In this document: positions 1-64,000 of the stretch, piece after piece
Layout: each line of letters starts with the position of its first letter
How positions within the stretch are numbered: position 1 is the first letter of the stretch
Source: Marsupella aquatica
Taxonomy: Eukaryota; Plantae; Marchantiophyta
Assembly (NCBI GenBank): GCA_973895155.1
Contig: OZ316897.1
Location: 8,331,832 to 8,395,831, forward strand
DNA length: 64,000 bases
Direction: 5' to 3'
Notes under the pieces: generated by a model
What the model saw: the letters and a program-made list of their open reading frames with translations, nothing else
Databases searched by the model: none
Told to the model about the DNA's origin: nothing
Made by a program: the position numbers and the translations under genes

Positions 1-647
1 GAAGCCCACAAGAGTGAAAGAAAGGGGCAGAAAGATTGGGAATTTTTTTTTCCGTCTTCCATTAATTCACATGGACGTACTGCTGCCAAGAACTGTTAGT
101 GGGCAGAGGTCCTTCTGCAAGGCGTGATTCGGTGAGGCATGGAGATTCAATTGATCGCCAAATTTCAACATTAGTATCATGCGTTTGGCTCTACAAAGTG
201 TGTGATGTCTTTCTGCATGAACCAGAGCTTTGCTTGCAGAAACTGGGTACTGTGGCAGCAGTGAACGTACTGGAGTATTTCCTCAAATAAAGGCGAACAT
301 TCCTCACTGGGGCAACAGTGAACGCGGCGGCTTTTTCAATGAGAATTCCATCAGAAACCAGGAGCCTAATCATTCTTTCTGACGGAAAGGTTGACCTTCA
401 ATGACAGCAATTCCAATTGAAGGACAATAATGGTGTACACAACAAGAGTTTTGAGTTCTTGAGATATCCGTCAATGTGATCCATCAGTCGAGCTGGGGAG
501 AAAAATTGTAAACCCCAGCTATCCTAAACGGCTTAGCAACGAGTAACACTTCGTGAGCTCCCACAAAAGTCCAAAATTGGAGCATGTACTGATTCAATTC
601 CTCATTGACCTAGTGTCAAGGATTGTTCCTACAGAATTTCCCGTCCC

Positions 648-3600
648 TCACCTAGGCTCAACAACGCTCACATAGTTACTGCCTGATCCAAAGTTGGAAT
701 TGACGATGTAGTGAGACTCTCGGGATTCCTTTAGTCTTGTTTTCGGGTAGCCTTTCGACTCTGGCTTCAACCCATCAAAATGTCTAAGAGACGGTTTTAT
801 CAGCTCAGGAACTCCCATATCGCTATCGCCAGAGAGTAGTGACACCACACGAGCCATGGACGGGCGCAGTGCAGCATTTTGGGTGCAGAGCAGAGCAATT
901 TGAGCGACTTTTTGTATTTCCTTCTGAAATCCACCTGCCTTTTTCAACCTAGGGTCGAGAATATCCATTAGCCTTTCCTCTTCGTACAGTTGCCAAATCT
1001 GTTTCATAGAAAAGTAAAAGAGTGAGAATAGGTGAGATCCAAGGAGACTACTCTAATAGCTTTTCTACACAAAATGCCAGTTAACGGTCATTTCTCCTAC
1101 TTTGGCAGCGGGGACATCACTTATGAAAGTAGAATATTGCTGATCATCAAATAGAGTTTGCCAGGGTAAATGTCAAATATCCTCACCCAGTCGAGAAGGT
1201 ATGCCATGTCTGTTGACAACCTCAAATCCAAATTGGTTCTACCACTGAGGAGCTCCAGCACCACTATGCCATAACTAAACACATCCGCCTTCTCAGTCAA
1301 CTGGCCACGCATTGCATACTCTGGAGACAAGTACCCACTTTACAAAGAGGCCCACCAAAGTCAAACTCCTTGTAATTATGTGATGGGAAACAAGAAACTA
1401 CTTTGGAACAAAACAGTACTCTGTCTGCAAAACTGCAAACTAGTGTCGTTCAGGACATTGCTCTCACACATATACCTTTAGGGTAAGAGGTACAGAATCA
1501 CCGATCATCGGGTCAAGACTTACACTGTTCCAGCAACGCGTGTGCTGACATGACTTTGAGTATCATTGACTAGCTTCGCGAGGCCAAAGTCAGAAATTTT
1601 GGGCTCCAGGTCCTTGTCAAGAAGAATATTGCTAGCCTGTTTCAGTACACACAACACGACAGTATTACAGAGAAGACTCCATAATAAATACTTTGGGAGC
1701 TCTAGCAGAAATCAATATTTATCTGAGCAGAACAAGGCATCTGAGTCTTATTATGTTCAGATGAGTTGACACAGATATTAAGTCACACACCATATGCAAA
1801 TGATCTCAAATCAATAGCAATCCTACCATGATATCGGCTTGAAGCATACCTTCACGTCCCTATGGATGATCCGTGTCTGACAGCCCTCGTGAAGGTAAGC
1901 TAATCCACGAGCAGTGCCAAGCGCAATTTTTAGTCGAGTTGGCCAATCTAGAAAAATTGGGTATTTAGGATCTGCACAAGCCAAGTTTCAACGCGTTATT
2001 GAAGGTTCCATACAGCTAAACAACCATTTCGCAGCTTGATTTTCCAAATCTTGGGGTATAGATTCCAATACAATGTGCAACCGTGTGGAACATCAACGAT
2101 CGTTCTCTAGTCTGAATGAAAAAGAAATGGTTAGGATGCTGCCGCCAGACAAAGCTCCAGAGGACACGGCATAAACAAGTCTTGTGAACTGCATTGGGCA
2201 CGGCAATACCATCCTTGATCTATTAGTCGTGTACAAAACAATCTCAAGGGGGCAGAGTCAATGTGAGTGGTCCCCTACCAAAGAGAGCCTGATAAAGACT
2301 TTTATTCTCCAGAAATTCGTATACAAGCAACCGTTCATCTCGCTTGAGACAGCATCCTTTCAGTTTCACCAGGTTTCGGTGTTGCACGCTGGTTATTAGA
2401 GTTACTTCATTCAAGAATTCGCGCTTTCCTTGTCGGGATTTTGTCAGTAGACGTTTGACTGCCACTTCGTTTCCATCTGGTAGTACACCCTGAGAGGCAA
2501 CGAGGCGAATTGTAGATCGTCAGAGGTATTCAGAAGTGTAATTTGTTGATGCTGAGAATTAGATGAGGAACACCTAGACTCGTGCAATTTGATAGCTTGG
2601 CCTTGGGTGGTGAATTAATATCCTTCGCAGCTTGAGCGAAACAAGCCCACTTGAATTTCCCTCCAATGACCTGGAATCCAACCTGCAGAAAAGTCTTAAA
2701 TCTTGAGGCATTGCAGTACGAACATTTCCAAAATAAAGGAGTTGACGGGAGGGTGCCGGGAGGGGGGAGGGTGAGCCAAAATAAGGGGAAAACAGAATTC
2801 GCAATTCATATTCGGCATTGCAACTACACACTTCTGTTTGAAAAGGAATTTTCCAGTGATCAATTAGACTTTCAACTGAAATCTCTGAGTCTAATGCTAC
2901 CAAGAGCAGTGAACAAGTAAACCGTCTTCGAAGATAGGAACGAGGGCTGAATCTGTCCATAGTAATCAGACGGGTTGTGTGAGGAATAATCGTTCTCAGG
3001 GTTTGAAAGGTAATTCCTCAGATTACACCTAAGACGAAGACTGCCACTTTACTCCCACTGGTCTTCAAAGCATTTCTAATGAATCCACCAACGTTTGGAG
3101 ACCTGAATGAGGGAATGAGGATTCGACCACTAATACTGTTGCCAGGTATATAAGTAAGGATATTGTATCAACACCTTGAACACTTCTCCGAAACCGCCTT
3201 CCCCGAGCTTATTATCGTAATCAAATTTTCCGGTCGCAGCCTTCAGCACTTTGTAGGAGAATATGGTTGGACGCCCTTCAATCCTTGCAATTTCTGCAGT
3301 TCAAACATAAATCAACACCGGCTCAGTGACAAATGTTGTGGAAAACACAAGGACGGGATACTCCTCATTCAATAACGTGCCAATTCAGGTTGGGCTTCAA
3401 CACCAGAAAATTCCGGAGCGAAACACTTTTCTAGAAACTGTCAACAACTCTCCATGAAAATTCGGTCATATGAAAACAAGACTCCAAATTTTCTACGAGC
3501 AAGTTTTTCGGAACACGAGTTACTACTACACTTTGGGTCCTTGAAAACGTTGCGGTTGGGATGGATTTGGGAATTCCTTCAAACCATGAGCCAATTTTTT

Positions 3601-5216
3601 AAGGCAACGGAACGCCAACTCCCATGACAGTATTTTCATGTGTACAACTTACTCATTTTACAGAATATCAAGTTGGAGAGAGATAATTGCCGGGTTAGCG
3701 TTGTTCTGGACTTAGCCATAAAAACCTGGAACTTTTTAACGAGGTAGAGTGTCGTTCCAATTCAGCTATCTGATGAGAAACAAAGTAAGAACTAAAGACG
3801 AAGATGGGAATCACAAATAATAAGTACCTTCCTGCTCCTGGAGGAGCTGGGGAGACAGAGCATTTTTCCTCCTCCATATTGCCAGCCCAATTATAAGGCT
3901 CGTTCCCAGAAGTAGCCCACCGCTAATGGACAACGTCCAGGCCAGAATCTTTGTCAGGTTGTGTTTATTTGAAGCCCCTTGATATTTGGCTGCAACCGAA
4001 ATCAAAGGCCAACGTTGATAGAATTAATTAGTCTGCGAAATGTATTCAGCGCTGCTTTCCGTCCATACTTACCCCAAATGGCTAAAGCCACCCTCTCATT
4101 GCCGGATGATTGAATAACTTCAAATTCCAGGGATCATTGGTTACCTCGATTGCCCCGAGAGACCAAATTGAATACGAGCCGTTCAATGGCGTCCTTAAAA
4201 AACTTGTTAGCCTCAGTTTTCTGTAGGCGGACGTGAAAGTTGAACTTCCACACTGAGAAAATTATTTTCATGGACCCTGCTCTTCGATCTTTTCCTATCT
4301 CCTCAGTCCCTTCCAGGCTTAGCTCCATACGGCACTTCTGCAAGGAAATGGTGTACAGTAGAAACTCGCAATCTTGTCTTCTTAAACTGCTGATTTTGAT
4401 GACTGCCATGGTTGACACCTGACTTAACTAGACTAGTGTAAGTACCCGCCTCCAAAGTTGCTTGCTATTGTTTGTTGAGGTGAAGTGTGCTCGGACTGGG
4501 ATGACTTGAGAGCATTCAATTACTGTTGCGCGGAGGCGATCCTTTCCAGAGAACTTCCTCTCCATTCGAGCGCAAAGGTAAACATTCAAAGTGTTCTTAA
4601 CAAAATTCTACGACTAAAGGTAGAAATCTGTTGCGAAGAACACGAAAGAGCAAGTAGACATAATTATAACAAATGTAGGACGACACATGCTTCGGCAAGT
4701 AAAACCGTCAAATAAAGAGAGGTCTAGCTAGGAGACGTACGTACCGCAAGTAGGGTCATCAGGGAACGCTTGTCCGGAGGGTAGGGCCGTCAGCAAACGG
4801 GGGCATTTTTGGCAAAGATCAGTCGTAATGTTACAACGCCTTGGAGCCTGGACTTGAAGCGATCGATTGAAAGCACTTGGGGGGTAGAAGGTAAGCAGAC
4901 AGAAGCACGTCGGGTACTGCTGCTCTACACTAGCTAAAGCCGAGCAACAGCCTTGCGGAGGTTGGGGGTCCGACGGCTGGGATAGTACCCACATCACACA
5001 TGGCTGGAGCTTCAGCTCCGCCTGTGAGCATTGTGTAGTATTGATGACCAGGCATGGAGCAATTTTCAAAAATGTTGCTCCACAACTAGCAACCGATGAA
5101 TCTAAAGCACTTGTAGAAATTTTCCTCGAGGAGAAAAGATGGCCATCTCCAAGACAAACGTTGCCTGCGCACGATAGAACCAGTAGCAGAGCCACAAAAA
5201 CCTGCGAAGCTTTCAT
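648..5216 (-). CDS. Receptor-like Ser/Thr kinase with N-terminal signal peptide, nsLTP/prolamin-like (8-Cys motif) ectodomain, one TM helix and an RD kinase of the LRR-VIII/DUF26(CRK)-like clade; ~566 aa, 8 exons
   Basis: Exons (minus strand): 5216-4745, 3989-3828, 3293-3175, 2489-2279, 1971-1850, 1636-1524, 1337-1187, 998-648. All junctions are GT-AG and phase-compatible, totalling 1701 nt (567 codons). Exon 1: [23 protein letters not shown] signal peptide, then C-x9-C-x16-CC-x12-CFC-x21-C-x6-C. Exon 2: TM segment [25 protein letters not shown] followed by RRK. Kinase motifs: [81 protein letters not shown]. An alternative in-frame ATG lies at 5249. Confidence 0.9.
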
Positions 5217-6448
5217 ATTCGACCCCCAGAACTTCCTTCGCTTATCCATTATCCATAACGCAGTCGAATGACTTATTGCAGTCTCCCTTGTCCTGTCCAG
5301 TATAACTGTATAAACGTCGACAATCTTTCCCTGGACTCGAGCTCAGCAACCTTAGACAATGTGTGATGAGAGCTAGGTCCCACAAAGATTTGACCCCACA
5401 AGCCCACAGTAGTGTAAAGTAGACACGTTCACCCAACGAACTCTCGACAGAACTCCATCCATATCCAGTCTCCCTAACACTCCGCCATCAAGTCCAGTCC
5501 ACGAGGCAGAAGCCACAGAAGTCCTGTAGCTGCAGCGCTGACTACTATTGTGATTGAGGACTCTCTACCGCCCTATCCTTCTCCCAGCATTTCATTTCGC
5601 AGACCTTGACAAGCGAGTGGATCAGGAGTTGTCATGCCGTACTTGAAAGGGTACACCGCTTTCCTGGGAGAGCAATTCTCTTCGTTAATCTGTCAAGAGA
5701 AATGGCTCACCATACTACAGTATTCAAAATTGCAGCATTGAACACAGACAAGTTGACGAGAGCTGACCATGAGACCATCTTCAAACTGTGTGAGAAACTT
5801 CGGGGTGTGAGAGAAACTGTTCCAAGTTTCAACCAGAAGACTGGAACAGTCTAGTCTAGCTACCGACCGATCCTAGAGAGATCATATCAGACTGTCTTCT
5901 TCAGTATCTTCAGTATCTTGCCCTCACTGTCCTTGCACGCATCATGACTGAAAATGTGATACTGGTACTGGCTGTACTTGCTGGGTCGCGACCCTACAGA
6001 ATGATTGTTTTACACGTGAAATAGCTCATCGACACTATCAGAGCCGTCGATCCCCAGCTTCATTAATACTGCCTGGCGGCATAGCTTCCAAACTCTTTTA
6101 TTGTACCAGTCCTTACTTACTTCGTGTGCCGTATAATAAATGTCAAACAGCTGTGGATTCTCTCTACAACGGATTCTCTCAAAAGTGTCTCGAACATAAC
6201 AAATAGCCAAGACTGCGAGAGAGAGAGAGAGAAACCTAGAGACCATCGTTTCCACTTCTCAAGGTAGATCACAAGCGCTTCATTGGGGCAATAGTTATCA
6301 GAAAGTCCATAAATAGTGTTTTAACCCCTTGCTCCAGCTTATTTTTTTAAAGGTTTTTACGTTTTGGCCAGAGTGGTTAATGTAGAGTGTGTGAAGGAGA
6401 AGATGCTCAAAACATTACTTATCATTATTTTCCTAACCATCACATCTT

Positions 6449-6703
6449 CCTAGATTTAAGGATGATTGTTAGATTATGGTTAATGGGACCTGTGATCATT
6501 GGGAAGGATGATTCTTAGATTCTGGTTAATGGGGCCTGTGAGCATCGGGGAAGGATGATTGTTAGATTCTGGTTAATGGGACCTGATCATCAGGTGAGAC
6601 GCTGGCTAATGAGACAGTAAATACTAGAAAGTTTTTGCCAAATATGGCCAAAGGTTTTTGGGGAGGTGGAATTTGGCAAATTTTTGCCACTGAAAAAATG
6701 CTG
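6449..6703. mobile_element. Fragment of a dispersed non-autonomous repeat family (terminus ...TTTTGCCACTGAAAAAATGCTG) with three ~47-bp internal repeats
   Basis: TAGATT(A/C)TGGTTAATGGG occurs three times in 6469-6582. The same motifs and terminus recur at 28479-28641 and, in reverse orientation, at 58720-58830 and 59455-59486. Confidence 0.6.
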
Positions 6704-7646
6704 CCTTGCTCTACATGATTCAAATCAATGTCAATCAAATCCAATTACAGTAAGGAGATCAGGTTACCTAAAAAATGAATGATTAAATACTGAAAATGTC
6801 AGCCCTGGGAAAATATTTTAGCTAATAGAGATAGCAGTAGAGTAGAAAAGGATCGGTGAGTTGCCCATGGAACGTTGACCGTCTTTGTGGGAGAGTCAAA
6901 GAATAGTAAACCATGGTCAGCAAATGACAAAGAAAGTTTTGTGACCACTTACTCAAACTTTGATTAATAGCAAAAACAGTATCACCTAACTTACTCTCTC
7001 TCTCTCTGGAAAGAAAGAAAGACCCATGAGGGCGGGATCCAATGTCACCCATCAGATGCAGGAAAAGTGTTCTCCTGATGGTAGGATTTTGCCCCAAGTA
7101 TGCTCTGGAAAAAATTCTCACCCTGCAAAAATAATGTACCATATATGACTGCTTGTCTCCCCACTATGCCTTGCCACACACTGCCTAAGCGACTTGTCAG
7201 GTGGTGGGGTCCAGGTTGCCAGCTGGTGCCAAAATGTGCTCCCCAGACACTCCTAGGGTGGAGCATACAGGGGATGTTAAAAAAGACATGGAGATTGAAG
7301 CCAATTAGAGAATCTTAGATAAAACCTTACTTCATGTAGGGTTACTTCACCCGGTCATTTCCTGCAAACGCCCCCCCTAGGTAATTGCCCTATTGTTGTT
7401 TTCCCCCAATGTATTTAGGACAAATGCAAAGAAGACATCTAAATCACTCATCCCAGGTCAGTACCCAAGACTTGTCCGATAAGAGCCACTTTCCCTATCA
7501 GTTCTACTGACACAACAAGACATGCTTGGTTGTGTTCTTAAATTATAACTAGCCCAATATTTTGCGTGCTTTGCTAGGTATGTTGCACTTTATTGTTGAT
7601 AGTGAATGGTATTGAGCGGAAGTGTTGTACATTGAGCTTAAGTGAG

Positions 7647-7765
7647 TGCTAGGAATTGGTGAGTTGGATAGTGCTAGGAGTAGCGAGTCAGCATGTAGCA
7701 GTAGTGAATTAGGTGTCAGGCCTGCTCGCTATTCCCAGCACTATCCAACTCACCAATTCCTAGCA
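7647..7765. repeat. Long inverted repeat/hairpin (~42-bp stem), with a third arm copy at ~7827-7858
   Basis: Left arm TGCTAGGAATTGGTGAGTTGGATAGTGCTAGGAGTAGCGAG is near-complementary to right arm CTCGCTATTCCCAGCACTATCCAACTCACCAATTCCTAGCA. Confidence 0.85.
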
Positions 7766-9155
7766 AAGCATATTGAGCACGTTATAAATAAAGCTGCAAT
7801 AGTTTATGAACTGTTTATGCTAGATATTCCTAGCACTATCCAACTCACCAATTCCTGCAGGTTAGACATGGGAAAGGTGCATAGGGACAGCTTTAGATCC
7901 ATCTCATGAGTAGGGAAAAATGTCACCACAATCGAACTGCCAAGGAGGCTTCCCGCCAAAATGACATTTCATAAACAGACAATCCATGAGAAAGAAAGAA
8001 AGTCAGAGCAAGATGTCATATTGTAGTGTTTAGATATAATTAAAGATGTAAACTACCTGCCAACTGGTTTTTGATACAGTTGGCTTCCGAGAGCTTGGAA
8101 AAAGGGTAAGTGGGACTGGGGGTCACGACAGAGGACAAGACAAGATAAAACAGGACAAAAGCTGAAAAATAGCGTGGTAGAGGCCCTTTTCAGTTGGGAA
8201 AAGTGTAGGATAACCAATTATGGCCTCGAGGAGATTATGGATTGTAAGCCCGGCGTTAGCAAGGGTAATCCCTTACAATCTTTCTCAAATAAAAATTTTA
8301 GTCTTTGAGGCTAGCCAGGGATTGTGAGACTTTGGGAACCCAGGCCAGGCTGGCAAGAGGGTTATGATTGAAGACCTTCTTGGGGTCATCACTTATTCTC
8401 TTCCTACCCATCAGGCAGAATCAAACATAGAGTTTAAGCATAGGATTATTTTTTTGTGGAAGAATATTAGAGTTTCAGAAAGGGTACTGTTTTTAATCCA
8501 ATTTTGAGGATACTGTTTCAATATTCCAAAAAGCTAGAGATTTAGAAATAGTGTTAAAAACTTATTTATAGGGTGCTGTTTATCACCCAACAATGTAGCG
8601 CACTTTGTTGGACCACCTTACAAAGAGACCCTGAAAAGGACCTTCCATGAAACTATCAAGGAGAAAAGAGAGGTGGGGGACTGTTTGTCCTTCTGTAGTC
8701 ATGGATAGATTCCACAACTGAGTTGAACTGAGGTGCGCCTAACCATGCATGGATGGGTGGAGGTTACCACCTCAGAGTATGGGTAGTGATGAATGAGTGT
8801 TGAATTATTCATATCATATTACTGAAAAAACACTCTGATGGCCTGTGGCCTGCCATGCTGCTCTTGCATGCCTCCTAGCAAGGTACTTTAATAGTGGAGA
8901 GAACAGGTAGAAACCTGTTTCGTTGCAGCACTACAATATAATTAAACGGCATGATGAGATGATTGTACCACGATTTAAAATTAGTCATCACAAACTATCA
9001 CAACCTAGTCTCTCAAGACTGACCTTAAAAAATATTAAAGAATCTCACCTTTGATCTGGATTTTTCTCCAAATGACATGAACTTGACTAATAGGTATATG
9101 AGAGCAACTCAATTGCTGTAATATGATACCTCAATCTTAATCTCAGCTATTTCTG

Positions 9156-9311
9156 ATGCTCTTTAAGATTTTGATCCATGATCCTGAAGGAATTGGAATA
9201 CTGCAATATGCTCTTTAAGATTTTGATCCATGATCCTGAAGGAATTGGAATACTGCAATATGCTCTTTAAGATTTTGATCCATGATCCTGAAGGAATTGG
9301 AATACTGCAAT
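9156..9311. repeat. Perfect tandem repeat, 52 bp x 3
   Basis: Unit ATGCTCTTTAAGATTTTGATCCATGATCCTGAAGGAATTGGAATACTGCAAT starts at 9156, 9208 and 9260. Confidence 0.95.
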
Positions 9312-10853
9312 ACCGCCTTCTCCACATTGCTGTGCCCTATTTGGCATTGGAGATCTAAGTGGGTCTTTACTTAGTACCAATAAAGATCAAGAGGTACATC
9401 AGGGGACCCTTGATCTTGTGGACAGTACAATGGGGTTGGGTTCCCATTTGTCCTAAAATTACATTTTAAGGTACTAAATATTGGTTGCTCTCTGGTTCAT
9501 AGACCAGAGAACTTTCAAAATTTTCCAAAGACTTATATAAAACCCAATGCAGGGGAGAAAGCAAAGGAAAACCTCAAGAAAAGCTTGGAAAACTCTTTAC
9601 AATATTTAATTCCACTAAACAATTAGTGTCACACACATTAATTATGGAATGTCTCTGATTTTCAGTCAGGTGACACTATTTATTGTCACCGTCAATTCAA
9701 ATAAATAAATTAATATACTAAAAATATTGATAGGTGACAATGTTGTTAGTTGTAACCCTAAACTGAACTCACTCCAAAAGTTATCCAGACTACCAACAAC
9801 ATCTTTTTGTGTGTATGTTTAGGGTTTAATTCAGTGGACCCTGAATTAATATGAAGGAACCAAATTTGGAAATGTTGGGATGACCTGAGGAGGCAATAAA
9901 GAATTTCAGACAAAACAACTACTCCATGTACATAGCCTATTTCAGGTGACTCTTTGTTTGTTTTAGGAGAACCCATCTTGGCAAACGCCCAACACATTGA
10001 GAGTAGGTCACGTTGTTCCACTGCGTGTTAAATCTTCGTCAAACTAATGTGCTCCGTACACCAGAACATAAACCAATACACTATATTTTTGTGATCTATA
10101 AACCAAGTGATTTGAACAACATGTGTTGGTTTATGTTTTGGTTATATAGTCAAGCTAATGCGCTTAGTAGACCAGGACATAAACAAATACACTATGTTTT
10201 TTTGATCTATAAACAAAGTGACTTGGACAACATGTGTCTGTTTTTATGATCTATGAGCCCTATGCCAGTGCTTTGCACTGTGCAAGGAGGGAAGGCCCAT
10301 AGGGAATGGCCGGGGCATTACGGGGCAGCGGGAAACAAATACGTGATAAGGGTGTACATTTCTCTCATCAATGGTGAGCAAAAACAGCTAATCAAATCCA
10401 AGGGCTCTGGATCTTTCCCGCCCACAAGCTTTTTTGTGTGAGGATGAAGGACCAAAAAGGCGGGATCCTTTATTATAGTTGTAGATAAACAAAATGAATT
10501 GGACAACATGTGTCTTGGTTTATGTTCTGGTTGTATTTGGCTGTATTGGGTTTTATTCGTCTCTTTCCAAGTGGTCTTTTCAGCAATGAGACAGAGAGAA
10601 AGGGCTTCTGTTTGTGCACCAGGATAACCACCTTGATCCGAACATAGTGCCTTTGTATTGAGTTCAGGATGAGTGTCGAGAGTTAGAGCAACCCAAGCCA
10701 GCTAGAGCAACCCAACCCAACTCCCACCATTGCGCCTGGACTTTACAGCAGCTGAAAATTGGTGTCCCATGCTTTCAAATTGGAGAGTGCAGTGCTCACA
10801 CAAACCATCACTAATGCCCGAATGGCTGACTCTGGCTGACTTTCCTATCAGTG

Positions 10854-11160
10854 AAGAATCCATGACATTGTTGCACACTATTGTCGATAGGAAACGGTGC
10901 TGACTGAAGTGTTGAGCATAAGTGGCCAGGCAATCGGACGCACAGGGAGTCAGCATGACAACTGGTTTCAATGTGCGAGCTTTGGGGAGAGTGATGGGTT
11001 GGCATGGAAAAGAATCCATGGTATTGTTGCACACTATTGTCCACAGTAAATGATGCTGAACTGAAGTGTTGAGCATAAGTGGCCAGGCAATCGGACACAG
11101 GGAGTCAGCTTGACAACTGATTTCAATGTGCGAGCTTTGGGGAGAGTGATGGGCTGGCGG
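10854..11160. repeat. Tandem duplication, ~155 bp x 2
   Basis: AAGAATCCATG..ATTGTTGCACACTATTGTC...TGAAGTGTTGAGCATAAGTGGCCAGGCAATCGGAC...TTCAATGTGCGAGCTTTGGGGAGAGTGATGGG starts at ~10854 and ~11009. Confidence 0.85.
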
Positions 11161-23256: not shown

Positions 23257-24556
23257 GCTTGCGGGACTCCTCACCTTCGAGACTCCCTGCCAAAGATGAG
23301 AACGAAGCTTAGTGCTATCACTTTTGCAAACATTGCATGGGGAGAACGGCTGTTGGAAATAGTACAGGTTCCTCCTATCGACTAAGTCTACCCTCCTAAG
23401 ATCTAAGCTACCCAAGCCTCATTTCGGCATCGGGAAGCCGGATGGGGATTCCTGTTAGCTGTCAGTGCACCTCTCAGCTGATCAAGCTCTCTAGAACCTA
23501 GGTGAAAGAATGTAGCACTGTCGTCTATTCAGCGAGCTCTAGGCAGAAACGTCCATCCATAATTTTCCACGGACAGTTAATTTAAGCTATTGAATCGTGG
23601 GGGGCCATCACGGCAACTTACACAGCCAGAGGGTCCATCAAGCATATACCTCGCATTACATCTAGCAACAATAGGAACTGAGTGAGCTGCAACAATACTA
23701 ACTAAGCCTGTATCAACAAAGCTACTTCAGCTGCTGCAAGTAAGGATAACGTTCACAGCATTACGCTACTTCAGCTGCTGCAAGTAAGGATAACGTTCAC
23801 AGCATTACCTCTGGCAGCGACGTGGGCTGAGCTGCAACAATATTTGGCCTGAGTGTGTCAAATCACGAACTTCCTTCCGAGTTCCATCAGTCACAGCACA
23901 ACCTTCCTTGATCCTCAGTCACCGTGTTCTCTCTTTCCAGTGAAACAGCGAGCAGAAGAAGACCACAAGCTGTGATCGAGGCTTGGCGTGGAGAAAAAAC
24001 TTCAGCTCTCTCTCGACTCATCAGTCTCAGAACACAAGCTGTGAGGCTCGGCTTGGAGAGAAAGCTTCGTCTCTCTCTCCACTCATCAGTCTCTCGGAGC
24101 CTAAATTTGCTAGAAAGGTCGACCCAGACTTGAATAATAGGAGCAGCATCCACATCGAGCCGCAAACTGGCATCCTTTTCACAGCTTTACCACGGCGTCT
24201 TGCCTTGTGTGGCACACACGGCCCCACACGGCCGCGCACAGGAAGAAGAGCGATCCTTCTCTTAAAATAGCAACAAACAAAATCTGCTAATTATCAACCG
24301 ACCTCTCATAATTCATGAAGCCAGCCACGAGGACATTCAGAGCATGGCAGGGTGGTGCCAGGCAACTGGTCCAGGGGGAACAAAGCCCATCTCAGGCGAA
24401 GATAACACTCGAGATTCCTGGGGCCCAAAATTGAGAGACGTCACTTCCATTGGAGTCTGCATTAATTTGTATCGAGTTATTATCATCAGTGCGCAAGTGA
24501 AACGCCGAAATTTGCTGGGATGAATGCAAGACTGTCCGTCAGCTGAAACCGCAGTC

Positions 24557-25150
24557 GTCTCTCTCTAAGTGCACACAATAAAAGTGCCAACCACTGGCTA
24601 ATTGCAAGGGGTCCCTTGCTTTCCTATTTACTTTTACCATTTTGCTATTTATTTGCGGTTTTCAGGTAGTAACACTCAATCCCCTGGCTAAGTGAAAGGG
24701 GTCCCTTGCTTCCCTGGTCTCTCTAAGTGCACACAATACAAGTGCCAACCACTTGCTAATTGCAAGCGTGCTTCCCTATTTTCTTTACCATTTGCTGTTT
24801 ATTTGCGGTTTTCAGATAGTAACACTCAAACCCTGGCTAATTGCAAGGGGTCCCTTGCTTCCCTGGACTCGCTAAGTGCACACAATACAAGTGCCAACCA
24901 CTGGCTAATTGCGAGGGGTCCCGTGCTTCCCTATTTTCTTTACCATTTTGCTGTTTTATTTGCGGTTTTCAGATAGTAACACTCAAACCGTTGGCTAATT
25001 GCAATGGGTCCCTTGCTTCCCTGTTTTCTACCATTGTGGATTTATATGCAGTTTTCAAATAGTAACACTCAAACCCCTGGCTAATTGCGAGGGGTCCCTT
25101 GCTTTCTAGTATTTCTACCATTTTGGAGTCTATTTGCGGTTCCCTAATAG
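24557..25150. repeat. Tandem repeat of ~155-bp units (3 copies) plus ~80-bp subunits
   Basis: CTAAGTGCACACAATA(A/C)AAGTGCCAACCACT occurs three times. GGCTAATTGC(A/G)AGGGGTCCCTTGCTT and GCGGTTTTCAGATAGTAACACTCAAACCC recur repeatedly. Confidence 0.9.
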
Positions 25151-26042
25151 TTCACTCTGTTTATAGGGCATTGTGGGTCATCATGCCCTGAGACATGGAC
25201 TTTGGCTGTAGTTTTAGGGGCTAATGGTGCCCCTAATGGTAATACGTATTAGTCTGTGATGGATAGGAAGAAAATAATCAGTAAGAGGATGTCCTTCCAT
25301 CTCAGGTTGGAGAGTCCATCTAGGTTTGACAATCAACCTGCCAATCTATGGGAGCTTTGTTTTCTACAGACTATTATTCTATAATTGATTGTTAATTTAA
25401 AAAATGATGTCTACATTGAAATCCTTAGAATATTTGCAAACCCTCAAAACTCTTTGGAGATTTAACAAACACTAAAATATATGGTATGAGCTTTTCAGCG
25501 GACCCATGTTTTCATCCTCCTTCGTAAGGTTGAGGCAGTTGGTTTTAGAAGTCTCAAGGCAGGTTTCACTTGGTCACCCTCCTATGCACTTCACTCCAGA
25601 GTTCTACCAGGCTTTTCAGTTCTCCGTTCAGTAGAGTGTTACCCTTCACACTTCTTTTGTAGGTTACTTTTTGGTCTTTGTTCCTTCATGGGCTTTTGGT
25701 TGGGGACCCTTGCCATGTTTTTTCTTGGGGCCTTGCTCCTCTTTTCCTCCCCTTCATTGCGCTGCTTTGTCATTGGGATCATGTCTCCAGTTCGTTATTT
25801 TTTGCCCTTGGGCATTGTGGTATGTGAGATACAAAGGCTGAATAATTATCTAATAGAATGAACTTGGCTCCAAGACAAAATCTAGCCGTAGGTGAGCACC
25901 GGGCAGTGTAGTTGTCACCTCAAAATTTGAAGAAAAAAACAGGGTTCCTTTCCATCCACCTGCCATATTCGAATACGTCCATGATTCCATGTGATGCCTT
26001 ATTACTACTTGTGAGCTGTTTTTTAGTGTGCCCCCAAAGTGT

Positions 26043-26190
26043 ACCTCATTTAAAAGTCTTCTGCGCTTTGGCAAAATTCCACCTCATTGAAAAGTCTTCT
26101 CCACTTTGGGCCCAAACTCCACCTCATTAAGTCTTTTCCACTTTGGGTCGAAACTCCACCTCATTGAAAAGTTCTCTCCACTTTTGGCCG
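26043..26190. repeat. Minisatellite, ~38-40 bp x 4
   Basis: CCACCTCATT(GAA)AAGTCTTCTCCACTTTGG units. Confidence 0.85.
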
Positions 26191-28478
26191 AATCTTTTTT
26201 TGTAGGGTCACCCATGATCCCAAGGGGTTAAAACAATGAGCACAAGTGGCCATGGGTTCATGAGCCTAACCCTTGAGTGTAGTTTTTGCTTTATTGGTTA
26301 ACCCTTGTGGCAGGCTAGCCATGGGTCCCAAAATCTCATGTTCACAAACAAGAATGGTTGGTTATGGAAGAAGAACCAAACATGACTTCTCATGTTTGAG
26401 GCGAGGCCAAAAAAAAACAATTTCACTCCGTAACTGTAAACCCATGGAGTATTGAAAAGTAACAATTTAAATACTATTTACAAAATGGGGTAAAACAGGG
26501 AAAAAGAAAAAACCTTTGGATGTATTGTGATTTTTATATCACTGTTTTCCAGTCAAATTGTCTAAATTTTTTAATTAATTGGAAATTTTCTGATATTCCA
26601 AATTTATCCCAATAATTTACCCTAAGCCAACTTGAACTAAGCTGACTAGATTGAAGTCGATACTCAAATTCAAGATTAATCCTTGCAGTTTTTCATTTAT
26701 CTTCATTTAATTATATTAAATGGGCTAAGAGATATGAAGGAAAGCTAGGAAATCTTGAGGTACATAATTTCATCAGTTATGGGTCATCTTGACCTAAGCT
26801 TTGGTGAATCTCAGCTTTGCAGCTGAGCTGTGCTCAATCTGGGTTAGCCTTGTCCAGATTTGAGTACAGAAAAGAATGTCAAAAATCTCAATTTCCCTCC
26901 TCCCAAACCAATGTTTTTACCATATGCCGTGTTGTATGGGCAAGGGGTAATCTCAGCTGACCTCAAGGAAATTAGCGTCTATACTTTACAAACACAATAG
27001 CAAAAAATCAATTCTTCAAATTTAAAATGTTGTTGACATGGCAACTCGGCAGCGTCTCTGAAATGATGTGCCCACTAATTTTAGTTGAGTGATGAACCAT
27101 ATTGATAAGGGACTATATTGTTATGCTTGAGAAATCTATAGTAAGAGTTTGAGCTCGAATTAAGTAACAGGTTGGTAATAAGTTCTTGATCTAAGTGGGT
27201 GCTTTGAACAGACAACATTGGAGCCTTTCTATGTGTCACTTCCAAAGGAGGAACCAAGAGGGACATGGAAGTCTTTTGGTGACATGGGAAAAACTGCTAA
27301 GTGAATATAAATTTTCATGCCAAGACCCTATGGTGAGAGGGGAAATGGCCAATTGACAGGGATAACAGCCTAGTGAAACAAAAGGTCCCAACGAACAATA
27401 TACATTTTGTGTCAGATACACCAAGTGAGACCACACTGTCATCCAACCTTGGCCAGATTAAGATCCAAACTGTACAATACAAAAACCCCAACAAAGGGTT
27501 GCAACAAAAACAATGTACATTTAACCAATGAGTATGACCTGCTTGTGGGCTACCTTACAGAGGCTCGTGCTCCAGAGTTGATTGCCTATCCTCTGTTGGA
27601 TGGGTCAACTTTCAGGATAAAAATATCCATTTTGTGTACATTTTCATCCAGCCTTGGCCCAATTAACATTCATTCAATAAAACACAAAACCCAATCAGTC
27701 TCTAATATGGGAGGATCTGAAAAGATCAACAATTTTTTCTTATTTTGCTCATCAGTAATTTTTACTTTTTAGAAAAAAAAACAAATTCCAACTTCCAAAA
27801 CATTCACAATACAGAGTAGATTTACATCTTGAGTATTCAATGCAACAAAATAAAGCCCAATTCCTCGCCGAATAATACACTGCAGAATTTGAATGGATCA
27901 CCACTATTATCCCTTTGAGTCATCAGCAAATCTGAAAGAACTTACACGAAATTTCCAGATTAATTTTCCAAACAGGAAAAACACCAAACAAGGAAAACGA
28001 AAAGTAAATCTGACCGTTGAATATAAAAACAAAAACCCCGACTCCCAAAACATTCCAAGCTACAGGGTAGACTATTATCTTTACCCTTCAATACCAAAAT
28101 AACAAAAACGCAATATAGCAGCCTCGAAAAACGCAATTTGTCTCGAAGGATTCACTGCAGGATTCGGAAAGATAACATATTGACTCATCAGCAAATATTT
28201 ACCATGCACAGAAAAAGAAAACCCAACTCCCAAAACATTCCTAAAAAAACGGCGTAGAAAGTTTCCCATCTTGCCTGCAATATGAGAGAAATGGGAGAGA
28301 GAGAGAATCTTTTGATGCGAAGAGTGGGGCAGGACCAGGTGTCACTCAGAGTGATTGACTGGTTTGGGTAGGGGTAACTTATTAGGGTTTCCTGGTGTCT
28401 CAGGTGACGAATCTCAAGTTACTATCTTAAAAATATTCGTTATCTAATTTTGAAATGACAAATTTATGTCCTAAAGTT

Positions 28479-28641
28479 CCCTAGATTCAAGGATGGTAGT
28501 CAGATTCTGGTTAGGTGGGAAATTGGCCAAGCACCATGGTTAGGTGAGAAACTGGCTAATACAAAACAATGTTTTTGCCAAGTGGGGAAAACTTTCCAGC
28601 TCGAAGGAATTGGGCAAACTTTTGCCACTAAAAAACCGCTG
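28479..28641. mobile_element. Second copy of the dispersed repeat family seen at 6449-6703
   Basis: CCTAGATTCAAGGATG..AGATTCTGGTTA..GGTGAGA.ACTGGCTAAT..TTTTTGCCAA..GGCAAACTTTTGCCACTAAAAAACCGCTG. Confidence 0.6.
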
Positions 28642-28729
28642 GTTGTAGATCCAGTCAAGAAAATGAGTAGTGAGGTGCTCTCAGGATTGCAGAGCTCAGC
28701 TAGTCCAGGTGCACGTTACCCTTGATGTA

Positions 28730-29111
28730 GACCATCTCCAAACATTATTACAGTTGGTTACAGTAAGGACTAAATACCCAGTCTCACCACATCCTTTCTA
28801 TAGTTTAGTGTAAGTAGCTGTCTTAGTAGAATGGAAATCAGCCCCAACCCTTACTGGATAATTTTCCTTCACATTAGAAATCAGTTTTCACAGAACAGAT
28901 CAAATTTTTACAGCCCTGCAACAAATCCAGTAGAAATTCATAATTTTATATTGTCTTCCAAATTCAAATTAAGCAGCCAGAAAATCCAGAGCCTGAAAGT
29001 TAATAGATTACTTGGAATGGGTTGGACATCTTTTTTTGTATTTTAGTTACTTGGTTTGATCAACACCCAGTTATGATGAGGGCTGAGGCTTTCCAAGGGC
29101 TGGAGATGCTT
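28730..29111. mobile_element. Degenerate Tourist-like MITE
   Basis: GACCATCTCCA ... TGGAGATGCTT inverted ends ~380 bp apart; the TSD is not clean. Confidence 0.45.
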
Positions 29112-29822
29112 TTCGCAATTTTGAATCACTGACGTTTGAACTCTCACCCCAATTTAGAGGGAATAAAAGAAATTGTTGCAAGGGTAATCAATGTTGTTGG
29201 CACTTATCTTGTCATTGTCACTTATTTGCAGTTTTTCAAATTTCCAGATTTCCGTTCTCATAACCTACCCTCCAAAATGTTTGAACAGTATTCACACCTA
29301 CAATAAATTCAACCCACTGTGATAAATGTTATTGGTTAAATGTTGAACTTGCAGGCTTTCCACTGTGATAAAGGTTATTGGTTAAATGTTGAACTTGCAG
29401 GCTTTCCTTAAAAGAGGAAAAGATATTGGTTAAATGTTGAACCTGCGGGTTTTCCTTACAAGAGGAAAAGATCTACTCCTGTAACTTTTTATGTGAGGTT
29501 CCAATAAATCTTGGGTTACAGGAATACATTATCCTGTTGAGTTTTGAGACCCCTAATGGGGCACCAGCCATGGGAGATGGATTTACAAAGTTTGTCATTC
29601 AATGGCCAGATTGCTAAATAACCTATCGAGGCCAGTCTACACTACTGTTTCCTTTCTCTTATGTATGCCCTATCTCTTGTGCTACGCTTTTGAGGTTCAG
29701 ATAATAAACTGCTGTTCCAAGTCTGCCCAAACCTTTCGGCAATGGATCCCCCCACACTAGATGAATTAATTTATTGGTGCATCTCATTTCCTACGCCTTG
29801 GGGTCAGCATTTACCCTGTGGA

Positions 29823-30163
29823 ATGACAATTGAATGTCCAGATAGACCTCGTAACATGAAATGTGAGCTGACAATTGAATGTCCAGATAGACCTCGTAAC
29901 ATGAAATGTGAGCTGATCTATCGATTGAATGTCCAGATAGACCTCGTAACATGAAATGTGAGCTGATCTATCGAGCTCACTTCCAGGAAACCTCGATGGA
30001 AGATCCCTAGTGTTGGTTGAATTCTCTGAATGAACATCATCACATTGCATTGAATTGAGATTTAGCTGATCTATCGAGCTCACTTCCAGGAAACCTCGAT
30101 CCAAGATCCCTAGTGTTGGCTGAATTCTCTGAATGAACATCATCAAATTGCATTGAATTGAGA
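29823..30163. repeat. Nested tandem duplications (~45-55 bp x 3, then ~107 bp x 2)
   Basis: ATTGAATGTCCAGATAGACCTCGTAACATGAAATGTGAGCTGA occurs three times. AGCTGATCTATCGAGCTCACTTCCAGGAAACCTCGAT..AAGATCCCTAGTGTTGG.TGAATTCTCTGAATGAACATCATCA.ATTGCATTGAATTGAGA occurs twice. Confidence 0.9.
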
Positions 30164-31903
30164 CTACTGAAAGTGTAATCTATCTCTCATGCATTGACAC
30201 TTCACCTTGGGGACATTTTTTATTAGGTCAGCTTTTGTTCGCTCAGCAAACAATTGATGCTGATAACTTAGTGTAGAGACGAACGAATGGGTGGACAGAA
30301 ATTCTAAGAAACTGCATAGAAAGCGGGACACCCAGAGGAGGATTTCTTTCTACGAGAACCGATTTCAAGGAAACATTCAATCTCATCCAAAGTTTGTTAT
30401 CACCCATAACAGGTCAACAGGTAGAGAAATGAAACAGCAGGCCTAGATGACTTCCACGAGGGATTATTTGATAAAAACCTTGAATCTCAGCGAACGATTT
30501 CTATAAGTCAACCCTTACAAACATTTGACAACTGATCTAGATGGCGTTGGGCTTCTACGATCCCGGCTAAGGCAAATATATCGTTGATGATTACATCACT
30601 CTGAATTCACTGACGAAATGATGCCTGCGTTCACCTGAGAAATTTCAAGAACACTTGGTTTGGTCGACTCTACCTTGAGACAATGCCCATTTCATCCAGT
30701 GAGTCCGCCTTTTTAATAGTTCCACTCTTCAAAGACATGAACGCAGTTGAGAGATTCATGAGAGAAGCTGTTGCCAGATGAGTCCCGTCTACCGTAGCAT
30801 TTAACCCCTCTCGCATAACCCAGTTTACCTTGTTCATTTCCATGAAGTAATCGGTCGATAGATAGAGTTGCGGTCGATAGTGCTTTGATACAACAGCATA
30901 GGCCCCCAGAAGCTCTCGTTTAGTTTATTTTCAACTTTTGTACTACACAAGCTGTTGCCTGACAATATTGTGTTGCCTGACAATATTGTGGTATTCTCTC
31001 TAATGCGTTTTGTTCATTGGACATCCTTCTCTACAAACTGGATAAGAAATCAAGGAAATGAACTTCTATTTGGTCCCTCTTCTTAAGGTACTCACCAGAC
31101 CTAAAACCGCAAACGGCGTTGACTGTACTAAGCTTCCACAACGTACTCCAGTAGTTTATCGTTCATGCATCGGCTATCCAATCCACGGTAACCCATTACA
31201 GCACAAAAGTAGAGCACAATAAATATGCATGCATGCCGTTGGTTCTAAAACTACCAAGACATCCTTCACGAGACGCTCTTCAGGGTTTGGTGATCAGCAG
31301 GGAAAAATCATCAGACAACGCTCTCCAGGTCTGGCTCCTCCGCTTGCAGTGTTTCAACGGATCGATGATAAGGAAAACCCCTTGACAACAGATCAGGTTT
31401 CTATTCCAGCGATGGACATCACACCATCACATGTCATTGCCCTCGAAGCACATGAAAACGAACAAAAACGCAGACTGCGTGATCAGCTGGGCAAAACAGA
31501 GTCACTGCCACCTTCCTTGCTCGACTTCTCAAACATACTGCAAAGAGGGCACACTTTTCAACCTGGGTATGTCATGCCGCTAGCAGTTATGCACAAATCC
31601 AGGTTGACAAGTGCGCCTGTTTGCAAAGTTTGCACTGAAACATTCACGAAATGCTCTCCAAATCTACAGTGGCTCCTCTCTTGCATCGATTCCACGAACT
31701 GAAGACAATGAACAAACATTGATACAAGATCCGGTCTCAGAACTAACTCCTTCCTGGGTGTCCATGTGTGCACGAATCCAGGTTGGCAAGTAAGACTGTT
31801 TGCAGTGTTTGAACCAAGAGAACACAAACCATGGATCGCAGCTCTCAGCTGGAGGTGGAAGTATCTAATAAGTGTCTCTTTACAACGAGCACCACACTTT
31901 GAA

Positions 31904-32003
31904 GCCAAAAAGTAGACTGACCTAACACAACTCCGTTCGTTCGTTTCAGAAGTGCCAAAAAGTAGACTGACCTAACACAACTCCGTTCGTTCGTTTCAGA
32001 AGT
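31904..32003. repeat. Tandem duplication, ~50 bp x 2
   Basis: GCCAAAAAGTAGACTGACCTAACACAACTCCGTTCGTTCGTTTCAGAAGT occurs twice. Confidence 0.9.
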
Positions 32004-32205
32004 GGTCCCATAGCTCGGACAGTCTGTTTCACGAACGTTTCTGGTGACGAGAATGTTTCTAGCCAGTTCTCACAAAACACAACCCTCAAACCCGAAACCC
32101 TAGATTGAGTTTATCCTAAAGTAGGGGTCAGGTGGCCAAAATCATTCCGCCCAAGTGTGGTAGGAGCCTTAAAAAATGATGATGTTGAAATGCCCAGAGG
32201 GTGAC

Positions 32206-34012
32206 CATTCAAGGAGACGAGTCCCTGCATTGTCATTCAATGCACCTCGATTCTCTCCCAGAGCCCACCGGAATACTCTCTCCATTTTTTTTTGTCTCAC
32301 TCCAGTTTCAGGCCAGCCCCATTTTTGGATCCAGGTTCAGTTTTGAGGAGGGCACAAATTTTTGAGGAGTTCTAATGCTTGACGTTTTTAACTTATTCAA
32401 AAATGACATAAAACTATAATATATATTTTAAGATAAAATATTAAATATTAAATGGTAATGAGTATGGAGAATTGACGCATAGAAGTAGTGTGTGAGCTAG
32501 TGGTATTGGAGGTCAGTTGAGACTAGGAGGTGGTGTGTTCAAGGCACATGACAGGCAACTTTTCTTTTCTTTGATTGAGGGCATGGAAAGGAATGAAAGT
32601 TAGAGGGGCGGGGGTGCCTAATTGTATTTGAAAATGGAAATGGTAAATGAAATATATATGAGGGGTTCAAGTAATTTTGGAGATAGAAAAAATAACAAAA
32701 GAGACACCCATCAAAGCCAGGCATAAAAATTAAAATAATGTCCAAACAAATTGGACTTGGGGATATGAACCAAGGATACGCCATATAGCAGCAACAGAAA
32801 AGTTGAGGAGACATGATCACATAAAAAACCATTTATCTCCTAAATCATTCATGGTAAGCACACATCTAATTGTATAAGAAGCAAAACTTTATTCATGAAA
32901 TTTGTTTTCAAATCAATAGAAAACCTAGAAGCCAATGGCAGTCTACCACCCTACAATTAATCACTCAATCACACATCTTTTCTACATACAAGGTTGGAAA
33001 TAGTCTAAGTTGGCTACCCTGGAAAGCAAGTCTACCAAAGGTGCTGTGCTTGACACATTTGTCAAGACACTCAAAGAATTAAGACCCATGATTGCACCAA
33101 TTCCTTGCAAGCTTTAAAAAACCTGTCAATTGGAGCACACTTCTCAATCCTGGCCCTGTTGTCTTCTCTACCACACACTTTTGGACTCGCTTCATAGGGG
33201 CCTTCTGTTGGGTTGGTTTTTGTGCCTTTTTCAAGGGGCTTTCTTTTGTCTTACTGGTTTCTCAGGTTGTTGCACAAGGCCTTTCTTCTCCTGTGAACAC
33301 CACCTCTAATATTGTTTGCCTTTTGACTTCTAACCTCTTTTGTTGGCTTCTCACGCTAACCTCTTTTGTTGGATTCTTCCTAAAACTGAAAGCAACTACC
33401 CCACCAGGAACATGATTGGCATCTCACAACAATGGGCAGGTACAAGAAATTAACAAAATAGGTTAATTTATCTCCCTGGCTCTCATGGGTGTTTCCTTTG
33501 TTATTTTTGCTATCTCCAAATTACTTGAAACCCCCATATATATCTCATTTACCATTTCCATTTTCAAATACAATTAGACACCCTCGCCCCCTCATTCCTT
33601 TCCATGCCCTCAATCAAAGAAAAGAAAAGTTGCCCATTGTGTGCCTTGAACACGCCACATCATAGTCTCAACTGACCTCCAATGCGACTAGGTCACCCAC
33701 TACTTCTGTGCATCAATTCTCCATGCTCATTACCATTTAATCTTTTATAATTATTTTTTATTTTTTATTAACAAATATATTGATATTTTTAAAATTGATA
33801 TTATAGTTTTACATTATTTGTGAATAAGTTAAAACCATCAAACATTAGAATTCCTCAAAAATCTGTGTCCTCCTCAAAACTGAACCGGGACCCAAAAATG
33901 GGGCTAGCCTGAAACTAAAGTGAGACACAAAAATGGAGAGAGTATTCCCGTGGACTATGGGGGAGAATCGAGGTGCATTGAATGACAATGCAGGGACTCG
34001 TCTCCCTGAATG
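32206..34012. mobile_element. Non-autonomous foldback / Mutator-like element with ~520-bp terminal inverted repeats
   Basis: 32206-~32721 is the reverse complement (with divergence) of ~33475-34012. Ends are CATTCAAGGAGACGAGTCCCTGCATTGTCATTCAATGCACCTCGATTCTC and GAGAATCGAGGTGCATTGAATGACAATGCAGGGACTCGTCTCCCTGAATG. The interior is ~750 bp and non-coding. Confidence 0.85.
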
Positions 34013-34214
34013 TTGTGACCCATCTCAAACCTAAACCCCTAGATTAAGTTTGCCCTAAAGTAGGGGCCAGGTCACCAAAAATCATTCAGCCATATGTGAT
34101 AGCAGCCTTAAAAAATTGATGATGTTGAGGGTGTGTTGTGACCCATCTCAAACCAAAAACCCTAGATTAATTTGTGCTATAGTAGGGGTCAGGTCAGGGT
34201 GGCAGAGGGAAATT

Positions 34215-36765
34215 TTGCGCAGTAGCTGACTGAAAATAGTGGAAACAGTTGGTTTAAGAGGCCCTAACTTTTAGGACAAAAATCTAACTAATAAACGCAA
34301 TCAAAAGTTGGGACTATGTACTAGAGTGAACCTCTCTAGACCGGGACTCTAACTGCATTCATAAATGAAAATGAAGGTACACACAAAAAACAGGGATGAA
34401 GGCAAAGATGAACAGTAAATAGCATGGGATACTTTTTTTCCAAGGGTTTGTTTTGGCCTCATCTCTAATCATGTAGTAGTGCTAGTATGACACAGTCCAC
34501 CATATCTAACTGCAGGCTCTGTGGAATACACCCCAAGCCTGTACTTATCCACTCTATGCACTATGTTATAAGTGCAAGGATGTCATTTATGAACTTCTCC
34601 ACATGAGCATTTGCACTACCCAATAAGTGCATGAAAAAATTGCTTATTCACTTCTTCATAATTTTGTATGGTTAGGACACACATATGGGACTCCTTGTAC
34701 CTCCAGTGCTCATATTACACAATCCAAAACTACTCTATGTAATTGTCTGCTCCACTTCTTGGTGAATGTTTCTTATGTGTGAATTGTTTTCACTGATAAA
34801 TGCATGTCTACTCTCATAGACAAAATGCAGTTGCATTTTTGTCATTAGTGCCGGTCAACTTGCATTATGCAAACTGGATTTGTGGTGTTTTTTTTTCAGG
34901 AAATCATGTAATATTAGGGGATACATGACCGACCTGCACTTAACACTGAATGCATTACATACACTGCATGTATGCATTTTGAACTGTATATGCAGGCTGA
35001 AAACAGGTAGCAGTGGCAGCCACCAAGGATCAGGTATGTCTACTTGCAAAGAGTGCTACACCCTTGTATTGTTCGTAGCACTAATTTCACAGTCACACTA
35101 ATCAGATAGTGACACTAGTAACTGTGAAGGGTGTAGTTTAATTAAAGGAAACAAAGGTGTTGTCTAGTCCTAACAAGTCAAACAAACAAATACTTAAACA
35201 GGATACGTTTCTTATCACTGTGACTTCATTCATATACAGTAATTTTCATCAAGGTGATTGTGCTTCTTGGTTAAGGGGGTCCATTAACAGATTAAATACC
35301 TGTTTGAATAGCACATTTATCCAGATTTCCTTATGCACGCATATTCTAAGCTTGAATCTTGAAACCTCCCCATTCTTTATTATTCTTGATCTCTTGGAGT
35401 CCATTTGTCCTGACCTTGCTTCATGCATTATTTCCCTCCATGATAGGATGCCAAGGAAGTCTGTCCCCCCCTACACTTCATTCTCATCCTGTGAACCTAC
35501 CCTGCCTCACCATTGTGCACTTCCCCAGGTTAGCCTCCAAGGGGACTTCATCCCTCCCAAAACATCCACTTATCTACGTACATTGATCAATTTTCTCGAG
35601 CAAAATCCAAAAAGTCGTGGTCTTAGAATGCATGTGAGCAACAAAGGAAACTCTTAGAGGAACAATATATATAGTTAGGGACAATATGTAATTGTAAAAT
35701 GTGCAAATCGAAGCTAACACTCTGTTGTTGTTCTAAAGGGAAACCGTTCTAGAGCAAGCATACAACTGGCTTGTGGATGGAGAAAACGGGTATTTTATAT
35801 CTAAATGCTATAATATATAAGGGGGTTTTGTAGGGCAGGAAGACTCCCTGGCTTTCAGATTATAGTGACATGTTTTTCTAACCTTGATAATTATTGGGCC
35901 CAAAGGTGCCACTGTGCACCTTTTTTCCACCCAACCCAACACTCTCCCCGCAGCTCGCTCACTCTTTGAAATCCAATTACCAGGTAGACTTGCCAACTCA
36001 CCATCTCACTTGCTTTCACACTTACTATTGACAATACTATGCAAGGCACAGAAATTTGACTAGCTGTTTATTATAATTCTTACAACTACCACAGCACAGG
36101 TGGAGCCCAAGATACGTTGAACCTGCATGACTCTGTTTGGAGCATAGCCATTTATAAACTGAGTTAGAAGAAAGCTATCAAGGCCACCCTTCCATTTTTA
36201 AGAGGTCTATGAAGGAGTGAACTTGGTAGGCTTTAGGTGCAATTATTGCTAGGATAAAATGAAATATAAAAATTAATTTAATTTTGAAGGGGAAATCTGT
36301 AACCCCATAGAAAGTGAACAGTCAATCACAACATTTGAACACTACACCAATGAGTCTCTCAGGGCCTGCTAGGATAAGATTAAATCTGCTCATGTCCAAG
36401 AGGGTTCCCTAAATCAATTTGCCTTTGGGATCATGTCTCCTGGATGCACACTTGTTGTTCTTTTACACATATACTAGCCTGATTACCCATTCTTTGAGTG
36501 TAAATAGAGATGATGACAACAAAAACCTTGTAGAAACAAGGATTTCATGCTATTTCTTTTTGGTCCGTACCCTCATTTTCATTTATGCTCTCACTTAGCA
36601 ACCATCTAGAGGTTCCAATCTAGATCCTAGGCCAGGGAATAACTGTTGATTGCGCTCTACTAGTTATATATAATTTAGTAACTTTTGATTGCACTCTACT
36701 AGGTAGATATAATTTGTTTGAAGTCTATAAGGCATGGTCTATCCATTCATCTAGGCGCAATATTT
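34215..36765. mobile_element. Old degenerate long-TIR (MULE-like) element
   Basis: Inverted matches: GCAATCAAAAGTT (~34297) with AACTTTTGATTGC (~36680); CATAAATGAAAATGAAGGTAC (~34360) with GTACCCTCATTTTCATTTATG (~36567); AAATAGCATG with CATGCTATTT. A weak SWIM-like remnant CKCSCGEVHK*HPC lies on the minus strand near 34570-34615. Confidence 0.5.
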
Positions 36766-36930
36766 TTTTATATCAGGTATTTAGTTCCATTTAAGAGGAA
36801 TCAACTAAACTTTTTTGGAGCAATCAACAAATGACATAGGACTGTTACCAGAGCAGAAAGCTGTTGTGGGGACCAACTTTCTCCTTAAACCAAAAAGTTG
36901 GAGGTATATGTTTGATCGGCCCTCTGGTGT

Positions 36931-37854
36931 AACTTTTTTACCTAATGGGTCCCTATAAAATGTTTTTACCTAATAGGCCCCTTGTTACATGTTTGCGTCA
37001 GTTGTTCTTCTAGCAGTCACTCTGACCAATTTTTGCTTGATACAATGATCAACTACGTTTTCAAAAACTCTATGGTCAACCATGACTGTCAGGCGAACTG
37101 CACCATCGAACCCTGCACCCAACCTTGGTCAAACAAAAAGGTCAAATGTGCGGCTAGGGGAACCGCGGAATTGTGGTCGCCGCTACCCAAACTGCGAAGT
37201 GAAGACAATATGGATTATGTCTTCGGATTTGAACCGCGGACGCAGCACAAACTGCAAAGTGAAAACAATATGGATTATGTCTTCATATTTGAATTTCACA
37301 TGCTCCACACAGGGTTTTCTTGACATTGTTGATTTGCGACTATCAGTTCGGAGGATATGTGCGATCGTTATGATCCTGGTACTTCCACTAGCACTTTTTC
37401 TGTCACTGGCCATTGGGTACTTGTTTTTTGTCACTAGGCACTGGGCTCAATCAACAACCTGAAGGTATTGACAAAACCCGAGCATCGACAAAGCCCAAGC
37501 ATTGACAAAACTCGATTGCTTCCCTCCCGCAACACAAAGAATCAAAGAGCAACGATTGTCAGGTAGCGGCAACAACCCTAAACCCCTCACAAGACACAAA
37601 TACATAATGCAATATATCTTCGTGGCTAAACCCGCCCCCGCCCTATTTAGAACCCAGTTTGTCAACTATGTTGTTGGCCGGTTGGTTGGGAGCACAGTTC
37701 ACTATGGCGCAGACTGTGGTGGACCGGATGTACCAGATGTAAACACACTGTGTACAACATAGGGCACCTCACAAGAATAGTGAGTATGGCTCATTAAGAG
37801 GGGGCCTATTAGATAAGAGAAACATTACTAGGGGCCTATTAGGTAAAAAAAGTT
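36931..37854. mobile_element. ~0.9-kb element with imperfect ~55-bp TIRs inserted in a local repeat
   Basis: AACTTTTTTACCTAATGGGTCCCTATAAAATGTTTTTACCTAATAGGCCCCT versus GGGGCCTATTAGATAAGAGAAACATTACTAGGGGCCTATTAGGTAAAAAAAGTT. There is an internal 60-bp duplication at ~37188-37293. The flanking repeat GAGCAGAA..CT.TTGTGGGGAC occurs at ~36851, ~38158 and ~38283. Confidence 0.55.
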
Positions 37855-38810
37855 TAGTAAGACCCATAGGCCCTGAGAGGAGGTATTTGCTTGATTGACC
37901 CCCAAAATGAAACTTGTTACTTGATCGACCCCCTTAGGTCTATGAACGGCCCAGATCTGAGATTGAAAGGTCCATCAAAGGTCCAGATTGGGGAAATGTA
38001 TTAAGGGGGTTGATTAAGCAAACTTTTTCCAGAAGGGGGTCTACTAAGCATATGGGGGCCCCTCAAACATATATATACTTGTGATAACTTATTCCTTATA
38101 TCAAGTAAGTCATTCAATTTAAGAGCAATCAACAAAAGACACAGGCCTCTGTTACAAGAGCAGAACACTGTTGTGGGGACCAACTGTGCTCTTGTAACGT
38201 GAAGATTGCGAGAATTGTTTCCTTATAAGGTACCTCATTCGATTTAAGAGCAATCAACAAAAGGCATAGGACTTTCGTATGAGAGCAGAACACTCTTGTG
38301 GGGACAAACTGTGCTCTTGTAACGCGAAGATCATTATTATAACCACAGTAAAGAATGGGAAGTTGACTTCGGCGCCCATAAAAGTAAGATTCCATTCTTC
38401 CAGAGTTCAGACCATGAGCAACGGAGACCCTGGGCTGTTTAGGATTACGTTCGAGTCGTAAGCATAACTGTGACGTATTTCATTTGATGACATGGGCGGC
38501 TTCTCGATTGAGATCACGGTTTGCCTTCACCGTGACCCACAACCCTGCCAAATGCTGAGATCAGAAAGCCTGTCCACAATCGAGAACTCGAGAAGCTATG
38601 CAGATCTATAAAGTGCTGAGATCAGAAAGCCTGTCTGCAAACGAGAATTCGAGATGCGACTATGTAATCGGACCTTGACGACAGAATTGAGCGAAGATAG
38701 AGGAGAGAGATCGAAAGCAAACAGTTCCCAGAATTCCGGTGACAATCATCCCTTCAATCTTGGATGTATGCAGTGAGAAGCTGTCACTTGGGAGATAGAG
38801 AGAGAGAGTG

Positions 38811-40295
38811 ATGGCAGAGGAATTGGGGAAGCTCGGTGTGGGCGGGCACAGCTTCGATTACGATCTCTTCGTAATCGGGGGAGGGAGTGCGGGAACGCGA
38901 GCGTCCCGCTTCTCTGCGAGCTATGGGGCGAATGTGGCCGTGGTGGAGCTGCCATACAGCCCCGTGAGCACGGAAACGACTCTCGGCGGGTTGGGAGGGA
39001 CGTGCGTGCTCCGCGGCTGCGTTCCCAAGAAGATCTTGGTCTACGGGTCCAGCTTCCGTCCCGAATTCGAGGACGCCAAGGGATTCGGATGGCGCATAGA
39101 CGCGAAGAGCATCGAGTTCGATTGGAAGCACCTGATCGAGAACAAGAGCAGGGAGATTGCGCGGCTGAACGGTGCGTACAAGGGCTTGCTGGTCGGTGCG
39201 GGAGTGACTGTGATGGAGGGCTTCGGGAAACTCCTGGACAAGCACACGGTGGAGGTCAAGCATAGCAGCAATGGTGAGGTGAAGAAGTACACCGCTAATC
39301 ACATCCTTATTGCCACCGGGAGCAGGGCTCAGAGGCTGAACATTCCCGGCAAGGAGCTGGGCATAACCTCGGACGAGGCCCTGAGCTTGAAGGAGCTGCC
39401 CAAGAAGGTTGTCATCATCGGGGGAGGTTACATTGGCGTGGAGTTCGCCGGGATCTTCAACGGAATGGGAGCTGAGGTGCACGTGTTTTATCGGAAGGAT
39501 TTGCCATTGACGGGGTTCGACAAGGAGATGCAGGCCGTCGTTGCCGGCAATCTCGTCAGCAGAGGAATCCATCTGCATCCTCTGACGAACATCGTGGAGC
39601 TGAAGAAGGGTGAGGGGGGAGTCATCATGGCCCTGTCCGACAAGAAGGAGGAATTCTTAGCCGATGCTGTGATGTTTGCCACGGGCAGGAAGCCCAACAG
39701 CAAGTGGTTGAATCTCGAGTCGGCTGGTGTGATTGTGGATCCAAAGTCCGGAACTGTGAAGGTGAATGAATACTCGCAAACAAATGTGCCTAATATCTGG
39801 GGCGCAGGCGACGTGACTGACCGAATTATGCTCACTCCTGTGGTTCTCATGGAAGGCACGGCGTTGGCCAATACTTTGTTCGGTGGGAAGCCCACGAAGC
39901 CTGATTACAAGAATGTTGCTTCTGCTGTGTTTTGCCAGCCTACTCTGGCTGTGGTGGGAATGACGGAGGAGAAAGCAATTGCCCAAGCTACGGGCAACAT
40001 TTGTGTGTACACCGCGAGCTTCAACCCCATGAAGAACACCATCTCGGGCCGACAGGAGAAGACTCACATGAAGCTGATTGTGGACTCGGAAACCGACGTG
40101 GTGCTGGGAGCGTCCATGTGTGGTCCTGATGCCCCTGAGATCATCCAGTGTCTCGCCGTTGCACTGAAGCTAGGAGCCACGAAGACCCAATTCGATTCAA
40201 CTGTTGCCATCCATCCCACCACAGCTGAAGAGTTCGTCACTATGCGCACTCCCACCAGGATTGTAAACCGAGATGGTGAAGTTTCCAAACTCTGA
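38811..40295 (+). CDS. GR: Glutathione reductase, plant cytosolic/peroxisomal (GR1-type), 494 aa, intronless, C-terminal SKL
   Basis: ATG at 38811. [14 protein letters not shown] (FAD), [29 protein letters not shown] (redox disulfide with the plant GR insert), IIGGGYIG (NADPH), [30 protein letters not shown] (His-Glu pair). Ends ...GEVSKL*. Confidence 0.97.
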
Positions 40296-43200
40296 AGAAG
40301 AAATACTTTGAAACATATTCACTTTCTCATAAAGTCCTAATTAATCTTTGCCATCAAGAAGGACCTTGTTCGGTGTCTCGGCCTACGGTACTCGTCACCA
40401 GAGAAATTCCCGTAGGACTAGCATTGAGTTGAATGTACATATTCTTCTCCCAATTTATAAAACGGAGAGCGTCAGTCAAATGCTGTAACTGACTGGCCTG
40501 TCGGTGGGCCTCGAGAAGAAACCCGAGGCAAGGTTGACCCCGCGGAATTGGGACAGGAACAGAGTGGGGCAAGGGTCTAGTATATGTATCTCGCCATCGA
40601 CTTCGTTAATTTGTATTTCGTTGGAGAGTAGATTGGATTGCGACTTCTCCCATAATTTCTAAAGCCTTCAGCACGCCTTCGGTGCCCCTCCTCTGTTGCG
40701 CCTGTGCAGTTCGGACGCAATGAGGGTACAGTTTATCTCAAATATAGAAAGATAGCATTGATCAATCTCAGACCGAGGATTTGGTTGCTTCAGTGCTTTA
40801 TGAATTAAATTGAACAGCCCGAACAGCCCTCAGACAGCTGTCACATAAAATCGGACTTCGGTTGATACAGCCGTGACTGGAGAGCAAGTACTATAGAGCA
40901 AGTCTCCCGATTGTCTCTCGGATTACAAGAACTCTGGACCACTTGAATCATAGATAGCCTGTGGGAGATCAAACTTAAGTTCGTTGCTCCTGTGTTCACA
41001 CCCCTAAAATTTGGTTCTCAAGGGCATGGAAGAAACAAAAGGAAAGCGAGCAGGCAAATTTATCCCAAACGCTTCGGAGCAAAACGTGCTGTTTCCTAGC
41101 TCCATAGAAAACAATTGCATGTGGAAAGCTGGACCTTCTTGTTCCCAAGAGAGAATGCTCCGCACCAATTCTTTTTCGTTTTCGAAATACTTCGGGGATG
41201 GTGTCTAAGGCCCAGGAAAGGTGAGCAGAAGGCCAAAGTGGGAACGAGAGACAATGAATTCCTCTATAAACGAGCGACATTGGATCTTGATGTGAAGAAA
41301 AGGGGTAATGTCACAAGATGTATACGTCGAGACATTTTGGGTCTTGGAAGCTACTGTAACCAAAAATGATTTGGTCAGGTGGCTTCATTGCTTGGCTTCA
41401 TTGCTAGAATTTATTTCCTGCCATCGTGCATAGCAACCTACAAAGTTATTTATCTTTGGAGAATGCAAAACTCCTGTCATCGAGCTTTTGCAGAAACCTG
41501 TTTGACAACCATAGAAGAGTACTTGGGTTGTCAGACTCTGTAACATTGCTGCGAAAACAGATCAAGAGGCTCTGAAGTCTTCTCATTTTTTTCTCTTTTC
41601 TTGCCTTTTGTTTCGGACGATTGGTGGCCTTGTTTTACAGCCGTTTTAGTATGGCAATTCTCAGGGATCTTGTCAGTTCAGATCCCACTCAAGACGGTCG
41701 ATTGAGTTAGTGCACAAAGCTAGGTAAGATTCGTCTGTGCTTTTGCATTGCACTGAGGACCAACGACTTCTTCAATTGAAACAGTTCTTTCGAATTTCTT
41801 GGGGCTCCTCTCTGTTGAATAGCATACCCAATAAACAGATCTAATCTTCCAGAATCTTCATATGGGTTGTGCCTAAAATCAGCACATTCTCTCCGTTATT
41901 TCGACACCAAATGCCATCTGCTCGGAAATACTTCAATCCTTCTTTTGCAGTCATCGATGAACACATCGCTGAAGTGGTGGATATTCTTCAGTTTTTCTAG
42001 CTTATCTCTTTGGAACTGCAAAATAGACAAAAGACGTGCCAGATCTTCCATCATTGCTGATAGGTCATGAAATCCATTGACATGGAATGAACAGATGCAA
42101 TTGAGAGGATTCGCTTCGCACAGCAGCTCTTGGGGTTTTCCCCCATAATTCCACCCTTTGATTGAAGCCAGTGTTTGTCTGAATCATCCCCTAAACAGAT
42201 TCTAAATTTGTGGTAGGGATTATAGACCCCCGCTTAGACCATAATTATTGCACAAGAGAGTGACTTGTAGAGATGATTGTCATATTGAGGCTCTAGTCAA
42301 TGTAATTTGTGCTGACATGGGTAGGGGTCTCTTGATGCAAATGCTCATCAAATATGTTGTGTAGCACTGCTAGTGGCAAGTTCAGTTAGCAGGGAGGCAT
42401 ACCTTGCAAGCATGAGGTATTTTACCCAACCTCACCCATGCTTGGCCCGGCTAAGTTGGGTGTAAGAGGGGCCCTTGCTTGCAAACTCTGAAAACAAGAG
42501 GCATGACTCCTACAACTCCTGAAGTGAGTGTCTGCAACATGGCCTTGCATGAACATTACATGGGACTCTTTGTGTGCACCCATCTTGTTTCCCATTTCTT
42601 CTCCCTTCAGATGGACACAAAGTGATTCTTTCCTAGCTTGAGCCCTCACTACCGTCAGGAAAAACTATCAATCCTGCTATCAATCCAATGATGCAGTGAG
42701 GCTGAACAATAGAGCCCTTTGGTCAAGCTTTGTTGAGGGCAGTTTATTGTACGAAGTGGCAAGAACCCAATTGCCTTGGCCACAGAATCCAAGTTCCCCT
42801 TTTGTTGGCACAGAGTAACAAAACCTTTTGAGACTTCTTGGACCAAGTTTGAGCCTTGGGTAGAAGTCACAAAGCCTAGCAAGCAGACCCCATAGCCTCA
42901 TAATTTGCTTTTGTGTATATTTTCAAATGTTTAAGAATCTCTCGAGATTTATACATCAGTTTAGTATTTATACAAATTGGGTGTCTCAAAGGTCCACATA
43001 CAGTAGATAACTTGAGAGCATTGGTTCCCAACACAATACTCATGAAATTTGAAATCTGTGTTCTGTTGAACTTTGAAATCTGTGTTTAGCTAGAACTCAG
43101 AGCAGTTACGAGACAATGTTTATGACCAGAACCTGTTCGTCATATTGCCTTAGAATTGAGATACCTTAATTAATACTTAAATAACAAGTAACACATAGTG

Positions 43201-43987
43201 TTTACTCAAGTTTTCACTTTTATTTTGAAAGCAATCATTTGCTGAAACAAATTTGTTTGTTGGCATTGTTTGATTCCAAACTGCTTAGAGTCTCATTCCA
43301 TGTTGGGGCCCATCTATCATCCTCCAAACAATGATCCGTTTGGGACTGAGCCATCCCAATAAAGCAGACTTTAGAGAGGTAGCAGTGCAGTTGAGTCATC
43401 TCCAAACTTTGGATGGCATCTAGCAATTATGGCAGATTTGAGGGTAGGGCGCCTTCATATGGCTTGTTAGAAGCCTTTACTCCATGGGCCCTCAAGTAAG
43501 GTTAAGCTGCTTTGCCATTCTATCTCCAAAATTCAAGGGAATGATTGCTGGGTTTGGGTTTCAGGGGTACCCTCAAAGTTTACTTGGGACTAGCCAGACC
43601 ATCCACTTTGCTTCCTTCCCCTGAAGAGGATATGGGCTCGCCAATGGGCTGATAGAATAAAGGCCTCCGAGCACTTCCACCAGTCTACCAAACAGAGCGG
43701 CCAAGAGCATTTCTAGCAGGCTTGGCTTGCCATAGCCAAAACATGGTTTCCCACCGTCAGTTTCCCTGTAACAAAAGCTTGGCTTCCTTGCCCTGCCTTT
43801 TCCCACTCTGCCCGGACACTCCTCCACTTGACAAGCAGCCCCGGAAATCCCTTGATGTGACTAGCATTGTGCCTGGACATCCAAGATTGGACGTGAGCAT
43901 ATAAATCCCCGGGCTACAGATGGTCATGCACACAAATTCGGATGTGTAATTTGCTTTTACTCGAGCGGACCAATGGGGTTCACACTG

Positions 43988-44152
43988 TTGAGGTAGGACT
44001 TGATTTGGGCACAACAGGCCTTGCCACTTGGCTAAACCTTCAAATGGTGGGGTAGTATGGCAATGGGATTGACTCTCTTGAGGTAGGACTTGATTTGGGC
44101 ACAACAGGCTTTGCCACTTGGCTAAACCTTCAAATGGTGGTGTAGTATGGCA
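43988..44152. repeat. Tandem duplication, 90 bp x 2
   Basis: TTGAGGTAGGACTTGATTTGGGCACAACAGGC.TTGCCACTTGGCTAAACCTTCAAATGGTGG.GTAGTATGGCA occurs twice. Confidence 0.9.
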
Positions 44153-47100
44153 TACTGGCAGGAATGGTGTTTTTAGCAAGCCATTCTGAGCCACTTGTAA
44201 GTCAGGGCTAGCTGCCCTCTCCAGCTTCAGTGCATCCCAGGATCTGGGAGATTTTTTGTGCACTTTTTTTTGGTGGGGGCCAACAGGTAGAGTAGGGCAC
44301 TGAAGGTGACAAGTGTGCCGTCCCTACCTCTCATGCTTGCCATTGGCTGCAGTCATGATAAGACCCTGATGGGCACACTTGATGCTATGACTGCCATCCA
44401 TCTCCATCCGGGCAGGCATGGATGATATTCGGGCACCCATCTGTGGGCACAAGCACAAAGGAAAAAAAAAGAAAAAGATATCACTGATGAAACTTTCAGA
44501 CCAAGAGTCAACTTGCATGTCATTGGCCCTAGAATTTTGTGGCCTTGCTAGCAAAGAGCAGATTACACTGTCCGAGTAAATAATAAGTGTGTGTTGCTTG
44601 TCGTTTGCAACGAAAGATCATATAGGGCACTGCACCTACCAGTAGTTGTTGCTCCTCTCTTCAAATTGTCGAGTTTGTGCTTATATTTTATTATAAAGAT
44701 TGAGGTTGGGATGTGCAAGGGCCAGAAAATTGTCTCCCCTGCTTTTGCCTGCAAAATTTCTGCCATCAGGCCTGGCACTTGGGGTGGTTTCTGTCGCTCA
44801 GTGATAAGGTCCGCGCTCAGTGGAGGGTCATATTGTGCAAACTACTCACCCATGTGAGTTGGGCCTAAGCAAGGTAATTGTTAATTCTAGCCAGGTGGCA
44901 AATGTCAACCTTTTGTGATGTGAATGAGATACTATTTTTTATTTCACTTTTGACCTTTAGACCTCCCAGGTTTAAGGACAATCATCATATTCTGGCCAGC
45001 GAGTCTACCGCTAGGTCGAAAATTAGCTACGCAAATACAGAAAAGTCATTGACAAATGGAATTTGGCCAAAAAATTGCTAAAATTGGCGAAGAATTTTTA
45101 GAGGGTGAAAAGAAAACGTTGACACCCAGCTCACGGTTTTGGGCAAAAGAAACAATCTTAGATACGTGTCATTGATCGAACTCGGGCACAGACAAACACA
45201 AATAATAACACGTGTCACGTATCGAACTTACCTCAGCCACAATGTACATGCACATGCATGCGCATGCTATTTCCGCCCGTGCACATCCGCGACTACTTTA
45301 TTTTGTGGTGGGACCCATAGGCTGCCATTTGTCACCCTTTGGGTGTGGATGTGTGTCATATCGACGGCCCGCAGTAGCGTACGGTGAACGGATCCTTTGA
45401 GAGCCGGTGGCAACGGCGGTAGACTGACGCAGTTCATTGATTCGGTTAGGTGCAATTTACGTTATTATGTCATACCCCAAATTAATCCAAATTAGACGAA
45501 CTTACTAAGTTGTCACATAAAAGTAATTTAATTATTATATTGTACGCTTGCAAGGAGTGAAATTACCATGATCATTCAAATAGTTGAAATGTGCAGCTAC
45601 GGCTGATCTACTAGGACAGTTTACTAATTAGATTTATTTTGCGGGCAACTTAAGAGGATTGTACAGAGGGTACCTGAGTAAAACCAGGTGGCCAACATCT
45701 TTACCGAAAATTTAGCAATACAAAGGGAAAATTTAAGATTTGGGACCAACTTATTGGCATGGCTAAACCCTTGGTTGCCAGATACAATGGTCTAATCTTT
45801 GAAGATTTGTCAGTATAGTTTAAATATGCTAGCATGAAGACTTTCACAAGATCTGGCTTTGTATTTCGTAGGGCATTTTTGTGGGGTATTTTGTAGGGCA
45901 TTATATATCACCCTGCCAAAGAATAAAAATGTCAAACCAGGAGACATGATCCAAAAGGCAAAAGAAGGGGGGAAAGAGGAAAAGGGAAAGACCCCAAGAA
46001 AACAAAGAGCCCCCCACCCCAAGCATGAGGTCCCCCATCAAAGGCAAAAGAACAAAAGGCCCACTCATTAATAGATGGATAATACTTTGTATGCCTTCCA
46101 TCATCTCGCCCATTTAGGGTCAAATGAGCCTCTAACCTCTAACAAGAGCATATAGGGGTTGATTTTGGAGGGATGGCTTCCTAGCAATGGCCCTTATCCC
46201 TAAATAAATGGTGGACAACCTCCATTTTCACAACCCTAATCTCTATATTTGGTAGAAATGGCAGCCAGGAGAGATCCTTCTATCCGAACCTCTATTCCAA
46301 TCTACGTCAAAGATTCCTCCACCACATGATCACAAGATCCTGACTATACTTGAGATTTTTACCTAGGTATGACATCACATCACTTTGGAGATGATAGAGA
46401 TTAAAGAAAGGGGGGAACAGCTAGTGACTAAATTCAATATGAGAGCTCTTTACCCCTCGGGCGGCGTTTGTCCCCGGGGGTGGTTCTGGGGTTGGGGCCC
46501 CTATCTCCCCACATTGAAGAAAAAAATTCAAAAATTAAAATGAAAGCTCTTTGAATTTTAAAGTCCTCCAAATAAATGCCAAACTGGGTTAAGGTTACTG
46601 GCATGTAACCATTTATGGAGGTCTTGCTATTTCCATAATCTACTACCCAGGTCAACTTGTTTTTGTACCACTTACTAGGGTGTCTCAAACCTGTAGATCT
46701 GCAAAAATATCCCTGGTGCAAACTATCAGTTTCGCTTTGCCCTCACAAGTATTAGAAAAGGTTTTTGTATCTGCCACTTTAGTTTTGGGAAAATGACCTT
46801 GATGCAACTAGACACAAATCAGAAGGTTCTAGTTTCTAGCCTATGACCAAAATGCTCAGAAAAGCTTCCTGGTCACAAATTAGGGCGTCTCAAACCTTTG
46901 AGTTTCACGGCAAAAACTTGGCCCAAAACTACCAATTTCAGTCTCCGGTTAGGAGTGTGCGTATTCTCTCTTTAGGGTCCATCACCATTTTTTTTGCGGG
47001 GGGCAATTTGCCTTTGACCACAATCCTAAACTATAATACAAGGTTGCACCTTTTTATGAAGTGATCGTCATTCAAATTTGCAGTGTCCAAAAAATATTAA

Positions 47101-47899
47101 TCATGTCAAAGAGAAAGAATAAAGGTTATATTAAACTTAGTGTGCACCAAAAAAGTAATGAATGCATTCCAAACAAGAAGGGAATCAAATGGGAGACACA
47201 AAAGGAGGGAGCCAATGCTGGAGCCAATGGGGCACACAAAACAAGAGAGGGAATGTACATGCATGACTATCAAGGAGGTTCCTAACCCATACACATGAAA
47301 TATAAAAATACATAATATATATGATATTATGTATTACTGCAAGTATTACAATATTAAAAAATATAATAATGATAGTAATTTAATTAAAATATGTTAATTA
47401 AACACAATAGGTTAGATGACAAGGACAATGTCAAAAGCTAGAATACAATTTTACTTTTTTTTATAGTAGTCATTCAAATTTGTAATATCCCCAAAATAAA
47501 AAACATGAAAGAATGATTTCCTTTGTGAATGAAAATGGAGAGCAATGTTTCCAAGCAAAAAATGAATTGAATAGTACAAAGAAAATAAGGAGGGTCTCTA
47601 GCAATGCAAGAGTATCAAGGAGACCTCTCTTTACCACTATAATCCTGATCCAGTCCCTTTACAAACTAAAAAAAAGTGACAATCAATCTTGAATGTTCAT
47701 CAAAACATAATTTTCTCCACACCATAACATCTATCCATACACCCCTTCTAAAAATAAATTCCTGCCCAAGTTACCCTTTAACTTTCCCATACCTGCCACA
47801 ATGAAAAAATTTAATCAAAATTTAATTAAATTTATTCATATATAAATAATTCTAATTTTTTTGAAATAATTTCAAATATAAATAAAATAGAGATAAAAT

Positions 47900-49115
47900 A
47901 TTTTCTCAAGACGTCTTTTCTTCATATTAAGATCTTCTCACCTCAAGATCTTTGCTCATCTTGACATATTTTCCTCACCTTGAGATCTTTTCTCACCTCG
48001 ACATATATATTATATTTGTGTCATTTTGCCATATTTTTTTCACCTGGCCATTTTTTTTCACCTGGCCATCTTTATCTCACCACAACATCTTTCTTCACCC
48101 TCGACATTTTTTTCATCCTGTCATCTTTTTCTCATCTCGCCATCTTTTCTCTCCTTGACATATTTTTCTCACCTCAGAATGTTCTTCTCTAATGTGACAT
48201 CTTTTTCTCACCTTACCATCTTTTCTCTCCTTGACATATTTTTCTCAGCTTGAAATGTTTTTCTCTTATCGACATCTTTTCTCACCTTGATAAATTTTCT
48301 CACCTTAACATGCATCATTTGTGCAATGCACAGGTATCAGGCCCGAGATGTACTTAACAACATCTTTAACTTCACAACATCTTTGAGTAATGACATACTT
48401 TATCTATTGACCATTTTGTACTTAACAACATCTTAATAGTTAGCGACATTTTTGGCATAACGACATCATTGCCGACATGACATCTACTTACTTGACACAA
48501 TTTTTTACTTGATGACCTTTTGGGCAACATGCCATCTTTGGCAAAATGACTTATTTTTCTTAACAACATATTTTTATTTTATGACATCTTTTACATAAGA
48601 ACATCATTCTTGGGAAACACAACATATAATTCTCTTAAGAGCATTTTGGGTGCCACAACACTTTCCTCTTAGCAACATCTTGGGGGACACTACATCTTGG
48701 ACGCCACAACATCTGTTTTCTTAACAATATCTTGGGCGCCATGATATCTTTATTTTAATGACATTTTGGGCGACACAACATCTTTTTTCTTAACAACATT
48801 TTTTGTGCAATGCATAGGTATTTTCCCTCAACAATGTCTTGGCCGACACAACATCTTTTCCCTCAATGATGTCTTTGCCGAGACAATATCTTTTTTTCAA
48901 CGACATCTTGGCCGACATGACAACTTTTTTTTCAACGACCTCTTGGCCAACACGACATCTTTTTTTCTCAACGATTTCTTTCTCTCAATGACCTCTTGGC
49001 CCACATGACATCTTTTCTCTCCACAACCTCTTGGCCGACAAGACATCTTTTCTCTCAATGACCTCTTGGCCGACACAACATCTTTTTTTTCTTAACAACA
49101 TCTTAACCGACACTA
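47900..49115. repeat. Degenerate pyrimidine-rich minisatellite (~18-38-bp units), probably transposon subterminal repeats
   Basis: Recurrent TTTTCTCACCTTGACAT units (47900-48310) and TCTTGGCCGACACAACATCTTTTTTCTCAA units (48650-49115). Confidence 0.8.
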
Positions 49116-50067
49116 CTTCTTTTGTGCAACGCAAAAGTATTGATCTAGTAAGAGACAGAAAGAAGAGATTTGAGACGACCCTATTAGCCTCTGTCCACGT
49201 ACTCATTATCTTGTACATTTTGAATTTAGAGGTCACTTACCCCTAAACCATTGAAAATCGTCTAAGGTCAAATCGTGTGAGGCATGGGAGGTCCAGCTGC
49301 CGTTCCTCGGCCGTCGGGATGACGGCTGACGGCACCCGACGGTGCAGCGGAGCCCCCCGATTGAGACACGTCAATCGGATGGCTGCTTCAGTGTGACAGC
49401 CTTCGAGACCATTCTCCCACCTGCGGGACGATTCTTGCGACGGCCGAAATGTATGGCTGCCAAGCGAGGCCTGGGATTGCTGGCGGCATCGAAAGCCCAA
49501 AGGTTCTGGAGTGATCACGAATTTTTTGTGCCCGAAAAATCCAGCACAGGCAATTTTTTGTTCAAGTTTTCGTGCTGTAGAGGCTTCTTTGTGAGGTTAT
49601 AGTCTGTGGCGCGATCGACGAGCTTGGAGATGCGGCGGTGAGCGAGGGAAGTGTCAAGGTTGCGGCTGCTGCTCATGTGAGTCGGTGGAGATTGAATTCA
49701 GTGAATGGATTTGGTGCGCTGGTGGTGATGAACTGGTAGAAGGAAAGATTAGGGCAAACGGAGCTCAATTGGGAGTATGGGAACTTGGACTGAGAATGCT
49801 TGGTGGGCAGTAGATCGGAATGTGTTCAGATTGTCCAAATTCGCGCAGGATGGGGCTCGAAGTACCGTTCCCTGGTCTACAGTATCGTCGCTGCGTTGTT
49901 GCCGGATGGATGCAGCATAACGAATCTGGAGGTTGACATTCGACAGGATTCTCGTCAACTGACGGCTCCATTCAAATAAGATATTTTAGAAAAAGATTTA
50001 GCAAAATAGATAGAGAGAGGGAGGGAGGGAAGGATTGGAGAGAGTTGGTGACAGTCTGCCTGGTTGC

Positions 50068-53000
50068 ATGGAGGTGGGCGTTCAATGTAGAGGATGTGGG
50101 GGCGGTCTCCTCGCCAGCACTCGTATGGGGAAGGGGCTGGCAGGTGGCAATGCAACACCTACCTCACAAAATTGTTCGAAATTATTATCATTGGAATTTC
50201 GGTTCTCGAACTATGTGGGACTCCATGCTCAACGAGCAACCTCTTCTACAGCATGTGTTTCAAGGCGTTTAGAGCTTGAGAAGTTCCGGTCAAGGCCTCG
50301 AAGACTACACTCAGGTGCTATATCCTTTGATTCTTATCGTAGGGGAGGGCCTGGGTTAGCTTATCCTCTTACTTAGCTTGCTTTTTTGCTTCAGCAGAAC
50401 CCGTACTCAACTTTACAAAATTGTGAAGCATGCGCTGGATTTTGCCTTTTCTGAGGTTTTCCTATCCAATTTCTGGTATGAAGTAGGGAGTTCTTTTAGC
50501 AAGCTAGCACCTTGTTTCAATAATATCGCGCTGACAGAGCAGTAGTTCGTACTGGTATGCACGGATACAGTGGAATCAATAACGCTTTTGTTCTCCACGT
50601 CACAGGACGGAGATCGCTTAACTGGAGAGCTGAAGGAGGCATAAATATTCCCATTCCCAACCCGACTGAATTCTGGGAGGGAGTGAAGAATCCTCTTCAA
50701 AGAATTCAGGATCGGGGCCTTTTTGTATCAAAGCCACAAGAAGCGTTGACGCCTGAAGCAGACGCAGAAACCACGGCTTATTTTTCAGAAGACCGAACAG
50801 TCAATCCACAATTTCTGGATGGAGAGCTGTCGGTCGCAGCTATTGATTGTATCGAACAATTCAGCAGGTGAGTGTGAAGTTCATAGAGATGTGAAACCCG
50901 AAAATGTGAGAAGGGTCGATCTCAAAATAGTAAAATCGAATTTAATGATGTAGGAAGTATTCGCTCAAGTTTCGGAGATAATATTCAAAATCTGTGAAGT
51001 TAGCCCCCAAAGCCTTTTTGACAGGTACCTCAATCACACACAATCTGATTGCACATGTCTACCTTATCGTAGTCAAATCCAAATATATGAATACCGGGCA
51101 ATTCCTAACCAGAAAACGCTTGTCCTCTTTAATCCGTCCGATGTATCTGTATAAGTGATTTAAGTATCTGTAACACGTGTCATGGCTGTCCCTCCTTTCT
51201 CTTTAGTCGAGCGAAACTGTGGCTTTCGAACAGATTTTCAAAATTGTTTTGGAACGTCAGTTTGTCAATTTTTGTCAGTTATAGGTGCAGATTTTGCATG
51301 GCGTGGATATAGATTCTTAACACGTCGTGATCTGCGACAGGTTGAATGGCCTCACTGGCAAAAGAATGCGGTTCAACTTTGAGTCCTCTTCGTCTCCTAG
51401 TGTTCAGAACGACCCACGAAATCTTGTGGAGTTTACCTGTTTCCGCTATTTAGCCCGATCGAATGCTGATCTGCATCCTTCCCTGAAGGTTTGTAGTTTT
51501 TTCTGCATTGTCTGTCTTTCACACAAATTGCAGCTGTTTCAATTATGCATAGCGCTCTTTTTTAATTACTTTTCCCTCCCAATCGTGGAGCCAACAGTGT
51601 CAACTCTGAAGGTAATTTCTTTCTTGAATTTAGTTCGTTGTGAAAACTACCCCACCAATAGCTCAAAATGAAACTGACTAGTTTGACAAGGTCGTTTCCT
51701 ATTCAGGATGCAGCATTTCGGCGGCTCACTTTCAGTGCCATGCTAGCTTGGCAACGTCCGTACAAGGATGACATATCACAAGTTGGAGATACAGCTAGCT
51801 CTCGTCTCCCGGTAAGCTGAGTTGACATGCTGTAATATTGTCAGCTAACTTTGCATGCATACTGATTTCGATCGCCTTCCTCCGAGTTTAGTGTCAAGAA
51901 AATTGGTCAACATACTGACATAGCTTCCACAGCGTTAGTGTCAAACAGACCCTTTCTTCATGGAAGGTTTTAACCTTGGATCTCATTCTCTGGAGTGCGT
52001 TTGCAGAGAATAGGTCTGGTCGGTGAGGATGCTTTTGTTCGTATTGCTCCAGCTATTGCTGGAGCAGCGGATCGACCAACAGCTCATGGTCTCTACGAAG
52101 CACTCGTTGGAGAGAACGAGGGTCTTTCATTTGACATGTGGGATCGTTACTGTTCAGTATTGTGCAAGTAAGTGCTCTTGTTCTTTACTAGACGAGGAGT
52201 GGAACTTGATGCCTGAATCGAATTCCGATGGCTTTCAGTGTAGCTTTCTCTAGATAGGATGACTACTTGGGTTTAGTTTTCTAAGCAGAGAAGGAGAAGT
52301 ATGTCAAGCATGACCATCCTTGGTGTTCAATACGGGTCATTGTTAGTTAGGATTCAGGCCATGCCTAGCTATAGTGGACTTCCTCTATGAAGTCCTTGTC
52401 GAAAGGAAGGGACGAGCAACGTGGATTCTTTTTCTAACATAGGACGGGTGGTTCCAGAGTTCAGAAGTGGCTTGATGAACAACTGCAACAAGAAGGCGCT
52501 ACGCTTGGCCTTGAGGAAGGGGAACGCATCCTTTTTGTTGCATCTGACACCAGACAGCCTGTCCAGAAGTGGACTAAGAATACTGCGTGGCCAGGCAGGC
52601 TGACTCTTACTGACCGTGCACTTTATTTTGAGGCAAGTTTGGATCACCATCAGATCCCTGTAAAACAAACGAATGAATTGCCCATAATGATTGGACGAGG
52701 ATTTCCTTAGATAGCTTCAATTTGTCAGATATAGGTGATGGTATGTCAATCTTGTCATGATTGGTACAGTTTTACTGGGCTTATGTGTTACATGCCACGA
52801 TTCTTAGATAATTACCTCAGAAAAACAATCCATACTTGATCACAAATGCGTTCGAGTTGAACTATGAAGATGTCTGTGTAGGCGTCTCTAATACGCTTGT
52901 CGATTGCAATCTATCTGGTCTATAGATTTTGCAGGAAAGCGCTCAGAGGTTGTCTGTATGTAGTGAACTATTCATTTCAAATTATACTATCTTATATTAA

Positions 53001-55830
53001 TGTAAATTGTATTGTATAGTGAAACGTTGCAATAGCCTGATTGTATTGAATTCCAATCTGAGTTAGCATGCGAAAATCACCTTTTAGTGCAATTGAAATT
53101 TTCCTTGGAAAGTGCAATTGAAATTTTAAACCTCTTGTTGCGCTATGTTGAGTCAGATTTTCCGATTCATAATGAAATCCTTCTCTGGTTTTCTTATTAC
53201 AGGCAAATGGTTTGACAGGCCATCAGAAGGCAACGAGGCTAGATTTAACGGGTCTTGAAGCTAATGTGGAAAAGAAGAGGGTTGGCCCCTTTGGTGTGGA
53301 GATATTTGAGTCTGCCATCTCTGTGTCTTCTAGCCCAGAGTATGTCCTTTTCAAGCCCATTTCATCGCAATAAAATTCTGGCATTCAGAAAACTTTTGCG
53401 GACATCGTGGATAGTTTTAGAAAGTGGAAGTAAAGCAACATCTTTGGTGGTTGTTTACTGACCCGAACACCGGAGATTGCTTCTATGTCCCAAGTGGCCA
53501 ATTCTTTTTCAATAGTTGTTGAATTAAGAATCTACCGTTTAGAAGTGGTCCGTAAAAAAGTGATGGAAAATGACACACTGTCTGGAACCTGTCGTGGTAA
53601 TTGTTGACAGATCTGAACCTTGGACACTTGAGTTTGTAGATTTCAGTGGCGAGGGAAGGCGAATCATTTGGCTCGAGTCGATCAAGGAAATAATTGCTGT
53701 GTATAAATTTATTGCTGAATATGGTGTTGAACCAGATGATCCTGTAGTGAGTTATGTCTATGGAGCCAAGAATGGGCGAAAGAAGGCGCTACGCACTGCG
53801 ATGGTGGGCTTAGCAAGATTACAAGCGATTAATGAAGTAGTCGGAGCTTTGCCATCACATCCAGAAAGGTTGCTACAGTTTTCTTACTGCTCAAATGCAC
53901 CAAGTGGTGACCTTGTCCTTCAAGCTCTAGCAGTGGCTTTCTGGGGTGGGCGCGTGGAGGTCCAATCTAGAGATATAGAGTTTCTTGCCTTGGGCGGTGG
54001 TGACCTTGCTTCAGAGGAGACTGGGAGTTTGGGGTCGAACATCTTGGGAACAGATGGAACCGTGTATCTCCGGAATTGGGCGAAGTCACCGTCATGGACT
54101 ACGGGGAAGTCCAGCGCGTTTTGGAAGGCAAAGCCAGGTTACAAAGGGGTTGTTCTTGGAAAAAATCACGTTGTTGGAGGACTGACACAAGTTGAAAGAG
54201 CCGTACGAGCTTGTCGAGATCAGACCAAAGTAGCTGAAAGAACCCAAGCAACAATCGATGGAGCTTTAGTCAAGGGTATTCCCAATAATCTGGACCTAAT
54301 ACAGGTAATGTTTGATTTCAAGCTGAGAGCTTAACATTCACCGAGGCATTTGTGTACAAAGGAGCAGTTAACAAAATTCTTTTCTATTCTGTCCTGACTG
54401 AGATCCAAACTCCATGTTGTTTATGTTTACTCTCCATCATATCGTTCGTCGAAGCAAAGCTTTCGCAATCAATGGTCAGGGAAAGAGACTGATCCTCAGG
54501 ATGCATGTTTGGGATAAAAATGAACCATATTTCTTTCATAGAAACCGCTTTTCTGAACATAATTTGAGATTCTAGTGCTCCTTCGGTAATTAGTTTCCTC
54601 GCAAAAATGCGTTGATCATTCGACCAGCAACATGGTATTCTTTTTGTGTGGTCGCGAAGTCGTTTAAAGTAATGGATACGTGTCAGAGTGTCTTCATTCA
54701 ATCCATTGCACCTGATCTGTCTTGACACATCTTATAACTAGCCTTTGTCGGTGGTGTGCAGGAACTTTTGCTGCCGCTCTCTATTGCAGCAGTGCATTTG
54801 GACAAGCTCAGGAAATGGGAAAATCCGGGTGCATCAGTGACATTTCTTTTTTTTGTATATGGCGTCATTTACATGTATACTCCCATTTCATGGCCCTGTC
54901 TGACTGTTCATTTTTTTTTTTACCGTAACAGGATGTAGCCATCGCATTGGGAGTCGACAATGTAGTCAAGCAAGTTCAATACCTCGGAAGTTTTAGGTGA
55001 AATTCAGAACGACTCTTTCTTCCAGAAAATGCCATTGCTTGTTTATGACTAATAAGTTTTTCTGGAAATTTCTCCAGGAAGTGGCTGAAGTACGTGTTCC
55101 CCTCACTTCTTCTATCTGGGGCTTCTGGTATTTTAACTTTAAGGGTCCTAAGAACTCGAGGGTACCTTCCAAGTGATTTTGGGAAAGTCACAATTCAAGA
55201 GCAACCGCCAACAAATACTATCCAAAAACTAATGGCGTTGAAGGAGGCGTTAAGTGGACTGGAGGACTTTCTTCAGTCGAGTAATATTGTCCTCCTAAAG
55301 ATTCGTACAGTAGTTCTCTCCAGGGAACCTCGGGTACGTATCTCTTGCTTCCCAAGCAGAGTTCGTTGTCCCAGAGTTTTTGATCTTCTGTTGGATGCTT
55401 GTTATGTGGACGTAGTTGATGACATGGATTACAGATTATTGATGAGTGTAAGTCCTTCGCAATAATCTAATGTCGATTTGGGTGTGAGCAGGTAACGAAC
55501 GTGGTTCTGATGGCCCTTGCTGCGCTTGGAGTAACCATGCTGGTGATCCCCTTCCGTTATCTTTTGGCCGCAATTATTCTCGACCAGTTCACTGCTGAAC
55601 TAAAGTTCAGAGAAAAATCTGTGCGGGAGTTTTTCACATACCTGGGAGATTGGTGGAATACGATCCCTGCAGCTCCCGTGGTGGTGCTTCCACCTGAAAA
55701 GCAAGAGGAAGCGCAACTTAAGCAAGATGGAAACGCACCCACGAAAGGTGAAGCTCTAATGCAGGCAATGACAGAGTGGTTAGGGGACGACGATACTGAT
55801 CTAGCTCAGATTACAGGAGAAGAAAATTGA
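50068..55830 (+). CDS. Plant DUF639 domain-containing membrane protein (~900 aa, 11 exons; N-terminus uncertain, possibly a plastid transit peptide)
   Basis: Exons: 50068-50314 (tentative), 50543-50867, 51341-51488, 51707-51811, 52007-52167, 52443(or 52458)-52632, 53203-53339, 53611-54304, 54762-54874, 55078-55333, 55492-55830. The frame is continuous (2715 nt). DUF639 motifs: LSVAAIDCIEQFSR, RNLVEFTCFRYL, FRRLTFSAMLAWQRP, VGEDAFVRIAP, AWPGRLTLTDRALYFE, TQATIDGALVKGIPNNLDLIQELLLP, WWNTIPAAPVVV. Confidence 0.9.
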
Positions 55831-56354
55831 ATGTCACCAAAGAAACATTTAGCCCAGGTTCTGTCAGGCCACTGTCGTTCGGAAGAAGTGTACATCATTT
55901 CATGTAATTATAATTTTAAGCCTTGATGTAGAGGTAGTAGGTCGAGAAGAGTCATGAGGATAATAGTGGCTATCAAAAGTAGAGGGCGACAATTCATTCT
56001 AAAGAGGATCCAAACTCGGGAAGGTGCATTGCGAAATGTATGCACCAGATACGAACCGTCCTCTTTTTGCACACCGGGTTATAAACATCTCAGATCCGCA
56101 GAAATTTATTCTGCAAAAAGGACACTTTACGTGACTAAGAATTCAATCAGCACGTCTGTGGGCCATAGCTTTATCAGTGCTCCTGTCAAAGTGTTTTTGT
56201 CACTAGCCTCTACAGAGACTTATATGATCAATCTTTTATGGCATTATGACAAAAGGTATGGATCATGAATTTGACAGCCCATATATGTTTCTGTCCTCAA
56301 CCTCCAAGTTTGTGACCCCCTAATGATGATGATGAGCCCAGCCGTCTCATGCAG

Positions 56355-56645
56355 TCAGTAGACTTCCAGAAGAAAGATAAACAATCAGACTTCCTAAAGA
56401 AAGATAAACAATCAGCGAAAGTATGGAATAAACAAGTGGAGTTCTGGAAGAAACATAAACAAATCAGTGTGCTGTTCTGGAGTAAATATAAACAATTGGG
56501 TGGACTTCTGGAATATAAACAAATGGAGTTCTAGATGAAACATGAACAAATCAGTGTTGAGTTCTGGAGGAAAACAGAAATATAAACAAATCAGTACATT
56601 TCTGAAATATAAATAAAGGGAGTTCTAGAAGAAACATAAACAGAC
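56355..56645. repeat. Degenerate minisatellite (~27-35-bp units)
   Basis: Recurrent GAGTTCTGGAAGAAACATAAACAAATCAGT-like units. Confidence 0.8.
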
Positions 56646-58719
56646 CTGAACTCATGTCTACAGGAGAGGTGTAATCTGTGCCGCATGTAGTGCCAGGCAG
56701 CTGGGCCACCTGGCCAATTTGATGAGCAAGGATATCTAAGTGTAAACATTATAATATGCTGTCACCCTCTTTCTTTTTCATGGTTTGTTTATCATTTGGA
56801 CAGGAATACTCTTTGGTCATTAGATTATGGTGACATTTTTTCTAATTATGAGAGTCTCAAAGGTGCCAATGTGCATCTTTTCCACATTAAAACCATCATT
56901 CTCTCTGAGATTCAAACACCCATTGAAATCCAGTTGCCAGACCCTCTTACTCCTCGCATCTCCGGCTACTTTGCCATCTCACTATGCTTGACAACACTTC
57001 TGCTCAATGTCGCTTAGCATTGACAATATTCAATTCTCCTTGAGATTCAAACACTTGTTAAAAATCCAGTTGCCAGACTGACTCTCCTACTCCTTGCATC
57101 TCTGACATGTGTCAGGTTTGGAAGTAATCAATGCAATTCCCTGAAAATAAGTGGCCCTTTGCTCCAAGTTTTTAGACCACCTCAAGAGGAGGTCTAAGTT
57201 TTTGACAAAAAAACTTGCACACATCAGCAAAAAAAAGGGACCCACATGGGGGCCACTGACAGATGACTAGGTTAGGTAATTATTTTGCTTGATTGTGCCC
57301 CCAAGTTCATGTAAAGTGAAGTGTGGCCAATTCACACATGTGAAAGGCTAGGATTGGATCTTTCACTTAGAAAACAAGGAATGCTGCCCCCAAGTTCTTG
57401 TAAAACCACCCTTAGCATTGACAATATTCTCCAACGTATAAGCTAGTGAGCTATGAAGACAAAAAGAGAGAAGCAAGTCCTCTCCACCTGTGAGCCCTCG
57501 TTGGTAGGGTCAGGAAAGGATTGGAAAAGCTGACATGGAACAGATGGCACCACTATAAAACAATTTAAGGGAGAGGCAGAATGGATAGGCTCCACGTGTT
57601 GATGTATTTGGAAGGGAGCATGTCATTGAAGGTTTTTCCCGGTTCTACATGGGGACAAGAATTTGGGATATCCATCGAAGCTTCCACGTGTGTGGAGTGG
57701 GGGAGTCCCCTTGGCATGAATTCACTTGATCATCCAGTGCAAAAAGGCCAAATAAGCCCTATTTGGTCAAGGCTTATTTGCTCAATTGAAAATATCTTAA
57801 CTTGTTTTTTGAAAGTAAATAGAAAATCGAAAGAAAGAAACAAATATTAAAGGGATCTGGTAAAATAGATAACTATTTTCTATCAATGGGTTATCTTGGG
57901 CTATTTTCCACTAGCCCAGGTTCACACTAGAAGTAAGTACAAAAAAGTGCATCTCCCATGCATTCCCCAGATTTTCAGCTCCATCTCTCCCATTCAGCTA
58001 CTTGCATTTATGGTTAGTTCATATAGTTTCATTCCATTTTAAATGGCTTGCATTCAATTTTTAGTCACTTGTATTTATATTTAATTCATAGGCTTGCATT
58101 CGATTTTTAGTCACTCTGCATACTCATCCCGTTGCCTCCTTGCCATTTCAAACGATAGGTCTTGATTGCAATCTACTACCGTAGAAATATAACATTTTTC
58201 CACACCCAAATTATGCAATTTATTGTCAATTTATGAGGAGGGAGATTCCGCACCGACCGAGTACCAACATCTACCTTGCCGAGTTCGCCCTCGCTCCAGG
58301 TGCAGTAGAGGCCCAAAAAGACGACTGCGGACCGCCAAAATAGATTAATTTATTAATGGAGCCCCCAAAGCCCTCGAACTCCCACCAATCCGCGCGTTCC
58401 GCTGACGCGTGCCTTGAAGCGTAAGCGGCTCCGCCCCTCGACGTGGAGTTTCGAACCCGCGACGTGGCGCTTGGCATCGTGACTGGGAGCAGGCGTCCGT
58501 CGTGCCACAGTGGAAACGAAACGCCTGCCGGAATGCATGTGGGGAACCCGCCGCCGCAAGTTCCCGGTGTCCCGGTTCCTCCACCGGCGACACTTTTACC
58601 TGGACGCCCTCAGCGCTGTACCGTGGTCTGCGCTTGGAGAACGCTCGCCGGGATATGCGTATCCAGGGAACGTAATTATTCTGCGTATGCCGGTGGCGAA
58701 ATGATTGCATCGTACGAAG

Positions 58720-59490
58720 CGGCGTTTTTTTTTAAGTAGCGAAAAATTCGCGACAAATTTCGTTTTTCTTTCTTCCACTAGCCATCTCCCCACCTAACAA
58801 AGACCCCATATTAGCCAGAATATAACGGACCGATGAACCATAAATGTGGCGAGAGATCTAGAGAGATCTCACGATTAGACATTACCTGAGTAAAATAGGA
58901 TAGAGAATATTCTTAGCGTTTGTTCACAGAACGTGAACATTGGTCACACGAAGCTTTTTGCCATAATTTGCTAGGTTTTTTTGCTTCCGTTAGCCATTTT
59001 TTCACCTAAGCACATACCCCATTAGCAAGAGCTTAGGGTCAGAAAGTAATCAAGTAAAATAAATTGGACAATGATTGTTCAGAGAATCTTCTTCTTGTCA
59101 CAAGGTGGCCATGGCAGAAAGAAAACACCTTACAAATTTAGCTGGTAATGGTACTCATTTTCAAGAGCACCTTAGTTGGGAGTCAAATTCATAAAAGTGC
59201 ACTTTAGGGGTGAAAGAATCACCATTAAAGTTTGTGAAATCTATCATTGGTGATCATAGAGTACGTTTTGGTCACACTAATTATTTTGTGCGGAGAAGAT
59301 TACTTTTTAAGGCTTTTTCTTTTGGGTAGTGTGACAATGTCAGCTAGTGTGAAGGAGAAAATGCTATGAATCGTTTTAGGTAAGTGTTCTACAATAATTT
59401 CTGACTGGCAGGTCTGAGTAGATTAGAGGATGAGGACCTTAGATTCCTAGCCACACCCCCATTAGCCAGAATCTAAGTCATTCTTATTGG
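58720..59490. mobile_element. Reverse-orientation copy or copies of the dispersed family at 6449/28479
   Basis: CGGCGTTTTTTTTTAAGTAGCGAAAAATTCGCGACAAATT is similar to the reverse complement of the family terminus. CCCCATATTAGCCAGAAT (~58804) and CCCCATTAGCCAGAATCTAAGTCATTCTT (~59457) match the reverse of TAGATTCTGGTTAATGGG. Confidence 0.5.
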
Positions 59491-60494
59491 GGTCTGTGAC
59501 TGCGTTCGAACTGGATAATAGACAACAGGAAACCTAGCTAATTTTAGCCAAGTGGCAAAGATTTTTTAGAGAAATACGTGGCATGTAGCAAATTTGGCCA
59601 CCAAAGTCCGCTAGATTCCAAGGGTACCGTAATTAATTAAACCGCATCTACTGCTATTAAAAGAGTACCCGTGACCTGCCCACATTTGCTTATGTAGATG
59701 AATAGCAGGCCTACCCTGCAGGCAGGCAGGTTGTCAGACTCACTTCTGGTCCTAGGACCCTCGTACTTTAAAAACGCTTTTTGGTGATTTATTAAATTTA
59801 TTATTGAACTTCCAGTATATTTTATGCTATATTTTCTGAAACAAGATCTACATATGAGTCATAGATCGCCCCCTATGATTAACTAATGAGATGTCACTAT
59901 ACTTGAAATTTCTTTAGAATATGATAGGCTCCTTCAAGTACTGTAGGTGATTGTCCTCTACGTGACACAAGCTCTGTGGGTACCCTCAGCACTTTACAAG
60001 GAATTTGTTCTATTGTTCTGAGGCATAATAGCCAACAGTTATATAGATTATAAAATATCCTTCCTAATCCTAGTGAATTTAAATGTTACAATTATGCTAC
60101 AACCTCTAGCAACAGCCATTGAGAGTAATAAACTATAATGCCATTGCTAATGCAACTGTAGTGTCTCACAGTAAAATACATACAATATAGATTATGATAT
60201 GCTGCAAGTCAAAATAGAGCCACCAACTCTGAGAAACACGGGACACCTTTGCCTAGCCACTCCATTGGAGAGGTATTTTTGTAAATTACCAAAATTGCTA
60301 TCTCTACGGTTAATTTGAACATTGTTCCATTTTGGGGCGGCAGTAAACAGAGGGAAACCAGGAATGGCACTTGGCAATTGGGGCTCTCTGCACAATTACG
60401 AGGTGAATACAAAGATGTATTTTGAAGCTTAACAATGCTGCACTCTCACTACACTAGTCAACACAACAAATAGTATAATAGTTTGTGTGATCTT

Positions 60495-61430
60495 AGGGAA
60501 GTGGAATCTAGCCACATTTTCTAGCCAATTTTTTTGGCCAAATGTGGCTTAGGCTTTTGGAGAGGTGTAGTCTTCAGAGAGGTGGAATCTAACCAAGTTC
60601 TTCCCCCAAACATGGCTAAGACTTTTTAAAGTGGTGGAATGTAGCCAATTTTCTTTGCCAAATGTTGCTAAGACTTTTAGAGGGGTGGAGTCTTCAGAGA
60701 GGCAGAATCTAACCAAATTCCCCCGCCCCCCCCCCCCCCCCCCCCAAGTGTGGCTCAGACATTCAGAGGGGTGGAGTCTTCAAAGAGGTCCAATCTAACC
60801 AAATTTTGCACCCCCAAGTGTGGCTAAGACATTTAGAGGGGTAGAATCTAGCCAATTTCTTGCCAAATGTGGCTAAGACTTTTAGAGGGGTGGAGTCTTC
60901 AGAGAGGCAGAATCTAACTAAATTTTGCCCCCCAAGTGTGTGGCTCAGACATTCAGAGGGGTGGAGTCTTCAGAGAGGTCCAATCTAACCAAATTTTGCA
61001 CCCCCAAGTGTGGTTAAGACATTTAGAGGGGTAGAATCTAGCCAATTTCTTGCCAAATGTGGCTAAGACTTTTAGAGGGGTGGAGTCTTCAGAGAGGCAA
61101 AATCTAACCAAATTTTGCCCCCCAAGTGTAGCCCAGACATTCTGAGGGGGGGGGAGTCTGCAGAGGTCCAATCTAACCAATTTTACCCCCCAAGTGTGGC
61201 TAAGACATTTAGAGAGGTAGAATCTAGCCAATTCCTTGCCAAATGTGGCTAGGACTTTTAGAGGGGTGGAGTCTTCAGAGGGGCGGAATCTAACCAAATT
61301 TTGCCCCTTCCCCCCCCCCCCAACCCCCAACTGTGGCCGAGACATTTAGAGGGGTAGAATCTTGCCAAGTTTTTTCGCCCAAATGTGGCGAAGACTTCTA
61401 GAGAGGTGGAGTCCAGCCAAATTTAGCCAG
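60495..61430. repeat. Satellite-like array with a higher-order unit of ~186-190 bp built from three related subunits
   Basis: Marker GACATTTAGAG(G/A)GGTAGAATCTAGCCAATT at 60828, 61018 and 61204. Subunits GAGGGGTGGAGTCTTCAGAGAGG..AATCTAACCAAATTTTGC..CCCAAGTGTGGCT recur, with poly-C tracts at ~60726 and ~61310. Confidence 0.92.
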
Positions 61431-61579
61431 TGCACACAACGTGATATTCGCCACCCTGGCGAAACCGAGAAAAATCCCAGACGACCTTGTCGGCGTCCAT
61501 ATCCATATACTCTAGTTGCTTCCTTCGTTGCTTCGTGCGTGTGTCAATTCGCGTGTGCAGAGAGAAAGCTACGAAAGAA

Positions 61580-61715
61580 AGCTGAAGAGAAAGCCGAAGA
61601 GAAAATCAGAGCTTTAGAAGAAGAAGAAGAAGAAGGAGGAGGAAGAGGAAGAGGAGAAGGAGAAGCGTAATCACCAAGCGCGTGACGGAACGAGGAGGAG
61701 GAGCAGCGGAGGAGC
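61580..61715 (+). repeat. GA-rich (GAA/GGA)n microsatellite at the likely 5' UTR start of the ORP gene
   Basis: AGAAGAAGAAGAAGAAGAAGGAGGAGGAAGAGGAAGAGGAGAAGGAGAAG. Confidence 0.7.
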
Positions 61716-62728
61716 GGAGCGGAGAAAATTTTGAGCACCTTTTGCGTTTGCACCGTGGAGTTTTTCGGAAAGGAAGGAAGGTTGAGTGGTTCGGCAACGA
61801 CACGCCGACAGTCCTGTTGTGTGAAAAACTCTTCTGGGACACACGTGAGCAGCAGGCAGTGAGTTCTCAGACTGGCAGCAAGCGAGGAAGAGATCGTCGA
61901 GGCGCCGACGATTCTGTTTTGTGTGGGACTCTTCTGCGACAGACGCGAGCAGCGGGCAGTGAGTTTTTAGACTGGCAGAAAGAGAGGAATCGAGGAAGCC
62001 GGCGATTCTGCGATACGGCGGGAGACCAGTGAACGAGATTTCATCCTTTGCGCTGCTGGAATTGGAGGGAAGTCGACTCGAGGAGGGAGTTTGATTGGAG
62101 TGAGATCGAGGTTTGAGTGGAGCTGGCTGCGATTGGCTCGGGCGGAAGAAGGTGCAGTGTGGAGGATAGCGGATGGGAGGAAAGTGAGGATATGGACAAG
62201 AGGTCGAGGTTCTGCTGTTAGTTGTCATCGTGTTGTTGGAGACAGTCGGTTGGGGCGGTGGTATCGATTCGATTGGAGGTTGTCGTGGTTCAGCGACACT
62301 TTCTTTGCACTGCCTTAGGCGCCTTGGCGGGGTGTCTGTCGATGCGTTGAGTGGAGTGAGGACGATCGCAATTGTTTCGATTTTGAGGCAAAGATGACGT
62401 GGCTTAGAAAACCTGCAGTGGGGCTTCTCGCGGAAATGAAAGTGTGCAGGGAAGGGGATTTGAATTATACGCAGTTTTCGTGGAGTGGTTGAGGACTCTG
62501 CTGGAGCGGTCCTTTTACTGGCGCGACCGAAGCGCCTGAGGCCCGGGCAGATGCGGGATTGAACGACAGGAAGGAACAGGAGGAGGAGGTCGAGGGGTTG
62601 GATTTGAGGGGGATGCATGTGCTGGTGAGGGTTGAATGCACGGACTATGCTGCATTTCCCCGGTCCCGCTTGAGAGGGAATCGCGACCTCTCGCGATACC
62701 CAAGCCGACATCATTAGTAGCATCTACT

Positions 62729-64000
62729 ATGGATCAGCAAAGTAATTACAAAGCTTCGAAGCCTGCTCAGCCTCAAGCGAAGAACGGACCTTCATCGCCT
62801 CTCATGAACAAGAGCACGAGTGGTCATGCGAGCCCTTTCCCCGAGTATATGCTAGACCATGAGGATAGCATTAAGAATAACAGATCTGTCACTCCATTCA
62901 CTTTCGCAGATGCCAGCGTGAAAGTTGGACTGTCAGGAGAGCTAAATGTGGTATCTGTGGAGGCAAGGGGGGGCACGAACTCGACCACCAACGCTGCGGG
63001 GATCCTGTACAAATGGGTGAACTATGGGAAAGGTTGGAGGCCACGTTGGTTTGTCCTTCAGGAAGGTGTTCTTTCGTACTACAAAGTCCACGGGCCTGAT
63101 AAGGTTTCAGTGAATCATGAAAGACACAAGGGATTGCGCTTGATCGGGGTTGAGGCTCCGAGGCTTCAAAGGAAGCAGAGAAACGCGAATGTGGACGAGA
63201 AAAGGCCGCGTAAAGCGTTCGGAGAAGTGCACTTAAAGGTAATTTGCTAGCAGATCTTGCAAAGTAGACTAGTAGTGCGCAAGAGGCAAGGAATAGCTGG
63301 ATGACAGTCGTATTGTTGTCAATCTGGTCGTGCTATTCCGCTCGCAATCTTTTAATTTGGTATCATTCTAGGTCGTTCACGAGCGTACTTTTACGAAATT
63401 GATTGCTATTGTGTTTGTCATTCACTCGTAGATTTGCCGAGCTTATATTTTGAAAAGAATTTGAGTTTCAATTCTGACTAGGGAAGTTCTGTTTCCACTG
63501 GCTGGAGTTTCTTTGGAAGTCGTGTCGATAGTTATCTGAATCACACAATTAACTATCTAATGGTTTGCAAGGAAAGTTAGTGGTACAATGTTTACTCCAC
63601 AGGCTTCTTGTACCATCTGTTTTCGAAGGGATCACGCCCAGATTTTCGAACTGAATTGAACTCGTCTCCATTTTTTGGTTGCACAGGTCTCATCTCTTCG
63701 TGAAAGCAAGTCAGATGACAAAAAGTTTTACATCTATACAGGAACAAAGACTCTTCACCTTAGAGCTGAATCCAGAGAGGATAAAGCTATTTGGCTGGAT
63801 GCTTTGCAAGCAGCTAAGGATCTATTTCCTAGAAATACGTTGATATACGGCCTGCAACAATCTTTTGAGGAAATTCATATTTCCACACAGAAGTTGAAGG
63901 CATACCTACTTCTGAAGGGCTTGAGCGAGGAGGATGTCGGAGAGTGCGAAGAGATTGTGAACACGGAATTCTCGGAGGCCAAAGAGAAATTTCAACTTCT
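62729..64000 (+). CDS. Oxysterol-binding protein-related protein (ORP, PH-domain long type), 5' part only
   Basis: ATG at 62729 (MDQQSNYK; in-frame upstream ATG at 62636). Exon 1 ends at 63238 and encodes [36 protein letters not shown]...FGEVHLK|gt. Exon 2 starts at 63687: [49 protein letters not shown]...[29 protein letters not shown]. This matches the plant ORP1/ORP2 PH domain; the gene runs off the window. Confidence 0.93.

Follow-up and report, generated by a model that had tools for sequence, protein, structure and literature searches.

A predicted receptor kinase with an LTP-fold ectodomain in Marsupella aquatica and its bryophyte relatives

The locus and its gene model

The window, by which we mean the whole 64-kb stretch of M. 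aquatica DNA that was analysed, carries on its minus strand (5216-648) a gene of eight exons, the join of which gives 1701 nt, or 566 aa and a stop codon. A script run on the window found the frame open throughout and GT...AG at every intron, reproducing the 567 open codons that an earlier, sequence-only reading of this DNA had proposed; exons 1-8 measure 472/162/119/211/122/113/151/351 nt, and the phase-1 donor and the acceptor claimed for the first junction are both present. The parts of the gene are as follows, with a slash marking the splice site.

4745..5216, minus strand: exon 1, with the start codon, signal peptide (aa 1-23) and LTP-like ectodomain, ending in phase 1 (TGC G/gtacgt); placed from frame, splice sites, Pfam and the Calypogeia donor
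5040..5084 (aa 45-59), minus strand: N-terminal extension with an extra C-x9-C helix, preceding the canonical first LTP helix; placed from cysteine positions and the model helix 40-55
4803..5039 (aa 60-138), minus strand: LTP_2 / 8CM core, a predicted four-helix nsLTP fold; placed from Pfam, AlphaFold, Foldseek and dN/dS
3990..4744, minus strand: intron 1, 755 nt, GT-AG, with the gene colinear with a Sphagnum mRNA and the Calypogeia model across the junction
3828..3989, minus strand: exon 2, 162 nt, starting ttgcag/CC AAA, with a short linker, a single TM helix, an RRK stop-transfer and a juxtamembrane segment
about 3874-3948 (aa 172-196), minus strand: TM helix, within exon 2
3175..3293, minus strand: exon 3, juxtamembrane segment and glycine loop (GEGGFG)
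2279..2489, minus strand: exon 4, kinase N-lobe with the VAVK lysine and the alpha-C glutamate (Pfam PK_Tyr_Ser-Thr, 44 bits)
1850..1971, minus strand: exon 5, kinase as far as the HRD catalytic loop
1524..1636, minus strand: exon 6, kinase DFG and activation segment
1187..1337, minus strand: exon 7, kinase C-lobe with the SPE motif
648..998, minus strand: exon 8, kinase end and C-terminal tail ...VEPR, with the TGA stop at 648-650

Pfam, PDB and HMMER searches were run exon by exon, and the orthologue P0169 described below was scanned against Pfam in place of the joined protein; the joined 566-aa protein was used for the frame check and, against fetched sequences, for local BLAST, dN/dS and the kinase tree. 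With tblastn of the model against the window, no further coding piece was found in intron 1, in agreement with the earlier statement that no additional ectodomain exon lies between the LTP exon and the TM exon, and no second copy of the gene was found within the 64 kb. The segment at about 4227-4935, covering part of exon 1 and intron 1, is multi-copy sequence in the genome.

The critical step in the model is the 4745/3989 junction, which we infer indirectly, by homology, from an annotation in Calypogeia fissa, an mRNA contig of Sphagnum and the constraint on the LTP core. The C. fissa protein P0169 (569 aa; GCA_965154635.1, contig CBCUJL010000054.1) has 85% identity to the M. aquatica product, aligned over residues 1-566 and colinear over its full length; its gene also has eight exons (478/165/119/211/122/113/151/351 nt), with the donor and acceptor at the LTP/TM junction identical in sequence, and the two genes are set apart by a pair of small indels within exons 1-2 and a dS of about 0.48. 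Judging by this comparison, the M. aquatica gene is the orthologue of P0169. The expected pairing of Pfam LTP_2 and Pkinase, seen exon by exon in M. aquatica, occurs jointly in P0169, which passes LTP_2, Tryp_alpha_amyl and Pkinase. P0169 itself is annotated only as 'unnamed protein product' and is unstudied. The evidence from Sphagnum is contig L001, a spliced mRNA with an uninterrupted 602-aa LTP+TM+kinase ORF; it falls into seven spliced blocks on S. fallax genomic DNA (99-100% identity), matches the window model in a single tblastn HSP that spans the exon 1/2 junction, and has intron positions in common with it. Exon 2 is 162 nt long in S. fallax and in M. aquatica and 165 nt in Calypogeia.

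The same data bear on whether two adjacent genes have been misjoined, a stand-alone secreted LTP that stops at 4728, next to a kinase gene starting from a first exon of its own. The exon 1 ORF does continue past the donor, to a stop six codons later; databases hold prokaryote-style ORF calls of exon 1 (P0001, P0082), and LTP-like proteins devoid of a kinase exist (P0009 of Sphagnum balticum and one on contig L006). For M. aquatica, moreover, the run search gave four sequencing runs, none recorded as RNA, and their contigs over this stretch are DNA-like, spanning the introns and showing no joints, so that the support for the splice comes from homology. Against this, the phases of exons 1 and 2 are compatible, and exon 2 has neither a start codon nor a signal peptide of its own, so that a separate kinase would have to start within the TM exon. 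The same join is made independently by the C. fissa annotation and by the joined ORF of the spliced Sphagnum mRNA, as the proposal of LTP, TM and kinase in one gene had it, and both the intron position and an exon 2 of 162-165 nt have been kept from mosses to liverworts. We consider a misjoin very improbable and hold the architecture and gene model to be correct with high confidence.

Ectodomain, membrane helix and kinase

The 157 aa of exon 1 score 33.7 bits against Pfam LTP_2 (PF14368; cut-off 22) and 27.9 bits against Tryp_alpha_amyl (PF00234; cut-off 21.7), in both cases over residues 60-138. The mature ectodomain has 12 cysteines, at positions 45, 55, 63, 73, 90, 91, 104, 106, 128, 135, 138 and 157; the 8CM skeleton C...C...CC...CxC...C...C is fitted by C63, C73, C90-C91, C104-x-C106, C128 and either C135 or C138, and four cysteines (45, 55, 157 and one of 135/138) lie beyond it. 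The nsLTP-like ectodomain of the sequence-only reading thus stands, with both Pfam families above cut-off, but its bare 8-Cys motif does not. In an alignment of nine bryophyte homologues, C45 is invariant, the hydrophobic helix-lining positions, for example the TFYPP stretch, are conserved family-wide, and beside Cys7 lies a CN(I/V/L)T motif, headed by an invariant C-N pair and retaining the complete N-x-T sequon in eight of the nine.

Structure prediction gave the four-helix LTP fold that had been anticipated. AlphaFold modelled exon 1 with a pLDDT of about 90 across residues 60-140, and the best 16 Foldseek PDB matches of this model were all plant nsLTP1 (target TM-score 0.53-0.61), though at a modest E of 0.07; VIA Z was 5.1-6.9 against solved nsLTPs, the alignments covering about 80 of the roughly 91 residues and the 6.9 being reached with maize nsLTP 1mzl. 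Modest scores (Foldseek E 0.07; Z <8) are what is expected for a helical domain of roughly 80 residues, and the predicted structure resembles plant nsLTP1 structures and nothing else convincingly. Searching the PDB by sequence with exon 1 returned barley LTP1 as the sole match (E 0.21), and an ESM Atlas search with the Sphagnum ectodomain as query gave no usable match. Classical nsLTPs are small proteins of about 7-10 kDa, soluble and secreted or else GPI-anchored, and a domain that forms the ectodomain of a 566-aa TM kinase falls outside that description: exon 1 encodes a domain with the LTP fold and no nsLTP protein of the classical sort. Domains of the nsLTP/prolamin 8CM superfamily bind acyl lipids in a hydrophobic cavity; in this ectodomain, such a cavity could be sealed or altered in shape by the additional cysteines and the N-terminal helix.

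Downstream of the ectodomain, the claims of a TM helix, an RRK stop-transfer and an intact RD kinase were confirmed by hydropathy, Pfam and a motif check. The 566-aa product has only two hydropathy peaks, at residues 3-25 (the signal peptide) and 177-195 (the TM helix, followed by RRK). Beyond the TM helix, each of exons 4-7 matches Pkinase or PK_Tyr_Ser-Thr in Pfam, and the RD kinase motifs are all present: GEGGFG (242), VAVK (260), HRD (358), DFG (378) and SPE (404-406). These core motifs are kept across nine homologues, except for A replacing S in SPE, and the RD motifs predict a catalytically competent kinase. No exon matched an LRR or malectin domain in Pfam. As far as sequence can tell, the gene product is a plant receptor-like kinase (RLK/Pelle) with a signal peptide, an LTP fold, one TM helix and an RD kinase.

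In comparison with Calypogeia, dN/dS is 0.16 over the whole protein, at a dS of about 0.5; the LTP core taken separately gives 0.08 and the kinase 0.13. Nucleotide identity is 81-95% in exons and 58-71% in introns. By this measure constraint is strongest on the LTP core, and the ectodomain is held under tighter constraint than the kinase to which it is joined. The multi-copy segment across part of exon 1 and intron 1 might suggest a decaying or recent, lineage-specific fusion without function. Such a fusion would, however, have to be reconciled with an intact ORF, complete catalytic motifs, the low dN/dS both overall and in the LTP core, and orthologues or paralogues in four other bryophyte genera, and we give it still less credence than a misjoin of two genes. 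The best explanation, to which we assign a probability of about 0.8 as a whole, is that this leafy liverwort has here a single intact gene, maintained by selection, which encodes a single-pass receptor kinase: a cleavable signal peptide is followed by a disulfide-rich LTP-fold ectodomain, in which an additional N-terminal C-x9-C helix and C-terminal cysteines accompany the canonical 8CM core, and then by a short linker, one TM helix and an RD kinase from the LRR-VIII-2 neighbourhood.

Bryophyte relatives and the origin of the fusion

An architecture search for LTP+TM+kinase, as the sequence-only reading had recommended, found members in four genera: among the annotated proteins searched, the combination LTP_2+Pkinase occurs only in bryophytes, in Sphagnum, Physcomitrium, Ceratodon and Calypogeia. 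The moss members are Sphagnum magellanicum CY35_07G010800 and CY35_03G138900; S. fallax BDL97_07G004700, 03G143700, 13G005100 and 14G003900; Physcomitrium patens P0168; and Ceratodon purpureus KC19_8G059000 and M758_4G090000. They have in common with the M. aquatica product the order of signal peptide, LTP-like domain, TM and LRR-VIII-2-like RD kinase, the motifs TFYPP and CN(I/V)T.D.C..CP, the intron positions, a C-terminus in -EPR (8/9 aligned bryophyte homologues) and 50-56% identity overall. Differences exist as well: proteins of the Ceratodon KC19_8G059000 type have two tandem LTP domains, no intron separates exons 5 and 6 in the Sphagnum chr07 gene, and some Sphagnum paralogues (P0156, P0154) fall below the LTP_2 cut-off while keeping the cysteine frame. 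Relatives of the same ectodomain type are found without a kinase, the Sphagnum balticum protein P0009 being TM-anchored and another lying on contig L006. Contig L002, which ends before exon 2, carries P0001, a 72%-identical exon 1 ORF; as stand-alone LTP genes, P0001 and P0082 were rejected, both being prokaryote-style calls of exon 1 running into the intron. Taken at the level of sequence, LTP_2+Pkinase is a conserved bryophyte RLK subfamily with multiple paralogues and not an accident of annotation.

The kinase had been described as LRR-VIII/CRK-like, and the first half of this is the better supported. The nearest kinases outside the LTP group are LRR-VIII-2 (At1g56130/At1g56140-like), with 58-65% identity in the kinase domain, while CRK and SD kinases reach 43-47%; the domain appears to belong in the LRR-VIII-2 neighbourhood and not with the CRKs. 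In a quick tree, the LTP-RLK kinases were nested among the LRR-VIII-2 kinases, and moss and liverwort members formed a clade with an SH-aLRT of 89. A more careful tree supported the moss clade (93/93) and the liverwort pair (99/96) and left the node uniting mosses and liverworts without resolution, the LTP, LRR-VIII-2, CRK/SD and DUF642-RLK groups forming one fork of no resolved order; a tree constrained to moss and liverwort monophyly was 0.42 lnL better (p-AU 0.50). The data are compatible with a fusion formed once, before the moss-liverwort split, which is probably what happened. As the LTP module is a single phase-1 exon, exon shuffling, the origin suggested earlier, is a plausible source of the fusion.

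The sequence-only reading had left undecided whether the architecture was undescribed, and it is not: LTP_2+Pkinase proteins already stand in the public annotations of the four genera, as 'hypothetical protein' or unnamed, and the metaRLK survey of 528 species (10.1101/2023.12.21.572927; published as Liu et al. 2024, Mol Plant 17:658, cited in PMC13174206) lists LTP_2 among the Pfam RLK-ectodomain (pECD) domains previously uncharacterised in RLKs. Our literature search found neither a functional study of an LTP-ectodomain kinase nor the term 'LTP-RLK'. The contribution of the present analysis is the validation, distribution and evolutionary context of the architecture, not a new kind of receptor.

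Possible ligands and comparison with known receptors

How plant cells perceive surface lipids, be they cuticle or spore-wall precursors or microbial lipids, is poorly understood. In the mechanism proposed here, the ectodomain would lie on the outside of the plasma membrane, and the helical bundle of the LTP would take up, within it or on its surface, either a small hydrophobic ligand or a partner loaded with such a ligand; occupancy would then alter the oligomerisation of the receptor and activate the kinase. That the ligand is a lipid we put forward tentatively, at appreciably less than even odds. The LTP fold may instead be a non-lipid module, offering a compact cysteine-rich surface to which a protein, peptide, glycan or cell-wall polymer would bind, like DUF26 in CRKs, or acting as a spacer or in constitutive oligomerisation, and we give this nearly an even chance. 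The four extra cysteines and the extra helix outside the 8CM core are in its favour, as are the invariant C-N pair and the N-x-T sequon in eight of nine homologues, the conserved sequon pointing to a decorated ectodomain surface; the Sphagnum paralogues P0156 and P0154 retain the cysteine frame under the LTP_2 cut-off, and a dN/dS of 0.08 is equally consistent with any specific binding function. On the other hand, all solved relatives from the fold search are lipid-binding nsLTPs or DIR1, and the hydrophobic positions that line the helices, the TFYPP stretch among them, are retained throughout the family.

In its widest form, the lipid-perceiving reading would make the LTP-RLKs an ancient family, older than the moss-liverwort split, that couples the direct perception of an apoplastic lipid to an LRR-VIII-2-type kinase; strong constraint would have preserved it in bryophytes, and vascular plants would have lost or replaced it. 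We regard this whole scenario as rather unlikely; if true, it would be the first plant receptor kinase shown with an LTP fold as its ligand-binding module. The lipid in that reading could be a sterol, a microbial lipid or a precursor of cuticle or sporopollenin. Since Physcomitrium patens, a moss with routine gene targeting, has a member of the family, the idea of lipid sensing is directly testable.

Of the systems with which the gene can be compared, the 'LTP_2' pECD entry of metaRLK has the same Pfam domain in the extracellular region of an RLK but, in the main text, is a one-line mention without taxon distribution, phylogeny, structure or function (10.1101/2023.12.21.572927). The LRR-VIII-2 receptor kinases have the closest kinase domains outside the LTP-RLK group, which is nested among them in the quick tree; they differ in an ectodomain of LRR and malectin of about 600 aa, as opposed to an LTP fold of roughly 135 aa. 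We know of no characterised receptor kinase with an LTP fold. GPI-anchored LTPs (LTPG), which have a role in the export of cuticular lipids, likewise display an LTP fold on the outside of the plasma membrane, but they are fixed there by a lipid anchor and have no cytoplasmic signalling domain.

Gene model and encoded domains

Reading the minus strand across 400-5600, we rebuilt by script, from the window sequence, the exon model that the sequence-only reading had proposed; the rebuilt model matched both its eight-exon join and its exon 1/exon 2 boundary sequences exactly.

Exons of the LTP-RLK gene
Exon 1: 5216-4745, minus strand; 157 aa, 3' end TGC G/gtacgt
Exon 2: 3989-3828, minus strand; 5' start ttgcag/CC AAA
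Exon 3: 3293-3175, minus strand; rebuilt model
Exon 4: 2489-2279, minus strand; Pkinase / PK_Tyr_Ser-Thr match
Exon 5: 1971-1850, minus strand; Pkinase / PK_Tyr_Ser-Thr match
Exon 6: 1636-1524, minus strand; Pkinase / PK_Tyr_Ser-Thr match
Exon 7: 1337-1187, minus strand; Pkinase / PK_Tyr_Ser-Thr match
Exon 8: 998-648, minus strand; TGA stop closes the frame

All introns are GT...AG with compatible phases, and the joined exons amount to 1701 nt (566 codons and the TGA stop). The Pfam scan was done exon by exon, with the joined protein assembled in local scripts only. Exon 1 passes the curated cut-offs of LTP_2 (33.7 bits; cut-off 22) and Tryp_alpha_amyl (27.9 bits; cut-off 21.7), both over residues 60-138, and the kinase matches of exons 4, 5, 6 and 7 follow one another along the profile. 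The hydropathy curve peaks just twice, at residues 3-25 and 177-195, with RRK after the second, and GEGGFG, VAVK, HRD and DFG are all found in the kinase. The encoded protein runs from a secretory signal through an LTP-fold domain and a single TM helix to a complete RD kinase. No second gene copy or further coding piece was found within the window, in agreement with the claim that no additional ectodomain exon lies between the LTP and TM exons. A second in-frame ATG precedes the used start by 11 codons (5217-5249; ORF 4728-5249); the annotated Calypogeia fissa gene begins at the later of the two, and a canonical signal peptide results.

The exon 1/exon 2 splice and coding constraint

Comparative sequence evidence argues strongly, along three indirect lines (the Calypogeia gene, a Sphagnum mRNA and coding constraint), that the splice joining exon 1 to exon 2 is real. 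The sequencing contigs that hold the window gene, from four runs that are all DNA-like, pass through the introns without joints. A HMMER search with exon 1 against 1.84 billion representatives yielded a single full-length kinase, P0014 (602 aa), and follow-up searches from it reached P0169, an annotated C. fissa protein of 569 aa that aligns at 85% identity over residues 1-566 of the window model and passes the Pfam cut-offs of LTP_2, Tryp_alpha_amyl and Pkinase. The Calypogeia exons, recovered from its genomic locus L008, measure 478/165/119/211/122/113/151/351 nt, against 472/162/119/211/122/113/151/351 nt in the window, and the donor CTTGCG/gtacgt and acceptor tgcag/CCAA are identical in the two. 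P0014 is an uninterrupted ORF on the JGI contig L001 (3146 nt). Against chromosome DNA of Sphagnum fallax (L003) this contig splits into seven blocks that match at 99-100% identity, and it is therefore a spliced mRNA. The exon 2 block measures 162 nt, equal to exon 2 of the window gene, and the later blocks of 121, 213, 236 and 151 nt agree with the window exons within the overlap of neighbouring blocks. The S. fallax chr07 copy is without the exon 5/6 intron, with one block of 235/236 nt against 122+113 nt in the window; the remaining intron positions are all common to the two genes. In tblastn, the window model matches L001 as a single HSP, residues 62-566, across the LTP/TM junction.

Nucleotide identity to Calypogeia is 81-95% in exons and 58-71% in introns; the introns are colinear and partly alignable, which, with a dS of ~0.48 to C. 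fissa, fits a leafy liverwort near Calypogeia. At a dS of ~0.5-0.7 in this comparison, the whole gene has a dN/dS of 0.16, the kinase 0.13 and the LTP core 0.08; this makes the ectodomain the protein's most constrained part, and signal, LTP fold, TM and kinase all show here the signature of strong purifying selection. Two candidate stand-alone LTPs, P0001 and P0082, were rejected: they are ORF calls running from exon 1 into the intron and, since their last residues are translated donor sequence, are no evidence for a separate LTP gene.

Contig depth in all four runs reaches 3-10x the gene baseline over 4142-4946, a segment with loose contig ends at 4225/4227 and 4935, and also over 2081-2298 and 3370-3459; many contigs over the high-depth segments are merely 90-99% alike. 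Several genomic copies therefore exist of the 3' part of the LTP exon (its last ~190 nt) with ~520 nt of intron 1, and two short intron pieces are likewise multi-copy elsewhere in the genome. These pieces could be dispersed gene fragments or the product of transposon capture.

Ectodomain fold and possible ligand

In the AlphaFold model, built with 65 homologues, pLDDT is ~90 at residues 60-140, with modelled helices at 60-69, 71-79, 88-100, 102-110, 118-127 and 134-143. Foldseek against the PDB places plant nsLTP1 structures at all of ranks 1-16, led by maize 1mzl (E 0.07, target TM 0.59, 2.6 A, 79 columns), and VIA-align gives the same chains Z 6.9-5.1 with ~80 of ~91 residues aligned, DIR1 scoring 4.1 and unrelated chains at most 3.3. 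Although the scores are modest in absolute terms for a small helical domain, they establish, together with the Pfam pass, the predicted LTP fold that the sequence-only reading had expected, nsLTP1 structures heading both lists. The eight-cysteine motif that it described is present as a core, but further cysteines bring the ectodomain total to 12: a modelled helix at 40-55 contributes C45 and C55, another C-x9-C pair that precedes the canonical C63/C73, and extra cysteines stand at 135/138 and 157. Invariant in nine homologues are C45, C73, P86, C90, C91, C104, C106, C128, N129, C135 and C138 (window numbering), which fall in the common motifs TFYPP and CN(I/V/L)T.D.C..CP; an N-glycosylation sequon within the common motifs is kept in 8/9.

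The LTP domain would be displayed on the apoplastic face, serving as a ligand-binding module whose ligand, by analogy with every solved relative, would be hydrophobic. We put the probability that it is a lipid at roughly 0.35. Binding of a non-lipid partner (a protein, peptide, glycan or cell-wall polymer) to the decorated surface of the domain has close to an even chance, and other roles take up the rest. The observation of an LTP ectodomain on a receptor kinase is confirmed, and the sequence-only interpretation taken as a whole is partly supported.

Distribution, origin and prior description

Word-seeded searches, capped at 8000 candidates, with the P0014 kinase region and a profile of nine full-length members found LTP_2+Pkinase proteins in bryophytes only, and no vascular-plant protein with an LTP-RLK-type ectodomain, among the matches listed; ten full-length proteins were re-scanned with Pfam.

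Sources of LTP_2+Pkinase proteins
Sphagnum species: four loci, chromosomes 03, 07, 13 and 14
Physcomitrium patens: P0168
Ceratodon purpureus: P0172, P0175
Calypogeia fissa: P0169
JGI and Logan sequences: unnamed

Logan contig L005, from another organism, also carries an LTP exon with kinase exons downstream of it. A moss branch, with P0172 (KC19_8G059000), P0170, P0173 and the Logan ORF P0002, has two tandem LTP-like domains before TM and kinase, with Pfam LTP_2 matching two stretches; the ectodomain module has therefore been duplicated. Kinase-less relatives share the TFYPP / CN.T..LC..CP ectodomain type: P0009 (Sphagnum balticum CAM6011075.1, 275 aa) combines an LTP-like domain, TM and short basic tail in the style of a receptor-like protein, and L006/L007 hold an LTP-like exon (233-715) whose downstream 10 kb is free of kinase exons. 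Such proteins could act alongside the kinase-linked form as partners, or represent its precursors.

The next-closest kinases among the matches listed are LRR-VIII-2 (At1g56130/40-like; 58-65% identity), with CRK and SD kinases at 43-47%; by identity the kinase is thus nearer to the LRR-VIII than to the CRK half of the earlier LRR-VIII/CRK-like assignment. The careful tree groups the moss members together (93/93) and pairs the two liverwort sequences (99/96); the quick tree places all 16 LTP-RLKs in one clade (SH-aLRT 89), a node that the careful tree does not resolve, and constraining the tree to monophyly raises the log-likelihood by 0.42 units over the free tree (p-AU 0.50). Taken with the common intron positions, motifs and -EPR terminus, the simplest reading would be one fusion before the moss-liverwort split. 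Two other receptor kinases, P0191 (Ginkgo Gb_25562, 629 aa) and P0282 (Logan, 625 aa), with PF04862 as their precomputed non-kinase Pfam domain, are placed next to the LTP-RLKs by the quick tree (95*), and the careful tree puts them at the unresolved fork that holds the LTP-RLKs too; both may represent another unusual ectodomain on the LTP-RLK kinase lineage.

No functional study of an LTP-ectodomain kinase was found in the literature searched. The possibility that the architecture is undescribed, left open by the sequence-only reading, does not hold: LTP_2+Pkinase proteins are already annotated, and a passage of the metaRLK preprint (10.1101/2023.12.21.572927) names "LTP_2 for lipid transfer" among its pECDs, Pfam domains in RLK ectodomains described there as unreported in the RLK literature, with reference to its Fig. 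2A, which charts the ectodomains that occur >40 times. Catalogued and annotated though it is, the architecture is uncharacterised; beside that catalogue the window gene stands as a conserved, well-validated candidate lipid-binding receptor kinase that lends itself to experiment.
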